From: Candidatus Pacearchaeota archaeon
GTDB lineage: Archaea; Nanobdellota; Nanobdellia; Pacearchaeales; GW2011-AR1
Assembly: GCA_019659125.1 (NCBI GenBank)
Contig: JAIFVX010000003.1
Coordinates: 807 to 64,806 of the forward strand
DNA: 64,000 bases
Direction of reading: 5' to 3'
Shown: positions 1 through 64,000 of the stretch, in pieces
Layout of the letters: each line of letters begins with the position of its first letter
Position numbering within the stretch: the stretch's first letter is position 1
Notes under the pieces: generated by a model
Database searches by the model: none
The model's input: only the letters and a program-made list of their open reading frames with translations
Told to the model about the DNA's origin: nothing
Made by a program: the position numbers and the translations under genes

Positions 1-491
1 TTGAATGAGGATATAATTCCTAGATTTTTCACCACGCAGAATACGCTTGCAAAGCTCATGAAGATGAGAACTCCCAGAAGGCTTGCGGCGATAAGAAGGA
101 ACAATATAATGACTGAGAATTGTCCTAGAAAAGGTAGGGTGAGAAAGGCTATCAAAGAAGAAAGGCCATACTGAGGCATAAGAAGTGCTGATCCTACGAT
201 AAGCGTCAGGGCTATGATAACGAAATTCCTCAATGTGTATTTTGAGTATGATAATGGATTTTTCCCAAATGCATAAAGGCCCATCATAATGGAAAGAAAG
301 AATGATCCGGCGACAAGAACTAATACGGTGAATATAATGAACCAGACTGTTGCCGTCAGGGAATTCTGCAGATGTGGCACAACTTTGTATGAGATGAACT
401 GCAAGAGACTAAGAACTCCAAACAAAAGAAGAGATGGAAGAATAAGCCAGGGATTTTTTACAAGATCCTTAAGAGATGATAGAAGTTTCAC
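1..491 (-). CDS. Multi-pass membrane protein, partial (3' end leaves window)
   Basis: Absent from ORF track. My minus-strand translation from GTG at 491 (GTGA overlap with the stop of the 488..868 gene) stays open to base 3: MKLLSSLKDLVKNPWLILPSLLLFGVLSLLQF...VIILFLLIAASLLGVLIFMSF. Several hydrophobic helices. Confidence 0.5.
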   Translation of the reverse strand, partial: MKLLSSLKDLVKNPWLILPSLLLFGVLSLLQFISYKVVPHLQNSLTATVWFIIFTVLVLVAGSFFLSIMMGLYAFGKNPLSYSKYTLRNFVIIALTLIVGSALLMPQYGLSSLIAFLTLPFLGQFSVIILFLLIAASLLGVLIFMSFASVFCVVKNLGIISSF

Positions 492-868
492 GATGATAGG
501 GATGACAAATATTCAGTGATTGCATCTCCCTTCACGAGCACGAAGATAATGGCCCCTACAAGAATGAAGAGGATCAATAAGAGAAATACAATCAAGACCA
601 TATTCTTTTTTCTTGGTTGACTCTGGAGTGGCCGTGAGATAACTGGGGGAGGAATCGACTGCGAAGGAGGAAGAGGATATTTTGATTTTTGGGTAACAGG
701 TTCCTGAGGAGATATGATTGTTGACGTCGTATCTCCTGTCAATGCCTTTGCCGCCTCTCGCACTTCCATAGCATTATATCCTGCATTGATAAAACTATTA
801 ACTGCATCATCAACGGAAGAACCTCGTTCCATCGCGTTCTTAAGTCCTGCAAGGATCTCATCCCTCAT
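488..868 (-). CDS. Small tail-anchored membrane protein of unknown function
   Basis: ORF with ATGA overlap to the RNase J stop. Soluble N-terminal ~45 aa domain, Pro-rich linker, one C-terminal TM helix. N-domain is paralogous to 29845..30108. Confidence 0.5.
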   Translation of the reverse strand: MRDEILAGLKNAMERGSSVDDAVNSFINAGYNAMEVREAAKALTGDTTSTIISPQEPVTQKSKYPLPPSQSIPPPVISRPLQSQPRKKNMVLIVFLLLILFILVGAIIFVLVKGDAITEYLSSLSS

Positions 869-2196
869 ATCGTTATGACCTTTCCATTATGCATGAGATG
901 AACTGTCTTGTTGGCCACGTAGCCCATTTCCTCGGCAAGATGAAGCCCTGCCATGAGCTTCTTCAAATCACCATGAGAAGGAATAACATGTTCTGGCCGT
1001 GTTAATTTTATGAGGTCTCGAAGGTCTTCCCTTCCCCCATGCCCTGAAACGTGCACATTATCGAAAATCCTCACTTGATGCTTCTTCAACCGCTTTTCTA
1101 ATTGATCCTTATTTTCCTCGTTGATTGGTGTGGGAATTGTTTTTGAGGAGAATATGATATGATCATTCTTGTCGAGCCTTAAAGGCAGTTGATTTCTTGA
1201 AATCCTGTCGAGAATGGATCCTGGCTCTCCTTGATGACCTGTGCAAACAACAAGATATTTCTTTTTCTCTTTGTTGACTTTGTTCAATACTTTTTCAAGC
1301 TGTTTCCTATAGGTAAATAATCTCACGTTGTTGATGAATGGGGCCTGGCCCACTCTTTTTGCTGCTGTCACGTACTTGTTCAGGCTTCTTCCTAAAAATA
1401 TGATCTCTCTGTTCAGTCTTCTGCCAAATTCAACAATACTTTTCAATCGTGCGATGTGGGAAGAGAACGTTGTGATGACTATCCCAGAATTATGATTGTC
1501 TGTGGTAAACAAGACATCCTCAAGCAAACCACGTGCAATCTTTTCTGATGGAGTTTTCCGGTCATCAGGAGCATATAAACAGTCAACAATCAATGCCTTT
1601 ACACCGATAGCAGCAAGTTCCTTGAGACGCTTATAATTTGGCTTATCTCCAAAGACTGGGGAATTATCGAGCTTGTAATCATTCGCATAGAGAACAATTC
1701 CTTCAGGTGTATGCACGGCGATCAGGGCAGACTGAATGGTGGAGTGAGTCATGTTCACAAACTCTACCTTATAGTTTTTCTTTCCTCGGGCGGTGTAGAC
1801 TCCATTCGGGTGAACTGATACGATTCTATTTTTTATCTTCTGTTTCGAATCTTCCATAAGCACCTTAAGCACTTCCATAGTGAATGAAGTCCCCACTACA
1901 TCCGCATTATAACGGTAAGAATTATAGGGAACTCCACCTACATGATCAAGGTGTGCATGCGATACTAGCAATGCTCTCACCTTATTTCTTAAGCCGTGTT
2001 TCTCGACATAGAGATCGTCAGGCAGTGCTCCGAGGTCACGCATACCTTTCTCAGTTGGCTCTCTTTCTCTTTCCGTAACGCCCACAATTGCTGGCAGAAA
2101 AAGCCCTGAATCAAATAGAATGACATCCTCTCCAACCTCGAGGGCAGTCATATTCTTTCCCACTTCACTGTAACCGCCAATTGCGTGTATCTTCAT
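865..2196 (-). CDS. rnj: Ribonuclease J (metallo-beta-lactamase / beta-CASP)
   Basis: HAHLDHVGG (HxHxDH) motif and archaeal RNase J-like length. Start moved to MKIHAIGGYSEVGKN (ATG 2196), which sits ~25 nt from a TATA-like box. Confidence 0.85.
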   Translation of the reverse strand: MKIHAIGGYSEVGKNMTALEVGEDVILFDSGLFLPAIVGVTEREREPTEKGMRDLGALPDDLYVEKHGLRNKVRALLVSHAHLDHVGGVPYNSYRYNADVVGTSFTMEVLKVLMEDSKQKIKNRIVSVHPNGVYTARGKKNYKVEFVNMTHSTIQSALIAVHTPEGIVLYANDYKLDNSPVFGDKPNYKRLKELAAIGVKALIVDCLYAPDDRKTPSEKIARGLLEDVLFTTDNHNSGIVITTFSSHIARLKSIVEFGRRLNREIIFLGRSLNKYVTAAKRVGQAPFINNVRLFTYRKQLEKVLNKVNKEKKKYLVVCTGHQGEPGSILDRISRNQLPLRLDKNDHIIFSSKTIPTPINEENKDQLEKRLKKHQVRIFDNVHVSGHGGREDLRDLIKLTRPEHVIPSHGDLKKLMAGLHLAEEMGYVANKTVHLMHNGKVITI

Positions 2197-2217
2197 ACAC
2201 AATTGAATCCCTGGTGG

Positions 2218-2250
2218 TTTAAATAGGTTTTTAGACATAAGGTATAAATA
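2218..2250. promoter_or_regulatory. Divergent pair of TATA-like boxes (tttaaata 2218-2225; tataaata 2243-2250)
   Basis: Each box is centred ~25-26 nt from the start codon of its gene (2196 minus strand, 2272 plus strand), implying leaderless transcripts. Confidence 0.5.
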
Positions 2251-2271
2251 GAAAGTTTCACCACAAGAGGG

Positions 2272-3120
2272 ATGGAACATAGAAAGCATCGTAACATTAC
2301 CTATACGATAATCGTTATCGTATTGATTTTACAAGTTGTTTCGTTTGTGACGCTTTCCTTTAAAATATCGCGACTTGAAGGAGATATCAGCTCCACACGG
2401 AAGAATCTTACCCAATCATTCACGGGTGCCCTCACGAGTTACGACCTTCAGAATCAGAAGAATTTCAATGATCTTTCACGGGCAGTTACCAATCAACAGG
2501 CAAGCTTCGAACAGGAGATAAGCATGCTAAAAGCATCTCAAGAAGATTTTTCAGGCGTCATCGAGAACTCTGTTAAAGGAGTAGTGAGCGTGCTCACTGA
2601 CAAGGCAGTAGGAACGGGATTTATTATCCATTCGTCGCTTTTTGAAAGCGTCATTGTCACGAACGAGCATGTCATTAGAGACGCGACCGACATACACGTG
2701 GTGACCTATGATAAACGTGAACTTCCGGCGGTTCTCGTGGGAAGTGATGCCATCCGAGATGTTGCTGTGCTGCAGGTGAAGGGAGAATACCCTTCGATTG
2801 ATATTGCCGATTCTGACAAGCTCCAAGTTGGGAATAAGGTTGTTGCCATAGGTAATCCTCTTGGCCTTTCTTTCAGCGTCACTGAGGGCATTGTTTCAGC
2901 ATTGCATCGAAGGGGTCCTAATGGTCTTAATGAATACATACAAACGGATGTTTCACTGAATCCAGGCAATTCAGGAGGACCGTTGATTGACACGACAGGA
3001 AAAGTTGTAGGAGTTAATAATTTCAAGGTGGGGAATGCTGAAAGCCTTGGATTTGCCCTTGAAAGCAACAGCTTAAAGGAAGTCGTCAACGATATTATGA
3101 ATAACACGGTGATAGTATGA
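2272..3120 (+). CDS. Membrane-anchored trypsin-like serine protease (HtrA/DegP family, no PDZ)
   Basis: N-terminal TM helix. Triad context TNEHVI / IRDVAVLQV / GNSGGPL. Confidence 0.8.
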   Translation: MEHRKHRNITYTIIVIVLILQVVSFVTLSFKISRLEGDISSTRKNLTQSFTGALTSYDLQNQKNFNDLSRAVTNQQASFEQEISMLKASQEDFSGVIENSVKGVVSVLTDKAVGTGFIIHSSLFESVIVTNEHVIRDATDIHVVTYDKRELPAVLVGSDAIRDVAVLQVKGEYPSIDIADSDKLQVGNKVVAIGNPLGLSFSVTEGIVSALHRRGPNGLNEYIQTDVSLNPGNSGGPLIDTTGKVVGVNNFKVGNAESLGFALESNSLKEVVNDIMNNTVIV

Positions 3121-3383
3121 AACTAAAGGCAAGTGCACGAGGGAAAAAGAGATATATTCTTCTTTCGATTGCTGACAAGGAAAAGGCAGAAAAGATATTT
3201 TTAGAATCGCTTGGAACTCTTGGGTGGGCAAAGGCACACCCTTTATTCATGAATCTTGGGAATAAGGTCGTCATCGTTGTTGATTCTGCATGCGTGGATG
3301 ATATCCGGGCAGCATGTGAGCTCTCCTCTGAAGATATTTCCATCATTCGAGTCTCAGGAACACTCAAGGGACTGAAAAGATGA
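3117..3383 (+). CDS. rnp2: RNase P protein component 2 (Pop5-like), short form
   Basis: ARGKKRYILL..., LGTLGWAKAHP and C-terminal RVSGTLKGLKR match the archaeal Pop5 pattern (RxKxRYI ... LGxxG ... SGTIK). Confidence 0.7.
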   Translation: MKLKASARGKKRYILLSIADKEKAEKIFLESLGTLGWAKAHPLFMNLGNKVVIVVDSACVDDIRAACELSSEDISIIRVSGTLKGLKR

Positions 3384-3589
3384 AAAAGAGAATTAAATCA
3401 TTTTTATTTGTATGGATAGTGTGTTTTGTAATAATATACGTAATAGTATATTCCTTTCCTGAAACAAGAGCAAATGATTTTGGTTTGTTTAGTCCTCCTG
3501 CCTATAAGTATGTTACTTTTGTTTTGATAGCTATTGGTTCAGTTATTTTGAGTTTGATAATTACGCGAGTAAAAAAGATACTTTCATAG
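3380..3589 (+). CDS. Small membrane protein (2 TM)
   Basis: ATGA overlap with the Pop5 stop. Two hydrophobic helices. Confidence 0.45.
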   Translation: MKKRIKSFLFVWIVCFVIIYVIVYSFPETRANDFGLFSPPAYKYVTFVLIAIGSVILSLIITRVKKILS

Positions 3590-3640
3590 ATTGAGATAGA
3601 AGAGCGAAACCTTTAATTAGATATTTCCATTATTCGCACA

Positions 3641-4120
3641 ATGAAACGAGGTCAAATTCATCTTTCTTTCGCGATGATATTCTCTATCATCGTTATCATT
3701 GCTACGGTTGCTGTGGCGTTCTATGTCGTCAACTATTTCCTCAAGACAAGCACGGGCGTGTCATGCAAACTGTTCCATAGAGATCTGCAGGACAGGATAA
3801 CCACTGCATGGAATGGAGAGATTACTCAAGACACTTTCAGCGAAGCAGCTCCTTCTGGCGTTTCCGCCGTTTGTATAGGATCCCTGAATGAAGGACCTTT
3901 AAACTCTCAGGATCGAGACAAATATCAAGCTATAAAGGAATATTTTCATAAGGGAAACTTCTTTTTCTATCCTACTGACTCTGAATGCGATTCAGGAAAT
4001 ATCGTCTATAACCTTGATCATATTGCAGCAACGCGGTTTTTCTGCAAGGATGTAGAGCAAGGAAAGATATCAATAACACTGAACAAAGGCCTTTCAGATT
4101 CTTTGGTGACTCTCTCATGA
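3641..4120 (+). CDS. Type IV pilin-like protein (class III signal peptide)
   Basis: N-terminus MKRGQ|IHLSFAMIFSIIVIIATVAVAFYV, i.e. a short basic stretch, G, then a long hydrophobic helix. TATA-like tttaatta at 3612-3619, ~25 nt upstream. Confidence 0.6.
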   Translation: MKRGQIHLSFAMIFSIIVIIATVAVAFYVVNYFLKTSTGVSCKLFHRDLQDRITTAWNGEITQDTFSEAAPSGVSAVCIGSLNEGPLNSQDRDKYQAIKEYFHKGNFFFYPTDSECDSGNIVYNLDHIAATRFFCKDVEQGKISITLNKGLSDSLVTLS

Positions 4121-5031
4121 GGAAAAAAGGATTTGAGTTCAGCTTCGGCTGGATATTCGCAATCATGGTTGGAGCAGTCGTCATCTCCCTGGCATTGTAT
4201 GCAACTTCAAAATTGATAAAGACCGAGCAGCAAGGGCAGAATGCAGAGCTTACAGTGCAACTTGGAACACTCCTTAGTCCTGCAGAAGCAACGATTGAAG
4301 AAAGTACCGTTATGCCTCTTGAATTTCCTAAGGAAAGTACCATTACCAGTCAATGCTCAAGTGCTGGAAGCTTTGGCTCCCAGAGGATTGAGGTTGATGA
4401 GCAAGGAGAAGGGGGAGGAGGTATCAGTTTCCCAAACAAATATATCTTCTCTGAATCACCGCTTCGAGGCAAAAATATTAGTGTTCTTTCTGAGCCTGTA
4501 AACATGCCATTCAAGGTGGCTGATATTCTTATTCTCTGGTCGCAACAACAGTATTGTTTTATCCAGCCTCCAGGAGAGATACAGGATGAGATTGAATCGT
4601 TCAAGCGAGGCATTAGTGTTGTTACATCAAGCTCTGCATGCCCAAAGGCAAGCATTAGCATATGTTTTACGGGAACATGCGATATTATGGTATCTCCTTC
4701 CACGAAGAGTGTTAAGAAGGGAACGCAAACAGTGTTCTATGATGACAGGTTTGGCAATGCACTCTTGTATGCGGCAATCTTTTCTGATGCAAACACCTAT
4801 GAATGTCAGGTCAAACGGCTCATGAAGCGAGCAAGCCATCTTTCTTCTCTCTATAGTTCTAAGGCGGACTACCTAAGTGCTCAAGGATGCAGCTCGACAT
4901 TAAGGGATGACTTAACAGTGTATGCTGCGCAACTCTCCTCAGCTTCCGATTCAAGAGAATTAGCACGCCTGGGTGTACTGGCAGCAGATCTTGAACATAC
5001 TAATGACAATATTCCATGTAAGCTCTTCTAG
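4117..5031 (+). CDS. Type IV pilin-like protein (class III signal peptide), Cys-containing
   Basis: N-terminus MRKKG|FEFSFGWIFAIMVGAVVISLALYA. ATGA overlap with the upstream gene. Confidence 0.6.
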   Translation: MRKKGFEFSFGWIFAIMVGAVVISLALYATSKLIKTEQQGQNAELTVQLGTLLSPAEATIEESTVMPLEFPKESTITSQCSSAGSFGSQRIEVDEQGEGGGGISFPNKYIFSESPLRGKNISVLSEPVNMPFKVADILILWSQQQYCFIQPPGEIQDEIESFKRGISVVTSSSACPKASISICFTGTCDIMVSPSTKSVKKGTQTVFYDDRFGNALLYAAIFSDANTYECQVKRLMKRASHLSSLYSSKADYLSAQGCSSTLRDDLTVYAAQLSSASDSRELARLGVLAADLEHTNDNIPCKLF

Positions 5032-5038
5032 AGCGCAA

Positions 5039-5509
5039 ATGCAGATCCAGCAAATGGCATTCGTCCTCGTAGCATTGCTCATCTTCTTTTCTATGGTTGC
5101 ACTTATCTATGCATCCTTGAGGATTTCCCATCTTAAGGGTCAGGCAGGGACGCTTGCACAGGCACAAGCACAGGAGCTTGCGAGGACGCTTGCATCAGCA
5201 CCTGAACTGCAAGGAAAATGTGACTCGTGCATCGATACTGATAAGGCACTTATATTAAAGGAAAAGCTGAACAGTGAATATAAGGGATTATGGAAAGTCA
5301 GCTATCTACGAATTGAGCGACTCTACCCCAATGCCCAGAACAGGGAGTGCACGCGAATGAACTATCCTGATTGCTCAACACTTACCCTTATTAATGGTAG
5401 TTTGGGGACTGCACAAGGAGCGTTTGTTAACCTTTGCAGGTATGTTGCTGAGAAGAAGTATATTCAGTGCGATATAGGGAAAATCTATGTTTCTCTGGAG
5501 GCCCCGTGA
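5039..5509 (+). CDS. Pilin-like / N-terminally anchored secreted protein
   Basis: Start moved to MQIQQMAFVLVALLIFFSMVALIYASL (ATG 5039, 8 nt after the upstream stop). The track start at 4973 would overlap the upstream gene by 59 nt. Confidence 0.5.
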   Translation: MQIQQMAFVLVALLIFFSMVALIYASLRISHLKGQAGTLAQAQAQELARTLASAPELQGKCDSCIDTDKALILKEKLNSEYKGLWKVSYLRIERLYPNAQNRECTRMNYPDCSTLTLINGSLGTAQGAFVNLCRYVAEKKYIQCDIGKIYVSLEAP

Positions 5510-5985
5510 GAGGGCAGGAAGAGGTTGCAGGATTTGTTGTTATTGTAGTTATTGTCTTAGTGATATCAGTCATTGTTCTTGGGGTAATGGTGAGACAGAG
5601 GCCAGAGCCATTAACGAACAGCCAGGATATCTATAATTTCCTTGAAGCAAGCCTTTCATACACAACATCATGTGCTACCAGCTTTGAGCCCGCTTATCTT
5701 ACTCTTGGTGAATTATTTGAAAAGTGCAGGTCGGGAAGTATTTGCATTTCAGGGAAGTCTGCATGCAGTGTTGCCAATGAAACGCTCAGAGGTATCGTAG
5801 GAGCAAGCTGGAACATAAGTTCTGGAAGCAGTGTCAGAGGATATAGGTTTGTAGCGCGCTATAAGACTAACACGAGTGATAGTGTCATTGTATCTCTTTC
5901 GCAAGGAAACTGCACAGGAAATTTCAAGGAGTCGGAATATCCTTATCCATATCCTATCAAAAGCTCATTTAGATTATGTTCCTAG
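5506..5985 (+). CDS. Type IV pilin-like protein (class III signal peptide)
   Basis: GTG at 5506 forms a GTGA overlap with the upstream stop and follows GGAGG (5497-5501). N-terminus V/M-RGQ|EEVAGFVVIVVIVLVISVIVLGV. Confidence 0.55.
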   Translation: MRGQEEVAGFVVIVVIVLVISVIVLGVMVRQRPEPLTNSQDIYNFLEASLSYTTSCATSFEPAYLTLGELFEKCRSGSICISGKSACSVANETLRGIVGASWNISSGSSVRGYRFVARYKTNTSDSVIVSLSQGNCTGNFKESEYPYPYPIKSSFRLCS

Positions 5986-6006
5986 ATATCTTTAAATATT
6001 ATCAAA

Positions 6007-6255
6007 TTGTCTATTTTTATGGCACATCAAGGCGATACTCTGGTTGAGCATGCATATTTACTCAATCATGATCCTTATATGGCGCAGGTTCTTTATGACC
6101 ACGTAGAAAGGGAAGGAGATAAGGATACGCTTAGCTTACTACGATTAAGCAGACTTCTAAAAGAAGAACTAGGAGATTGGGATGGAAATGCAGGAGTACC
6201 ATCCAGAATTTCACCTAAACCATCACCGTTAGATTCTTCAGCTCATTATTTATAA
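6007..6255 (+). CDS. Hypothetical protein
   Basis: ORF only, no recognisable motif. Likely true start is the internal MAHQGD. Confidence 0.3.
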   Translation: MSIFMAHQGDTLVEHAYLLNHDPYMAQVLYDHVEREGDKDTLSLLRLSRLLKEELGDWDGNAGVPSRISPKPSPLDSSAHYL

Positions 6256-6257
6256 TT

Positions 6258-6617
6258 CTAGAACGTAATATGAATGTTTACTGAGTCAACAATGATGACT
6301 GGCTTGAGCCTGTGCCTTTTTCCAGTCTTTTCAGCGATCATATCAATAAATCCGAATTTTTCAAGTAGTTTTACATCATCAACAACTGACTTAAAATCAC
6401 GCTGAACGAGCTTTGCAAGGTGGTACAATGATTTTGGATGATCGACTTTGATGGCATGAAGTATTTTTGCCTTCTCATTACTGAGGAGTTTTCGCACAGC
6501 ACTGATTCCCTCAAAATCATACGCGTTTGAGTCACGTGTAAATCGCCTGAAGAAGGTCGTAAACGTTCCTCTGTCGTCGGCAATTGTGATTTCGTGAGTT
6601 TTTGATCGTGCTGCCAT
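6258..6617 (-). CDS. Winged-helix DNA-binding protein (COG4190 / HVO_A0114-like)
   Basis: KILHAIKVDHPKSLYHLAKLVQRDFKSVVDDVKLLEKFGFI...KPVIIVDSVNIHITF matches the typical layout of this wHTH family. Confidence 0.55.
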   Translation of the reverse strand: MAARSKTHEITIADDRGTFTTFFRRFTRDSNAYDFEGISAVRKLLSNEKAKILHAIKVDHPKSLYHLAKLVQRDFKSVVDDVKLLEKFGFIDMIAEKTGKRHRLKPVIIVDSVNIHITF

Positions 6618-6853
6618 AGTATGGGTAAATATAGTACGTTTATAGAGACATGATGTATATAGAGTATTTATATGTATCTTTCCTCTATATATTGGGTATT
6701 ATACCATATATATTGCCTCATAGTACATTTTACCATTAAATGAGATATGCAAAAAGAAAGTGTTACTGCAGGCAGTGGTACCGAAAGCTTTATAAAGGAA
6801 TCAACAGCTAGTGAAAACACCGCCTGAAGAGAGGTGAAAAAGCGGGGAAAGCT

Positions 6854-6863
6854 TTTTAAATGA
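6854..6863 (+). promoter_or_regulatory. Candidate TATA box for the S-layer gene (alternative: ctttataaag 6788-6797)
   Basis: tttttaaatg lies ~160 nt upstream of GTG 7023, implying a long 5' UTR. A G-rich SD-like aaagggggtt sits just before the start. Confidence 0.35.
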
Positions 6864-7022
6864 TATATGATTGATGGTAGTAACTCTACTAAGCTTAGAG
6901 TACACATACTGGCTCACAAGGCCAGTACATCCAACGAGCTGCCCATTAAAAAGCAGCTTCCTTTATGAGGGACCCTGAGGGGTTGTTGCTAGTACAAAAG
7001 CTGAAAGGGGGTTTTAAGAAAA

Positions 7023-9641
7023 GTGATAAATTTCAAGAAAATTGCGTCTGTAGTAACGAGCACTTTGATGTTGAGTTCTACGGTGGCTTTGGCCGCTGCA
7101 GCTAACTACCCAGCACCTTTCGTACAGAATGGAGCTGGCAACGTAGCTATAGTTTATGGTTCAAACTTACCAGCAGGATCAACTGACTTAGTAGCTGTTG
7201 CCGAGATCCAAGGATATTTGGCAACACAGCTTGCAAGACAGACAGCAACAGGAGGAACGAGTGTAACTGGTGTTTCAGTTACAGGAGAGGCAGCACCATT
7301 ATTTACAGGAACAAAACTCTATGTAAATGATTCATTGAACGCTGTCAAGACTGTAATGACAAAGACCGAACTGCCAACCGTTTTGGCTTCTGGAACTTTC
7401 TCAGGTAACGTGGATGCAACCTATACTCAAACTATTGATATAGGATCAAACCCACAAGTTACTTTTGCAAAGCAACCAACAAGCTCAGACGACCCACAGT
7501 TTGGACTTACACTGTCAACGAGCACTGCAAACTATCTTTACAACACATCGGTTACCTTCAACAAAGCAATAAACTTCACTCATGCCGACTCCAAGGGAGC
7601 AGATATGACCTTGTTCGGACAGAAGTTTACCGTGGCTTCTTCAACAGATACAACCAACCTAGTGTTGTTGAAAACTGCTGAAAAGATAAGCCTTACCAGC
7701 GATGCACCTTCACAGAAGGTCACCATCGGAGGAAAGGAATACACGATCGAATTAATCTCTGCATCTGACACTTCAGCTACTGTACGAGTTACAGCAAGCG
7801 ATGGAACTTCGGAAACGAAGGAGGTTAATGAGAACAGCTCAAAGAAGGTCAACGGAATCACAGTAGCCGTAACGAACGCTGACGAGACTAACTTAAAGTT
7901 GTCCGCATCAGTAATCGCAGGCGCTGAGAAAGTGACGCTAACAGATGGAAGCGCAGTAGCAATTGGAGAAGACTCCAAAGTAGTTGATGGAACGAAAGTT
8001 ACTCTAACAGGAGGCACTACGGCCACTACCAAAATAACGGTAAGTACCTATGCATCCGACTCAGACCATGACGCACTATTGCCGGGTCAAGAGTTTGTCA
8101 GCCCTACATTCGGAACCTTTAAGATAGACTTCGCTAGCCTTAATGAGCCGGAAAACAGCTCTGCTCGAGAGAACATTAAAATTGTCGCAAGTGGAGATGA
8201 TAAAATGATTGTTGACTTTATGCCAGGATACGCATCAAGCAACAAAGCAATCCAGTTCGCTATCAACAAGAGTACAGGTAGCAGTGGATTCCAACTTCAA
8301 TCCGACAGTGATGGACATAACATCACCGTACAGGAGAGAAGGAAGGCTTTCAAGAACGATTACATCGTTCTTGGAAATGAGGAAAGCGGACGCTTACTAA
8401 AAGTCCAGACCATCACAAACCAGACATCTGGTTACAACCAGGATAAAGTCAGCATGACTGATGTCTTCACAGGAGACACCTATGATGCTACATTAACTGG
8501 TGAAGGATCTGGAAGTATTGTTGTTGGAGGAAAGTCGTATAACCTCATCTATAACGGTACGCCGTCAGATGACTCAAACTTTGTACGATTGAACTATCCA
8601 GACAGTACAGGAAGCGGGGATGTAGTTTTGTTACCAACTTTGAGAACATCAAAGGGAGCAAAAGTTGCATTCTACAAGCCTATCAACAACTTATCGATTG
8701 ATGACTGGGATGGAGACGGAACTGATGCAGCAACGTTGAAATTCCCTAACGGGGATGGATACACGGATGTAGCAACAGTTGCAGGTCTTAACGCAGCAGG
8801 TATCGGAATGACTATTGGAGGCAGCGCGCTTAACGCGTCTCTTCCAGCAGTAACGGCAACTGTAGGTAGATTTACCTACAACTTTACGTATTCCGGTCCT
8901 AACCAAACAACTATTTACTTGCTTTCTCCTGACGGAGGAAACATTGTATCGCCAGCTATTCAGCTTATCGAGGAAAAAGATGACAACTCACAATTCCACG
9001 GAATGGTTGTCACCCTTGAGGGAGCAGGAAGCGGTGATCAAGGAGTAGGAGTTAACGACGTCTCAAGAACCTGGCAAAACGACGCTACCTGGGACCAAAT
9101 TACACTTGCTAGCAATAGCAAGATCAGTAAGGAGGCAGACCTTTACGGTACTATCGTAAGCATAGATTCTTCCGACTCAGACCAGAAATCTACAACCATC
9201 AGTTACCCTGATGAACAAGTTTACGCTAACATATACGCAGCTGAAAAGACTGCAGATATTTCAGGCGGAACAACTTCATCATCTGGAGGATCTGTACGAG
9301 AACTTGGCTCAGTCCTAGTGACTGACAGCGAGGCCTCATCAGTGTCTTCAAAGAATCTGATTGTTGTTGGTGGAAGTTGCGTTAACAAAGTTGCTGCTGA
9401 ATTGCTTGGAGGCTCTCTTTGCGGAGCAGACTTCGAGTCAAAGACAAGCGTTGGATCTGGTTCATTCCTGATTCAGTCGTTCAGTCGATCAAGCGGCGCT
9501 GTTGCAACACTCGTAGCAGGTTACAATGCAGCTGACACAGTCAATGCTGCACGATTCCTAGACACGCACACGGTAGATACTACTGTAGGCAAGAAGTACA
9601 AGGGATCATCTGCAACAAGTGCTGACCTAGTAACAACGTAA
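7023..9641 (+). CDS. S-layer protein (Methanococcales MJ0822-type)
   Basis: GTG start. Signal peptide ...STVALAAAANYPAPFVQNG, Thr/Ser/Gly-rich body, C-terminal LIVVGGSCVNKVAAELLGG ... LVAGYNAADTVNAARFL typical of this family. Confidence 0.7.
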   Translation: MINFKKIASVVTSTLMLSSTVALAAAANYPAPFVQNGAGNVAIVYGSNLPAGSTDLVAVAEIQGYLATQLARQTATGGTSVTGVSVTGEAAPLFTGTKLYVNDSLNAVKTVMTKTELPTVLASGTFSGNVDATYTQTIDIGSNPQVTFAKQPTSSDDPQFGLTLSTSTANYLYNTSVTFNKAINFTHADSKGADMTLFGQKFTVASSTDTTNLVLLKTAEKISLTSDAPSQKVTIGGKEYTIELISASDTSATVRVTASDGTSETKEVNENSSKKVNGITVAVTNADETNLKLSASVIAGAEKVTLTDGSAVAIGEDSKVVDGTKVTLTGGTTATTKITVSTYASDSDHDALLPGQEFVSPTFGTFKIDFASLNEPENSSARENIKIVASGDDKMIVDFMPGYASSNKAIQFAINKSTGSSGFQLQSDSDGHNITVQERRKAFKNDYIVLGNEESGRLLKVQTITNQTSGYNQDKVSMTDVFTGDTYDATLTGEGSGSIVVGGKSYNLIYNGTPSDDSNFVRLNYPDSTGSGDVVLLPTLRTSKGAKVAFYKPINNLSIDDWDGDGTDAATLKFPNGDGYTDVATVAGLNAAGIGMTIGGSALNASLPAVTATVGRFTYNFTYSGPNQTTIYLLSPDGGNIVSPAIQLIEEKDDNSQFHGMVVTLEGAGSGDQGVGVNDVSRTWQNDATWDQITLASNSKISKEADLYGTIVSIDSSDSDQKSTTISYPDEQVYANIYAAEKTADISGGTTSSSGGSVRELGSVLVTDSEASSVSSKNLIVVGGSCVNKVAAELLGGSLCGADFESKTSVGSGSFLIQSFSRSSGAVATLVAGYNAADTVNAARFLDTHTVDTTVGKKYKGSSATSADLVTT

Positions 9642-9648
9642 GCAAAAA

Positions 9649-9680
9649 TTTTATTTTTTTATTTTTCTTTCTTTCTATAT
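9649..9680 (+). terminator. Oligo-T tract after the S-layer gene
   Basis: ttttatttttttatttttctttctttct immediately after the TAA. Archaeal terminators are T-runs. Confidence 0.5.
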
Positions 9681-9710
9681 ATTTTTAAACACTAGATGTT
9701 TCACTGAAAT

Positions 9711-10241
9711 ATGAGATCAATAGAGACTACGGAATTGAAGGAAGAACGGCAGAAAAAGAAAGCCAGGCTTATCAGTGCATTGCTTCTTCTTATGCTTTTA
9801 GGAAGCGTTGCAGGATATGCCTTCCTCTCACAAGGCGATACGGCTGCGCCTGCTGCTCCTCCAGCCCAAAATGGACAATTTACTACTGACTATCAGGGGA
9901 CACAGCTTGCATTTACAAGCCCTCCTAGCTCTGTAACAGCCATTCAAGCTCCCTATGTAACCATAAATCAATATGCTGGAAAGCCGCTCTATATAGTGTC
10001 CGATAGTGAAGCAATCACCTATGAAATATCTTCAACATTGGGAAGGTATGTCGCCCGCTGGCAGCCTGCATGTTATGGAAACTGCACTGAAGACCTGCCA
10101 AGCAAGGACTGCACGGAAAATCTTATTGTGTGGAACCAGTCTGATGAAAACAAGATCTCTCAACAAGACTCATGCGTTTTCATTGATGGAGATATTAGAG
10201 CCGTCGACGCATTTTTGTATAAAGTCTTTGGAATCCAGTAG
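9711..10241 (+). CDS. N-terminally anchored secreted protein, unknown function
   Basis: Basic N-terminus plus one TM helix (ARLISALLLLMLLGSVAGYAFL). Cys-containing ectodomain. Confidence 0.5.
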   Translation: MRSIETTELKEERQKKKARLISALLLLMLLGSVAGYAFLSQGDTAAPAAPPAQNGQFTTDYQGTQLAFTSPPSSVTAIQAPYVTINQYAGKPLYIVSDSEAITYEISSTLGRYVARWQPACYGNCTEDLPSKDCTENLIVWNQSDENKISQQDSCVFIDGDIRAVDAFLYKVFGIQ

Positions 10242-10275
10242 AAACCTTTAAAATGCGCTGGACATTTTATTATCT

Positions 10276-10914
10276 ATGAAGAAAGTCGTTAAAAAAGAAA
10301 ATAGCTCAAGGAGAAGGTTATACTGGATTGTTGGAACAATTGTCGTCCTTGTTGCCGTTTATCTTGCCACATCATATATCATCAGGGGCATGACTCAGTT
10401 CACCTATGAAGGCTTGACCTTCACGAAAGAGACCCAGTATGGCGTTCCCTTTTTCCACCACTATTATTACTTTACAGACTCCCATGGGCAGCTGACAAAA
10501 TACAACCTTTACTTGAGGAATGATCCTCGTACCAATACTGTCCCAGTCAGTGGAAGAGTCCTTTTCAATTTCAATAGAAAAATCTATCTAGGGATTAATA
10601 TCTCGGATCTCGCAGCATGCAGTAACAGCTCGCTTGCGGTCGCCGAGCTCTCATCATTCCTTACCGATAATGAGTTTCAGGTAACAGCAGGAGTACCTGA
10701 CAAGCAACAGGCACAAGAACTGAACCAGACCTATGTATCATGCACTCAATTCTTGGGGAATACAGTCATTATGCTTGAGGGTGGGGAAAACAGTTCCATT
10801 GTAGGAAAGAATGGGTGCTATAAACTCACCGTTTCGCAATGTAAGATCCTTCCCGTCGTGGAAAAGTTCAAAATCCGCGCGTTGCTCGATTCGAGAAACA
10901 CTACTTCTTCCTAA
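10276..10914 (+). CDS. N-terminally anchored secreted protein, unknown function
   Basis: TM helix LYWIVGTIVVLVAVYLATSYII. TATA-like tttaaaat at 10248-10255, ~25 nt upstream. Confidence 0.5.
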   Translation: MKKVVKKENSSRRRLYWIVGTIVVLVAVYLATSYIIRGMTQFTYEGLTFTKETQYGVPFFHHYYYFTDSHGQLTKYNLYLRNDPRTNTVPVSGRVLFNFNRKIYLGINISDLAACSNSSLAVAELSSFLTDNEFQVTAGVPDKQQAQELNQTYVSCTQFLGNTVIMLEGGENSSIVGKNGCYKLTVSQCKILPVVEKFKIRALLDSRNTTSS

Positions 10915-11503
10915 GCAACTCTATAGCTGGAGGGATAAAAGAAAGGATAATAACGATAAGTGTAACAAGTGAGAGATGCCCCTTGATTATCGGGATTGTT
11001 CCAAAGAAATATCCTCCAAATAAGAAGAGGCCCACCCATGTTATTCCTCCGAAGACATTATATCTTAAGAATTTTTTGTATTCCATGCTTCCCAGACCTG
11101 CGACGAATGGTGCAAAGGTCCTTATAATGGGCACAAACCGTGCCAGGACAATTGTCTTGGCTCCATGCTTATGATAGAAGGCATTTGTTTTGTCGATGTA
11201 TTCCTTCTTAAGCTTTGCTATCACTTTCTTCCCGAACGTATTTCCAACCCAGTAATTGACGGTGTCGCCTCCTATAGCTGCAAGAGAAAGCAGCACAAAC
11301 GCTGCTAGCACGACTCCTGGTCGCGCCGCAAGGGTGGCGCCTGCAACAAAGATAATTGAATCTCCCGGAAGAAACGGGGCAAATACAAGGCCAGTCTCAC
11401 AGAAAATAACAAGGATAAGAACACCAAGAGCTACATAGAGCCCATGTCCTGCGATAAAAGAATTAAGATAGGTATCTGTGTGAATGAGAAAGTCGAGAAT
11501 CAT
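10901..11503 (-). CDS. DedA family (VTT domain) membrane protein
   Basis: FAPFLPGDSIIFVAGA ... NYWVG ... FVPIIRTFAPFVAG pattern. Confidence 0.75.
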   Translation of the reverse strand: MILDFLIHTDTYLNSFIAGHGLYVALGVLILVIFCETGLVFAPFLPGDSIIFVAGATLAARPGVVLAAFVLLSLAAIGGDTVNYWVGNTFGKKVIAKLKKEYIDKTNAFYHKHGAKTIVLARFVPIIRTFAPFVAGLGSMEYKKFLRYNVFGGITWVGLFLFGGYFFGTIPIIKGHLSLVTLIVIILSFIPPAIELLRKK

Positions 11504-12021
11504 GATCTCCTCGTTATATCTGTAACAATGTTCATGACGTCCGTATATATGGGGATTTCACGAATCCTGAAGAGGAAAACGTTGGCAAACCATATGAGGA
11601 TAAGAAGAATCGTGCTTCCAAAGTACCAGAAGAGCTCGTGAGCAGTATCAAAGTATTGTGATCCTTGACGAGCAAGATGTGTGAATATAATGATCCGCAA
11701 GACATTCAAGAATAGGAATGAAAGGATAATGAAAAGTAGGCTGTAGAACCTTTTACGTGACTTCATAGGGGTTGATAAGTTCAAAACAAAGAGAAGATAG
11801 TAGGCTGCGCCTGCAATACAGGCAGGGATAAGCTCGATATAGATGCCTTGAACGAATATCGTTGCAGTCCCTTTAATAAGAATTGCTGATGGTAATCCAA
11901 GGGTTACAAGATGAAGCGTTATGGGGGAGAAAACTGCATAAATGACAGCAAGATTAAAAAGCGCAAGAAGTACCAAGGTCATGTATCGAGTAAGAAGGTA
12001 GATCATTTCCTTATCTTTCAT
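11500..12021 (-). CDS. Short exosortase/archaeosortase-family membrane protein (candidate)
   Basis: Polytopic, 173 aa. Candidate catalytic residues in family order: IPACIAG (Cys), LNVLRI (Arg), DTAHELF (His). Transcribed immediately downstream of (3' to) a surface-protein gene with a C-terminal sorting-type tail. Confidence 0.55.
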   Translation of the reverse strand: MKDKEMIYLLTRYMTLVLLALFNLAVIYAVFSPITLHLVTLGLPSAILIKGTATIFVQGIYIELIPACIAGAAYYLLFVLNLSTPMKSRKRFYSLLFIILSFLFLNVLRIIIFTHLARQGSQYFDTAHELFWYFGSTILLILIWFANVFLFRIREIPIYTDVMNIVTDITRRS

Positions 12022-12051
12022 TCAAACAAGAAGCGAAGACTCTTTAATAAC

Positions 12052-13689
12052 TTAACTTCGCTGTGAGAGCCGTACTGCAACAACAATGATGAGGACGATA
12101 AGAACAACGTTAATTATTCCAATAACCCAGATTAATGGATTGCCTGAAAGTGATCCTAATGAGAACCCTTGTGCTCCTGCAATTGAAACAACAACATCCT
12201 TTGATTGTGTTGATGCCCCTGATTGTGCATCAATGGTGAATGTCTTGTCTCCTGAAGCTGCATTGTCTACCGTGAACTTAAGTGTAATATCCTTTGATTC
12301 TCCAGCAGAAAGCGTTACAACTCGGTCTGAGATTGAATCCAGACTTGCCCAAGCATCGTAACCCTTTACATTGACAATTTCAGTCTGAGAGCTTGTTCCC
12401 CTGTTTGTCAGGGTCACTTTGACAGTCATAGGCTGCCCTGCCTTCGCATCTGACTCAAGAGAAGCGCTGATAACAACAGGGTTTGTTCCAGATCCTGAAC
12501 CGGTTCCCGTTGTTGCGCATCCAGCTACTTTTAATGGAACTATTGTCGCCTCATCTGAAGATTCTCGATAGACCCCATTGTTGTAATCGTAGTCTGCTCG
12601 AAGCTCAATGTTGTAGGTCTTGTCCGAAGCTGATCGAGGGACATTGAAGGTGAATCTGATGTTTGAACGGTCTCCCTGGTCAAGATCCTGTCGTATTTCC
12701 CGTACAAGGTCAACGCCAAGTTCTCTGTTCACTGCAGTTACTCGTGTCTGGTCCTGGTCCTCATCGCCGACATTCACCGCATCAAAGCTTAAATCAACAG
12801 AGTCACCGCACGTTGCAGTGTTTGGATTAAGAGATACATCGGTGAATGCAATGAACTTGCCCTCATCGCTTTCCTGGTCTATTGAGATTGAATCGTAAAT
12901 CTGATTTGTGTCAAAATCCTCTGCACGGTCAACACACATGTTTGACTCTCCAAGCTTTGTGCTGTATGCCTTTACTGTAAGTTTGTAGTCGCCAGAGGAT
13001 ATGTCTGCAGGAACCGTGAACTCAAAGGTGGCTGTCTCTCGGTCTCCGTCATTGATTCTTCCCAAACTAATAGTTTCCTCATCAGTGTTTGAGAAGTCGA
13101 GGTCTCCAACCTGGTTTCGTCCTTCTGAATCAAACAATCCAAGCTTTACATCAACATCAGATATATCCTTGTCTCCCGTGTTCCTTACTCGAACTTCTAT
13201 GGTAATCTTGTCAAGAGGCTGCCAGTCCTGGTCGTCGCCCTCTCCCTCATTGCTAATATCTATTGAATCGAGCGTCAGGTTTCCACCTGCAGGCCCGCTT
13301 CGGCAGAAGGTGTTTTCCGTCGTTAAGCCAAGAACATTAGATTCTATTAGCGTTGAATTAGCGGCTGTGTCCGTTCCTTTTGCCTTGACCGTAGCAGTCT
13401 GAGAGCCAAATCGAGTGTCAGTTGAAAGTTTCGTTACACTAATTAATGTGGAACTGTTAGAAGAAAGAGATGCAATAGTAGTAGGTGAGATCTGCACCCC
13501 AGATACTTCGAAAGTTATGCCTGTCACAGTTCCATTTCCAGTGTTTGTTACATTAATGCTTGTAAGGCTCGTGCTGTTAGTTAGTGTTGAAGGTCCTACA
13601 AGCTGAAGCGATAGTGCTGCGCTTGAAAGACTAAGAGTAAGAACTGCTAAAACCGTGAATGCGAATAATGAAAGTAATGTGCGTTTCAT
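12052..13689 (-). CDS. Secreted CARDB-repeat surface protein with C-terminal TM plus basic tail
   Basis: Start moved to ATG (MKRTLLSLFAFTVLAVLTLSLSSA). CARDB-like repeats (ITIEVRVRNTGDKDISDVDVKLGLFD). Many NxS/T sequons. C-terminus ...SGNPLIWVIGIINVVLIVLIIVVAVRLSQRS. Confidence 0.65.
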   Translation of the reverse strand: MKRTLLSLFAFTVLAVLTLSLSSAALSLQLVGPSTLTNSTSLTSINVTNTGNGTVTGITFEVSGVQISPTTIASLSSNSSTLISVTKLSTDTRFGSQTATVKAKGTDTAANSTLIESNVLGLTTENTFCRSGPAGGNLTLDSIDISNEGEGDDQDWQPLDKITIEVRVRNTGDKDISDVDVKLGLFDSEGRNQVGDLDFSNTDEETISLGRINDGDRETATFEFTVPADISSGDYKLTVKAYSTKLGESNMCVDRAEDFDTNQIYDSISIDQESDEGKFIAFTDVSLNPNTATCGDSVDLSFDAVNVGDEDQDQTRVTAVNRELGVDLVREIRQDLDQGDRSNIRFTFNVPRSASDKTYNIELRADYDYNNGVYRESSDEATIVPLKVAGCATTGTGSGSGTNPVVISASLESDAKAGQPMTVKVTLTNRGTSSQTEIVNVKGYDAWASLDSISDRVVTLSAGESKDITLKFTVDNAASGDKTFTIDAQSGASTQSKDVVVSIAGAQGFSLGSLSGNPLIWVIGIINVVLIVLIIVVAVRLSQRS

Positions 13690-13773
13690 TTTATTGTTGT
13701 AACTGGTCAATTACACTACTTTATAAACTTTTCTGTTCTGGAGAACAAACATTATTTAAATGAAATACTCCTT

Positions 13774-14160
13774 ATGTATATGAGAATGATACGTTCACGA
13801 GAGAATCTTATTGGCGCCTGGGCATTTCTCGTTGGAGTATTATTGTCTGTTGGCGTCGGTCTTTTCTCTGTTTTTGCAGGCAAGACAGTCAACCAGGTCA
13901 TTCTTGGTATCCTTGCTATCCTCGGCATTGTCGCAGGCTATTTCGTATCTGAACGGGAAGCCAAAACATTCCTTATTGCCTCAGTCTCCCTTGTTATTGT
14001 CAGTTATGCAGGTATATCCGGTCTTGTGCTGAGTGCTGCAATAGCAGGCATAGACATAGGGAAGATCATATCCTCCACGCTTGGTGCATTATTAATGCTC
14101 TTCGTACCTGCAGCAGTCATTGTTGCATTAAAGACCGTATTTTCAATCTCAACGAGCTAA
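13774..14160 (+). CDS. Membrane protein (about 4 TM), unknown
   Basis: Hydrophobic ORF. The start may be ATG 13780 or 13786, given the TATA-like ttatttaaat at 13753-13762. Confidence 0.45.
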   Translation: MYMRMIRSRENLIGAWAFLVGVLLSVGVGLFSVFAGKTVNQVILGILAILGIVAGYFVSEREAKTFLIASVSLVIVSYAGISGLVLSAAIAGIDIGKIISSTLGALLMLFVPAAVIVALKTVFSISTS

Positions 14161-14200
14161 TTATATAAATCTTTATTAATATAAAAGAGAACATAAAGGC

Positions 14201-14542
14201 ATGAGAGAGCATACTCTAGGTAATTTAGTTACCCTGATAAATGATAATAGGCAATATGATGAAGCTACACTTTCTGCTAGAGCTAGCGCCTATACGAGCA
14301 ACTCTATTGATAGCACATTATTTACATACACAGGAAGCATGAGGTTACGAATCCCAGGGCCGGGCAAGGACAGCCAGTATGAAATGGTCTTTAAGACCGA
14401 TACAAACTCAGGCTCATTCCCGTTCAGAGTTAATGGAAAGATATATGATGAAGCGCGCGGCGACAGAAGAGCAATCATCATACCGACAATACCAAAAGGA
14501 TCGGTCTTTATACTTGAGAATATCGAAGATATTAAGTTCTAA
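14201..14542 (+). CDS. Hypothetical protein
   Basis: ORF only. Confidence 0.35.
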   Translation: MREHTLGNLVTLINDNRQYDEATLSARASAYTSNSIDSTLFTYTGSMRLRIPGPGKDSQYEMVFKTDTNSGSFPFRVNGKIYDEARGDRRAIIIPTIPKGSVFILENIEDIKF

Positions 14543-14556
14543 TTTTTAGAATAGAA

Positions 14557-14937
14557 TTATTCGTGGATAAAGTCCGTCTTCTCTTTGCCCTTTGCAAGAG
14601 GAGCCTTATGGATCTCAGCAAAGGATGGTGTTGCAATGATTGTGTTGTCTCCGAAGCCTGCAATTGAGCCCTCTAATGCATCAACTGTCTTCTTTATCTT
14701 TGCAATTGCTCGCTTCAATTCAATGATATCCTTGGTCTTCAGCGTCTTGATGTCAATAACTGCAATGGTATAGCCTTCCCTTAATGAATTGAGAATATCA
14801 TTTATGTCGTCAAACTGTCGTAGAACAAAAGGCTTTACAACAACCTTGCTTTCTTTTGGTACAGAAGTGTTAAGGTCTATCTCGACATAGTCTGCGCCTT
14901 CCTCTTTTCCAAATAACTTTCTTAAGTTAAATGCCAT
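14557..14937 (-). CDS. sepF: Cell division protein SepF (FtsZ membrane anchor)
   Basis: N-terminal amphipathic MAFNLRKLFGK, then a DUF552 core VVVKPFVLRQFDDINDILNSLREGYTIAVIDIKTL... Confidence 0.75.
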   Translation of the reverse strand: MAFNLRKLFGKEEGADYVEIDLNTSVPKESKVVVKPFVLRQFDDINDILNSLREGYTIAVIDIKTLKTKDIIELKRAIAKIKKTVDALEGSIAGFGDNTIIATPSFAEIHKAPLAKGKEKTDFIHE

Positions 14938-15008
14938 GGTACTTCTTGCATGAGTGGGTATATAAATATTGCTGTGTTTTGCACATCTATTTATCTTCCA
15001 GGTGAATT

Positions 15009-15344
15009 TTATCTTTTTTCCTTAGAATTCTTTTCCATTGAGGAGTTAATTTCCTTCCTCAGCGTCAAAGCTTGCGTATTCACAAGGTTTTCCTGCTTTT
15101 CTATCGACGTAACACGAAGATCAAGCACTTTTTTCTTCTCCTCAAGTTCAGACGTAAGTTTTTTCTTGTCAGATCGAAGCATAATGCCTCCAAGAACCCT
15201 ATACACCTCGTCATCAGCATGTTTTAATTCCTCTAAGGCGTTTAAAATCTCATTCAATTCCATCTGATGGGACTGTTTTTGCATTAATAATGCTTGTAAG
15301 TTCTGCTCAAGAAGCTGAAGCTCCTCTATCTTCTGCTGAATCAT
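15009..15344 (-). CDS. pfdB: Prefoldin beta subunit
   Basis: Coiled coil - beta hairpin - coiled coil layout: QQKIEELQLLEQNLQ...VYRVLGGIMLRSDKKKL... Confidence 0.75.
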   Translation of the reverse strand: MIQQKIEELQLLEQNLQALLMQKQSHQMELNEILNALEELKHADDEVYRVLGGIMLRSDKKKLTSELEEKKKVLDLRVTSIEKQENLVNTQALTLRKEINSSMEKNSKEKR

Positions 15345-15478
15345 AGTGCCTTCAACTTGACAATTTGGGTCCGAGGCTTATAGAATATCTTTGAACCGCA
15401 GTGAGGGCAGACGAACCGCTTCTCAAGAACTTTGCTGCTTATCGGCTTCTCGCATTTGAAACATTTGTATTGTGCCAT
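15341..15478 (-). CDS. rpoP: DNA-directed RNA polymerase subunit P (Rpo12)
   Basis: Not in ORF track (45 aa). My translation: MAQYKCFKCEKPISSKVLEKRFVCPHCGSKIFYKPRTQIVKLKAL. CxxC...CxxC zinc ribbon and a K-x-R-x(n)-VKA tail as in RpoP. ATGA overlap with the prefoldin start. Confidence 0.8.
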   Translation of the reverse strand: MAQYKCFKCEKPISSKVLEKRFVCPHCGSKIFYKPRTQIVKLKAL

Positions 15479-15559
15479 AGTAATATGTAAATTGTAGATT
15501 TTTAAATCTATTGCTTTGCAGCACCATAATTATTAAGAGCTGCACATGTATAAAAGAAT

Positions 15560-15844
15560 ATGGTTGCCTTAGTAGAGAAGAAAAGTGATGAGTACACAGC
15601 AGGTGAAATGGTCGGGTATAAAGAGGGAAACGCCCTGTGTAAAGTACAAATAGTAAAAAACAAGAGCGATAAAGATTACGAGAGATATGATCTACGGCTT
15701 GTTGAAATCTATAGAAAAGCACCTCTTTTTGAAGAGGGAGATATAGGAGATGAATGGGACTACCTTAGGAGCAAGATTGGTGGAGGAGCTCCTGGTATGG
15801 GTTATCTATTCCCATTATCAGATCTAGAATCAATGCTGAAATAA
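15560..15844 (+). CDS. Hypothetical protein
   Basis: ORF only. Confidence 0.35.
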   Translation: MVALVEKKSDEYTAGEMVGYKEGNALCKVQIVKNKSDKDYERYDLRLVEIYRKAPLFEEGDIGDEWDYLRSKIGGGAPGMGYLFPLSDLESMLK

Positions 15845-16072
15845 TTATTTCTTTGCATTAAGGAAGTACGCATCGCCTGCAAAGATCTTGCCCGTTTTGA
15901 CGCATCTCCATATGCCCATGGCAATCCTCTTTACCTTTCCCTTTGGATAGAATGGTGATGTCTGTCGTACTCTTTGTTGTTTCTCAATAGCATTATAGTT
16001 CTTTTTAACTCGTGTTCCATATCCTGCACCGTACTTGCCGAATGCCTGGGATTTCTTTGTTTTCGTTGCCAT
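15845..16072 (-). CDS. rpl37ae: Ribosomal protein L37Ae (eL43), zinc-ribbon cysteines mostly lost
   Basis: FGKYGAGYGTRVKK ... VKRIAMGIWRCVKTGKIFAGDAY matches the eL43 pattern. The CPxC position reads SPFYPKG and the CxxC position reads CVKTG. Confidence 0.75.
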   Translation of the reverse strand: MATKTKKSQAFGKYGAGYGTRVKKNYNAIEKQQRVRQTSPFYPKGKVKRIAMGIWRCVKTGKIFAGDAYFLNAKK

Positions 16073-16118
16073 AATTTAAGGTATAAAGAGGGCTTTTTAA
16101 AATGTTCTATTAATAAAA

Positions 16119-16193
16119 TGGGGATACCCAGATTTGAACTGGGATCGCCTGCTCCCAAAGCAGGAAGCTTAAACCAGGTTGGCCCATATCCCC
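16119..16193 (-). tRNA. tRNA-Pro (anticodon UGG)
   Basis: Hand-folded 75 nt: acceptor GGGGATA/TATCCCC, anticodon stem CCTGC/GCAGG with loop TTTGGGA, T arm CCCAG-TTCAAAT-CTGGG. No encoded CCA. Confidence 0.85.
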
Positions 16194-16217
16194 ATTCCAT
16201 GAAATGGCGAATGAGGG

Positions 16218-16225
16218 TATTTAAC
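16218..16225 (-). promoter_or_regulatory. TATA-like box for tRNA-Pro
   Basis: Minus-strand aaaggttaaata is centred ~28 nt upstream of the tRNA 5' end. Confidence 0.5.
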
Positions 16226-16231
16226 CTTTAC

Positions 16232-16591
16232 TTATAATTGGCTGAGAATACTAAATGCGGCAATCCAGCACGCACCATATAATATGGATACTATGGTTCC
16301 TAGTATCACAAACGCTTTTGCAAGCCGCAATTGACTTCTTTTCTTATAGACACCTGCAAGAACAAAATTAAGGATAATAAGAATTATAGGTCCTCCAAAG
16401 ATAAGAACGACTGCCATGATTGATAAAAATCCGTAAACAGATCGAAGAACGATAGACCCTGATGAATAAGCAAAACCTTGAATCAGAGTCGAAATAAACC
16501 ATAGTATCGCGACCCCAGCTACAACCGCGATATTGATGAGAAATGCTCTTCCTATACCTGGATCATCTTCTGATTGATATTTTCCATCCAT
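16232..16591 (-). CDS. Small membrane protein (paralog of 16591..16911)
   Basis: 3-4 TM. Shared C-terminal motif ...ILYGACWIAAFS. Confidence 0.5.
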   Translation of the reverse strand: MDGKYQSEDDPGIGRAFLINIAVVAGVAILWFISTLIQGFAYSSGSIVLRSVYGFLSIMAVVLIFGGPIILIILNFVLAGVYKKRSQLRLAKAFVILGTIVSILYGACWIAAFSILSQL

Positions 16592-16911
16592 TACCAGCTA
16601 CCCACAGTCGCCCAGCAGGCTCCGTAAATAATTAACACAATAGCGCCTATAATTGCAAGCATTTTAGCTGACCGAGTATTTCCTTTTTTACGCTCTCTGG
16701 CTGCCATGATAAAATTAGCAATTGCCGCAATGGGAAGAGGCGCTGCAACCATCAGAACAATGATAAGAATGCCCTGATCATTTCTTCCAAAGAACCCAAG
16801 CCAGGACGATATAAACATAAAGGCGTAAAGGATGAGAATGACTGCAAGGATAATAAGAACCGTAAATCCGAGAGCCTTACCAAAGGTACGTAACGATGTT
16901 TCTTCTTTCAT
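16591..16911 (-). CDS. Small membrane protein (paralog of 16232..16591)
   Basis: 3 TM. ...LIIYGACWATVGSW. Overlaps the radical SAM stop. Confidence 0.5.
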   Translation of the reverse strand: MKEETSLRTFGKALGFTVLIILAVILILYAFMFISSWLGFFGRNDQGILIIVLMVAAPLPIAAIANFIMAARERKKGNTRSAKMLAIIGAIVLIIYGACWATVGSW

Positions 16912-18368
16912 CTGAGTATAGGAAGAGCAACTCCTCTTTGTGGAGTTTCAGAAGGAACGATCTCTTCACGTAATTGACGTAACTTTTCTTCCATACCTTG
17001 TCTGTAGAATAAATTCATGGTTTCTATAGGGATGAGTTTCTCTCCTTTTGGGTCGACAATATGAACACATGACTTCTTGACTGCCCGGACACTGAAATCG
17101 TATGCATCCATAAATCGAATGCCTATGATCCTAAACAGATTCTCGTATTTAAAGCTTGGGGCAGATACTTGAGGAAGACAACACAAAAGCGTTTGAAGCG
17201 AGTCGCTGGCCGTCTCATGAGAGCTTCCTGTGCTAAATATCTTCATCATCAGACTTTTCCTCAATTGAGGATCATGTTCGAACACAATAGTGTTCCTCGC
17301 TCCTTCAATAAGTGTTTTTGGGTCAAGGTATCGTGTTAGGGGATGCACTTGTCCGTTGAAACGCAACGCATATCCCATGAAGATAGAGTCTGGATTACAA
17401 GGCACAGGAATGATATCATTAGGCTGGAAAATACTAGTTTGGTCAAGAATTGCCTGGCGGACTTCTGTCAACGTATATCTTTCAGTCACTGGATTGAAAT
17501 TGTCATTCCTTCCTGCGCGTTGCGTTGGTTGGAAGGTAACCCCTCGAACGGATCGCTGTTCCAATCCATATTTTATTATCTTTCCAATTTCATCAGTGTT
17601 CACTCCTCGCTGGAGTGTTGACACGAGAGTCGCTGGAAAATTCCTCTCATTGAGGTGTTCAATGGCCTTGTATCTAACATCGGTCAAATCTTCACCTCGT
17701 ATCTTTGTCAATGCTTCAGATTTGAAGGAATCAAACTGCAAATACATTTCAAGGCGAGGCATATACTGAGCGAGACGATCAGCAAAGCCAGGCTCTCGTG
17801 CGATTCTTACCCCATTGGTATTCACCATGAGGTTTTTTATCGGTCTTTTCTTTGCTTCATCGAGAATCTCAAAGAATTGGGGATGAACGGTAGGCTCTCC
17901 TCCTGAAATCTGGACAACATCGGGTTCTCCTTCGCTTCTTACGACAAGATCCATCATTTTTTTCACCTCATCCAATGATCTATGACTTCCAGACGAGGGC
18001 GATGAAAGGGTAAAGCATGTAGGGCATGAAAGATTGCATCTATCGGTAATCTCAATCAATGTCAGACATGAATGTTGTTCATGATCAGGACATAAACCGC
18101 AATCGTAAGGGCAGTTATATTTCATCTTTGTCTGGAAGAATCCGGGCATCTCGCTGTGCTTTAGAAACACTTCCCTTCCTTGACGGTAATAGTTTGCATC
18201 AGTTGACAAAAGGACTCTTTCATGCCCGTGTTCCCTGCAGTACTTGTCCATGAAAACTCGATTATCCTTAAGAATCACCTTTGCAGGGACTCTTCTCAAA
18301 CAGTCCGGATCTTTTGAGCACAGGCTTTCATCTTGGTCATAGTAGAGATAATTACGTGTTTTTTCCAT
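16908..18368 (-). CDS. Radical SAM enzyme, COG1964 / MJ0619 (tetraether lipid synthase Tes/GDGT-MAS)-like
   Basis: CNLSCPTC (CxxxCxxC), preceded by CPYDCGLCPDHEQHSC and an N-terminal Cys/His region (CREHGH). Family placement is from memory of the MJ0619-type layout. Confidence 0.6.
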   Translation of the reverse strand: MEKTRNYLYYDQDESLCSKDPDCLRRVPAKVILKDNRVFMDKYCREHGHERVLLSTDANYYRQGREVFLKHSEMPGFFQTKMKYNCPYDCGLCPDHEQHSCLTLIEITDRCNLSCPTCFTLSSPSSGSHRSLDEVKKMMDLVVRSEGEPDVVQISGGEPTVHPQFFEILDEAKKRPIKNLMVNTNGVRIAREPGFADRLAQYMPRLEMYLQFDSFKSEALTKIRGEDLTDVRYKAIEHLNERNFPATLVSTLQRGVNTDEIGKIIKYGLEQRSVRGVTFQPTQRAGRNDNFNPVTERYTLTEVRQAILDQTSIFQPNDIIPVPCNPDSIFMGYALRFNGQVHPLTRYLDPKTLIEGARNTIVFEHDPQLRKSLMMKIFSTGSSHETASDSLQTLLCCLPQVSAPSFKYENLFRIIGIRFMDAYDFSVRAVKKSCVHIVDPKGEKLIPIETMNLFYRQGMEEKLRQLREEIVPSETPQRGVALPILR

Positions 18369-18374
18369 TGCTAT

Positions 18375-19112
18375 TTACTCCGTGTTGTATAGAAACATGA
18401 TATAATATCCTGCCCCTATAAGGCTTGCAAGCTGAATTGCTGACAGGCCTAGAATAAGTGGATTAAGTGGCTTTATAAATTCTATTGCAATTCTGAATGT
18501 AAGGTATCCTATAACAAAGAGCTTGAACCTCACTCCAGGCTTTAATCTCCATTTTCTTTCAATCCCAAGAATAACAAGCCAGAGAATTCCAAGAAATACA
18601 ATTTCGTAAAGAGAAGTAGGATGACGTGGAAGACCATCTCCCTGGTCAAATGCCCAGGGGACTGAAGAGACAATGCCCACTGTTCTATCACTAACACCTG
18701 TGAGAAAACAACCAATCCTTCCAATAATCATTCCTAATATTAACGGATATGTGAACAAGTCTCCTGAAGGTCTTTTTTCTCCAATGATTTTCTTGGTTAT
18801 CTCTACTCCGATAATTGCTCCCAGAATGCCTCCAACGATCGTCTTTCCCTGGATGTAGTAGAGGAAAGAAGAAGGGTGGAAAAATGAAGCAGGATCTTCA
18901 AGGCTTGCGAGTAACCGTGAAAAAAGCAGTGCTCCAATAGCTCCTCCTAGAATGATGCTTTCCCGATTAGAAAAATGAAGCGGATCCCTCTGCTTCTTCT
19001 GAAGATGGAAATAAAAAACAAATGCGAAGAAAAATGCAAGAATTTCAAACACGGAATGAGAAGGAATAGCAACACTTCCTATATGGAAGTTAATAGGGAA
19101 CTTCATTTCCAT
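18375..19112 (-). CDS. lgt: Prolipoprotein diacylglyceryl transferase (Lgt)-like membrane protein
   Basis: GRIGCFLTG ... PWAFDQGDGLPRHPTSLYE resembles the Lgt signature (GR[IL]GNF ... HPxxLYE). Polytopic. Confidence 0.6.
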   Translation of the reverse strand: MEMKFPINFHIGSVAIPSHSVFEILAFFFAFVFYFHLQKKQRDPLHFSNRESIILGGAIGALLFSRLLASLEDPASFFHPSSFLYYIQGKTIVGGILGAIIGVEITKKIIGEKRPSGDLFTYPLILGMIIGRIGCFLTGVSDRTVGIVSSVPWAFDQGDGLPRHPTSLYEIVFLGILWLVILGIERKWRLKPGVRFKLFVIGYLTFRIAIEFIKPLNPLILGLSAIQLASLIGAGYYIMFLYNTE

Positions 19113-19137
19113 TATATGAAATGAGTGTTTAAATTAG

Positions 19138-19878
19138 TTACTTCTTTGCAGGTTTCTTTTCAGGAGCTTTAGCGGCTTCCTTCTTTTCAGCTGCTGGGGC
19201 TGCTGGAGTTGCTCCTGGGGCTGCTGGAGTTGCTCCTGGGGCTGCTGGAGTTGCTCCTGGCGTCGCTGCTGCGGCTGCTGCCTTAGCTGCTTCCTCAGCT
19301 GCTTTGGCTTCCTCAAGAGCTTTCTTAGCCTTCTCCTGTTCTGCTTTTCTGATTGCAAAGAACCGTGCAAGGTCTGCTTTCTTCTCGGCAGATGGCTCGG
19401 TCACAGCGTTCTTAATCTCGTGATCATATTTTCCTGAATCAATATCCTTCTCTATGTCTTTTGCTTCCTTATTATCAACAAGAACTCCAAGAGAGACACA
19501 CGTGCCTACAACGAGCTTGACTGCTGATTTCAAGTTCTTTGCAAGCAAGTTAGACATCTTTGTCTGTGCAATAGAGATTATTCTTTCAAGAGCGATATTA
19601 CCAACTTTTGTCGTTTTAGCCTCTCCTGAGCCTTTTTCTGCATTAATTTCCTTTTTGATAAGCTCTGCAACAGGTGGAGAAAATACTTTGATCTTATATG
19701 ACTTCGTCTTTGCGTCAACATCAATCTCGACAGGAGCCTTCATTCCTTTGAAACCATGAGTTGCTGTATTTACATCTGCAATAACCTTTCCTAGGTTGAT
19801 TCCCATAGGACCCAGCTGCTGAGCTACTGCTGGACCTGGCTTCATATCTCCTCCGTCAACGATTAATTTAACTTTCAT
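19138..19878 (-). CDS. rpl11: Ribosomal protein L11 with ~85-aa Ala/Pro/Lys/Glu-rich C-terminal extension
   Basis: MKVKLIVDGGDMKPGPAVAQQLGPMGINLGK... Start at ATG 19878, preceded by GGGAGGAAGAGG. The tail contains PGATPAA x3. Confidence 0.85.
   Translation of the reverse strand: MKVKLIVDGGDMKPGPAVAQQLGPMGINLGKVIADVNTATHGFKGMKAPVEIDVDAKTKSYKIKVFSPPVAELIKKEINAEKGSGEAKTTKVGNIALERIISIAQTKMSNLLAKNLKSAVKLVVGTCVSLGVLVDNKEAKDIEKDIDSGKYDHEIKNAVTEPSAEKKADLARFFAIRKAEQEKAKKALEEAKAAEEAAKAAAAAATPGATPAAPGATPAAPGATPAAPAAEKKEAAKAPEKKPAKK
19196..19258. repeat. Perfect 21-bp x 3 tandem repeat (ggggctgctggagttgctcct) inside the L11 tail
   Basis: Read directly from the sequence. Encodes PGATPAA x3 on the minus strand. 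Confidence 0.9.
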
Positions 19879-20329
19879 CCTCTTCCTCCCTATCTTCACG
19901 CCTTATAACCTTTACGTTATCCATCTTGACCGTTACAGGGATAGGGACAGATGCCCCAAGAAGTGAAACGACCACTTCCCCCTTTGCCTTGTCAACTCGA
20001 GTAACTTTAGCCTTTTCATTCTTGAATGGCTCTGCAATCATTTCCACGACGTCACCAATCTCAATCTTGAAGTCCTCAACCTTAGGCTCAAGCATATTCT
20101 TGATTTCCTCATACGTAAGGGTCTTGCCAATAATTCCTTTTACATACGGCAAATTGAATGCTGCCTCTTCTGCTGAATCTCGGTCAGCAGCCTCGAGAAT
20201 AATATATCCTTTCAACCCGTGAGGTCGAATGACAGAGTAAACATTGATGTTCTTTTTCTCAGCGCGGTCGCTAATCATCTCGACTGCCCTGTCTTCCTTG
20301 TTCGTTGTTACTTTGATAATAAATATCAT
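19868..20329 (-). CDS. spt5: Transcription elongation factor Spt5 (NusG)
   Basis: NGN domain followed by KOW (GDVVEMIAEPFKNEKAKVTRVDKAKGEVVVSL). Confidence 0.85.
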   Translation of the reverse strand: MIFIIKVTTNKEDRAVEMISDRAEKKNINVYSVIRPHGLKGYIILEAADRDSAEEAAFNLPYVKGIIGKTLTYEEIKNMLEPKVEDFKIEIGDVVEMIAEPFKNEKAKVTRVDKAKGEVVVSLLGASVPIPVTVKMDNVKVIRREDREEEDES

Positions 20330-20466
20330 GTAGGTTCCACTACTTCCAAAGTATTAGAAGTAGATATATTATTAGCAATATTGGGGTTTATAAAATTATC
20401 TTTTTTCAGTTGGAATGTTAAAGAGAAATTCCAAAGGTTAAAATAGAGAGATTTTTCTTAATAAAG

Positions 20467-21375
20467 ATGAGGTTTAGATTTCTAATAGTAATAATAATAC
20501 TAGTATTATTATTTCAACTCTCTTCCGTTGCCAGCAATGAGAATAATCTCCTCGAGCCACAATATCGCAACTACCATGAATTATTTAATAAAAATGGAAT
20601 TAAAAATACTCTTACTATTGTTGGAAGTCTTTACGAACAGGGCAATCTAACTAGTGATGAATGTCATTTTATCCTCCATGAACTAGGAGATTATGCATCG
20701 AAAAAAATTGGGATAAAAAAATCCCTCCAAGAAGCAACAGAGACATGCAGAGCAGGATTCATCCATGGACTTTTCTTGAATTCCAACTTGACCGAGGTGC
20801 ATGATACGTCCCTATGCACTGGGTTTTTTACTAAGAAGTTGCGTTTACAATGTTTACATGGGCTTGGACATGGGCTAACAGTCTTTTTTGATTACAATCT
20901 TTCAGAGGCACTAGGTGTATGCAAGAGTGGAAAGAACGATGGCTATCAGAGCGCATGTGCCTCCGGGGTCTTTATGGAAGAGTTTAGTCCTCGCGCCCAT
21001 CTGTCTAGAAATGCTACTAATGAAACTTTTGAAATATGCGAGAATAATGATTTCAAATCTGAATGCAATTGGTATATTGGAATACGCATAACTCAGTACA
21101 ATAAGTCATTAACTCAGGGGCTAAAAGAATGCAATAATGCTGGGCAAAATTATCACACAGATTGTGAAAGAGGTATTGGAGTGCTAGCAGCACGAAGGAC
21201 TAACTATGACAAAGAGAATGTATTTTCTATCTGTGGAATTTCTAAGGAATGCTTGTTTGGCGCTGCAAGCGAATTCAGTCTGTCTGAAGGAATTAAAAGG
21301 GGCTTGTTATTTTGCAGACAGTTTCCGATCGAGGACAAAAGAAGATGTTTATCGGAAGTGATGTTCTTATTCTGA
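20467..21375 (+). CDS. Secreted Cys-rich protein, unknown function
   Basis: Signal peptide MRFRFLIVIIILVLLFQLSSVASN. Recurring C...G..HG.. segments (CRAGFIHGLF, CLHGLGHGL, CASGVFME). TATA-like box at 20436-20445. Confidence 0.5.
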   Translation: MRFRFLIVIIILVLLFQLSSVASNENNLLEPQYRNYHELFNKNGIKNTLTIVGSLYEQGNLTSDECHFILHELGDYASKKIGIKKSLQEATETCRAGFIHGLFLNSNLTEVHDTSLCTGFFTKKLRLQCLHGLGHGLTVFFDYNLSEALGVCKSGKNDGYQSACASGVFMEEFSPRAHLSRNATNETFEICENNDFKSECNWYIGIRITQYNKSLTQGLKECNNAGQNYHTDCERGIGVLAARRTNYDKENVFSICGISKECLFGAASEFSLSEGIKRGLLFCRQFPIEDKRRCLSEVMFLF

Positions 21376-21409
21376 AAGCATTTATAAACTATATTTAATT
21401 GCAGATCTG

Positions 21410-21880
21410 ATGAAGGTAAGGTATTCATCCCCATTAGCTTTTCTTTCCTTGATTCCCTTTGCAAGTGCAGATATAGTTTCTCCTCGAGGACTTGATCTAC
21501 TGGCTAGACTATCTCCAGTCTATGTTATTCCCTCTTTTCTGATAATCAACTTTATAATAAATCTTGTAATTATTCAAATATTACTCTATGCCTTCAAAAA
21601 CTTCAAGAAGACGGGTGGAATCAAACAGATCTATCGCGTTATTTTTATAACAATTATTGGAATGATTATTGATTGGTTTGCTTTTGCCACGACAGGCTAT
21701 GTGTATGGGTACTATCAAGGAGCATTCATAGTTGGATCATTAGTACTGGTTGTCGCCGGAACGGCCTCTTACTTATTAATGTTCAAGAAGAGTTTAGAGA
21801 AAAAACAAGCAATTATTTCTTCAATAGTTTTCGGAATAATAAGCAATCCTATCTGGTTGTATTTATTATTACTGAGATAA
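21410..21880 (+). CDS. Membrane protein, unknown
   Basis: Hydrophobic ORF, 4-5 TM. Confidence 0.45.
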   Translation: MKVRYSSPLAFLSLIPFASADIVSPRGLDLLARLSPVYVIPSFLIINFIINLVIIQILLYAFKNFKKTGGIKQIYRVIFITIIGMIIDWFAFATTGYVYGYYQGAFIVGSLVLVVAGTASYLLMFKKSLEKKQAIISSIVFGIISNPIWLYLLLLR

Positions 21881-22330
21881 TCAAGTCTTTTCAAGCTTAG
21901 CTAAATATTCTTTAACCCTTTCTATCGTCTGGGGGATGAGGAAGCGCTCAATCTTATTTTCAAAGAGTTCGGAGATTGGCGCGAACTCTGAAATCCTGTA
22001 CTGATTCTCCTGTTTGTCGACAAGCATTGAATCCCGAAGTCTCTTTAATTGACGACGGATGTTGCTTTCAGCGAGTCCCTTGTTTTCAAGGGAATTATCT
22101 TTCCGTGTTTCTTCGACGAGGTCTTTTATACTGAATGAAGTGAGCCACTCCTTGTTTTTTCTCGCATCTTCCAAGACAAGAAGGATGTCGACGATAATAT
22201 CTCGGGAATCTCCTGGCTGAAGGAGCCCAAGAGACAGACATACTTTCCTGACAATCTCTCGTTTCGAGGAGTCGTAGGGCTTTTCATATTTTCTTAACGT
22301 TATTTCCCCGAGAGGGATATCTTTCACCAT
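21881..22330 (-). CDS. Winged-helix transcriptional regulator (family not resolved)
   Basis: SRDIIVDILLVL... and AESNIRRQLKRLRDSMLVDKQENQYRI are HTH/wing-like. Confidence 0.45.
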   Translation of the reverse strand: MVKDIPLGEITLRKYEKPYDSSKREIVRKVCLSLGLLQPGDSRDIIVDILLVLEDARKNKEWLTSFSIKDLVEETRKDNSLENKGLAESNIRRQLKRLRDSMLVDKQENQYRISEFAPISELFENKIERFLIPQTIERVKEYLAKLEKT

Positions 22331-22350
22331 CTTTTTTTCAGTATAATAAT

Positions 22351-22360
22351 CATTATAAAG
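22351..22360. promoter_or_regulatory. Single TATA-like element (cattataaag) equidistant from two divergent start codons
   Basis: Centre at ~22356, which is 26 nt from ATG 22330 (minus) and 22-25 nt from ATG 22378/22381 (plus). Confidence 0.4.
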
Positions 22361-22377
22361 CTACTGCTTTTTTGCTT

Positions 22378-22737
22378 ATGATGGAACTCGTTGCGTTTAT
22401 CGGAGAAGATAAAGAGCACTGGGGGCAGATATCTGCACTCGTGAAAAAAATGGATTCTGATAGAGTCATCCTTGTAAAAAATAGGAATGCTGGAGATTTC
22501 CCTGTTAGTGTTAATACGGAAATTGTTGAAATAGACTCTGAACGGCCGATGGGAGAGCTTAAGGAGTTCATTCTTGAGGCCATGAAGAAGAAACTGCATG
22601 GAGATTTTGAGGTCGCACTCTCTTTAGCGTCGGGAAATGGAAAGGAACACATGGCATTAATCTCTGCGCTCTTAAGTGTCCCTGTTGGAATACGTCTTGT
22701 AGTCTATACAAAAGAAGGCGTTGAGTTCATCAATTAG
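22378..22737 (+). CDS. Hypothetical protein
   Basis: The ORF track starts at TTG 22372. ATG 22378 fits the leaderless spacing. Confidence 0.4.
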   Translation: MMELVAFIGEDKEHWGQISALVKKMDSDRVILVKNRNAGDFPVSVNTEIVEIDSERPMGELKEFILEAMKKKLHGDFEVALSLASGNGKEHMALISALLSVPVGIRLVVYTKEGVEFIN

Positions 22738-24131
22738 ATAAATACGAAGACCCATTTCGCCATCAACACTACCACTAACGCAAGCATTATCCAGGTCGAG
22801 ATCTTGAATGCTACTCCCGCAACTTTCTTACTCCTTGTGATCCCAAGAATCGTGAGATAGAAGAATCTTCCCCCATCAAATATGCCTGCAGGAAGCATGT
22901 TCACCAACGCGACGCTAATGTTGATGATGAAAATCCACCATAACAAGTCATAGACAAATACCCCAAAGCTTCCCAGCGTGGACTTATAGTAAATCGTAGG
23001 ATCCTTAAGTCTTGTAATCCAGGCCGTTACTTTTCCTATCAGGCCTGATTGCTCATAGGGAATAAAACCTATACCTAGGAATGCTTTTCCCTCTCGGTCT
23101 TGCAAGGTAATGGTATAATCATGAATATTTTCCTGGGCATCTACGGTTGTTACTGCCACCGTATCCCCTGGATGATGGGATCTAATGGCGGACGTTAGAG
23201 AATCATAACTCGATACTTGCTTTTTATCAAAAGAAGTTATGGCTCCCTGCAGCTTTGCCCGGTACGCGGGAGAGTCCTCAAAGGCGACAAGAGAGGTCCT
23301 ATTGGTATCTATGGTTTGCTTTATGAGTGATCCTGGAACAAAATAGGTCTTATTGGAAGTATGTATGTCGATCGCTCCATCGGAAAGAGAGTGATAATTT
23401 GCAAGCGTTGTCCCATTGACAGAGATGATTGCATTCAATGGAATCTCGGCGCTGGCATATGTGTTGAAATAGACTCCTGCAGGAGTAAATGTCCCTAAGA
23501 AGAAGAGAGCCATAAGGATTCCAAATAGAATGGTCATAAGGACATTAGCAAATGTCCCTGCAGCAAGAATACTCAACTGAGGAAATATCTTTGCCTTCTC
23601 CATCTGCTTTTCATCAGGTTCAACGAAGGCAGCTAGGAAAGGGCCTAAAAATCCGAATCCTGTCGAATGTACCCTGATATTATTCAGGCGCGCGAAAATC
23701 CCATGGGCAAACTCATGAGGGATGGCAATGATTGCAATGATTATAATCCAATAGGTGAAATAGAAATGAGGCAAGAAATCGAGCTTGAAAAGCTCTGGAA
23801 GATAGGGGATCAAAGGTGTTAGCACTGGAACTTTTAACGCTTTTGCTGCATACGGAGAGGTAACATAGAAATATGAGAATCGCGCAAGAAGCCAGAGCAT
23901 CCCTATCATAAGAAGGTATCCTGAGATTACAATGAGATACTGCAAAGGTCTTAGTATCTTTCCATATTTTTTGGTAAACCTATCTATAAATTTGACTCCT
24001 ATTTGCGTAGGATAGAGATACAATATACCTTGGCGCTTGAGATTTCTCCTGTTTTTGTAGAGAAAGACACTTCCGCCTACTACAAATAAAACTAGGAATA
24101 CTATATCATATATGATGAACGTTGATAACAC
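22734..24131 (-). CDS. Site-2 protease (M50 family membrane metalloprotease)
   Basis: HEFAHGIF (HExxH) and NMLPAGIFDGG (NxxPxxxxDG). Polytopic, with a central soluble insert. GTG start. Confidence 0.8.
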   Translation of the reverse strand: MLSTFIIYDIVFLVLFVVGGSVFLYKNRRNLKRQGILYLYPTQIGVKFIDRFTKKYGKILRPLQYLIVISGYLLMIGMLWLLARFSYFYVTSPYAAKALKVPVLTPLIPYLPELFKLDFLPHFYFTYWIIIIAIIAIPHEFAHGIFARLNNIRVHSTGFGFLGPFLAAFVEPDEKQMEKAKIFPQLSILAAGTFANVLMTILFGILMALFFLGTFTPAGVYFNTYASAEIPLNAIISVNGTTLANYHSLSDGAIDIHTSNKTYFVPGSLIKQTIDTNRTSLVAFEDSPAYRAKLQGAITSFDKKQVSSYDSLTSAIRSHHPGDTVAVTTVDAQENIHDYTITLQDREGKAFLGIGFIPYEQSGLIGKVTAWITRLKDPTIYYKSTLGSFGVFVYDLLWWIFIINISVALVNMLPAGIFDGGRFFYLTILGITRSKKVAGVAFKISTWIMLALVVVLMAKWVFVFI

Positions 24132-24132
24132 C

Positions 24133-24297
24133 TTATTTCTTCCTTATGGGTCGGAATGAGTGGCCTCCGCAGCGAGGGCACTTAACCTTTCCTGAGATAA
24201 CTCTTACTGCTTGTGTCCGTATCTTCTTGCTGCAGTCTTTGCAGATGAAGACATTTGCAAAGAGCCTTTTTTGAGCGATTGGAATTTTTGTTGCCAT
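24133..24297 (-). CDS. rpl40e: Ribosomal protein L40e
   Basis: Not in ORF track (54 aa). My translation: MATKIPIAQKRLFANVFICKDCSKKIRTQAVRVISGKVKCPRCGGHSFRPIRKK, with CxxC...CxxC. The start overlaps the aIF5A stop (TAATG). Confidence 0.8.
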   Translation of the reverse strand: MATKIPIAQKRLFANVFICKDCSKKIRTQAVRVISGKVKCPRCGGHSFRPIRKK

Positions 24298-24686
24298 TAT
24301 AATACCCTCATGATTGCTTTTGTTCCTTCAATGTCCCAGAATTCAACCTGGACTTCGGGAGCAAGTTGATCCTTAAGATCGGGAAGATACGCTACATCGA
24401 GCGTCTCATAGCTTTCGAGGTCCATAACTGATGCCGTTGAGTCCCCAACGCTAAGAACCTGTGCCTTGTGCTTTTCAATCAATGGGACTTCAAATCGTTC
24501 GCTTCCGGGAACTGCGATGATCCTTTTCTTTCCTGTTAATATCTCAATTGCCTCAATTCGGCATTTACTTGCTCCATGCTTTCCTGTCTTGCTTGTGTCA
24601 TTCGATCGAACCGTGCATGCGTGGCCGTCGACAAGGATTGTTGTCCCGGGCTTTGCCTCGGTTGCATTAATGAGTTTTAAAACCAT
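24297..24686 (-). CDS. eif5a: Translation initiation factor 5A (aIF5A)
   Basis: Hypusine-loop context TSKTGKHGASK. OB-fold C-terminal half. Confidence 0.85.
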   Translation of the reverse strand: MVLKLINATEAKPGTTILVDGHACTVRSNDTSKTGKHGASKCRIEAIEILTGKKRIIAVPGSERFEVPLIEKHKAQVLSVGDSTASVMDLESYETLDVAYLPDLKDQLAPEVQVEFWDIEGTKAIMRVL

Positions 24687-24798
24687 ATCTCCTCATCACG
24701 GAGAACGTTTATAAATCTTTTGAGATACTTCCTCCAAGGCGTTCGAATATAAAAAACCTTGTAGAAGTATTTTTAAACACTCTTTTTATGATTGATTG

Positions 24799-25446
24799 AT
24801 GATAGCAAAGAAGGATTTTGTCGAATTGGAGTATGTAGGGATAACTCAGGGGCAGGTATTTGACTCAAATGTGCCTGAAGAGCTAAAGAAGCTTAACCCT
24901 GAGGCAGTAGCCAAGCCATTGATCATCGCTGTTGGCGAAGGGATGGTTGTCAAGGGATTTGACAGCGCATTAGAAGGCAAGGAAGTAGGAAAGAAGTATC
25001 ATGTCCATGTTGGATTCAAGGAGGCATTCGGAGAGAGGAGAAGAGAGTTAGTAAAAACAATCCCCTTGAAGGTATTTACTGAGAAGAATGTCAATCCATA
25101 TCCGGGCTTAGTGCTTGCGCTAGACGATACGATCGCAAAAATCATTGCTGTGTCTGGAGCGAGAGTCATCACTGATTTTAACAACCCTTTGGCTGGGAAA
25201 GACTTGGATTATACCTTTACCATCACGCGAAAAGTGACTGAAGACAAGGAAAAGGCACAGGCATTGTTTGAAATGATGTTTAAGTTTATCCCCGAATATG
25301 ACGTCAATGAGAAGGTTGTCGTTAAAGGCCCTAAATTCCTTGAGTTCTATATAAAGGCCTTCAATGACAAGTTCAAGGATCTTGTAGGAAAAGAGCTTGC
25401 TTTCGAGCTGAAAGAAACTAAAGAAGAGAAGCATAATCATCATTAA
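24799..25446 (+). CDS. FKBP-type peptidyl-prolyl isomerase (SlyD-like, His-rich tail)
   Basis: FVELEYVGITQGQVFDSN ... NPLAGKDLDYTFTI. Ends ...EEKHNHH. ATG 24799 fits TATA-like atttttaaac at 24769-24778. Confidence 0.75.
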   Translation: MIAKKDFVELEYVGITQGQVFDSNVPEELKKLNPEAVAKPLIIAVGEGMVVKGFDSALEGKEVGKKYHVHVGFKEAFGERRRELVKTIPLKVFTEKNVNPYPGLVLALDDTIAKIIAVSGARVITDFNNPLAGKDLDYTFTITRKVTEDKEKAQALFEMMFKFIPEYDVNEKVVVKGPKFLEFYIKAFNDKFKDLVGKELAFELKETKEEKHNHH

Positions 25447-25471
25447 TTCAGCTATCCTTATACAACAATAC

Positions 25472-25479
25472 TTATAAAT
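25472..25479 (+). promoter_or_regulatory. TATA-like box for ftsZ
   Basis: ttataaat is centred ~25 nt upstream of ATG 25500. Confidence 0.45.
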
Positions 25480-25499
25480 CACCTGCGCTTGCTGTAGCG

Positions 25500-26585
25500 A
25501 TGGCTGAAATATTTATAGAAAGAGATACCTCGTCCAATGAGATGGACCATGAACTTGAGACATTGCTCCAGAAACAATCGGCAAGAATCAAAGTTGTTGG
25601 ATGCGGCGGTGGAGGAGGAAATTCTGTTTCTAGAATGAAGGAGATTGGGATAAAGGGATGCGAAATCGTCGCAATCAATACCGACGCACAAGACCTTTTA
25701 TACAGCACTGCTGACGCTAAAATTCTTATCGGTCGAGAGTTAACACATGGACTCGGCGCGGGAAGCAATCCGAAAATAGGAGAGCAGGCTGCACGAGAAT
25801 CTGAACAAGAAATAAAAAAGAAATTGGGGGAGGTAGACATGGTGTTCATCACGTGCGGACTTGGCGGAGGAACTGGAACAGGGTCTGCTCCCGTTGTTGC
25901 AGAAATCGCAAAGAAAATGGGGGCACTTACCATTGGGGTTGTTACATTGCCTTTCACTGTTGAAGGCCAGAAAAGAATCGAGAATGCTCAATATGGACTA
26001 GAAAGAATGGCCTCAGTCACCGATACATTAATTGTCATTCCTAATGACAAATTACTTGAGATTGCCCCTGAGCTGCCTATTCACACTGCGTTCAAGGTTG
26101 CTGACGAGATCCTGACTAATTCGGTGAAGGGGATAACTGAACTTGTCACGAAGGCTGGACTTGTCAATTTGGATTTTGCTGATATAAAGGCCGTGATGGC
26201 AAATGGAGGTGTCTCCCTGATTGGTATCGGAGAATCTGACTCTAAGGACCGGGCAAAAGAGGCTGTTGAGCGAGCCATTAACAATCCGTTGCTTGATGTC
26301 GATATTACTAACGCCTCTGGTGCGTTGGTGAACATCATTGGAGGCCCTGACATGTCTTTGGATGAGTATAGGAAAGTCATGGAAGTTGTCGGAAGCAAAG
26401 TCGCTCCTGATGCAAAAATAATCTCTGGAGCGCAAATATCTGCCGATATGGAAAAGGCCATCAAGGTTTTGCTTATCGTAACTGGGGTAAAAAGCTCACA
26501 AATCCTTGGCTCTTCTACCGAGCTGACAGGAAAACAGCAGGAAGAGCTTGAAGAGGAACTCGGTATAGACTTTGTAGAGGAATAG
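25500..26585 (+). CDS. ftsZ: Cell division protein FtsZ
   Basis: [13 protein letters not shown] tubulin signature, NTDAQDL, acidic C-terminal tail. Confidence 0.95.
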
Positions 26586-26614
26586 TTTAAAAACTCGTTC
26601 TTATTATTTCAATC

Positions 26615-26803
26615 ATGGAAATCACAGGCAAGGCAAGGTCGTTCTTTGTTCAATGTGTGCGTGTCTGGCACCTGCTTAGAAAGCCAAGCGCATACGAATT
26701 CAAGAGTGTCGCAAAGATTTCTGCACTTGGAGTGCTTGCCATTGGTGCCCTGGGTTTCATAGTTTCTGATATCCTTAGGATTGCAGGCAAGATCGCCGCC
26801 TAG
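26615..26803 (+). CDS. secE: Protein translocase subunit SecE (Sec61 gamma)
   Basis: 62 aa with a single C-terminal TM. Positioned before the L1-L10-L12 genes. TATA-like box at 26586-26595. Confidence 0.7.
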   Translation: MEITGKARSFFVQCVRVWHLLRKPSAYEFKSVAKISALGVLAIGALGFIVSDILRIAGKIAA

Positions 26804-26838
26804 AAAAATTTATATTCTAGTGCTGATGATATCGAGCC

Positions 26839-27192
26839 ATGAATCACCTCGAATTACCTCGTCTTATGAATAATATGGCTAATTCTAATGATATTCTTAT
26901 CGAACATTTTCTGAAGCAAAAAGGCATTGTACCTAGTAAGATGTTGGGTGAAAAGATAAATCAGCTCGAAAAAGAGCTAAAGGTGATTAATCTTCCATTT
27001 GATGGCGAGCACCTTATACAAAGTCTAAGGCGACTCAACGATTATTGGATCATAGTCAAGCATGGTTTTGAGATACTAAATGTTCCCTTCGCATATGTAA
27101 AAGAAGGAGTGGTAACTAAATTTGACGAAGAATTAATAAATACATTAACTTCTGAATTTACAGAAAATCAAGGGAAACTTATGCAAATCTAA
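26839..27192 (+). CDS. Hypothetical protein
   Basis: ORF only. Own TATA-like box at 26806-26815. Confidence 0.35.
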   Translation: MNHLELPRLMNNMANSNDILIEHFLKQKGIVPSKMLGEKINQLEKELKVINLPFDGEHLIQSLRRLNDYWIIVKHGFEILNVPFAYVKEGVVTKFDEELINTLTSEFTENQGKLMQI

Positions 27193-27213
27193 CAATTTAT
27201 ATGATGCAGAAAG

Positions 27214-27223
27214 GTTTAAAAAC
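27214..27223 (+). promoter_or_regulatory. TATA-like box of the L1-L10-L12 operon
   Basis: aaaggtttaaaaac. Predicts a TSS near 27245 and a ~60-nt leader, unlike most genes here. Confidence 0.4.
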
Positions 27224-27307
27224 AGTTTTTCTATGAGGATATATCGCTAAAACTACATACTTTGAGCCTGATATTCTAGGGTTCGAGGTCATAAGGTAGG
27301 AGATACA

Positions 27308-27925
27308 ATGGAACTGAAAGAAGCACTACACGAGTTGAGAAAGGAAGAGAAGAGAAAGTTCGACCAAAGCGTTGACGTAATTGTAAATCTTAAGGGCATC
27401 GATCTAAAGCGAGACAATCTTTCAACTATCATCACCATCCCTCATATTGTAAAAGAAAAAAAAGTGTGCGCATTCCTGACAAAAAAGGCAACAGGGATAA
27501 CAACGGTAACGCAACCAGACTTCCAGAAATATAAAGATAAGAAGACTCTTAAGAATTTAGTGAAAAGCTATGACTTTTTTATTGCAGCTGCGCCACTCAT
27601 GCCGGCTGTCGCCACAACGTTCGGTAAAATCCTTGGGCCAGCAGGAAAAATGCCGTCACCACAACTTGGAATTATTACCCATGAAGATGAGGCAACTATC
27701 AAGGGAATTGTCGGAAAGATCTCTCAATCGGTCAAGATACGAGTGAAAGAGCCTAGCGTGAAGGTAAGTATTGGAAAGGAAAGTATGACTGATGAGAAGA
27801 TCATGGAGAATATTCGAGCAGTCTATCATGGATTGGTGGCCATTCTCCCAACGAAGAAAGAAAACGTTCGATCCGTCATGGTAAAGTTGACTATGAGCAA
27901 GCCGCTCAAGGTGGACATAAAATGA
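27308..27925 (+). CDS. rpl1: Ribosomal protein L1
   Basis: FDQSVDVIVNLKGIDLK ... GKILGPAGKMPSP, typical of uL1. Confidence 0.9.
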   Translation: MELKEALHELRKEEKRKFDQSVDVIVNLKGIDLKRDNLSTIITIPHIVKEKKVCAFLTKKATGITTVTQPDFQKYKDKKTLKNLVKSYDFFIAAAPLMPAVATTFGKILGPAGKMPSPQLGIITHEDEATIKGIVGKISQSVKIRVKEPSVKVSIGKESMTDEKIMENIRAVYHGLVAILPTKKENVRSVMVKLTMSKPLKVDIK

Positions 27926-28743
27926 AATTACAAATGAAGAAGACCATGCGAGAGAAGGAAATTCCTGAGTACAAGGTAAAATTGGTTTCTGATATTGCAC
28001 AGAAAATCAAGAACGCCAAGACAGTTCTTATTGCATCAACAAAAAATCTTCCCAGCTCACAGTTCCATGAGATCAAAAAGAACCTGAGAGGCAAGGCAGA
28101 GATCAGCGTTGCCAAGAAATCTATTGTTATTCGTGCTATCGAGAAGTCTGGAAAGGCTGCCCTTCAACCTCTTAAGGAAACCATCGGTGCTGACGTCGCA
28201 CTCTTCTTCTCAGATATGGATCCTTTCTCCCTCTCAGGATTGTTAACTGACAGCCAGAGCGCTGCAAAGGCAAAGGCCGGAGACATAGCTCCTGAAGACA
28301 TTCATGTAGAACCTCAGCCTACGGACCTTGTTCCTGGACCTGCTATTTCAGAGCTTGCAGGTGTTGGACTAAAAGTCGCTGTTGAAGGTGGAAAACTAGC
28401 CATCAAGCAGCCACATACGATTGCAAAAGCAGGAGATGTCATCAAGGAAAATGTCGCTAGCGTTATGGCTAAACTAGGAATCACCCCTATGAAGGTTGGA
28501 TTTGAGCCTATTGCAGCATATGATGCAGATGCCGATAAGGTGTATGTAGGAATCAAGATCGACAAGAAGGCAGCCTTGGATGAGCTGCGAGATTCTATCA
28601 AGAAAGCTCTTGGCTTTGCTATCAACATGAAGATAGTCATCAAGGAGACTCTCTCATATTTCCTTGCTAAGGCTGCTATGGAAGAGAAAGCGATGGAATC
28701 ATTAACTCACAAACATCATAGTCATCAGGAGGCATCCGCATGA
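27922..28743 (+). CDS. rpl10: Ribosomal stalk protein P0 (L10), short, without the conserved C-terminal tail
   Basis: IPEYKVKLVSDIAQKIKNAKTVLIAS...PSSQFHEIKKNLRG. Ends ...LTHKHHSHQEASA instead of an acidic ...GLxALFG tail. Confidence 0.85.
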   Translation: MKLQMKKTMREKEIPEYKVKLVSDIAQKIKNAKTVLIASTKNLPSSQFHEIKKNLRGKAEISVAKKSIVIRAIEKSGKAALQPLKETIGADVALFFSDMDPFSLSGLLTDSQSAAKAKAGDIAPEDIHVEPQPTDLVPGPAISELAGVGLKVAVEGGKLAIKQPHTIAKAGDVIKENVASVMAKLGITPMKVGFEPIAAYDADADKVYVGIKIDKKAALDELRDSIKKALGFAINMKIVIKETLSYFLAKAAMEEKAMESLTHKHHSHQEASA

Positions 28744-28952
28744 CTCTAATATTAGACGATAATGACTTACTAAGAGCTCATTTAGCAGGAGAGGAAGTAA
28801 CTTTTAGCTTGCCTATCTCACGTACTGCAGAAGGTAACTATACGTTCTCGGGAAGAGTCGGAAGAAGAGAGTACATATCTACTCTCAATGAAGAAACCTA
28901 TCAAAGACTATTCAGAGAATTGTCACATTTTAAATCACGGGAGGCTAAATAA
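28740..28952 (+). CDS. Hypothetical 70-aa protein embedded in the stalk operon
   Basis: ATGA overlap with the P0 stop and TAATG overlap with the P1 start. Confidence 0.45.
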   Translation: MTLILDDNDLLRAHLAGEEVTFSLPISRTAEGNYTFSGRVGRREYISTLNEETYQRLFRELSHFKSREAK

Positions 28953-29239
28953 TGGAATACATATACGGTGCCCTTTTATTGCACAAGCTTGGGCAACCTG
29001 TTGACGAGGCACACTTGCATAAAGTGATATCTGCTACAGGAGCACACGTTGATGAAGCAAAGATAAAGACGCTTATTGCAAGTTTGCACGGCGTTGATAT
29101 CGCAGCTGAGCTAGCAAACGCAAGCGCAGTCAGCTTATCAGCAGGCGCAGCACCAGCACACGCAGCTGAGAAGAAGGAAGAGAAGAAGGAAGAAAAACCA
29201 GTTGAATCTGCTGCAGGTCTTAGCGCACTCTTCGGATAA
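28952..29239 (+). CDS. rpl12: Ribosomal stalk protein P1 (L12)
   Basis: MEYIYGALLLH... EKKEEKKEEKPVESAAGLSALFG. Confidence 0.9.
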   Translation: MEYIYGALLLHKLGQPVDEAHLHKVISATGAHVDEAKIKTLIASLHGVDIAAELANASAVSLSAGAAPAHAAEKKEEKKEEKPVESAAGLSALFG

Positions 29240-29302
29240 TTCTATTATTTAGTTATCCGAAGGTAGCCAAGATAGTAGTGGTAGCTTAGAAAATTCTAAA
29301 GG

Positions 29303-29310
29303 TTTATAAG
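29303..29310 (+). promoter_or_regulatory. TATA-like box for tRNA-Ser
   Basis: aaaggtttataag is centred ~27 nt upstream of the tRNA 5' end. Confidence 0.5.
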
Positions 29311-29332
29311 TCATAATTCTAGATAGTCTTAT

Positions 29333-29414
29333 GCCCGGATGGCACAATGGTACTGCGCTGGTCTTGAGAACCAGTTTCCCTCGGGATATCCCGGTTCGAT
29401 TCCGGGTCCGGGCG
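29333..29414 (+). tRNA. tRNA-Ser (anticodon UGA), long variable arm
   Basis: Hand-folded 82 nt: acceptor GCCCGGA/TCCGGGC, anticodon stem CTGGT/ACCAG with loop CTTGAGA, 15-nt variable arm, T arm CCCGG-TTCGATT-CCGGG, G73. Followed by TTTT. Confidence 0.85.
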
Positions 29415-29457
29415 TTTTAGAAAGGTTTAAAGGCACTCTCCTATTATAAGGTAAAAG

Positions 29458-29859
29458 ATGGAAATCGGGGTAGTACCTGTTATCCGCACATTGTATCCTT
29501 ACTATAGAAAGTACTTTCCTTTTTCACATACGATTGATCTTAGCGGTTCGGCATACGCATTCAATAAGGAAAACCCCATCATTGAAGTACATGGAAAATT
29601 AGATCATAAGAATGTCTCTTTTTTTATGCGCGACCTTTCCGCTCGAATAACCTATCCACTCGTTCTCGTCAACCTTTCGGCTAAGAGCGAAGTCGACATG
29701 AGCTTTGTAGCTTCTATCATCGATTACCTGAGACATCGTCCGGATGTGGATGTAGGAATCTACGGGAAGACTGGAATTTTTCAGGTTGCAAAACTTACAG
29801 GAATGCGACCACGATTGCGCATCGGTGGAAGCTTAGAAGAGGTCTTAGCCGCCAAATAG
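29458..29859 (+). CDS. Hypothetical protein
   Basis: ORF with a TATA-like box at 29424-29433. Family not recognised. Confidence 0.4.
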   Translation: MEIGVVPVIRTLYPYYRKYFPFSHTIDLSGSAYAFNKENPIIEVHGKLDHKNVSFFMRDLSARITYPLVLVNLSAKSEVDMSFVASIIDYLRHRPDVDVGIYGKTGIFQVAKLTGMRPRLRIGGSLEEVLAAK

Positions 29860-30108
29860 GCGCTTCCAGAATGACACCTTTTCCACTTTAGGCTCGACAA
29901 GCTCATAATTGATGGTTGCCTTTGCCCGCAGGATAGGGGCTTCATTAGCAAGCTTCTCATCTGCTAACCTGAGTGCGTTCTCAACCTCAATCTTAGAATA
30001 GCCTTGGTTGATAAGTGCCCACTTGAGAGATTCTTTCGTGTATCCTTTCTTAAGATTTTTTCGAAGATACTCGACAAGCTCATCCATATAATTTTTCTTT
30101 TTATGCAT
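29845..30108 (-). CDS. Small protein sharing its N-terminal domain with 488..868
   Basis: ELVEYLRKNLKKGYTKESLKWALINQGYSKIEVENAL versus EILAGLKNAMERGSSVDDAVNSFINAGYNAMEVREAA. Confidence 0.45.
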   Translation of the reverse strand: MHKKKNYMDELVEYLRKNLKKGYTKESLKWALINQGYSKIEVENALRLADEKLANEAPILRAKATINYELVEPKVEKVSFWKRLFGG

Positions 30109-30139
30109 GCATTATTGAAAGAGTGAGGATATATAAAAA

Positions 30140-31609
30140 TTACGAAACGACAATTGGATTCACAAGATGATACAGCATGAACCCTTCCCTGAGCTTCTCG
30201 GCAGATGCAGAGTAGAGTGTGAGGAGGGGGGTGCCATGGGCAAACTTTTCATTTTTATGCTTATAGAGATAGATGCCAGAACCCTTGTCAACTGGGCATC
30301 CAAGGACTTTTGCAATGCTGTTGATGAGCTTGTTGTCGATGCTCTTTATCTTTCCTGGCTTGGGTGCATAGATCGTTTTTGCATACGGCGCAGGCTGTAG
30401 GTCCTTGATCGACCCACCTTGGGCTTCGATAATCTCCTTGAATTTTTCGAATGCCTGACCAGAACGTAAAATCTGTTGAGCCATAGATCTCCCTTGTCCT
30501 TTTTTTGCCTTACCAACCATCTCAAGCAGCCTGCCTGCAACAACAAGACTTTTGCTCTCCAAATCAGCAGGAGGATGGTCTTGCTTGAGGACTTTGAGGA
30601 CATCAATCATCTCGAGGATAGGGCCGATACCATTACCAATAGGCTGATCACCAAGCGTAAGAAGCACCTCCACTTTAACTCTGAAGTGCTTGCCAAGAGC
30701 AATAAACTTTTTCTTGAGCTTATTCCCTTCAGCTAGCGTTACCTTTGCGCCAAATCCGTAGGGGATATCGATAAGTACATACTTGCTTCCGACTGCAAGC
30801 TTCTTTGCAAAGATCGAGGCAAGAAGCTGAGATTCAGGATCGATGTTTAAAATTCTCTCTATCCTAATAATCTTGTCATCGGCAGGTGCCAGACCAAGAG
30901 AACCTCCCCATGCAAGGCATGCACCCACACTTTTGACAATCTTCTGCAACTCCGATGCAGGAAAATCTACTGGGGAGAGAGTTTCAATGACGTCGGCAGT
31001 TCCTGCCGCACTCGTGATTGCTCTGGACGATGTCTTAGGAATGATAAGTTCTGCCGCTGCACAGATAGGGACGACAATTGGCGTTGTCCTATTTCCCGGA
31101 ATCCCACCGATACAATGCTTGTCGGCAACTAATGATTGCTTCCATGAAAGAATAGTTCCTGTTTGATAGATTGCCTCTGTAAGGTGAAGGGTTTCTTGCC
31201 AGTTCATCCCATGCTCATACACTGCAGATATGAAATAGGCTATCTCGGTCTCTGTAAGGGAATTATCGATAATATCTCTAATTATTGAAAATATCTCATC
31301 ACGGTTCAATACCTTGCCTTGGACTTTCTTTGCGATGAAATGCGCACTCTTTGGCTCATGGGCAAGGCTCACATGGACAAAATCCCGAGCCTTTATTTTC
31401 AAAAGGTGAGTGATATCGTCAGAAAGAGAAATCTCATGGACTTTTATGAATCCCTTGACGACATCAACAATGGCAATGATCTTTCCCGAGTGATAGACTA
31501 TCTCTATCCTCTCGCCAGGGTGTACGTTCAATTCCTTTGCGTCGTCCTCGTGGAGGAATGCGACTGGCCTTCCTGCTCCGAGTGAGATATTTCTTAGTTG
31601 TAGCCTCAT
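30140..31609 (-). CDS. deoA: AMP phosphorylase (archaeal thymidine phosphorylase family)
   Basis: Extra N-terminal domain (MRLQLRNISLGAGRPVAFLHEDDAKEL) and DKHCIGGIPGNRTTPIV. Confidence 0.8.
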   Translation of the reverse strand: MRLQLRNISLGAGRPVAFLHEDDAKELNVHPGERIEIVYHSGKIIAIVDVVKGFIKVHEISLSDDITHLLKIKARDFVHVSLAHEPKSAHFIAKKVQGKVLNRDEIFSIIRDIIDNSLTETEIAYFISAVYEHGMNWQETLHLTEAIYQTGTILSWKQSLVADKHCIGGIPGNRTTPIVVPICAAAELIIPKTSSRAITSAAGTADVIETLSPVDFPASELQKIVKSVGACLAWGGSLGLAPADDKIIRIERILNIDPESQLLASIFAKKLAVGSKYVLIDIPYGFGAKVTLAEGNKLKKKFIALGKHFRVKVEVLLTLGDQPIGNGIGPILEMIDVLKVLKQDHPPADLESKSLVVAGRLLEMVGKAKKGQGRSMAQQILRSGQAFEKFKEIIEAQGGSIKDLQPAPYAKTIYAPKPGKIKSIDNKLINSIAKVLGCPVDKGSGIYLYKHKNEKFAHGTPLLTLYSASAEKLREGFMLYHLVNPIVVS

Positions 31610-31645
31610 TTTTTCATGGAAGACGGTCGGTATTTTTATAGTTTC

Positions 31646-32674
31646 TTATTCTGCAAAAAGACTTGCTAGTGTCTTCTCTTTATATGCCCTTAAGAATGTG
31701 GTGAAATATGCAAGAATCAAAGGCCCTATAATGAGACCTAAGGCTCCAAAAATGAACAGTCCTCCAATCATTCCAACCATGACGACTGCGGGAGAGATAT
31801 CGGCCTTCCTCGATACGATGTATGAGCGCAGGATGTTGTCCACGGTTGATACTATAATAAGGTTATATGCCAGATACAAAGCCCCGGCAGTATTATTGCC
31901 CGCCGCAAACATATAAACTGTGATAGGCAACCAGACAATTCCTGGCCCTACAAAGGGTATGATCGAGAAGACTATCGCAACTACAGTAAGGATGATAGCA
32001 TTCTGTACGCCAAAAATAAGGAATCCAAGACCTGCAAACATTCCTTGGACAAGTCCTACAATAACCTGGCCGTAAATGAGAGAGTCTGTAATGCCTTTGA
32101 ACTGAGCGATCATCACCTTTTCCTGGTTCTTATGAAGAGGAGATATTGCCGATACCATATCTCTCAGCTTATCTGAATCACGCAGCGTGAAGAAAAAGAC
32201 AAATGCCACGATGAAGAACTGCAAGGCTATGGTGGGGATATTAATGAGCCAGTCAGTCAGCGAGTTAAGCGTCGCTGATGTTGCTTTACCTATAATAGAT
32301 GATACTGTAATAGTAAGCTGGGCTATGAATGGCTCTGGTGCTGTTGAAAATAATGCCTGAACAAATTTCTGAACATCAAGCGTCTGCGTAAACTTAAAGA
32401 TCTCGAAAATCTGCTGGACCATGATAGGGACAAGGAACCACAACGGGATGACGATAAATGCTACAATAACAAGCGAAACAAGCGCTGCAGCTGTGTTTTT
32501 TTCTCGGACATAGCGCAATGTCCTCCTATAGAGTGGAAAAAAGACATATCCCAGGATAAGTCCCGCAATAACTGAAAGCAATACTGGCTTGACTACGATA
32601 AAGACGAGAATTCCCAGGAGCACTATCATCAGAATGACTAAAAGTCTTCGTATTTCCTTATCTCCAAAATCCAT
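31646..32674 (-). CDS. AI-2E family transporter (PerM/UPF0118)
   Basis: Polytopic, 342 aa. IPFVGPGIVWLP and DNILRSYIVSRK motifs. Confidence 0.7.
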   Translation of the reverse strand: MDFGDKEIRRLLVILMIVLLGILVFIVVKPVLLSVIAGLILGYVFFPLYRRTLRYVREKNTAAALVSLVIVAFIVIPLWFLVPIMVQQIFEIFKFTQTLDVQKFVQALFSTAPEPFIAQLTITVSSIIGKATSATLNSLTDWLINIPTIALQFFIVAFVFFFTLRDSDKLRDMVSAISPLHKNQEKVMIAQFKGITDSLIYGQVIVGLVQGMFAGLGFLIFGVQNAIILTVVAIVFSIIPFVGPGIVWLPITVYMFAAGNNTAGALYLAYNLIIVSTVDNILRSYIVSRKADISPAVVMVGMIGGLFIFGALGLIIGPLILAYFTTFLRAYKEKTLASLFAE

Positions 32675-32755
32675 GGGTAGAGAGAGAAAGATTACTATAT
32701 AAATTTTGATATATAAACCGAAAAAGTTTATAAAGAAATTTTTTCTATAGATAGA

Positions 32756-33409
32756 ATGGAAAACTTCATCAAAAAAGTATTAGAGGGCAAGGGAGATGAT
32801 GACAGTCATCGTTATTTCGTAAGGTTCGGTAAAGGAGATTATGCCCGAAGATTCCTCATAAGTATGACTAAAGGTTCAAAAATAAAAGTAAAAGCCAGCT
32901 TTGAGCTTGCTAATGATCTTGTCCGGTTTGTCCGAGATATTGGAAATGTAAAGTTTTCAGGAAAAGTTCTTTCCAAAGACAAGGTTGAGGGCATAGAGGG
33001 AAGGAAAAAGGCAGGTGTTTTTGTCTATGAAGTTTCTGACTCCTCACTTCATGAGTTTCATAGCGCTTATTATTACCTTGTTGATGCCAATAATGGCGAT
33101 ATAGTACTAAAGATTAAGAAGAGTCTTCCTAAACCTGGAAAGAATGAAGAGAAGATTGATGATAAATTCTGCTCTCTTGAGGTTCCAGAAAAGCATTGGC
33201 ATGATCTGAAGCAAGCGTTCTTCTGGGATGCTCCCGAAGGCAAAAAGATTTCCATTGCTCATGAATTAAAGATACGTGATATTGTCTTTCCACGAGACGA
33301 GAAGGATCCTGTCAAGATACGCGAGAAGGCAAAGAGGAAAGGAACACTCGTCAGGGCAATAACGGTCGACGGCAATGAAACCAAACGTGACTACCCTCTC
33401 GAAGGCTAG
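32756..33409 (+). CDS. Hypothetical protein
   Basis: ORF with TATA-like gtttataaag at 32727-32736. Soluble, Lys-rich. Confidence 0.4.
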   Translation: MENFIKKVLEGKGDDDSHRYFVRFGKGDYARRFLISMTKGSKIKVKASFELANDLVRFVRDIGNVKFSGKVLSKDKVEGIEGRKKAGVFVYEVSDSSLHEFHSAYYYLVDANNGDIVLKIKKSLPKPGKNEEKIDDKFCSLEVPEKHWHDLKQAFFWDAPEGKKISIAHELKIRDIVFPRDEKDPVKIREKAKRKGTLVRAITVDGNETKRDYPLEG

Positions 33410-33945
33410 TATTCAAGCCCCTTTCTCGCTAGAATTCCCTTATCATAGGGATGTTTTACTTTCTTTATCTCAGTAACGAGGTCAGCAAGCTCAAAGATGT
33501 TTGGAAAGGGCTTATGTGATCCTGTCAGAATGAGCTCTTTCCCTTTAGGCTTTTCCTTGATTAAGGTGAGAACATCTTCTTCCTGAAGGAGGCCAAGTTG
33601 TACCGCATAGAGAATTTCGTCAGCGATGATGATATCATTCTCCTTGTCAAAGCATGAACGAAGATAGTCATATGCCTCTTTTACCTTCTCTATATGCTCC
33701 TCACTTGGCTTGCCAATGATCCATGAGCCTGTTCCAAATCGCTTGAATGAGAAATTCGGGAATTTTTCCAATGCTCTCAGCTCTCCAGGGTAATCTATCT
33801 CGGGATCGCCGGTGCCGTTCTTCATGAACTGTACCATATGTACCGTATAACCATTACCACATGCTCGCACTGCAGTCCCTAAGGCTGAGGTTGTCTTGCC
33901 TTTCCCATTGCCCCAAAATACCTGCACCATACCTGGTTTGTCCAT
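33406..33945 (-). CDS. Cob(I)yrinic acid a,c-diamide adenosyltransferase (CobA/CobO/BtuR type)
   Basis: VFWGNGKGKTTSALG P-loop, ...IIADEILYAV..., ...VTEIKKVKHPYDKG. Confidence 0.75.
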   Translation of the reverse strand: MDKPGMVQVFWGNGKGKTTSALGTAVRACGNGYTVHMVQFMKNGTGDPEIDYPGELRALEKFPNFSFKRFGTGSWIIGKPSEEHIEKVKEAYDYLRSCFDKENDIIIADEILYAVQLGLLQEEDVLTLIKEKPKGKELILTGSHKPFPNIFELADLVTEIKKVKHPYDKGILARKGLEY

Positions 33946-34039
33946 GCTTTTCTAACGATTATAAGTTTAAAGTAATTTGGATAGTCCGAGATAAGCTTTA
34001 TATATAGTCATTTCTATGAACATCCGTTAGTATGTTGTT

Positions 34040-34225
34040 ATGAATATTCATAGTAAAAAGATAGTGCAATACATCTCCAAAGAAGAGGTAGTAACTAGTT
34101 CTGAAATAGCAAAACTTTTGAAGGTCTCATGGAATACTGCTGAGAAATATCTTCTTGAACTTCTTATCGAGGGAAAAGTCAGGCGTATAAAAAAAGAGGG
34201 GGTTAACATATGGCTCGGAAAATGA
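34040..34225 (+). CDS. Small winged-helix DNA-binding protein
   Basis: 61 aa. VTSSEIAKLLKVSWNTAEKYLLELLIEGKVRRI. Confidence 0.55.
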   Translation: MNIHSKKIVQYISKEEVVTSSEIAKLLKVSWNTAEKYLLELLIEGKVRRIKKEGVNIWLGK

Positions 34226-34971
34226 AACGGGGGCAGATGGCGATATGGATTATCCTCGCCATTGTGTTAGTGGGGACAATGATCTTGTTCTTCACCGTCG
34301 AAAGAAAGGTAAACACGACGCAACCAGAGATACTCAGCCCTGAACTTCAAGTCAGGCAATGCACCAAGGAGGCAGTGAATTCCGTTCTTGCACAAACGCT
34401 TCCGCATGGAGGATTTGTCGAGCCGAGAAATACAAAGCTCTACAAGGGAATCAATATATCTTACCTATGCGACAACATAGGATTCTACAAGCCTTGCATC
34501 AATCAGCATCCTCTTCTCATCAAGGAAATGAACGCTGAGATCAAGGAGAAGATCACCCCTGAACTTCAGACATGCTTCTCTATTATTGATGGAGATTATG
34601 CCTCTCGAAATGCGGAGTTGGAGACTGGTCCATTAAGCTTTGATGTGAGACTCGCTCCTGGAAGAGTGTATGTAGATATCAATAGAAGTATGACTATTAC
34701 ACAGAGAGGATCAAGCAGGACATTCTCATCATACCAGGTTGAAATCCCTAGCCCTGCATATGATCTTGGCTCTATCGCTTCAGAGATTGCAAGTCAGGAA
34801 GCAAAATACTGCTACTTTGAGTATGTTGGATACATGCTTCTTTACCCTTCATTCAGGATATCAAAGACAGCATTACCTGATTCCACTAAGATTTACACTA
34901 TCACTGACAAAAAATCAGGAGATGCTATGAATATCGCCATCAGGAGTTGTGCGATACCTCAAGGAATATGA
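34222..34971 (+). CDS. Type IV pilin-like protein (class III signal), paralog of 38780..39586
   Basis: ATG 34222 forms an ATGA overlap with the wHTH stop (alternative ATG 34210). MKRGQ|MAIWIILAIVLVGTMILFF. Conserved Cys pattern shared with its paralog. Confidence 0.6.
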   Translation: MKRGQMAIWIILAIVLVGTMILFFTVERKVNTTQPEILSPELQVRQCTKEAVNSVLAQTLPHGGFVEPRNTKLYKGINISYLCDNIGFYKPCINQHPLLIKEMNAEIKEKITPELQTCFSIIDGDYASRNAELETGPLSFDVRLAPGRVYVDINRSMTITQRGSSRTFSSYQVEIPSPAYDLGSIASEIASQEAKYCYFEYVGYMLLYPSFRISKTALPDSTKIYTITDKKSGDAMNIAIRSCAIPQGI

Positions 34972-37900
34972 GAACGAACATTATTGTAGGCATTGAAATC
35001 ATACTTCTTATCAGCATGAGCTTTGCAATCTCGTATACTCTTCATGCTGAAGATAGCGTTGCATATGATTACAACCAATCTCCTAAAGATTTAGCATTTA
35101 AGATTATAAATCACCTATTCGGAAAGGGGATAGTTTCGGCACTCGACTCCTCTGATTTGAAGAATGGAGTCTCAACCTGTCTGCTTTCAAAGAATAATAA
35201 GGTATGCCAAGAATATCCCTCCAGTGAATGCGGGGGCAAGTGTACAACTGCATGCATTCCTTCTTCAAAATCCCAAGTTTCTGCATGCAGTGTTGGAACG
35301 TGCGTCGATCCTGTTGAAGGTATATGTCAGCCTGGATCCCCTAAATCTGCATGTGAGAATGATGGGGGACAATGGTATAATGATCCCAACGGAAATATAG
35401 CCCAATGCAAGCTTGGATGTTGCCTCCTTGGAGACCAGGCAAGTTTCATCACTTCACAACAATGTTCGCGTAAATCTGTGCTTCTTGGTGTCACGAGCAA
35501 TTTCAAGCCCGAGATAGGAAGTGAGATCGAATGCCTTGCTCTTGCAAAGACGCAAGAAGAGGGGGCATGCGTCTATGAACAAGACTTTCAAAAAAGCTGC
35601 ACGTTTACTACAAAGGCTTCATGCCTGCAGAAGACAGGAAGAGCAGATTCATTTTATCCAGGATTGCTGTGCTCAAATCCAGCATTGAACACGACATGCA
35701 AGAAACAGGCACGGACTGCATGTGTCGAGGGCAAAGATGAGATCTATTGGTTTGACAGCTGTGGAAACAGGGAGAATATCTATGATGCTAATAAGGCTCA
35801 GAGCTGGAATGAAGGTAAAGTATTAGCAAAACAAGACAGCTGTACACTTGATGCTGGAAAAAATCTTCTTGCCCATCAAAGCAGTTGCGGAAACTGCAAT
35901 TATTTCCTCGGCAGTATATGTGGTCAAAAAGCAGGAAATCAGAAATTATCTGACTCTTCACAAAATGTTGTTTGCAAAGATCTATCCTGTACTGATGCCC
36001 AAGGGAAAAAGAGAAAAAATGGGGAGAGCTGGTGCGCCTATCAGGGTTCTATCGGCGTCGATGAGAAGAACAATCGGGCCACTGATACCCCTGGCAGCAG
36101 CCATTATAGGGAAGTATGTATCGATGGAGTAATACAAACAGAAGCCTGCGCTGATGCACGAAGAGAGGTATGCATCGAATCGCAGACGCAGACAAATTAT
36201 GGAAAAATATCTTCCGCTGCATGCAGGGCTAATCTCTGGACTCAATGCTCTGAGTACAACACCGAAGTCACGGGAGAAGGAAATGCACGAATAGCATCGG
36301 AAAAGCAGAGAGATAACAAATGCTCACAAAATCCTGATTGCTTTGTCAAAAAAGTAGATATTTCTGACAATTTCAAATTCAATCTCTGTGCTCCACGGTA
36401 TCCTCCCGGATTTGATCTTTCGGCCAACTCTGATAGTGCTGAAATGGTGTGCGGGCTTGCTAGCCAGACATGCACTGCCATCTATGTAAAGAAGCTCTTT
36501 TCCGGATGGAAGTGCGAAGCGAATTGTGAATGTGAAGATGCTATCTTCACGGAAAAGATGAATGATCTTTGTATTAGTTTAGGGGATTGTGGGGCAAAAG
36601 TCAATTATAACGGACAATACAGAAAAAATTACCAGGCCTATAACGCTGAAAAAGTTCCTGACTCTTATATTGAAGGATTGAAGAAATATTCTGCAACGGT
36701 AACTGGACAATTCGCGGATGCTGGTTCATATAAGCAATTTTACACAAGCCTAGGGATTCCAAGCGATCTAGGGGCTGCAGGAAAACTTAAGGATCAAAAC
36801 GAGGCTGCACTCAAGGCTGCACTCGTAACAAGTGGCTCGGCAGGCATCCTTGTGCTTGCAGCATATCATGCAGGAATCGCATCATCATTTGGTGCTGGAG
36901 GGGCTGCAATCATCTCAAAGATTCCTATCTTGTCAAGCCTTGTCGGAAAAAGCGCAGGAGTATCGTCTGCTGTAGCAGATCCTACAGGAGAATTTGGAGT
37001 AGCTGCCAATCCCTCTATCGCCGCCTATGGAGGTGCAGTTGCGGGAGCATCTCTAGGTCTTGCTGTCACTTCCCTTTTGATTAAGTTCACAGGCATAGGT
37101 CCAGGGCTTGACCCATACGTGACCAACTCCTTACTTGTTGCAGGGGCTTATTCAGGAGCAATCATTGGAGCAAATATTGGAAGTGGGGGTACAGGGATAT
37201 TCGGTGGACTAGGTGCAAGTGGATCTGCATCACTTGCTTTTGCATGGGTCATAGGAGTCGCAATTGTCCTAGCGATCGTCATATTCAAACTCTTGGGTAT
37301 CGGGAAGACAAAAGAGGTGAAGGTTGAATTCCAGTGCCAGCCCTGGCAGGCACCTACTGGAGGAAAAGCGTGCAAGCAATGTGGAAAAGATGGATTTCCA
37401 TGTACGCCGTATGCCTGCCATTCTCTTGGACAGACATGCGAGTTCGTGAATGAGGGATCGGGACAGGAAGCATGTATTGATAATAATCCTAATGATGCTT
37501 CTCCTCCAGTCATCCATCCACTCAAGAAAGTATTAGCTGAGGGATACAGTTATCAGGACGAAAATGAGAATGGTGTGAAACTTGTGGGACCTGAAGAGTG
37601 TATCAAAGCATATACTCCTGTAACCTTTGGAGTTGGCCTTGACGAACCCGGACAGTGTAAGTATGATGTAGAACATACGCAGTCCTATGATGATATGGAA
37701 TTTTATGTAGGGGATAGAAATCTCTACATCAGGAACCACAGCATGGCATTCACACTTCCTTCGCTTGAAAGTTTGGGGCTTCCAGGGTATGAACCAAGCA
37801 GGAAAGCAAACTATAACATGTACATCAGATGCGAGGATACGAATGGAAATAAGAACGAGAAAGAATATGCGATAAACTTCTGCGTGAAGCCTGGAGAAGA

Positions 37901-38783
37901 CCTCACACCTCCATCCATTTCCCCTGGGGATTACAACGAGTATGTTGCATATAACGCCACGTCAGTTGTTGCAAGCATCTACACAAGCGAGCCAGCTGAA
38001 TGCAAATGGGATACTAATGATAAGGAGTATGATGCTATGGCCTACTCATGGGTGTGCGATAGCGGGTTTGAAAACCAGACGTTTCTTGGATGGAAGTGCT
38101 CAGCAACACTTCCTATAAACAACGATTCTACCTTCTCTGTGCGATGTAGCGATCAGCCCTGGCTGAATGCAAGTACAAAGAGAAATGAAAATCATGAGAG
38201 CTATCCACTTACCTTCAAGAAATCGAAGATTCCTCTTACTATTACCTCCCTGACTCCTGACAACTCGACTATTATCGCCGGCACTGATGCTGTCTCAGTT
38301 GAGGTAGTTGCTAAAGTATCGGGAGGTGCTGATGGGACAGCGAAATGTAGTTACAAGATCGATAATTATTATGTTGATTTCCTGGACACCTTGAAGAGTG
38401 AGAGCAGGAATGTTTTCAACCAGTTCACTCCAGGAGCAAAAGTGCTTGCCGTAAAATGTGAGGATCGGGCAGGAAATAGAGCGGAAAGAACTGCAAGATT
38501 CAGCATTGAGCTTGACAGTGCAGCTCCTGAAGTCACGCGAGTCTACGAAAAGAGCGGTTCACTGGTTGTCATTACCAATGAGCCTGCACGTTGCTCATTT
38601 GTCCATTTCCTAAACAGAACTAGGGATACCTGCAGCTTCCAGTTCCCAGAAGGGGAAGTGTTGGAGGGGAGTGATTTGATCCATACGGCGCCTCTCGAGC
38701 AATTACCCTATTATATCAAGTGCAAGGATCGATTTGAGAATATAGCGGGAGCATGCAGCATGATCGTGCAGGCAAAGGTATGA
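34968..38783 (+). CDS. Giant (1271 aa) Cys-rich membrane/surface protein, fusion of 39583-type and 41836-type proteins
   Basis: ATGA overlap start. Layout: signal anchor IILLISMSFAISY, ~550-aa Cys-rich domain, ~170-aa Gly/Ala-rich hydrophobic region, then a ~480-aa C-terminal region with 4 repeats. Confidence 0.7.
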   Translation: MRTNIIVGIEIILLISMSFAISYTLHAEDSVAYDYNQSPKDLAFKIINHLFGKGIVSALDSSDLKNGVSTCLLSKNNKVCQEYPSSECGGKCTTACIPSSKSQVSACSVGTCVDPVEGICQPGSPKSACENDGGQWYNDPNGNIAQCKLGCCLLGDQASFITSQQCSRKSVLLGVTSNFKPEIGSEIECLALAKTQEEGACVYEQDFQKSCTFTTKASCLQKTGRADSFYPGLLCSNPALNTTCKKQARTACVEGKDEIYWFDSCGNRENIYDANKAQSWNEGKVLAKQDSCTLDAGKNLLAHQSSCGNCNYFLGSICGQKAGNQKLSDSSQNVVCKDLSCTDAQGKKRKNGESWCAYQGSIGVDEKNNRATDTPGSSHYREVCIDGVIQTEACADARREVCIESQTQTNYGKISSAACRANLWTQCSEYNTEVTGEGNARIASEKQRDNKCSQNPDCFVKKVDISDNFKFNLCAPRYPPGFDLSANSDSAEMVCGLASQTCTAIYVKKLFSGWKCEANCECEDAIFTEKMNDLCISLGDCGAKVNYNGQYRKNYQAYNAEKVPDSYIEGLKKYSATVTGQFADAGSYKQFYTSLGIPSDLGAAGKLKDQNEAALKAALVTSGSAGILVLAAYHAGIASSFGAGGAAIISKIPILSSLVGKSAGVSSAVADPTGEFGVAANPSIAAYGGAVAGASLGLAVTSLLIKFTGIGPGLDPYVTNSLLVAGAYSGAIIGANIGSGGTGIFGGLGASGSASLAFAWVIGVAIVLAIVIFKLLGIGKTKEVKVEFQCQPWQAPTGGKACKQCGKDGFPCTPYACHSLGQTCEFVNEGSGQEACIDNNPNDASPPVIHPLKKVLAEGYSYQDENENGVKLVGPEECIKAYTPVTFGVGLDEPGQCKYDVEHTQSYDDMEFYVGDRNLYIRNHSMAFTLPSLESLGLPGYEPSRKANYNMYIRCEDTNGNKNEKEYAINFCVKPGEDLTPPSISPGDYNEYVAYNATSVVASIYTSEPAECKWDTNDKEYDAMAYSWVCDSGFENQTFLGWKCSATLPINNDSTFSVRCSDQPWLNASTKRNENHESYPLTFKKSKIPLTITSLTPDNSTIIAGTDAVSVEVVAKVSGGADGTAKCSYKIDNYYVDFLDTLKSESRNVFNQFTPGAKVLAVKCEDRAGNRAERTARFSIELDSAAPEVTRVYEKSGSLVVITNEPARCSFVHFLNRTRDTCSFQFPEGEVLEGSDLIHTAPLEQLPYYIKCKDRFENIAGACSMIVQAKV

Positions 38784-39586
38784 GACGCAACAATTATAAA
38801 CAAAATTATTCTTTGACTGGCATGCAATTCGGCAAAAGAGGACAGCTTGCGATTATCATTATTATAGCCATTGTCATTATCGCTGCCGTTCTTATCTTTT
38901 TTTTCTATCCACGGATAGGGCCAAGCATATCAACTACCTTCTCTCCCACTAAATATCTGGAATCATGCATCGATCCAGTATTTTCCTCGACCTTGACAAC
39001 AGTAACGAAACAGGGAGGATATCGCGATCCTCAAGGGTTTGCATTATACCAGGGGGAGAAGATAAAATATCTCTGTTACACTTCTGAATATTATACAACC
39101 TGCTCTGTACAGCAACCTATGATCAAGAATCATGTTGAGGATGAACTTGCTCAAGCATTGCGGGAAAAGGCACAAGAGTGCATGCAGGGATTAAAGAGTG
39201 AATACCAATCACGAGGATACAGTGTCTCTTCAGGCCCTGTAAGTAGTGATGTCTCAATTATCCCTGGAAAAATACAGGTTCATTTTATAGCACCTCTAAC
39301 GGTAACAAAGAATGGCGCAACGCAAAGCTTCAAGGGGTTTGATGTCGAGAAAAGCAGCCAGTTATATGATCTCTTGTTCACTGCAAGCAGCATCATCGAT
39401 TACGAATCTTTCTATGGAGATTCTGAGACTACCTTATATCTCCAGTATTATCCTGACTTGAAGATTGAGAAAACAAAACTGAGCGATGGGACAAAGATTT
39501 ATACACTCTCAAATGTTGTGACTAAAGAAACATTTACCTTTGCCTCTAGGAGCCTTTCATGGCCCCCAGGGTATGGATTAGAATGA
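38780..39586 (+). CDS. Type IV pilin-like protein (class III signal), paralog of 34222..34971
   Basis: ATGA overlap start (alternative ATG 38822, MQFGKRGQ|LAIIIIIAIVIIAAVLIFFF). Aligns with its paralog, e.g. GGYRDPQGFALYQGEKIKYLC versus GGFVEPRNTKLYKGINISYLC. Confidence 0.6.
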   Translation: MRRNNYKQNYSLTGMQFGKRGQLAIIIIIAIVIIAAVLIFFFYPRIGPSISTTFSPTKYLESCIDPVFSSTLTTVTKQGGYRDPQGFALYQGEKIKYLCYTSEYYTTCSVQQPMIKNHVEDELAQALREKAQECMQGLKSEYQSRGYSVSSGPVSSDVSIIPGKIQVHFIAPLTVTKNGATQSFKGFDVEKSSQLYDLLFTASSIIDYESFYGDSETTLYLQYYPDLKIEKTKLSDGTKIYTLSNVVTKETFTFASRSLSWPPGYGLE

Positions 39587-41112
39587 TCACAAAAACTCAC
39601 ATGATTCGCCTCGGCATCTTTATTGCAGCATTTGCAGTACTACTCGCATCAGCGTCAGCCTTGAATGCCACTGTATGCTGTGAGAAGACTACCTCTGGAG
39701 AGTTTTGCCAAAACGTCCCTAGCAGCCAATGCGCTCCAGGTTCAAGACAGGTGCAAAGCTCATGTGATTCTGTTTCCTATTGCAAGCCAGGAGTATGCTA
39801 TGATTCTAAGGAAGGGACGTGCTCGAGCAAGACTTCGCAATTAGTATGCAACGCAAACAATGGGACATGGAGTGAGCAGTCGCCTCCTCAATGTGCCTTG
39901 GGATGTTGCACACTCGGGGACCAGGCAGCGTTTGTCTCTCTTGTTCGATGCAAGAAGCTCTCAGGATTTCTTGGTCTGCAAACAAATTATAACAGCGGTA
40001 TAAAAGATGAGACACAATGTATCCTCTCTGTACAAAACCAGGATAAGGGTGCATGTGTTTATACATTTGAATTCGAAAAAACATGTAAGTTCACGACGAG
40101 GGCTGAATGCTCTTCAGGCGTGAATGGAACTGGAAAAGGAGCATTCTTTAAAGGGAAACTATGCTCGGCTGAAGAGCTCGGCACTACGTGCGGACCGACA
40201 AAGCCAGCAAAGACGACATGTATTCCGGGAAAAGATGAGGTGTACTTTGTTGACACGTGTGGAAATGCGGCAAATATCTATGATGCCAGCAAAGTAAATG
40301 ATCCAGACTACTGGACCAATATAAAAGATAAGAGCGAATCCTGTAATCCGAGCGGTGCGAATGCAAACTCCGCCGGATGCGGGAATTGCAATTACTTGCA
40401 GGGAAGTGTATGTAGACCTTCCGAAACAGGAAAAAAAGCTACTTATGGAAGCACTATGTGCGCTAACTTGAACTGCGTGAACACGCAGAACGGTAAATCA
40501 TACAAACATGGAGAGAGCTGGTGCGTGTACAATGATGAGGGAACTACGGGAGAAGGAAAAGATGCTGTAGGAAGCAGATTCTATAAGCATATTTGCATCA
40601 ACGGCGAGGAAGTTCTTGAGCAATGTGCTGACTTCAGACAGGAGGAATGTATCGAAGACAAAATACAGGTACCGCAAGGAACGTTCTCACAGGCAGCATG
40701 CAGGGTCAACCGATGGCAGGATTGTGTTGCACAAACTGATCAGCTTGATTGCCAGAATAAGGACAAGCGTGACTGCTACTGGCAACCTGATGTGAAGCTT
40801 CCTCAATATGAGGCGAATGAGACTATCACGGGAACATGCCTTCCCATAAATCCTCCAGGGTTGAAATTCTGGGAGGGTGAAGAGGCAAAGACTATCTGTG
40901 CGCAGGGCAATGCAGCATGCGTCGTGACTTTTGAGAAAGGATTGTTTGGAGGAGAGAAATGCTCGAAGAATTGCGAGTGCCTTGATGGAACATGGCAGAA
41001 AGAGAGAAGCGATCTCTGCGTAAGCTTGGGAGACTGCGGACCAAATGTAAACTGGATCGGGCAACAAGGGTACAAGCCAGGGTATAATATCTCTATAACA
41101 AAAATAAAGTAG
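39583..41112 (+). CDS. Secreted Cys-rich protein (509 aa), homolog of the N-terminal half of 34968..38783
   Basis: ATGA overlap start. Signal peptide LGIFIAAFAVLLASASALNA. About 43 Cys by my count. Collinear conserved blocks (GCC.LGDQA.F, C.GKDE.Y..D.CGN..NIYDA, CGNCNY, GESWC, LC.SLGDCG). Confidence 0.7.
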   Translation: MITKTHMIRLGIFIAAFAVLLASASALNATVCCEKTTSGEFCQNVPSSQCAPGSRQVQSSCDSVSYCKPGVCYDSKEGTCSSKTSQLVCNANNGTWSEQSPPQCALGCCTLGDQAAFVSLVRCKKLSGFLGLQTNYNSGIKDETQCILSVQNQDKGACVYTFEFEKTCKFTTRAECSSGVNGTGKGAFFKGKLCSAEELGTTCGPTKPAKTTCIPGKDEVYFVDTCGNAANIYDASKVNDPDYWTNIKDKSESCNPSGANANSAGCGNCNYLQGSVCRPSETGKKATYGSTMCANLNCVNTQNGKSYKHGESWCVYNDEGTTGEGKDAVGSRFYKHICINGEEVLEQCADFRQEECIEDKIQVPQGTFSQAACRVNRWQDCVAQTDQLDCQNKDKRDCYWQPDVKLPQYEANETITGTCLPINPPGLKFWEGEEAKTICAQGNAACVVTFEKGLFGGEKCSKNCECLDGTWQKERSDLCVSLGDCGPNVNWIGQQGYKPGYNISITKIK

Positions 41113-41179
41113 ATTTTGTACTTTCTCAATAGTGATAACAAATAGTAAGATTTAAATATTCATCATTAGTATGATTTCT

Positions 41180-41794
41180 ATGAGAAATTCAATCAAAAAG
41201 AATCTTGCAATGATTGTCCTAGGTTCTACTATGGCTGCCGGACTATCAGGATGCGGTGCTGCAATGCAGATGGCTGCTCCTTTCTCTAAGACTGTAGAAG
41301 CTGGTATGGCTCTTAATGCGGCAGGTCAGGCAGTAACTGCCTATGAAGTTGCTGAAATGAATAAAACTGAGGTCAACGTTACGGTACAGCAGCCTCAACC
41401 TAATCATCCTGTATATCATAAATATCTTGGAGCACTCGAGATCTGCAACGACCCGGTAGGAGGGACCATTGTACTTACTACCTGCAAAGAATTCAAGGAT
41501 TATGATGGTGATGGGATTATAATGTTTCCCCATGAATATAGAGGGAAAAAAGAACGTTTTTCTAAAAACGAGAATATTTCTATCGCTGTTGGTGTAGAGA
41601 ATAAGGTAAGTGGCATTCATTATATTCTTAAGGATGGGGAAAATAAAACAATTAAGGACTTCTTGATAGAACAGGACTCGTATGGAACGCATGACGACTT
41701 TAAAGAGGGAGAGCTTGAAACAGGCACCTATACTGCTGAATTTTATCTCAAAAACAGGCCTCTTGGAAAGCTCAAATTTACTGTAGAGGACTAA
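41180..41794 (+). CDS. Putative lipoprotein (lipobox LSGC)
   Basis: MRNSIKKNLAMIVLGSTMAAGLSGC. ATG 41180 fits TATA-like tttaaata at 41151-41158 (track start is 41171). Confidence 0.5.
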   Translation: MRNSIKKNLAMIVLGSTMAAGLSGCGAAMQMAAPFSKTVEAGMALNAAGQAVTAYEVAEMNKTEVNVTVQQPQPNHPVYHKYLGALEICNDPVGGTIVLTTCKEFKDYDGDGIIMFPHEYRGKKERFSKNENISIAVGVENKVSGIHYILKDGENKTIKDFLIEQDSYGTHDDFKEGELETGTYTAEFYLKNRPLGKLKFTVED

Positions 41795-41806
41795 CTCTCG
41801 AGAATA

Positions 41807-41814
41807 TTTATAAA
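41807..41814 (+). promoter_or_regulatory. TATA-like box for the 708-aa gene
   Basis: atatttataaag is centred ~25 nt upstream of ATG 41836. Confidence 0.45.
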
Positions 41815-41835
41815 GAACTCTTTTCTTCATAGGGA

Positions 41836-43962
41836 ATGCAAAAGGTGCGCAGAAAAATAGGTGTTTTTCCAGTAGTTTTCATCCAACTATTCCTTCTTGT
41901 CAGCATGAGTTTTGCTGTTGCGTTCATCATTTCAAGCGAGAGTGTCTCTGCTGTCGATCCTGGAATTACTAACGTTCCTACAAAGTCTGCCCCACTCCCT
42001 AATAGGCCGTCTATCGGAGATGATACACCTAATTTGGGACAAGCGGCGCCGGCCGCTGCAGGAACGGGTGGTGGTACCTTGACAAAGGCAACAGGAGGAA
42101 ATGCATTCAAGAATATCTATGGTGGACATCTGTTTGGCATTGGCCCTGAGAGTTCTCTTGTTGCAGGATTAGCATGGGCAGCGACTGCATATTTTGCAGT
42201 AAAACTAGTGGCAGGATTGTTTGGAGCAAGTCCAGGCCTTACCAATGCGCTTGCAACATCGGTTGGAGTTGCTGCAGGGGTTGGTGGATTCCTTCAGTCT
42301 GCATGGGCTGGACAGGCAACTACCTTAGCGAATAATCCTATTCTTAGTATTTTTGTTGAGCATCCGTGGATTACTAGCATTGGGATTGGAGTGGTTATTT
42401 TTGTATTAACGTATAGATCTGAGAAAAAACAACTTGTTAGCTTCCAATGCCTGCCTTACGAGCCCCCATTAGGAGGAAGCCAATGCGAGCAGTGCAATAA
42501 AGATCCTTTTAGACCCTGCTCTGAATATCGATGCCAATCCCTGGGGCAGGCATGCAAGCTCTTGAATCCTGGAACGACAAATGAGAAGTGCACGTGGGTA
42601 AGCAAGTTTGATGTCAACTCTCCGGTGATTGAAGTCTGGAACCTGGCACTTTCTCCTCAAGGATTAAAATTCACACCCGATGATGCAATACGTCCTCCAA
42701 ACCGTGGAGTAAAAATACAGGCATCAAACGGTGGATGCTTGCCTGCATATACTCCATTGAAGTTTGGACTGCAGACGAATGAACCTGCACAGTGCAAGAT
42801 CGATTACAACAATAACGCATCGTTCAAAGACATGCAATATTATTTTGGAGAAAGCAATTATTATGAATACAATCATACGCAGACATTACGTCTTCCAGGA
42901 CCAGATACTGGAGTGCAAGGAACGCTATCACCGATCTTACAGAATGATGGGACGTTCAACCTCTATGTTCGATGCCAGGATGCAAATGGAAATGCTAATG
43001 TTGATTTGTTTGCTATAAACTTCTGCGTTGATAAGGGTCCTGACACAACCCCTCCTTTGATTGAAGCAACTTCAATTATTTCAGGAAGTCCTGTCCGGTA
43101 CAACGCTGATAATGTGCCGATGCAAGTGTTCGTGAATGAACCTGCACAATGTAAATGGAGCAGATCGGATAAGGATTACAAGGATATGGAGAACTCAATG
43201 CAGTGCGGCACTGAAAGCTATCAGGTCAATGCAAACTTGCAATACACCTGCTCGGGAAACCTTACAGGAATCAAGAACAGAGAGAGCAATACATTCTACT
43301 TCAGATGTGAAGACCAGCCAAACAAAGCTGAGAGCCAAAGGAATCCTATGCGGCAGAGTACTGCTCTTGTACTACGAGGAAGCCAGCCATTGAACATTGT
43401 GAGCGCACAGCCTAACGGAACAATCTATGGAAGCACTGAGACAATTCCTATGACTCTTTCAGTTCAAACGGATGATGGAAGCGATGAAGGGAAAGCAACC
43501 TGCTACTTCTCATCAACAGGAGCACAAAACAGTTACACCTCAATGATTAATACCAATGACTTCAAGCATAGTCAGCCTCTTGACCTGCCTTCAGGAACAT
43601 ACACTTATTTCTTCAGATGTATTGATGCTGGAGGAAATGCTGCAGATGCTAAGATCTCATTTAGTGTTATCGCTGATAGAGAAGCACCTAGTGTAACACG
43701 AGTATATCGGGATAGCACCGATAGTATGAAAGTCATAACCAATGAAGATGCTGAATGTGCGTACTCATTAAATAGCTGCGACTTCACTCTTAAAGAAGGA
43801 ACTGCGTTGCTTTCAACGCCAAGCAATAAAGTTGCCCATTTCGGACCTTGGAAACCAGGAGTGACGTACTACATAAAATGTAAGGACTTGCTAGGAAATG
43901 AACCAAGTCCTAACGAGTGCAGTCTTATTGCGAGTGCAACGCAGATTGCGAAGCAGCTCTAG
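41836..43962 (+). CDS. Membrane/surface protein (708 aa), homolog of the C-terminal half of 34968..38783
   Basis: Signal anchor LFLLVSMSFAVAF (compare LLISMSFAISY), Gly/Ala-rich hydrophobic region, then FQCLPYEPPLGGSQCEQC... and 4 repeats collinear with the fused protein. Confidence 0.7.
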   Translation: MQKVRRKIGVFPVVFIQLFLLVSMSFAVAFIISSESVSAVDPGITNVPTKSAPLPNRPSIGDDTPNLGQAAPAAAGTGGGTLTKATGGNAFKNIYGGHLFGIGPESSLVAGLAWAATAYFAVKLVAGLFGASPGLTNALATSVGVAAGVGGFLQSAWAGQATTLANNPILSIFVEHPWITSIGIGVVIFVLTYRSEKKQLVSFQCLPYEPPLGGSQCEQCNKDPFRPCSEYRCQSLGQACKLLNPGTTNEKCTWVSKFDVNSPVIEVWNLALSPQGLKFTPDDAIRPPNRGVKIQASNGGCLPAYTPLKFGLQTNEPAQCKIDYNNNASFKDMQYYFGESNYYEYNHTQTLRLPGPDTGVQGTLSPILQNDGTFNLYVRCQDANGNANVDLFAINFCVDKGPDTTPPLIEATSIISGSPVRYNADNVPMQVFVNEPAQCKWSRSDKDYKDMENSMQCGTESYQVNANLQYTCSGNLTGIKNRESNTFYFRCEDQPNKAESQRNPMRQSTALVLRGSQPLNIVSAQPNGTIYGSTETIPMTLSVQTDDGSDEGKATCYFSSTGAQNSYTSMINTNDFKHSQPLDLPSGTYTYFFRCIDAGGNAADAKISFSVIADREAPSVTRVYRDSTDSMKVITNEDAECAYSLNSCDFTLKEGTALLSTPSNKVAHFGPWKPGVTYYIKCKDLLGNEPSPNECSLIASATQIAKQL

Positions 43963-44314
43963 ATTCATAGACTAAAAATGCAACCAGCACTGCGCCCATC
44001 AATAAAGGTACATCTCTAAAGACAATAAACAGTTGATCAAGATTTGAAAGAATAATGAATGTGAAATTGAGTGCCGATAAAATCGCCCCATAGAATCTCG
44101 TCTTTGGGTAGAGAATAAGCAGTGCAATGGCAATATCAAGGAATGCGTGAAGATAGAGCACTGAGGATACAGAAATGAGAGAAGTTATCCACGCCGGAAC
44201 GAATATCTGCCATTGACTTGGATTGGTAAGCGTCCCGAGACCTGCATAAGCGTGAGCAAACGCTAAAGCAATGGATAGGGCAAGAATGATTGTCTTTTTT
44301 TCTATGCTATGCAT
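43925..44314 (-). CDS. Membrane protein (4 TM), unknown
   Basis: Hydrophobic ORF. Its 3' end overlaps the convergent 708-aa gene by 38 nt. Confidence 0.4.
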   Translation of the reverse strand: MHSIEKKTIILALSIALAFAHAYAGLGTLTNPSQWQIFVPAWITSLISVSSVLYLHAFLDIAIALLILYPKTRFYGAILSALNFTFIILSNLDQLFIVFRDVPLLMGAVLVAFLVYESRAASQSALHSQ

Positions 44315-44717
44315 CGTGTATCAGATAGTGATCAAAAAATTGGCTAAACCTCTTTCCTTTTTCGAGCGCTGTTTCCAGGGAAATGACCCAGTTCTTTCCT
44401 GAATCTACAAGGAAACTGGGATCTAGGAAAATCCAGCCTTGGCGATTGAAACGGACTGCAATTACCGGTGTTAAGCCGATGTTATGAGAGAAAAGCATGA
44501 AATCCTGGATCTGCTGCCTTGTTATGTATATACGGGCGCTTTTGCTTGATTTGGCCTCTATGGTGTATCCGTGTCTGCCAGATTTTGCTGCAATAATATC
44601 ACACGGAGAGTCATCATTAACTCCTGAGCCAGCTACACGTACTGCCCGCCAGCCCTGCTCGGTGAACAGGCGGACAAGCTCCCGTTCGGCATTCGCCCCT
44701 TTTGCCTTATTCGACAT
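44307..44717 (-). CDS. hjc: Holliday junction resolvase Hjc
   Basis: KGANAERELVRLF ... SPCDIIAAK ... TIEAKSSK (E...D...ExK nuclease motif). Confidence 0.8.
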   Translation of the reverse strand: MSNKAKGANAERELVRLFTEQGWRAVRVAGSGVNDDSPCDIIAAKSGRHGYTIEAKSSKSARIYITRQQIQDFMLFSHNIGLTPVIAVRFNRQGWIFLDPSFLVDSGKNWVISLETALEKGKRFSQFFDHYLIHDA

Positions 44718-44749
44718 GGAGATAAAACGGCAGCGCTGTATAAATAGTT

Positions 44750-44917
44750 TTACAAATCTTTTGCCTGCAGCGTGCGTCTGCCATTCAGCTTTGCCCGCTT
44801 CGCCGCTTCATCGAGCAGTTCAAGCAGCTTCTTGTTCAGCGCGTCAGGAACGTCACCTGCTACATTCATGTCAGGCACGGCTGACTTTATCTTACTTTTT
44901 ATGATGAGGTCTACCAT
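44750..44917 (-). CDS. DUF1931-like histone-fold small protein
   Basis: Not in ORF track (55 aa). My translation: MVDLIIKSKIKSAVPDMNVAGDVPDALNKKLLELLDEAAKRAKLNGRRTLQAKDL. The start lies inside the last 26 nt of lysS. Confidence 0.55.
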   Translation of the reverse strand: MVDLIIKSKIKSAVPDMNVAGDVPDALNKKLLELLDEAAKRAKLNGRRTLQAKDL

Positions 44918-46424
44918 GGTCCTCCTTTTTCTCCTGTGGCTTCATGAACGGAAAGAGAACAACATCTCGAATGGAATCCTGGCCGGTAAGCAACATAGTA
45001 AGTCTATCAATGCCCATCCCATACCCTGCTGTTGGAGGCATTCCATATTTCAATGCAGTGATAAAATCATCATCATATGGCATTGCCTCTCCTGCTCCTG
45101 ACTGAAGCAATTTTTGCTGCTCTTTCAGTCGGTCTTCCTGGTCTATGGGATCGTTCAGTTCGTCATAGGCCTTCAGTATCTCCGCACCATCAATAATAAG
45201 CTGGACTGAATTTATTTTTGTCTTATCTTTCTCATTCCTTTTTGCAAGCGCAATCATTTCAACAGGATAGTGAGTAAGGAAAGTTGGTTGAATAATGCTT
45301 GGCCGTGCAATTCTCTTATAGAGTTCATCAAGCAGCGAACCATAATGGGTGGCTTCTTTCAGATTGATATTTGCAATCTTCTTTTTCACTATTTCTGATT
45401 TTAATTTATCAAATGTATTTGCCTTGTCTATGTCAATGCCTGCCTTGTCCATAATAAGATCCCGAAACGTTATCTTCTTGAAAGGAGGCTCAAGAGATAT
45501 CTGCTTACCACGATATCCTATCATTGCAGTCATGTTGAGTTCTTTTAATAGTCTTTTAAACAGCTCTTCTGTAAATTCTATGTGGAACTCATAATTATCA
45601 TAGGCAGAATAATATTCCATCATGGTAAACTCGGGATTGTGCTGGAAATCTATTCCTTCATTCCTAAAGTTCTTGCATATCGTGAAGACTCTATCAAAAC
45701 CTCCAACAATAAGTCTTTTTAGATAAAGCTCGGGAGATATTGAAAGGAAGAGGTCTATATCGAGGGCGTTAAGATGGGTAGTAAAGGGTGTTGCTGAGGC
45801 CCCCCCATAGACTGCCTGCAAGAGCGGCGTCTCTACCTCTACAAATTCTTTTTCTTTCAACAATCCACGCACCACGTCAATGATCTTTTCTCTTTTCAAG
45901 AACACCTCTTTTACCTTAGGATCCATAACAAGATCGAGGTATCTTTTCCTGTATCTTTCTTCCTTATCTTCAAGTCCATGCCATTTATCAGGAAGAGGAA
46001 GTATTGATTTTGAAAGTAGTGTTATATCTTTGACAACAACGGAGAGCTCGCCTCTCTGCGTCCTAAAAATCGGACCTTCCACTCCTATAAAGTCTCCAAC
46101 ATCCACATATTTCTTGGCAAAGTCCTTGATTTTTTCAGGAGTTTCCTTTTCTTCTATAACCACCTGTATTTTTCCAGTCGCATCTTGAACAACTCCAAAG
46201 GCGATTTTCCCTAGGTCCCTGAAACTCATCAATCTTCCTGCAATGGTCGCCTTATATTTGTCTTTGCCTTCATTCTTCAGTTTTTTATATTTAGATTGTA
46301 AATCTGCAGCGGTGTCTTTCCTTTCAAATTTCTGGGGATAAGGATCTATCCCTTTATCACGGAGTTCTTTTAATTTCTTCAGCCGTTCGGCAGTAATTTC
46401 GTCTTGACGTCCCATAAAGGACAC
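44892..46424 (-). CDS. lysS: Lysyl-tRNA synthetase, class II
   Basis: OB anticodon-binding N-domain. Class II core with CKNFRNEGIDFQHNPEFTMMEYY. GTG 46424 or ATG 46415 start. Confidence 0.9.
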   Translation of the reverse strand: MSFMGRQDEITAERLKKLKELRDKGIDPYPQKFERKDTAADLQSKYKKLKNEGKDKYKATIAGRLMSFRDLGKIAFGVVQDATGKIQVVIEEKETPEKIKDFAKKYVDVGDFIGVEGPIFRTQRGELSVVVKDITLLSKSILPLPDKWHGLEDKEERYRKRYLDLVMDPKVKEVFLKREKIIDVVRGLLKEKEFVEVETPLLQAVYGGASATPFTTHLNALDIDLFLSISPELYLKRLIVGGFDRVFTICKNFRNEGIDFQHNPEFTMMEYYSAYDNYEFHIEFTEELFKRLLKELNMTAMIGYRGKQISLEPPFKKITFRDLIMDKAGIDIDKANTFDKLKSEIVKKKIANINLKEATHYGSLLDELYKRIARPSIIQPTFLTHYPVEMIALAKRNEKDKTKINSVQLIIDGAEILKAYDELNDPIDQEDRLKEQQKLLQSGAGEAMPYDDDFITALKYGMPPTAGYGMGIDRLTMLLTGQDSIRDVVLFPFMKPQEKKEDHGRPHHKK

Positions 46425-46447
46425 TAGAAAAATGTATTTATATAGTT

Positions 46448-46723
46448 TTAGAAGTTTATGATCTTGAAATCCTTGAAATCCTGCAACCGTTCCTCTTTCT
46501 CCTCGATCTTTCTCATGACGGCATGTTTCGGTCCGGCGCGGCAGACTGCGAGAAATGCATCGACATTCAAGGAATCCCCTTCGGCGAATATCTCCATACG
46601 TAGATCTTCTAATTTTCTCACAAAACCTCGAACATTCCCTTTATCGGCATGGTCTTTGATGAACTGCCTAAAAAACATACCTTGCACGCTTCCCGTGATA
46701 TACATTCGAACTGCTTTTTTCAT
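46448..46723 (-). CDS. acyP: Acylphosphatase
   Basis: YITGSVQGMFFRQF ... VRGFVRKLEDLRMEIFAEG pattern. Confidence 0.75.
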   Translation of the reverse strand: MKKAVRMYITGSVQGMFFRQFIKDHADKGNVRGFVRKLEDLRMEIFAEGDSLNVDAFLAVCRAGPKHAVMRKIEEKEERLQDFKDFKIINF

Positions 46724-46754
46724 AGTATGAAAGAATATTGGAGATTAATATAGT

Positions 46755-47528
46755 TTACCCTTCTTTTGCTGTATTCTTGACGCTCTTGGCAAGCATTTCA
46801 GCGGCAAAGCTCTCGTCAACCAACCGTATGTAGCCTACACCCTTCCAGTCTTTTCCAAGCGCCTTCGCTGCCTGCTTATCTATCTCAAGAGGCTGGCCTG
46901 CAAGAATCATTCCCTGCTCTGAAGCATCTATGACTCCAAGAGAAGGCATCTTGCATCGAAGAACATCATGAATCGCAAACTTCAAAGGCCATTTTCGTAT
47001 CTTGTTTTTTGTGCTTGAGAAGAATCCTCGGTAGTAGGAAAGAGGGAATGCGCCAAGCATGTTTGACAAACTTGCTTGTATATCTGTCTCTTCATCCTCT
47101 GCAAGCTTTGGAAGGGATATGATAAAGCTTTCAAGAAGAATCTTTGGGTACATGACCGTTCCAAACTTCATGAATTCCCCATCCTGTATCTCTTCAACCT
47201 CTGCATTGTTAAGATCGATCAATCCTACAGAATAGGTCTCTGCAAGTTTCTTGTACTGTTTCTGCTCAAACAGGTCCATAGTGATGTTTCTGTCCGATCC
47301 TTCTGCTATGAACACTTCGGCTGCAGGATTCTTATGCCTCATACAGTATTTCAGGACTTCCTCCACAAACTCTACCGGTGTATGATGGGACTCCTCATCC
47401 TTCAATGAAGGTTTCAGGACTATCTTACTGTGCTTTTTCAGCTCGCCTTCCAATTTAATGACATCGAGAAGTTTTGGAACTGTCTCGGCGTAAGACTTGA
47501 ATTTTATTGACACTCCTTTTACCATCAC
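46755..47528 (-). CDS. DUF362 domain protein
   Basis: KIVLKPSLKDEESHHTPVEFVEEVLKY...VFIAEGSD layout. Family recalled from the pattern only. Confidence 0.45.
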   Translation of the reverse strand: MMVKGVSIKFKSYAETVPKLLDVIKLEGELKKHSKIVLKPSLKDEESHHTPVEFVEEVLKYCMRHKNPAAEVFIAEGSDRNITMDLFEQKQYKKLAETYSVGLIDLNNAEVEEIQDGEFMKFGTVMYPKILLESFIISLPKLAEDEETDIQASLSNMLGAFPLSYYRGFFSSTKNKIRKWPLKFAIHDVLRCKMPSLGVIDASEQGMILAGQPLEIDKQAAKALGKDWKGVGYIRLVDESFAAEMLAKSVKNTAKEG

Positions 47529-47559
47529 GGATTAGGAATCTCTGGGCTTTTAAAGATTG

Positions 47560-48168
47560 TTATACTGAACTATCGATTCTTCTATCGATCTCATTATTCA
47601 CAATGGCGACGGTTTGTGATGCAAAGTACGTCCGTTTTCCTATGGAGACAGAGGTGCATATCTTTTTCAGGCGCTTCAGCTCTTTTGCAGGCAATCCTAG
47701 ATGATCCCCAAGGATAAAAACAGGGTTCTCGGCTATGTTTGCTGTCCGGATATCCTCTCCATCTGCATCCAAGATATATAATGATCGCCCGCTATCATTC
47801 AATTCGTTTGCTAGCTCGAGAAATCCTTTTTTCTCAATCCAATATCCTGGAAAGACTTCATGCTTCTCCCCTTTTCTATACTTATAGAGCATTTTCTTGA
47901 TGATGGACCCTACATCTTTCTTGTTCAGGTAGATCTTATCCACTCCTGTCTCACCTTCCAACACGGGTTTCATCTCAAGGTGCTTTGGGGGATCAGGCAT
48001 CCCTGCAAAAATCAAATGAAGGGTCGTATCGGTCCTGATCTTGTGGCTTAGGAAGAATGCTGCAATGACTGTGTGGATTGCAATATCTATCCTTCCAGCC
48101 TTCATAAGATCATCGCCAAAGTTTCCGGATGTTGGCGCAGACCTTGAATAGTAAATGAATTCTCTCAT
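47560..48168 (-). CDS. trmY: tRNA (pseudouridine54-N1)-methyltransferase TrmY
   Basis: MREFIYYSRSAPTSGNF..DLMKAGRIDIAIHTVIAAFFLSHKIRTDT, typical of SPOUT DUF358/TrmY. Confidence 0.75.
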   Translation of the reverse strand: MREFIYYSRSAPTSGNFGDDLMKAGRIDIAIHTVIAAFFLSHKIRTDTTLHLIFAGMPDPPKHLEMKPVLEGETGVDKIYLNKKDVGSIIKKMLYKYRKGEKHEVFPGYWIEKKGFLELANELNDSGRSLYILDADGEDIRTANIAENPVFILGDHLGLPAKELKRLKKICTSVSIGKRTYFASQTVAIVNNEIDRRIDSSV

Positions 48169-48233
48169 ATGAGTAGAAAGACTCGCTCTTTTTAAATCTC
48201 ATTATTTAAAAAGTCGATTTCCTTTGGGTACTG

Positions 48234-48821
48234 ATGATGCTTATTGATAGCTTGGTGGATAATGTGCAGAGCCATTCCCACCTTGTCCTCCTTATTGCCT
48301 CTCTATTCATTGGGGAGGAAGCCATGGTGTTCTTCGCTTTCATCGCAGGTGAAGGATTCCTATCATTCTGGCAGGTCTTCATTTATAGCATCATCGGCAT
48401 CATCATTGCAGATAGCATCATATTCTGGCTTGGGAGCGCTCATGTCGTTGACTTTCTGAAGAAGAGAGTGAATGTGGGGAGATATAAGAAGGCCATCAAT
48501 TTCATCCATAGAACTGCCGGAAAAAGCCAGATCCTCTCCCTTACACTGAGCAAATTTGTGTATGGATCGAGGATAGTGACTATATTCTACTTCAGTTCCC
48601 GAACCACTTTTAAAAAATTCTTACTTTCAGATATCATTGCAATATTCATATGGTCTGCAATCATGCTCCCTCTTGCATGGCTCGCTGGAAAGGGCTTAAG
48701 CTTATCATTCCATGCGGTAAGGCATTTTGAAAAGGTGATGAGCGTCATATTGCTCTTCGTCGTCATCATGTATGTGATCAATAAATTCGTACGGCTCTGG
48801 CTTGTGAGGAAGTCCACGTAG
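48234..48821 (+). CDS. DedA-like membrane protein
   Basis: Polytopic. FIGEEAMVFFAFIAG... TATA-like box at 48203-48212. Confidence 0.5.
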   Translation: MMLIDSLVDNVQSHSHLVLLIASLFIGEEAMVFFAFIAGEGFLSFWQVFIYSIIGIIIADSIIFWLGSAHVVDFLKKRVNVGRYKKAINFIHRTAGKSQILSLTLSKFVYGSRIVTIFYFSSRTTFKKFLLSDIIAIFIWSAIMLPLAWLAGKGLSLSFHAVRHFEKVMSVILLFVVIMYVINKFVRLWLVRKST

Positions 48822-48860
48822 GCCATCTCAATTTAAAAAGTTAGGAATACCTACTGTTTC

Positions 48861-50072
48861 ATGAAGGGGGCTGCGATCGTCATAATTCTCGTACTATCTT
48901 TAAGCATAGTTTCGAGTTTTGTTTTTTTCCTTTCAACATCACATAAACAGCAAGAATACTCGCCAGGTGACTCTCGGGCGAAAAAAGATTGTTCAGGAAA
49001 TGGAACGGTGGACCTTATTTCACCTATGAACTTAGAGGATATTGGAATTATAATTCCTATGGGTGCTGTCATTGGGGGCCACGTGACACCTATCGATCAT
49101 ATGTATTTTCAGCCAGTAGTTTTCAATTCCAGGCCTGATACGTATGATGTCTATGCAGATGCAGATGGGGTTATAGATGGCATTGGCAGCGAGCCTCTTG
49201 GAAATGGGAACAGGTATCCCAAATATAGATTGACAATTCTTCATACATGCGATTTCTATAGCATCTATAACCTTCTTACCAGTCTTTCACCGCAACTATC
49301 GAATATCACGGGTCCTATTGATCCTGGCAGCTACTACTTCAAGCCTATTGCAGTGAAGAAGGGAGATCTCCTTGGAAAAATCGGAGGGCAGACTCTCGAC
49401 CTGAGTGTCAATTATGACAAGTCAGTATTGAAAGGTTTCATTGTTCCAGAACATTATGAAGCAGAATCATGGAAAATTCATACAGTTGATCCCTTCGATT
49501 ATTTTATCGAGCCCATACGCACTCAGCTCTTGGGAAAAAATGTCAGGCAGGCAGAACCCCGTGGAGGAAAGATAGATTATGATGTAGATGGGAGGTTGGT
49601 GGGAAATTGGTTCATTGAAGGCACGGGTGGATATGCTGGAGGGGCAAAGGATCCGCAGGGATATTGGAAAACACATGCAGCATTTGTCTATGACCACATA
49701 GATCCAACCCATATCATAGTGTCCTTGGGAAACTACAGTGATATCGCAGAGCGCTTCACGGGAGAAAATCCTAATTCTATCCATCTTCAATATGGTGTCA
49801 AAGGAAACTCCCCTGATCCAAAGAATGTTGGTGTCAGCACCGGGTTGACAAAATATGAGCTTGTTGACACTGCCTATGTTCTCTCTGATAGCGGTCAGAT
49901 GTGGAATCGGATGAGCTATGCGAACAACATACGGGCTGTAAGCGGAAACTACACCCACGGTGTCGTACTGGTGCAACTCATTTCTGAAAGAAAAATGAAG
50001 CTAGAAATTTTTCCTGGAAAAAATAGCTCCGAGGTTTTAGGTTTTGTAAATCCCACAGTCTATGAGCGATAG
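48861..50072 (+). CDS. N-terminally anchored secreted protein with a possible degenerate M23/LytM-like core
   Basis: TM helix, then GGHVTPIDHMYF ... VYADADGVIDGIG ... LTILHTCDFYSIY ... VKKGDLLGKIGG, which resembles M23 strand order. No terminal HxH seen. Confidence 0.35.
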   Translation: MKGAAIVIILVLSLSIVSSFVFFLSTSHKQQEYSPGDSRAKKDCSGNGTVDLISPMNLEDIGIIIPMGAVIGGHVTPIDHMYFQPVVFNSRPDTYDVYADADGVIDGIGSEPLGNGNRYPKYRLTILHTCDFYSIYNLLTSLSPQLSNITGPIDPGSYYFKPIAVKKGDLLGKIGGQTLDLSVNYDKSVLKGFIVPEHYEAESWKIHTVDPFDYFIEPIRTQLLGKNVRQAEPRGGKIDYDVDGRLVGNWFIEGTGGYAGGAKDPQGYWKTHAAFVYDHIDPTHIIVSLGNYSDIAERFTGENPNSIHLQYGVKGNSPDPKNVGVSTGLTKYELVDTAYVLSDSGQMWNRMSYANNIRAVSGNYTHGVVLVQLISERKMKLEIFPGKNSSEVLGFVNPTVYER

Positions 50073-50073
50073 A

Positions 50074-50931
50074 TTAGTTAAAAACAAATTCAGGGACTGC
50101 AATCACTTCACCTTCATTCACAACTCGATAGCAGCCGATAAACCTGCTCTTAAGGAATACTGCAATCTTTTCATCCTTTTTATAGGATGCTTTCTTTTCG
50201 ATAAATAGTTCAAACAATGGAGAGCCAGTAAGGCATTTTTTAAGCGCTTCTTCCTTGATGAATGCTAGGGGAATGATGGTGGAGATTATTTCTGCAGGAA
50301 CGATCATTTCACGCAGCTTCTTGTCATCTCCTTTCTTGTACTCTTCCACAGCCTTCTCAAACTCATAGAGATTGTATATCTTATCTTCACCAAACATGCC
50401 TGCTTTCGTCCTTCGCAGCTCAAGCATATGTGCACCCCCTATTGTTTCGCCAAGATCATGAATAAGTTTTCGGATATAGGTTCCTGCCTGTACGAGTGTT
50501 GAAAAGAGAACATCTTTTCCATCTCTCTCAAGAATATTAAATTCCTTGACTTCACGAACTCTTTCTTCGCGCTTTACTCGTGATCTTACAGGAGGAAGCT
50601 GCGTTATCTTTCCCACAAAATTTTTTAATTCCTTTTCAAGGACTTTCTCATCGACATCCTCATGCAGCCTCATGATCCCTACATACTCCTTATCTCTATG
50701 CATAAAATAATCACTGAGCCTGCATGCTCTTCCGAGCAATACTGGAAGGACTCCTGTTACCATGGGATCAAGGGTCCCGAGATGTGATGTCTTATTCAGA
50801 TCCAAGGAATTCTTGATAAATTCAGATACGGTAAAGCTTGTAGGCCCTGAAGGCTTGTCTATATTGATGATTCCAAATTTTAACAAATCAGAAGTCGATT
50901 TCTTTCTTTTCAGATCGTCCAGATCAAGCAT
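50074..50931 (-). CDS. cbf5: H/ACA RNP pseudouridine synthase Cbf5 (TruB family) with PUA domain
   Basis: INIDKPSGPTS ... HLGTLDPMVTGVLPVLLG. Confidence 0.85.
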   Translation of the reverse strand: MLDLDDLKRKKSTSDLLKFGIINIDKPSGPTSFTVSEFIKNSLDLNKTSHLGTLDPMVTGVLPVLLGRACRLSDYFMHRDKEYVGIMRLHEDVDEKVLEKELKNFVGKITQLPPVRSRVKREERVREVKEFNILERDGKDVLFSTLVQAGTYIRKLIHDLGETIGGAHMLELRRTKAGMFGEDKIYNLYEFEKAVEEYKKGDDKKLREMIVPAEIISTIIPLAFIKEEALKKCLTGSPLFELFIEKKASYKKDEKIAVFLKSRFIGCYRVVNEGEVIAVPEFVFN

Positions 50932-50933
50932 AA

Positions 50934-51452
50934 TTACTTCTGCAATGCCATTCGCTGAGGCCTTTGAGCTTTCTCAGGCTTCGTTGAATGCTTTTCTGCT
51001 TTTGACTCTGCCTTGAATTCCTTGATGTTCGCTTCAGCAACTGACTTTTCCTTTTCCTTCTCTTCAACTCTCTTTTCCACTTCTTCCGGAGTAGGAGCTT
51101 CTTTCTCTTCCTTCTTTTCTGGTTTCACATGCATCTTTCCATGCTTTGCCTTTAGGAATTTTACATGCTCTGGCGTCTCTACGAATTCAACTTTAACAAT
51201 ATCTCCATCTTTCCTTGCCCTTACCTTTACTTTCGCTGGTGGATGGCGTCTGCCTCTGAACCACAATTCATTGTTGAAATAAACATCAAGCTTTACTTTA
51301 GATACGTCCCGATCTACCACTTTCATATGCTTAGCTATGAATTTCTTGATCGTCTTGATTGCCTTGCCCGTCCTTTCGTAATGAGGTACGTTAATCCAGG
51401 CTCGCCTCAATGGAATGATATATTCTCGCTCAAGTATTTTTGTCTCTGCCAT
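50934..51452 (-). CDS. rpl31e: Ribosomal protein L31e with ~75-aa Lys/Glu-rich C-terminal extension
   Basis: EREYIIPLRRAW...AIKTIKKFIAKHMK...LDVYFNNELWFRGRRHPPAKVKV, then a KE-rich tail. Confidence 0.8.
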   Translation of the reverse strand: MAETKILEREYIIPLRRAWINVPHYERTGKAIKTIKKFIAKHMKVVDRDVSKVKLDVYFNNELWFRGRRHPPAKVKVRARKDGDIVKVEFVETPEHVKFLKAKHGKMHVKPEKKEEKEAPTPEEVEKRVEEKEKEKSVAEANIKEFKAESKAEKHSTKPEKAQRPQRMALQK

Positions 51453-51453
51453 G

Positions 51454-51654
51454 TTATCCTAGATGTTGTTTTGGAGTGCTTCGTGGCTTAACTCTCAGCT
51501 TTGTACGCCTCCAGTGTCGCCTATGCTTAGTCATCTGTGAAGGATGCACTCGCTTCTTTACTCCATATTTTCTTACGACTGCCCAAAATGGAGCCCACTT
51601 TGTCCTTTTGTTATGCACTCCTAGTTTAACTTTTTTCTGGTATGATAATGTCAT
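51454..51654 (-). CDS. rpl39e: Ribosomal protein L39e (slightly extended C-terminus)
   Basis: KKVKLGVHNKRTKWAPFWAVV...HRRHWRRTKL. Confidence 0.75.
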   Translation of the reverse strand: MTLSYQKKVKLGVHNKRTKWAPFWAVVRKYGVKKRVHPSQMTKHRRHWRRTKLRVKPRSTPKQHLG

Positions 51655-52226
51655 TTTTGCATCTGTAACTTACGTTTAATCTCTTGTAAATATGAAATAT
51701 CTCCGTTCGTTAGTGGAGCATATTTTCTTTGAACCAGATATTCTTCCAGATTAAAAGAAGGGTCCCTTTTAGCAAATCTTGAATCAACGAAAAAATAATT
51801 TCTTGGAGCTACGACTGCCAAAGCCACTTCATTCTGTTTCACCTTCCTCGAAAGATTTTCTACAAAAATCGGTGGATGACCTTCTACTCCAAAATAGATC
51901 ATGTTGTTTTTTTGCATATACAGTCGGACAAAAGAAGTGTCTGGATTTTTAGAGAATGCGTTATCAGTCGACCATGATAAGTAGGCTGTTGCTTGAGTAT
52001 CTACTTTAAGGATCGAGCGAAAGTCTGATGGATTACCTCTGTTTGGGATAGTACTCATTTTATGAAGCTCGAATGGGGCTATTCCAGGTATGGAAACTCG
52101 TACACTTCTTCCAGGCATAATTTCGAATTCATTACCTAAAGTGAGACCAAGATAGTAGGGAGTCTTGATGGGCGATCCTGCATTCCCCAAATAAGCACGT
52201 CGTGCTTCTCTCATTTCAGGCATCAT
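51651..52226 (-). CDS. Hypothetical 191-aa protein embedded in the S19e-L39e-L31e operon
   Basis: Overlaps both neighbours (ATGA-type junctions). No family recognised. Confidence 0.45.
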   Translation of the reverse strand: MMPEMREARRAYLGNAGSPIKTPYYLGLTLGNEFEIMPGRSVRVSIPGIAPFELHKMSTIPNRGNPSDFRSILKVDTQATAYLSWSTDNAFSKNPDTSFVRLYMQKNNMIYFGVEGHPPIFVENLSRKVKQNEVALAVVAPRNYFFVDSRFAKRDPSFNLEEYLVQRKYAPLTNGDISYLQEIKRKLQMQK

Positions 52227-52630
52227 TTCAAGCTCTCCAGGAATTCTCTCCCTTTCTTCGTCATGATTCTTCCAGCTTTCTTTCCTTTAGCCTTTTCAAG
52301 AAGGCCTGCGGCCTCTGCCTGTTGCAAGATTGTCCTGATGATTTTTCCCCCTGATTTAACAAATCGTGGAGGCTGCATTCCTCTATCCTTTCTTCCACCA
52401 TATCGTGTTCGTAGACGCTCAACACCTACAGTGCCTCGGATGTAAATCTGTCTTAGAATACTTGCTGATCGATTGTGCCAGAAATCCGCATCGATGGTTG
52501 GTCGCATCTTGTGAGCACTTGTCTTCACGAGGTCGACCCATACTGGCTTCTCAAAGTCTCCAGACTTCTTGAGTGCCTCTGCAAGCATTTTATTATATTT
52601 TCCTGATTCAATAGTACGTATATCTGCCAT
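52223..52630 (-). CDS. rps19e: Ribosomal protein S19e
   Basis: PVWVDLVKTSAHKMRPT..DFWHNRSASILRQIY..G.VGVERLRTRYGG. Confidence 0.85.
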   Translation of the reverse strand: MADIRTIESGKYNKMLAEALKKSGDFEKPVWVDLVKTSAHKMRPTIDADFWHNRSASILRQIYIRGTVGVERLRTRYGGRKDRGMQPPRFVKSGGKIIRTILQQAEAAGLLEKAKGKKAGRIMTKKGREFLESLK

Positions 52631-52661
52631 TCCAGTAGTTAAAAAACACCCCTTATAAACC

Positions 52662-52916
52662 TTACTTCTTCAAACCGGCTTTTTTAAGGATGATAGTGAA
52701 TCCTATGATCTTGGTGAAATAAGCGCCTGTATACTTCTCTGAGAGCCGCCTCTTAATATCTTCGGCAAGTGCTTCCATGCTATTCCTATCCCTTCCTGAT
52801 GACTTGAGGGTTGAAATTCTCACCTGGTGATGGTTCTTAAGGGATGAAAACAATGAATCTATGACTCCGTCAGTAACTCCTGATTTTCCTACCTGGAATC
52901 GGGCGACAAGGCTCAT
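52662..52916 (-). CDS. YhbY/CRM-domain RNA-binding protein
   Basis: FQVGKSGVTDGVIDSLFSSLKNHHQVRISTLKS. Confidence 0.65.
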   Translation of the reverse strand: MSLVARFQVGKSGVTDGVIDSLFSSLKNHHQVRISTLKSSGRDRNSMEALAEDIKRRLSEKYTGAYFTKIIGFTIILKKAGLKK

Positions 52917-53491
52917 CGGAGAATCCTAAATCCTCCAGCTGGCAATGCTGATAGCACTTCTTCTTGCGGATAGGGGGTATCAAGCTCCAATTCTATCTTG
53001 GCAGGCATGTCCTGCTTATTAATCCTTCCCGGAGAAAGCGCCAGCAGCTTACCTTTTTTCACGGTTGCTTCAGGAACTGCCCGTAGAACTCCCTTCTGTT
53101 TTATGAGTGCCAATTTTAAGGGAACTGAAACTTTTTTTACCGGTCCAAGGACTCCCCAGGTCCCTGACTTCATTGATGAATCTTTTGAAAGCTGGGAAAG
53201 GCGGAAGATGTGGATAATTGCTTCGTTCTTTCCTGCTCTCCAGGCCCTGCTAAAGCATCCTGTAAAAACCGCGCATTCCTCATACTCTTCCTGCTTTAAA
53301 GAGTCGACAGGTGCAACTATGGCACAAAAAGGGCTGCCTGGCTCTTTCGTATGCATGATGACATAATCCTTCTTTGTCGTTCGCAATCGTGAAAGAAGCT
53401 CATCATTCTGCGCTCCACTCTTTCCTCCAACGACAAGACTTCCTTGGGAGGTGAAGAACCAGCGATATTTCTGATAGTCCTTGAATTCCAT
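52913..53491 (-). CDS. NFACT-R/DUF814 domain protein (ribosome quality control-related family)
   Basis: GSLVVGGKSGAQNDELLSRL...DYVIMHTKEPGSPFCAIV resembles the DUF814 core. Confidence 0.55.
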   Translation of the reverse strand: MEFKDYQKYRWFFTSQGSLVVGGKSGAQNDELLSRLRTTKKDYVIMHTKEPGSPFCAIVAPVDSLKQEEYEECAVFTGCFSRAWRAGKNEAIIHIFRLSQLSKDSSMKSGTWGVLGPVKKVSVPLKLALIKQKGVLRAVPEATVKKGKLLALSPGRINKQDMPAKIELELDTPYPQEEVLSALPAGGFRILR

Positions 53492-53545
53492 AAATATGTA
53501 GATAAAGACAGGTTTTTAAGCGTTTGTAGGAAGGTTTCTTAGGTG

Positions 53546-54139
53546 CTAGAACAAGCCACCCTTAAGGATCTCTAACTTGAATGAGGTTGCCCCGATGATA
53601 TCTCCCGAAGCCTTATCCTGGACATCGACAAATACTTTCTGTGTACAACTGGCCGTGCCTTTAGGAACATTCACGTCTATGTTCGCAAGTGCAACAGAAA
53701 AGTCCTTGAGTGCATCAAACTGTAAGAATTGATCAAGACGGGTTTCAAACAATGCTTTTGTCTTGGCCACTCCCAGCTTGTTGGCGCTGATGCAGTTGCT
53801 TCCAGTAGCTTCCTCAAGCGAGAGCTTGTATTGCAATTGATCTCGTGCATTGATTCTGGCTCCATCAGGATTCCTCGCTCCTAGGCCAATCGTCAAACTG
53901 CTGTCAGGTCGCACCGTTGCAGTCCTATCCTTGCCTAGGTTGACAATGACATCATCACTATCATCAGTAAATAAGGAGGCAATTGCATTCTGGACCTTGC
54001 TTTGCAATACATCGACTGTTGCCGTCGTTCCTGTAAATATATTCTTAATGAGCACAAGACCGAGGATAAGCATTGACATTGCCAAGACAACAATAACGAT
54101 CGTACTTACAGAAAGCTCAATCGCTGCCTTTCTTCTCAT
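53546..54139 (-). CDS. Pilin-like protein (class III signal-like N-terminus)
   Basis: MRRKA|AIELSVSTIVIVVLAMSMLILGLVLI. Confidence 0.5.
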   Translation of the reverse strand: MRRKAAIELSVSTIVIVVLAMSMLILGLVLIKNIFTGTTATVDVLQSKVQNAIASLFTDDSDDVIVNLGKDRTATVRPDSSLTIGLGARNPDGARINARDQLQYKLSLEEATGSNCISANKLGVAKTKALFETRLDQFLQFDALKDFSVALANIDVNVPKGTASCTQKVFVDVQDKASGDIIGATSFKLEILKGGLF

Positions 54140-54414
54140 GGGCTATATCCTGCCTGAGAGAGAAAGTCTGGATGCTGTGCAAGATAATAGATACTTGCAA
54201 TGGCCAGCAAAGCGCTTAATACAATACCTATAATAGCAAGCACTCTTCCCGACTTTGACCATTGGTTGGAGGCATATTTCCTCTGCTTATTGGAGAATAC
54301 TAATGCAGTAATACCAAGCGCGAGACCTGCAAGGGGAGAACCCATGAACACGATGCTCATAATGCTGAGGACGACGCCTGCAACACCAAAACTATTGTCA
54401 GCCTCTTTCTTCAT
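54136..54414 (-). CDS. Small membrane protein (DUF4190-like)
   Basis: Two TM helices with a basic loop (SNKQRKYASNQWSKSGR). Confidence 0.4.
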   Translation of the reverse strand: MKKEADNSFGVAGVVLSIMSIVFMGSPLAGLALGITALVFSNKQRKYASNQWSKSGRVLAIIGIVLSALLAIASIYYLAQHPDFLSQAGYSP

Positions 54415-54463
54415 TGCCTATGCAGACAATCATATTTTATAAAGGTTATGCAATGATACACTC

Positions 54464-54712
54464 TTACTTTATCTTATTTTTCAATCGCTCTTCTTTGCCG
54501 ATCCTTCTCATCTCTTTTGCAAGCATGACTTCTGCGGGGAGCATGACGAGGATTCCCACAATCATAATTATCAGACCTATCATTCTTCCCAGATTGAAGT
54601 GTACTGCGAGAACGATGCCAAGGCCGACTCCAAAAACTATTTTAGAAAGAATATAATTCACCCCTAGACGCGGCGGAAGCTTCTTGACTGCCCGCCAGTA
54701 ATGTGCTAGCAT
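54464..54712 (-). CDS. Small membrane protein
   Basis: Two TM helices. ORF only. Confidence 0.35.
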   Translation of the reverse strand: MLAHYWRAVKKLPPRLGVNYILSKIVFGVGLGIVLAVHFNLGRMIGLIIMIVGILVMLPAEVMLAKEMRRIGKEERLKNKIK

Positions 54713-54744
54713 TGTTCATCTTGGTAACGAATGCTTAAAAATCT

Positions 54745-55581
54745 TTAGTGAGGCGCCCATGCGTACAATGCGCGTATCTCTGTCTCATTCAACGCTTTCC
54801 TAAAGATCATGACATCATCCATTGATCCTTTGAAGTAACTGTCTCCATCTGACGTTCCTAGATTAAGAGAGGCATTTCCTTTCTGCAGGTGAATTCCATA
54901 GTCGGTAAGCGGAGCAGAGTGCTTAAGAATCCCATTCTTCCATATTTCAACTGACGTGCCATTATACACTCCAGTAAGAAACATCCATTCATGGGGGGTG
55001 ATAGGCTCATCAAGGTCTCCACTTACGCCAAGCCCTCCTGAACGGTTAAATAAATAGAATGCAATCCTATTGTTCTTTCCCTCGGCATTTGAGCTATTGT
55101 ACTGCCTGAACATATATTCATAGTCATCGCCATTGCCTCCCTTTCCAAGGAAATGGACATAATTATTGCCACTTCCCTCACCGACAAAATTTGTCCTGTC
55201 AAATTTTATCCATAGTGCTACCGTGAATCCAGAGGCGGTTGCAGGGCTTAGAAGTTTAGAGTCGCGGATAGTAATCCGGTCATTCTTTCCATCGAACTCA
55301 AATGCCCCATCATGAAAGGGCCCTCCTGTTTCATTCCATAGTGCACTGATGACGGTGCCAGAATTCTTCTTTCCTGAAAAATCATAGGTCTTTGTAGGAT
55401 TGTAGAGTGTTTCGTTCTCAAACGGCATGAAGAGCACAAGAGCCTTGCTCAACCTTGGAGGGAAGGTAAGAGAATTTCCCGTGTTTGCAGAGAAAGGAAA
55501 ATAGTAGTAGAAAAGTATGTTTGCCATGATAAGCATTGCTACGCCAAGCGATGTGAACAAGAATAGCCTCTTAGATGCCAT
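54745..55581 (-). CDS. Membrane-anchored LamG (concanavalin A-like lectin) domain protein
   Basis: FDGKNDRITI ... FTVALWIKF ... WMFLTGVYNG..VEIWKNG ... FKGSMDDVMIFRKALNETEI. Confidence 0.65.
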   Translation of the reverse strand: MASKRLFLFTSLGVAMLIMANILFYYYFPFSANTGNSLTFPPRLSKALVLFMPFENETLYNPTKTYDFSGKKNSGTVISALWNETGGPFHDGAFEFDGKNDRITIRDSKLLSPATASGFTVALWIKFDRTNFVGEGSGNNYVHFLGKGGNGDDYEYMFRQYNSSNAEGKNNRIAFYLFNRSGGLGVSGDLDEPITPHEWMFLTGVYNGTSVEIWKNGILKHSAPLTDYGIHLQKGNASLNLGTSDGDSYFKGSMDDVMIFRKALNETEIRALYAWAPH

Positions 55582-55622
55582 AGAATACGCTTTTCATAAG
55601 ACAAGCGATTATTTATAACTTA

Positions 55623-55694
55623 TGGGAGCGGAGGGAGTCGAACCCCCGACACCACGAGCTTCAATCGTGTGCTCTCCCGCTGAGCTACGCTCCC
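55623..55694 (-). tRNA. tRNA-Phe (anticodon GAA)
   Basis: Hand-folded 72 nt: acceptor GGGAGCG/CGCTCCC, D arm GCTC-AGCGGGA-GAGC, anticodon stem CACGA/TCGTG with loop TTGAAGC, T arm GGGGG-TTCGACT-CCCTC. Confidence 0.85.
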
Positions 55695-55717
55695 GTATTG
55701 AAGCTACAAGTAGATGA

Positions 55718-55725
55718 CTTTTAAA
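55718..55725 (-). promoter_or_regulatory. TATA-like box for tRNA-Phe
   Basis: Minus-strand catttaaaag is centred ~27 nt upstream of the tRNA 5' end. Confidence 0.45.
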
Positions 55726-55730
55726 TGTTT

Positions 55731-56018
55731 TTAGAAGCAATTCCTGTCGTAAATGCAGTCGCCAAGAAATGACTCTGGATGGTCATCCCGAGGCCATTGA
55801 AGTATGTCATAGTACTCGTGAGTTTCTCGAGCAAGCCGAATATCGAGCTCAGTTATTTTTTTGGACAACATATGATTGAATTTTCCATCTACCATAATGT
55901 AAAACGCTGGTGTGCCTTCTTCAGGACAGCATCCACTATATACTCGCATTATTTCAGGGTTTTCCTCTGCAAATGTCCTCAATCTGTCTTCAAGATATAA
56001 CGAAGAAATTCCAGCCAT
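55731..56018 (-). CDS. Hypothetical protein
   Basis: ORF only. Confidence 0.35.
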   Translation of the reverse strand: MAGISSLYLEDRLRTFAEENPEIMRVYSGCCPEEGTPAFYIMVDGKFNHMLSKKITELDIRLARETHEYYDILQWPRDDHPESFLGDCIYDRNCF

Positions 56019-56039
56019 GTATGCTATAGTATATAATTC

Positions 56040-56420
56040 TTAATAAATGTTTTCAGAACGGGTATTTACCTTCGCGTGCCTTCTGGCTCGTGATTTGGAA
56101 TAATTAGATGAAAATGAATCTATAATGTTGCTTGCTTCCCTGCTAGGAGAGGTATAGTCTATAAACGTGTTCTCTTCTTGAGGTAGCTCAATGCCGCTCG
56201 CATATTTCCATGAACCTCTCAAGGACGTCAGAACCCTCTCAAGACTCAACTCAAGGTCATCACAATTCATTACCGTGAATATAAGTTCCCTATCCGGCGA
56301 TTGAAATCCTCCCTCTAGAAAATCATGTTCATATTCATTCCAAATATTCTGCGCTTTTCGAGGATTATCATACGACTGGAATTCATGAAAGTCCCAATCC
56401 TCTCGCAATTGTGATGACAT
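56040..56420 (-). CDS. Hypothetical protein
   Basis: ORF only. Confidence 0.35.
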   Translation of the reverse strand: MSSQLREDWDFHEFQSYDNPRKAQNIWNEYEHDFLEGGFQSPDRELIFTVMNCDDLELSLERVLTSLRGSWKYASGIELPQEENTFIDYTSPSREASNIIDSFSSNYSKSRARRHAKVNTRSENIY

Positions 56421-56458
56421 AGTAAGAATTGGATTTTACGATATTTAAAGCTTTTTGA

Positions 56459-56722
56459 TTAGATATCTGAAAGAATCAGGCGCTCAATGGTTACTTCTGG
56501 CACTTCTGGAATAAGGTTCAACCTTTTACCATCCGGATCTACAGAAACTAATCGAGTAGGATGATTGACATGCTTAACGGTATAGGTTGCATGATCCGCA
56601 GGGCTATTTATGGTATAGCTATCTCCTACTCTTGGAAGCTCTCCTTTTTTATCATCTATTTCTGCTCTTTGGCTATGGACTCCTGACTTGTTATTAATAA
56701 TAAATAGATCATATCTAACCAT
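56459..56722 (-). CDS. Hypothetical protein
   Basis: ORF only. Confidence 0.35.
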   Translation of the reverse strand: MVRYDLFIINNKSGVHSQRAEIDDKKGELPRVGDSYTINSPADHATYTVKHVNHPTRLVSVDPDGKRLNLIPEVPEVTIERLILSDI

Positions 56723-56735
56723 AAATGCATAGAAG

Positions 56736-57014
56736 TCATTTAATATTTAAGCATTTATATGATGATGTGAGTCGGGCGTAGGCCAGATTCTGTCGGATGT
56801 CGTAATCGAACCATCCGTGCTGACATCGGTCTATGCGAGCGGCGAGGGCTCTTGCATCAGCGAAGTCGCCCGTGTCAAGATCAGAGATCTTGAGCACCCC
56901 AAGATCGCCCTGAAGCGATCTTGACGTTTCATCATATCCTTCATCTCGTTGCTTCCTGCAAAGTTCATCGCTCAATGAAGGCTGTGTCGTTTCTGTTGCG
57001 GAGCTCTGCCTCAC
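56736..57014 (-). pseudogene. High-GC ORF fragment, possible remnant of a foreign gene
   Basis: 92-aa ORF with a GTG start inside a patch counting 57% GC (56761-56860). Upstream 57015-57150 has only short broken ORFs in other frames. Confidence 0.3.
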
Positions 57015-57332
57015 GACAGCCCATTTTCATGGGTCGCTACTTCCTGTTTCCAGGGATGTCCGGACCTTCCTCAGACGTAGAAATCATTACATTTCTCTCC
57101 AATTTAATGGAAACGCCCGTGATCAGCTGCCCGACTCATAAATGTAGATAGAATATGGCTTTTAAACTTATCCTATTTCTTAAAAAGTATATTTTATATA
57201 TTTAAACGACGTGATAGGTATATGTATTTTCTTTGTTGTCCAGAACACTGTATAGCGTTAGTAATGGTGTCAGTACCCATGGCAATCGCTTTCTATCAGG
57301 TTGTACAGATTCTCATGGAAAAGAGATAGATT

Positions 57333-57707
57333 TTATTCTACAATAATTTTTCCTTTAGTCATCCCCATGCTGCAGGTAAAGACATATGTCCCTGCTTTTT
57401 CAGGGGTAAACGTTAGAGTGTCTTCAGGAGTAGGAAGGTCTTTTGTGATTCCGAAGTCATTGATGATTATACCTCTACGACATCCGTTCACGCTTGAATC
57501 CAACGAAATGCTGACAGGTTGACCTGCTTTTACATGTATCTCTTTAGGAGCATAATTGTAATTTTTCTGACTCAACACAATCTTTTGTACATCTGCCGTG
57601 TTGGTTTTTACATTTTCTATAGGAGCCTTAGCGTGGGAAAACATGAGGAACCCTATAACAACAACGACTGCGGTGATTATTCCCATGACGAAGAACTTGT
57701 TTTCCAT
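57333..57707 (-). CDS. Membrane-anchored cupredoxin-like protein (Cys/Met variant), copy A
   Basis: N-terminal TM. KEIHVKAGQPVSISLDSSVNGC ... TFTPEKAGTYVFTCSMGMTKGKIIVE. Confidence 0.6.
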   Translation of the reverse strand: MENKFFVMGIITAVVVVIGFLMFSHAKAPIENVKTNTADVQKIVLSQKNYNYAPKEIHVKAGQPVSISLDSSVNGCRRGIIINDFGITKDLPTPEDTLTFTPEKAGTYVFTCSMGMTKGKIIVE

Positions 57708-57776
57708 TATGCCAAGGCCCCCGTTCGAGGACCATCCGTCATACCCATAATAAGACGATAATAAATATAAATGTTA

Positions 57777-58226
57777 CTATCTTCGATTTAACATCCACAA
57801 ACTTATCACGAGGATAACAATTGAGCCTACCTGTACTTCTATTCCATGAAAAGGCAAACTTGCAAAAGAAAATGAAACTCCCAATAGACCTAAAATAAGA
57901 GGTAGGAGACCGGTAACACATAATGGGCAAACACCTGCTGCTAAACCACCCAGAGTTCCAATGGTTGCAACAGTTCCTGCTTCTTTGCATTGTCTTCTTT
58001 GCTTATACTTGATATAGAGTAGTACTGCATTAGAAGAAACGAGCAATCCTATGATCAGCGATAGAATAAGAGAGACTATTAACTTAGACCAGAAAACAGA
58101 TTGTGCATTTGCTATAATGAGGGGAATCGTATTATAAAATCCACTAAAGAGGACTACAAGAATAAGATAAGCAAAAAAGATTAGGATGGTACTGAAGAGA
58201 TAAGGCTTTCTGAATAGAATCTTCAT
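57777..58226 (-). CDS. Membrane protein with an intramembrane CPLC motif
   Basis: 4 TM. TLGGLAAGVCPLCVTGLLPLILG. Confidence 0.45.
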   Translation of the reverse strand: MKILFRKPYLFSTILIFFAYLILVVLFSGFYNTIPLIIANAQSVFWSKLIVSLILSLIIGLLVSSNAVLLYIKYKQRRQCKEAGTVATIGTLGGLAAGVCPLCVTGLLPLILGLLGVSFSFASLPFHGIEVQVGSIVILVISLWMLNRR

Positions 58227-58609
58227 TCTACTACTATCGTTCCGTAACCCATGCCCATGCTACAAGCAAAACTGAAAGTACCTGCCTTTGTTGGTGTGAA
58301 GGTGATCTTATCGCTTGCAGTTTTAGCAAACTTTGAGACGCCAAGATCTTTTATCACAAATGATCGTAAACAACCTTGAACACTGCTATCCAAGGTAATT
58401 TCCACAGGCTGATTTGCTTTAACGGTTATTCGAGAGGGATAGTAATTCAGATTACGCTCACTCAGCGTTACTTGTTGCTTTTGACCCTGTAAAGAATTTG
58501 CATTATCAGTGATCACGTTTCCCGTAGGCGATTCCCCATTGATAAAAAATAACGCCCCCAGTATAACAACTGCAATAACAACCAACGCTAAAATGGTAGT
58601 GTTTTTCAT
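58223..58609 (-). CDS. Membrane-anchored cupredoxin-like protein (Cys/Met variant), copy B
   Basis: Paralog of copy A: SRITVKANQPVEITLDSSVQGC ... TFTPTKAGTFSFACSMGMGYGTIVVE. Confidence 0.6.
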   Translation of the reverse strand: MKNTTILALVVIAVVILGALFFINGESPTGNVITDNANSLQGQKQQVTLSERNLNYYPSRITVKANQPVEITLDSSVQGCLRSFVIKDLGVSKFAKTASDKITFTPTKAGTFSFACSMGMGYGTIVVE

Positions 58610-58638
58610 ATTTTCTTAATGTGCATTTCCTATTTAAA

Positions 58639-59325
58639 TTAACCGAAGACTCCGCTTCGTGGTCCAAAGACCATAAGGCATGTGGTGATTATGATTAAGA
58701 TAAATGTTAGGATGATTGAAAATAGGTGATTTTCATGTCTCTTCCGTTCCTCTCGCTTCATCTCTCCATAGATCATGTAATTTAAGGCAAAAAGGATACT
58801 AGCAGAGATACAGAAAACTATGACTGTGGCAATCTTGAGATGATCATTTAATAACATAAACGCAGTCATTGCACCCATAAGCCCTCCCATAAATCCGGCC
58901 ATGATTCCTTCCATAACTCCCATGACTCCACAGCACTTTCCATTCCAGACTCCTAGAATAATTCCAACAGCCATACCAAAGACAGATCCTACAAACATTC
59001 CATTAGTTGAAGCAACAAAAAAGCCTGGTAAGAAGCCTGCCACCATTCCAGTTGTCATACCAACCATCATACCACTCATGCAGGGCATTTCCATATATGC
59101 TCTTACTTGTCTAATAGTAGGAGCGATCAATCCATAACTTAAAGCTGCGAAAAATAGAAAGAATCCTTGTTTAGACATGAATCCTTCAATATATCTAAAT
59201 CGTGCAAAATAAAGAATACCCAGGACAATGAATGAAGTAAGAACGGAATAGATAAGCGTCTTTATCAATTCTCCTTCAACTCGTTCTTTTCTATTCAATT
59301 CCTTAACAAACTCTTTAACAGCCAT
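58639..59325 (-). CDS. Met/Gly-rich polytopic membrane protein
   Basis: MEMPCMSGMMVGMTTGMVAG ... GKCCGVMGVMEGIMAGFMGGLMGAM. Confidence 0.45.
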   Translation of the reverse strand: MAVKEFVKELNRKERVEGELIKTLIYSVLTSFIVLGILYFARFRYIEGFMSKQGFFLFFAALSYGLIAPTIRQVRAYMEMPCMSGMMVGMTTGMVAGFLPGFFVASTNGMFVGSVFGMAVGIILGVWNGKCCGVMGVMEGIMAGFMGGLMGAMTAFMLLNDHLKIATVIVFCISASILFALNYMIYGEMKREERKRHENHLFSIILTFILIIITTCLMVFGPRSGVFG

Positions 59326-59349
59326 AGTATAACAATCTTAAAATACTTT

Positions 59350-61317
59350 TTAAATCCTTATCCTCCTTAGTAAGTTAGCATTCGTTATTACACTGATAGA
59401 AGATAGAGCCATAGCCACCTCTGCGAAAATAGGATTAAGAATGCCTGCAATAGCGAGTGGAATCATAACAACATTGTATCCGAAGGCCCAAAACAAATTC
59501 TGCTTTATCTTTTTGAACGTGGCCTGACTTAAATTGAGCGCAGCTATTACACCTCTCAAAGACCCTCTCACCAACACTATGTCTCCTGCTTCGATAGCAA
59601 TGTCTGTTCCTGAACCCATGGCAATTCCTACATTACTCTGTTTCAATGCAGGTGCATCATTGATTCCATCTCCTACAAATGCAACCATTCCATATTTCTG
59701 AAGCTCCTCTACCTTCTTTGCCTTATCTTCTGGAAGGACATTTGCAATGACATTTTTGATTCCTACTTGGAAGGCTATTGCCCTGGCCGTTAGCTCATTA
59801 TCACCAGTGAGTATCACCGTCTTATACTTACGTTGATTCAATATATTAATGGCCTGAGCAGAATCCTCTTTGATTGCATCGGCGACTGCAATTATGCCTA
59901 GAGCCTTTTTGTTTTCGGCAACAATCATAACCGTCTTTCCTTGCGATTCAAATTCCTTAATGTTTTTATCGAAATCTTCATATTTTATGTTTTTGTCAGT
60001 CATTAGAGACCTATTTCCAATCACGACATCGTTGCTTCCTATTTTTCCTATAACTCCTTTTCCTCTCACAATGCTAAAATTAGTAACTTTCCCGTATTTC
60101 TTCACGTTTGCTTTAGAAACTATAGCATGAGCAATAGGATGCTCGCTTAATGTTTCAAGAGAAGCAGCAATATCCAAGAGGTAGTTTTCCTTGACTTTAG
60201 AATAAATATTGGTTACTTCAGGCTTTCCTTTAGTTATAGTTCCAGTTTTATCAAAAACGAATATCTTTACCTCCTTCATCGTTTGGATGGCCTCTCCCTT
60301 TCTTATGAGAATCCCGCGCTTAGATCCCATTCCAGATCCAACCATCAGTGCTATGGGAACTGCAAGACCAAGAGCACAAGGACAAGCAATCACTAATACA
60401 GATATCCCGATACCTAACGATCTATTTATGTCTCCCGTAAAATAAAACCATGCAATAAATGTTAGTACTGCAATAATAAGGATAGTAGGAACAAATATAC
60501 TTGTTACTTTATCAGCAAGTCTTTGTATTGGAATCTTAGTTCCTTGTGCTTCCTCAACAAGGTTGATAATGTGAGCTAGAAATGTATCGCTTCCTATTTT
60601 GGTTGCTTTTACATACAAAATCCCATCCTGGTTTAATGTTGCACCTATGACTGTGTTTCCTTTTCCTTTTTCCACAGGAAGAGACTCACCACTGATCATA
60701 GATTCATCAACAGCGCTTTCTCCACGAACAACAATTCCATCGGTAGGTATCTTTTCTCCAGGCTTAATGATCATGATATCACCAATCTTCAATTCAGAAA
60801 TATCAACCTCAGCTTCTTCTTTTCCTCGGAGAATGCGTGCTTTCTTAGCCCCTAATTCAAGAAGTTTCTTTATTTCCTGCGTTGCCTGACCTCGTGCTTT
60901 TGTCTCAATATATTTTCCTGTGACGAAAATAGCCATAATCATTGCAGAAACCCCAGAATAATCTCCATTCTTGAAAAAAATATGCGATAATCCGCTAAAA
61001 TAGGCAATAAGTGTTCCCAATGCAATCAAGGAGTCCATATTGAAGTAGAATGTAAAGAGTCCACGTAATCCTCCCTTGATGGTTTGCCAACCGGTAATAA
61101 AAATAACGGGAAATGCAAGAATGAGGATAATAATATGCATAACTATATCTGGAAATGGCTCAAAACCTAATAATCGTTCACCAAGCATAAGAAGTGCAAT
61201 AGGAATAGTAAATATCCAGGCCCACATCATCTTTCTCTTCCACCCTCGAATTTCCATTTCTTCGATGCTTGGCTCTTGCATCTTAGCATGGTCGTGTTCG
61301 CTCATCTTATGATCCAT
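59350..61317 (-). CDS. copA: Copper-translocating P1B-type ATPase (no fused HMA domain)
   Basis: ACPCALGLA (CPC), [15 protein letters not shown]. His/Met-rich N-terminus [15 protein letters not shown]. Confidence 0.9.
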
Positions 61318-61318
61318 A

Positions 61319-61534
61319 TTATTTTTCTATGCTTACAACGTGGTATCCTGCTCGTGCAACTGCTTTTTTTAAGTCATCTTCCTTGACATTATCCTCACAT
61401 TCAATAATGCTTTTACGTGTCATCAAGCTGACTGAGCAACTTTTGACTCCAGAAACTTTTCCAACACTTCTTTCAACGTTTGAAGCACAGCTTGCACAAT
61501 GCATTCCCTGGATAAGCACTTTAACTTTCTTCAT
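61319..61534 (-). CDS. copZ: Copper chaperone (HMA domain, CopZ-like)
   Basis: [12 protein letters not shown] (GMxCxxC). Stop lies 1 nt before the copA ATG. Confidence 0.85.
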
Positions 61535-61895
61535 GTTTTCCTTTCATTCCTCTAAGAATGTGAATACAATGATCTTCCATATGTTTCTCTATAATTTCCA
61601 TCATGGGCCTTATGGTGACAGTATTAAGCCGATAGTAGACAAACTTGCCCTCTCGTTCAGCTATGACAAATCCACAATCCTTCAGTCTTCTCAAGTCATG
61701 GCTGACTGCTGTCTGATCTCCTTTTAGTTCCCCTATAAGCTCTGATACATTCTTCTTGCCCTTTCTTAATACATTAATTATCTTCAATCGGGATTCAGAA
61801 ACAAGTGTGCCAAAGAAAATCCTATAGGCTCCATATAATTCTTCTACATTAAACCCTTCCTTATGACATTCATGTAATATGTCTTTGCTTATCAT
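61521..61895 (-). CDS. ArsR/SmtB family metalloregulator
   Basis: RLKIINVLRKGKKNVSELIGELKGDQTAVSHDLRRLKDCGFV. Start moved to MISKDIL (ATG 61895), ~30 nt downstream of minus-strand aaatatttatatag. Confidence 0.75.
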   Translation of the reverse strand: MISKDILHECHKEGFNVEELYGAYRIFFGTLVSESRLKIINVLRKGKKNVSELIGELKGDQTAVSHDLRRLKDCGFVIAEREGKFVYYRLNTVTIRPMMEIIEKHMEDHCIHILRGMKGKHEES

Positions 61896-61983
61896 ATGAT
61901 ATACTGATACATATATTCTATATAAATATTTCCTACAAGGTATACAAAGTCGCAGGTTTCCACCTGGCAACATTTAAATAGCC

Positions 61984-62388
61984 ATGTGGTCTGATGAAGG
62001 AATGAATTTGAGGAGTCGAAAGGTTGTGAGGACGGTTCAGATTGTTTTTGGACTTTTCCTTGTTTTTCTTGTTGTTAGCGGCTATTTCCAGCTTCTACCT
62101 CCTCCAACATTCAATGAAGCAGGAATGTCTTTCTTAGGCTCTTTGATGAATACAGGCTATCTGCTTCATGTCATGAATATTGTCTTTTTGCTAGCAGGAT
62201 TAATGTTCATATTTAATATGTGGTCTCCATTGGGTGCACTTTTACTAGCACCTATAACTTTGAACATTGCACTATTCCATATCTTCCTTGACTCTACTGG
62301 TTGGTGGATGGCACTCATCGAAGTCGTGTTGAACATCTATCTTCTGGTAATCCACTGGCACCGATACAAGCCAATTTTTCAGAAGTAA
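61984..62388 (+). CDS. Membrane protein (4 TM), unknown
   Basis: Hydrophobic ORF. Confidence 0.4.
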   Translation: MWSDEGMNLRSRKVVRTVQIVFGLFLVFLVVSGYFQLLPPPTFNEAGMSFLGSLMNTGYLLHVMNIVFLLAGLMFIFNMWSPLGALLLAPITLNIALFHIFLDSTGWWMALIEVVLNIYLLVIHWHRYKPIFQK

Positions 62389-62391
62389 GAA

Positions 62392-62745
62392 TTATTTTTT
62401 TGCGTCGTTATACTTAACTCGGGATTTAACCAGCTTTTTTATAAGTGAAATAGGAAGCTTCTTGTTCAGAGGAAAACGAACGGTTGCCTTGGCAGTCTCG
62501 TATTTTTTCAGTTCTTTCTTGTGGTCCTGGATGATTGGAGGAGGCACATACAGTCCGATATGATTCTTTGCATACGCAAAATACGCAAGCCTTCCCTTGT
62601 AGCCATAATATGGCATCCCATAACTCATCTTTTCTAAGGCCTTTGGAGCAGTTGTCTTTATGGCAGAACGCATTTGTTTAAGCTTTCCTTGTATATCTTT
62701 TGGGGCAGAAGCAATATAGGCATTCACACTTTTTGCTTTTTTCAT
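62392..62745 (-). CDS. DUF1801 (YdhG-like) protein
   Basis: Start moved to MKKAKSVNAYIASAPKDIQGKL (ATGA overlap with the upstream stop). ...YGMPYYGYKGRLAYFAYAKNHIGLY. Confidence 0.6.
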   Translation of the reverse strand: MKKAKSVNAYIASAPKDIQGKLKQMRSAIKTTAPKALEKMSYGMPYYGYKGRLAYFAYAKNHIGLYVPPPIIQDHKKELKKYETAKATVRFPLNKKLPISLIKKLVKSRVKYNDAKK

Positions 62746-63119
62746 TTCACTCTTAGTTTTCCGCCAAGCCACGTGCATGGCAAAGTAATCACTATCAACA
62801 GAATTGGATACCATGCTGCTGACTTGTCCCAATTTGCTAGAGTACCAAGAATAGTTACCACGACTCCGATGATACCAAGAATGAATGCATGACGCATTGG
62901 TTTATTGGGTGCTAGTGCTGCAGTGACGTACCCCGACGCTATTGTGTAAACCCCTCGATAGGTAAGCGCGACCAGCAACATCCATGGTGCTAAAACCCCT
63001 TGACTGATAGGTGGAAAAATACCTGTTGACTCTAGCAGGAAATCTGTGCCTATAGACAAAAGAGCTCCTGTAGCTGCTCCTAGAAGTATTGCCCCAATGC
63101 TCTTGAAAATCTTTTTCAT
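62742..63119 (-). CDS. Membrane protein (4 TM), unknown
   Basis: Hydrophobic ORF with ATGA overlaps on both sides. Confidence 0.4.
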   Translation of the reverse strand: MKKIFKSIGAILLGAATGALLSIGTDFLLESTGIFPPISQGVLAPWMLLVALTYRGVYTIASGYVTAALAPNKPMRHAFILGIIGVVVTILGTLANWDKSAAWYPILLIVITLPCTWLGGKLRVK

Positions 63120-63997
63120 CTGCCCTCGTAAGCTTTCTTTAATTGAGCAATATCAAACTTCTTCATCTTAAGGAACGCTTGAGTTACTCTCTCTTCCTGC
63201 TCTTTGGTGCCCTTGGATAGCATATCATTCAGGACAGAAGGAATAATCTGCCATGACACTCCATATTTATCCTTCAGCCAGCCGCATTGCTCTGCCTTCG
63301 GATCAGCGGAAAGCTTTGCCCAACAATGATCTATTTCCTTCTGGTCTTTGCAGTGCACCATGTACGATATTGCCTCGTTGAACGAGAAATTATGTTTCAT
63401 GGCAGAGTCCATGATCCCAAACTCCATTCCTGAGAGATTAAAGTGAGCATATCGTACTGTTCCTTTCTTATCTGGCCCTTTGTCTCCTTCATAGCGATCA
63501 ATAAAATCTATTTTTGAATCGGGGAATAGTGATGTGTAAAACTTAACTGCCTCTTCTGCTTTGCCACATACATTTCCCACGAACATAAGGACGGGAGTAA
63601 TCCCCTTACTCATTTTCTCACCCACATAAATAACTTGCCATGAAAGACCGTACTTATCTTGCGCCCAGCCATAGCGTTCGCTGAAGGGATACTTTCCAAG
63701 TTCCATCAACACTTTTCCTCCTTTTGAGATTTTTGCCCAGATTGCATCTACCTCCTCTTTTGTTTTACATTTGATGTGGAAGGAGATGGAAGGATTGAAC
63801 TTGAATAGGGGGCCTGCGCTGATAGCCTGAAATGGTTGACCTGAAAGCTCAAAGGAAACAATATCACAATCCCCTGTCGGCGTGCCGTGAATTGTCTTTA
63901 TGCTATGTATCTTAGAATTCGGAATTATTGATGTATAGAGCTTCGCCGCTTCCTTAGCTTCCTTGTCATACCATAGATGCGTTGAAATCTTGTTCAT
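63116..63997 (-). CDS. Tandem VOC/PhnB-like (3-demethylubiquinone-9 3-methyltransferase domain) protein
   Basis: Two repeats, each ending in ...GWAQDKYGLSWQVI / ...CGWLKDKYGVSWQIIP. Confidence 0.7.
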   Translation of the reverse strand: MNKISTHLWYDKEAKEAAKLYTSIIPNSKIHSIKTIHGTPTGDCDIVSFELSGQPFQAISAGPLFKFNPSISFHIKCKTKEEVDAIWAKISKGGKVLMELGKYPFSERYGWAQDKYGLSWQVIYVGEKMSKGITPVLMFVGNVCGKAEEAVKFYTSLFPDSKIDFIDRYEGDKGPDKKGTVRYAHFNLSGMEFGIMDSAMKHNFSFNEAISYMVHCKDQKEIDHCWAKLSADPKAEQCGWLKDKYGVSWQIIPSVLNDMLSKGTKEQEERVTQAFLKMKKFDIAQLKKAYEGR

Positions 63998-64000
63998 AGT

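Follow-up and report, generated by a model that had tools for sequence, protein, structure and literature searches.

In the window analysed here (the whole stretch of 64,000 nucleotides from a Candidatus Pacearchaeota genome), we have identified a small lipobox protein of 204 aa that is probably a conserved, membrane-tethered part of a split surface-protein module, with the Lgt-like gene of the same window representing a separate cassette. This reading draws on sequence features, conservation, synteny, phyletic patterns and fold.

The lipobox gene lies at 41180..41794 on the + strand, with its ATG at 41180 and its stop codon ending at 41794; an extra in-frame ATG at 41171, upstream of 41180, would add MIS to the protein. 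The N-terminus, MRNSIKKNLAMIVLGSTMAAGLSG/CGAAMQ, has the features of a Sec lipoprotein signal peptide covering residues 1-24, composed of the n-region MRNSIKK and the h-region NLAMIVLGSTMAAGLSG and leading to the lipobox L-S-G-C at residues 22-25 (LSG/C25). The lipoprotein call was made with regular-expression pattern rules: the protein passed both the PROSITE PS51257-style rule and the G+LPP pattern, as coded here, and shows a charged n-region, an uncharged hydrophobic h-region and a cysteine within positions 15-35. The predicted lipid-attachment and +1 residue, Cys25, is encoded by the TGC codon at 41252..41254 (+) and is found in 33/33 aligned homologs. A canonical lipobox, as claimed in the preliminary description, is therefore borne out by LSG/C25, by both pattern rules and by the invariance of G24 and C25 among homologs.

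The signal peptide is followed by a helical linker (residues ~25-60), a Q/N/P-rich spacer and a C-terminal Ig-like beta-sandwich. The AlphaFold2 model has a mean pLDDT of 81.6, the signal peptide being disordered and the beta-sandwich (41417..41788, + strand; residues ~80-203) reaching pLDDT 90-98. The sandwich carries the loop DYDGDG at residues 107-112, and such a loop occurs in 32/46 family members; we name it DxDxDG-like only, because the strict EF-hand pattern fits just 3/46 of them. Foldseek searches with this domain returned generic Ig-like matches alone (6oe6 and 3n6y, target-normalised TM ~0.5-0.6) and gave no functional lead, the nearest structural neighbours of the protein being small bacterial Ig-like proteins of unknown function (6oe6, 3n6y, 4g5a).

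The 204-aa protein belongs to a conserved family of small lipobox surface proteins that has not yet been named. A word-indexed homolog search yielded one weak match only, and a search for related loci with this protein alone found none, while an exhaustive HMMER search recovered 46 representatives. In an alignment of 33 homologs sharing 22-35% identity, M1, G24 and C25 are the only invariant columns, and no 7-10-mer is conserved. The lipobox is present in 36 of the 46 representatives, all 36 combining K/R residues, an h-region and [GAS]C, and the residue at -1 is Gly in 34/36, that at -3 Leu in 18/36; most of the 10 representatives lacking it show a visible N-terminal truncation or a missing signal peptide. 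The family consensus is L-[SGTNA]-G-C, within a signal grammar of a short K/R n-region, an h-region of 10-15 residues and L-x-G-C, with the Cys at positions 20-39. Members occur in 69/251 genomes of the order, all within the organism's own family. These sequences indicate that the lipobox is under selection rather than a product of chance. Around the nearest metagenomic homolog, P0002 (L009), the neighbours are small genes, and the same signal peptide occurs there a second time; this gene context is not that of the module described below.

The genomic surroundings of the gene are those of a duplicated module. The fused paralog (34947..38783, + strand, 1278 aa), found in 21/21 relatives tested, contains an N-half, a hydrophobic Gly/Ala segment and a C-half in one chain. 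It is headed by a 253-aa protein (34210..34971, + strand) with the class III signal KRG/QMAIWI, itself preceded by a 61-aa HTH gene (34040-34225). The split version is headed by the paralog of that 253-aa protein, a prepilin-like protein of 277 aa (38753..39586, + strand) that has a putative class III signal, KRG/QLAIII, and orthologs in relatives. The N-half gene that follows (39559..41112, + strand, 517 aa) corresponds to residues 56-562 of the fused paralog (36% identity, E 2e-90) and has orthologs of 43-68% identity in related loci; its product is secreted and Cys-rich, with a cleavable-looking signal (ASA/LN) and no membrane anchor. The C-half gene (41836..43962, + strand, 708 aa) is homologous to residues 683-1276 of the fused paralog (33% identity, E 4e-85), has orthologs of 42-56% identity, and encodes a signal anchor, a Gly/Ala-rich hydrophobic segment and Ig-like repeats. 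The lipobox gene sits between these two halves, exactly where the preliminary description had placed it. That description had also called it inserted, a word that suggests a local event and does not hold: the order N-half, lipobox protein, C-half is found in at least 9 genera of the family together with flanking Hjc and LysRS genes, and is old and ancestral to the family, not a recent insertion.

Searching the related loci by tblastn gave the order HTH, pilin-like, fused, pilin-like, N-half, gap, C-half, then Hjc and LysRS, and the ORFs at the lipoprotein place carry a lipobox in 9/10 related loci read, 6 of which have both flanking halves. In G190, G158, G227, G151, G237 and G144 the lipoprotein match is found downstream of the fused paralog, with the N-half on one side of it and the C-half on the other; G125 shows the same placement but has two lipoprotein-family matches, and in G188, G103 and G101 the match lies just upstream of the C-half and the contig ends there. 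The position is not absolute, since the family member is displaced in a few relatives (G130, G131, G096, G016). No lipobox ORF was found beside the fused-paralog gene within the window, and in 8/10 syntenic relatives no lipobox-family match among those listed adjoins a fused gene. The lipoprotein shows no sequence similarity to the fused 1278-aa protein, and so it is not a remnant of a linker lost at the split.

According to the explanation that we favour, the lipobox protein would be exported by Sec and tethered to the outer membrane face via its N-terminal Cys25, by lipidation or at least by an uncleaved signal peptide, so as to present the Ig-like beta-sandwich on a helical and Q/N-rich stalk. 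From the signal sequence we infer that Cys25 would be lipidated. The lipoprotein gene is a regular element of the split version of the duplicated module, which comprises the prepilin-like protein, the Cys-rich N-half, the lipoprotein and the membrane-embedded C-half with its Ig repeats. Judged from synteny alone, the most likely role of the lipoprotein would be that of a membrane-anchored adaptor, holding or assembling the anchorless secreted N-half beside the membrane-embedded C-half and thereby replacing the covalent link present in the fused paralog. The lipoprotein is a marker for the split version of this large and uncharacterised surface module of DPANN archaea, and is a candidate for the piece joining its two halves.

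The canonical enzymes expected to lipidate such a protein were not found. In the rest of this archaeal class, canonical Lgt and Lsp are near-universal (338/401 and 336/401 genomes, respectively), yet this genome and almost all others of its family lack them: the organism's family has lost both. Reviews describe archaea as having no Lgt or Lsp homologs; the near-universal Lgt and Lsp of this DPANN class contradict that repeated statement. The idea that Lgt homologs are uncommon in archaea, put forward in the preliminary description, fails in the same way for this lineage, where they are near-universal in the class and lost in the organism's own family. PF01790 was detected in 49/251 genomes of the order, 37 of these in other families, while it is absent from 65/69 genomes with the lipoprotein family; the overlap of 4 is about what independence predicts, so that within the organism's family the lipoprotein genes and PF01790 occur independently of each other. 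Lsp (PF01252) was found in 0/69 genomes with the lipoprotein family.

The search for Lsp or other maturation homologs that had been proposed earlier also came back negative in this genome: PF01252, PF01889 and PF01963 had no match, DUF63 (PF01889) giving 0 matches at E <= 1; a custom HMM found no second Lgt-like ORF; phmmer with an in-order Lsp and motif scans found no Lsp-like ORF; and the Tiki/TraB-type protease, a proposed lipoprotein-associated family, is absent. AliA (DUF63) was above cut-off in 0/251 genomes of the order, with a search that detected its controls in M. jannaschii, H. volcanii and M. acetivorans; HVO_2859, which is AliA, carries the annotation DUF63 family protein. Because the assembly is only 85.6% complete, an enzyme gene may have been missed in this genome, but an enzyme gap of this origin is unlikely for the family as the enzyme is absent from ~190 relatives too.

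That the lipobox is under selection in a lineage lacking all known lipidating enzymes creates a tension, and Cys25 may serve another purpose. Perhaps the family, having lost Lgt and Lsp and never having had AliA, lipidates or processes its lipobox proteins by an undiscovered enzyme; we propose this because the lipobox Cys is invariant despite these absences, and regard it as a tentative possibility that falls short of being probable. If this is true, the family would be a natural loss-and-replacement experiment, and the lipoprotein a traceable substrate for finding the pathway. An "additional archaeal lipidation pathway" has already been postulated (PMC12462473).

Less likely still, the signal peptide would remain as an uncleaved anchor and the invariant Gly-Cys, located at the membrane surface, would stay unlipidated, its Cys forming an intermolecular disulfide or other thiol link to the highly Cys-rich N-half or C-half protein. 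Such a use of Cys25 would be consistent with the lack of any known lipidation or signal peptidase II gene in this genome or ~190 relatives, with the Cys-rich nature of the partner proteins and with the genome-wide picture, where a pattern scan turned up just 2-4 lipobox candidates and Cys is not generally overrepresented at +1, so that the genome cannot be called rich in such substrates. By comparison, the canonical Lgt+/Lsp+ relative G067 has ~6 good candidates and Cys is the most enriched +1 residue in G067 only, a contrast that is modest. What makes a thiol link unlikely is that the whole signal peptide, and not the Cys alone, follows the lipoprotein grammar, that a second and unrelated small protein of the genome carries LLAAG/C, and that the lineage derives from a class with near-universal Lgt and Lsp.

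We consider it improbable that the Lgt-like gene of the window provides the missing activity, as a diacylglyceryl or archaeol transferase lipidating Cys25 and acquired from bacteria together with its substrate. This gene (18375..19112, - strand, 245 aa) lies outside the lipoprotein locus, 22 kb away, and belongs to a divergent, cassette-type subfamily of PF01790. Its presence, as previously noted, is beyond dispute: the protein scores 91 bits against PF01790, for which the gathering cut-off is 24.9, and covers model positions 1-235 of 240. Of its identity as Lgt, the PF01790 match and the fold stood, while a score of 58.4 bits against TIGR00544 (the NCBIfam Lgt equivalog), under the cut-off of 118.9, and the lack of co-occurrence with Lsp and with lipobox substrates did not bear it out. 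The AlphaFold2 model (pLDDT 87.3) has a sole significant PDB match, the Lgt fold of 5AZB (E 1.3e-7, TMq 0.61). The residues Y26, H103, R143, N146, E151, G154, Y235, R239 and E243 are reportedly key in E. coli Lgt; the equivalents of R143, Y235, R239 and E243 and the motif PRHPTSLYE are kept here, but H, V and C stand in the places of Y26, H103 and N146, and the E151/G154 region is not alignable. A Cys at the N146 position is also seen in canonical DPANN Lgt proteins. Compared with E. coli Lgt (5AZB/5AZC; PF01790; TIGR00544), the Lgt-like protein has the same fold, a 7-TM-like topology and the common motifs G-R-x-G, Y-x3-R-x3-E and PRHPxxLYE; it differs in its length of 245 aa, its reduced periplasmic head, the lack of an Lsp partner and an operon shared with a Tes-like radical SAM gene and small Cys-motif membrane proteins.

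The relatives of this gene point away from the lipoprotein as well. Its homologs of 50-62% identity come mostly from bacteria, as far as their few source names tell (Saprospiraceae, Chryseolinea, Peregrinibacteria, Parcubacteria, Saccharibacteria and Methylacidiphilum, with two DPANN MAGs); Bacteroidota and CPR bacteria are thus among its nearest relatives. No close copy was found in any of 40 relatives, while the canonical Lgt proteins of other DPANN archaea share only 26-34% identity with it. A quick tree separates the cassette clade from canonical DPANN Lgt by a long branch that has 100% support, and does not group the three archaeal cassette members as monophyletic. Its constant neighbour is a Tes/TrsS/HMPTM-like radical SAM gene (16908..18368, - strand, 486 aa), which also comes directly after the Lgt-like gene in 3/3 other loci (Chryseolinea, a Pacearchaeota MAG and Peregrinibacteria); in all, the Lgt-like gene is followed by the Tes-like radical SAM gene and small membrane proteins in 4/4 loci checked. 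In the window, the latter are two small paralogous membrane proteins of 106 and 119 aa (16232..16911, - strand) ending in ..IYGACW.. and ..LYGACW.., and their equivalents in the three other cassettes end in GFSAC, GGGIC and GFGAC, so that a C-terminal small-small-Cys motif of the G-x-x-A-C type is present on all 5 downstream small proteins.

The Lgt-like gene is part of a horizontally acquired three-part cassette of sporadic acquisition. The probable targets of the cassette are its own small proteins, or lipids, and the 106- and 119-aa membrane proteins are candidate substrates of the Lgt-like enzyme. It is true that no other candidate enzyme was found in the genome; still, PF01790 is missing from nearly all genomes with the lipoprotein family, 9/9 syntenic loci examined come from Lgt-less genomes, and this genome has no Lsp. 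The "Lgt plus substrate pair" of the preliminary description is therefore unsupported, and the Lgt-like gene is not a plausible dedicated partner of the lipobox protein. With its Lgt fold and the residues R143, Y235, R239 and E243 retained, the cassette enzyme could nevertheless act opportunistically on Cys25 in this genome. Being part of a different cassette, the nearby Lgt-like gene should not be taken for the missing archaeal enzyme for lipobox proteins.

Finally, the notion of a chance lipobox match in a fast-evolving orphan gene, which the single weak homolog of the word-based search and a genome-wide lipobox count at the level expected from composition might suggest, is refuted by the family found with full HMMER searching, by G24 and C25 being invariant across 33 divergent sequences, by the conserved synteny and by the lipobox ORFs at the same place in related loci.

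Returning to the membrane-tethered component that we favour, the lipobox family shares its signal grammar with the bacterial Sec-type lipoproteins ([LVI][ASTVI][GAS]C; Lgt/Lsp pathway), and the 204-aa protein has the same architecture of anchor, flexible stalk and small globular domain. It differs from them in that its host is an archaeon whose genome has no canonical Lgt, Lsp or Lnt-type candidate, and whose membrane lipids would be archaeal, or scavenged. Within the same class, other Nanoarchaeia-type DPANN archaea have canonical Lgt, annotated by NCBI as prolipoprotein diacylglyceryl transferase, and Lsp; in these one presumably sees the ancestral lipoprotein pathway of the lineage, the source of the lipobox grammar.

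Attachment of lipids to lipobox proteins in archaea is only partly solved. AliA and AliB (arCOG02177/02178; DUF63, PF01889), described in 2025 in haloarchaea, mature haloarchaeal lipobox proteins, a maturation that depends on the Cys; predicted lipoproteins are reported to be common among DPANN archaea, and some genomes to have lipoproteins without AliA/AliB (PMC12462473, PMC13631571). The haloarchaeal system resembles the present case in acting on archaeal lipobox proteins, but no DUF63 is above cut-off in the 251 genomes of the order, the signal here is Sec-type rather than Tat-type, and there is a handful of substrates per genome. The locus described here offers a clean, conserved and syntenic lipobox substrate in a lineage where all known lipidation or SPII enzyme families are missing, and the contrast within the class, between families with Lgt/Lsp and a family without, could be mined for a replacement enzyme.

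It is also worth mentioning that a TATA-box-like element, TTTAAATA, lies at 41151..41158 (+), ~26 nt upstream of the ATG at 41180, a spacing familiar from archaeal promoters. If TTTAAATA is a TATA box, the lipobox gene would have its own promoter and a leaderless transcript.

The forward-strand ORF at 41180-41794 encodes a conserved small surface protein that bears a lipobox. It runs from the ATG at 41180 to the stop at 41794 and specifies 204 aa, to which an alternative in-frame ATG at 41171 would add 3 residues. Its N-terminus, MRNSIKKNLAMIVLGSTMAAGLSG/CGAAMQ (the slash preceding Cys25, codon TGC at 41252-41254), comprises a short Lys-rich n-region, an uncharged h-region and the lipobox L-S-G-C. 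The canonical lipobox reported in the preliminary description holds, as both a PROSITE PS51257-style rule and the Gram-positive G+LPP pattern are passed; these calls come from pattern rules coded for this analysis. No twin-arginine motif was found in the signal, and export would therefore be by Sec. An TTTAAATA element at 41151-41158 (+), about 26 nt upstream of the ATG at 41180, could, given the spacing of archaeal promoters, fit a gene with its own promoter that starts at 41180 and is transcribed without a leader. The protein matched no family of Pfam or NCBIfam. AlphaFold2 predicts helices at residues 25-60, a Q/N/P-rich spacer and a C-terminal beta-sandwich at pLDDT 90-98, for which Foldseek retrieved generic Ig-like domains only, the best being 6oe6 and 3n6y (target-normalised TM ~0.5-0.6), two small bacterial proteins of unassigned function.

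A word-indexed homolog search with this protein gave almost no matches, and HMMER, run exhaustively against 1.84 billion representatives, recovered 46 proteins of the family. Among 33 of these that were aligned, which share 22-35% identity with the query, only M1, G24 and C25 are invariant, and the arrangement of K/R, h-region and [GAS]C is found in 36/46, with Gly at position -1 in 34 and Leu at position -3 in 18 of these 36; such conservation speaks against a lipobox matched by chance. The members without the arrangement are mostly visibly N-terminally truncated or devoid of a signal peptide. The other conserved region is the C-terminal ~110 residues, with the motif C-N-Y-x-x-D-F-N-x-D-G-x-x-D-x-P-x-E-x-x-G-I-K; a DxDxDG-like loop occurs in 32/46 members, and the strict EF-hand pattern fits 3/46 only. 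On one metagenomic locus (L009:2858-3366), the homolog P0002 is directly followed by a second ORF with a near-identical signal peptide (..GLTLAGILGLGSAGMQG/C); its sequence then passes into another frame, where it forms a 133-aa ORF, and it represents either a tandem paralog with a frameshift or an error of sequencing.

The distribution of this family was compared with that of the known maturation enzymes in one 251-genome sample of the order. The lipoprotein family was detected in 69 genomes, all in the organism's own family, PF01790 (Lgt) in 49 (37 from other families and 12 from its own) and PF01252 (Lsp) in 42 (38 from other families). Only four genomes hold both the lipoprotein family and PF01790, and PF01252 is found in 0/69 of the lipoprotein-bearing genomes; thus a family with an invariant lipobox resides almost wholly in genomes without Lgt or Lsp. 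Haloferax AliA, HVO_2859 (PMC12462473), carries a DUF63 annotation (PMC9426492); the corresponding PF01889 gave no match in this genome and none above cut-off in the 251 genomes, with three euryarchaeal controls detected. The lipoprotein family is therefore independent of any Lgt, Lsp or AliA gene, and Cys25 would be lipidated by an enzyme other than their products. The main alternative, that the anchor stays uncleaved and its Gly-Cys pair has a function other than lipidation, is compatible with this distribution, and we consider it unlikely. More doubtful still is the pairing of the Lgt-like gene (18375-19112) with the 204-aa protein as enzyme and substrate, as put forward in the preliminary description: both are encoded in this one genome, but the four shared genomes equal the ~4 expected under independence among the ~205 genomes of its own family (a number estimated from the listed genomes), and the Lgt-like gene belongs to a separate cassette.

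Lipidation of Cys25 by another enzyme was also considered against the remaining content of the genome (808,890 bases in 5 contigs, 85.6% complete), using simple longest-ORF calls made for this analysis. PF01963 (Tiki/TraB) is absent from it, and a custom Lgt HMM found no second Lgt paralog. The search for Lsp that had been suggested earlier returned nothing, neither with PF01252 nor, over every ORF of 80 aa or more, by phmmer with an in-order Lsp or by motif scans. The genome-wide lipobox count proposed with it yielded 5-8 pattern matches, 2-4 of them convincing, namely the 204-aa protein, C1:544856-545290 and possibly C1:341361 and C1:535520 on contig C1; when Cys was replaced in the pattern by every other residue, no enrichment of Cys at +1 relative to its frequency was seen. 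The candidate at C1:544856-545290 (+), outside the window, begins (M)MKFKGLIPLVLLAAG/CQSHQ.., has 143-144 aa and is unrelated to the 204-aa protein. By comparison, the relative G067, whose single 710,724-base contig encodes canonical Lgt and Lsp, has ~6 good candidates, and Cys is its most enriched +1 residue, a small contrast in the expected direction.

In fact, nearly all of this archaeal class carries canonical bacterial-type Lgt and Lsp. Published accounts state that homologs of the two are missing from archaea, and the preliminary description had called Lgt uncommon among them; nonetheless, PF01790 was found in 338/401 and PF01252 in 336/401 sampled genomes of the phylum, with strong scores (PF01790 up to 275 bits in relatives from the order, G025-G091, and the class, G266-G636), and nearly all carriers belong to the organism's class. 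Eleven single-contig genomes with Lgt and Lsp also encode aIF5A on that contig, 36-54% identical to the window copy; the window itself encodes aIF5A, L40e, Hjc, the P0/P1 stalk and class III signal proteins. In G067, Lgt lies at C1:183207-183986 and Lsp at C1:252355-252819, the latter with the motifs NYGAAF, NLFDR and FNLAD, which we take to include the catalytic Asp pair. The two genes adjoin in four other genomes. In two families of the order Lgt lies near aIF2-gamma, directly beside it in G027 (L003:2242-3480) and with two small ORFs between in G067 (C1:181082-182311), a neighbourhood that may be conserved. Our literature search turned up no report of Lgt or Lsp in these archaea, although NCBI records do name Lgt-type proteins from them. 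The organism's own family departs from the rest of its class, having lost both genes: Lgt is present in 12/~205 genomes (10 above cut-off) and Lsp in 4/~205. It still retains the lipobox family with its invariant Cys.

The Lgt-like gene of the window (18375-19112, minus strand, 245 aa) is a member of a cassette. Its description as an Lgt homolog stands as regards PF01790 (91 bits) and the fold, AlphaFold2 (pLDDT 87) giving E. coli Lgt 5AZB as sole significant PDB neighbour (TM 0.61), but not as regards the NCBIfam equivalog, against which it scores 58 bits with a cut-off of 119. Compared with E. coli Lgt, it keeps the G-R-x-G Arg, the Y-x3-R-x3-E motif and PRHPTSLYE, whereas Y26, H103 and N146 are replaced by H, V and C; the roles of these residues in E. 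coli Lgt are those reported by Pailler 2012 and Mao 2016. Homologs number in the thousands, and the best 120 (50-62% identity) include, where the source is named, Saprospiraceae, Chryseolinea, Peregrinibacteria, Parcubacteria, Saccharibacteria, Methylacidiphilum and two DPANN MAGs. In the window it is followed on the minus strand by a radical SAM gene (16908-18368), whose product is Tes/TrsS-like but scores below both NCBIfam cut-offs, and by small membrane protein genes at 16591-16911 and 16232-16591. The same layout recurs in Chryseolinea, a Pacearchaeota MAG and a Peregrinibacteria genome, where a radical SAM gene (443-469 aa) comes next, with an HMPTM zinc ribbon in 2/3, and small membrane proteins then follow in all three. 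All five small proteins examined have a small-small-Cys motif in the last hydrophobic segment (IYGAC, LYGAC, GFSAC, GGGIC, GFGAC). The cassette (16232-19112, minus strand) is thus common to Bacteroidota, CPR bacteria and DPANN archaea. No close copy of the Lgt-like gene occurs in 40 relatives, the best being 34% identical. In a tree made in a quick version only, a fully supported long branch parts the cassette clade from canonical DPANN Lgt, and the three archaeal sequences within that clade do not form a group of their own; sporadic acquisition by horizontal transfer is the simplest reading.

A duplicated surface module exists here in a fused and a split form, and the lipoprotein occupies a constant position within the split one. 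Residues 56-562 of the fused 1278-aa protein (34947-38783) match the 517-aa N-half (39559-41112) at 36% identity (E 2e-90), and residues 683-1276 match the 708-aa C-half (41836-43962) at 33% (E 4e-85). Each module is headed by a ~250-280-aa protein with a KRG/Q-hydrophobic N-terminus that looks like a class III (prepilin) signal. The lipobox gene does lie between the two halves, in the 723-base space separating them, as first described. It was not inserted there, however: judged from gene order, the position is ancestral. The 1278-aa query found matches in 21/21 own-family genomes searched, and combining these with the lipoprotein-family coordinates gave the order fused paralog, N-half, lipoprotein, C-half in six genomes, the same order with two lipoprotein-family matches in a seventh (G125), and a lipoprotein match just upstream of the C-half, where the contig ends, in three more. 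By tblastn, ten fetched loci read HTH, pilin-like, fused, pilin-like, N-half, gap, C-half, often with Hjc and LysRS downstream as in the window. Gap ORFs, some in tandem pairs, carry lipoprotein-type signals in 9/10 loci read (e.g. ..VLLGVTLGGQSG/C, ..GSSLYMSG/C, ..AIAVFSSG/C, ..GVLAGGTG/C, ..ALIVPIVAG/C, ..MAAGVLAG/C). Between genera the halves are 42-68% identical and the lipoprotein ~25-30%; the latter evolves rapidly yet retains its place and its Cys. The lipoprotein does not resemble the fused protein in sequence and is therefore not a remnant of the lost linker. It may act as a membrane-anchored adaptor between the N-half, which has no anchor, and the C-half, which is embedded in the membrane. 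In its signal anchor (..IQLFLLVSMSFAVAFIISSES, 41836-41960) the C-half resembles the fused protein (..IEIILLISMSFAISYTLHAED, 34968-35070) rather than the N-half, so a simple cut of one gene did not produce the split pair. The order deviates in a few relatives (G130, G131, G096, G016). In G130 (locus L019, contig C16, ~18950-20250), the space between the halves holds, in place of a lipoprotein, two small ORFs that, read by eye, look like a HEPN/nucleotidyltransferase pair, and the member of the lipoprotein family is found beyond the C-half, on the opposite strand.
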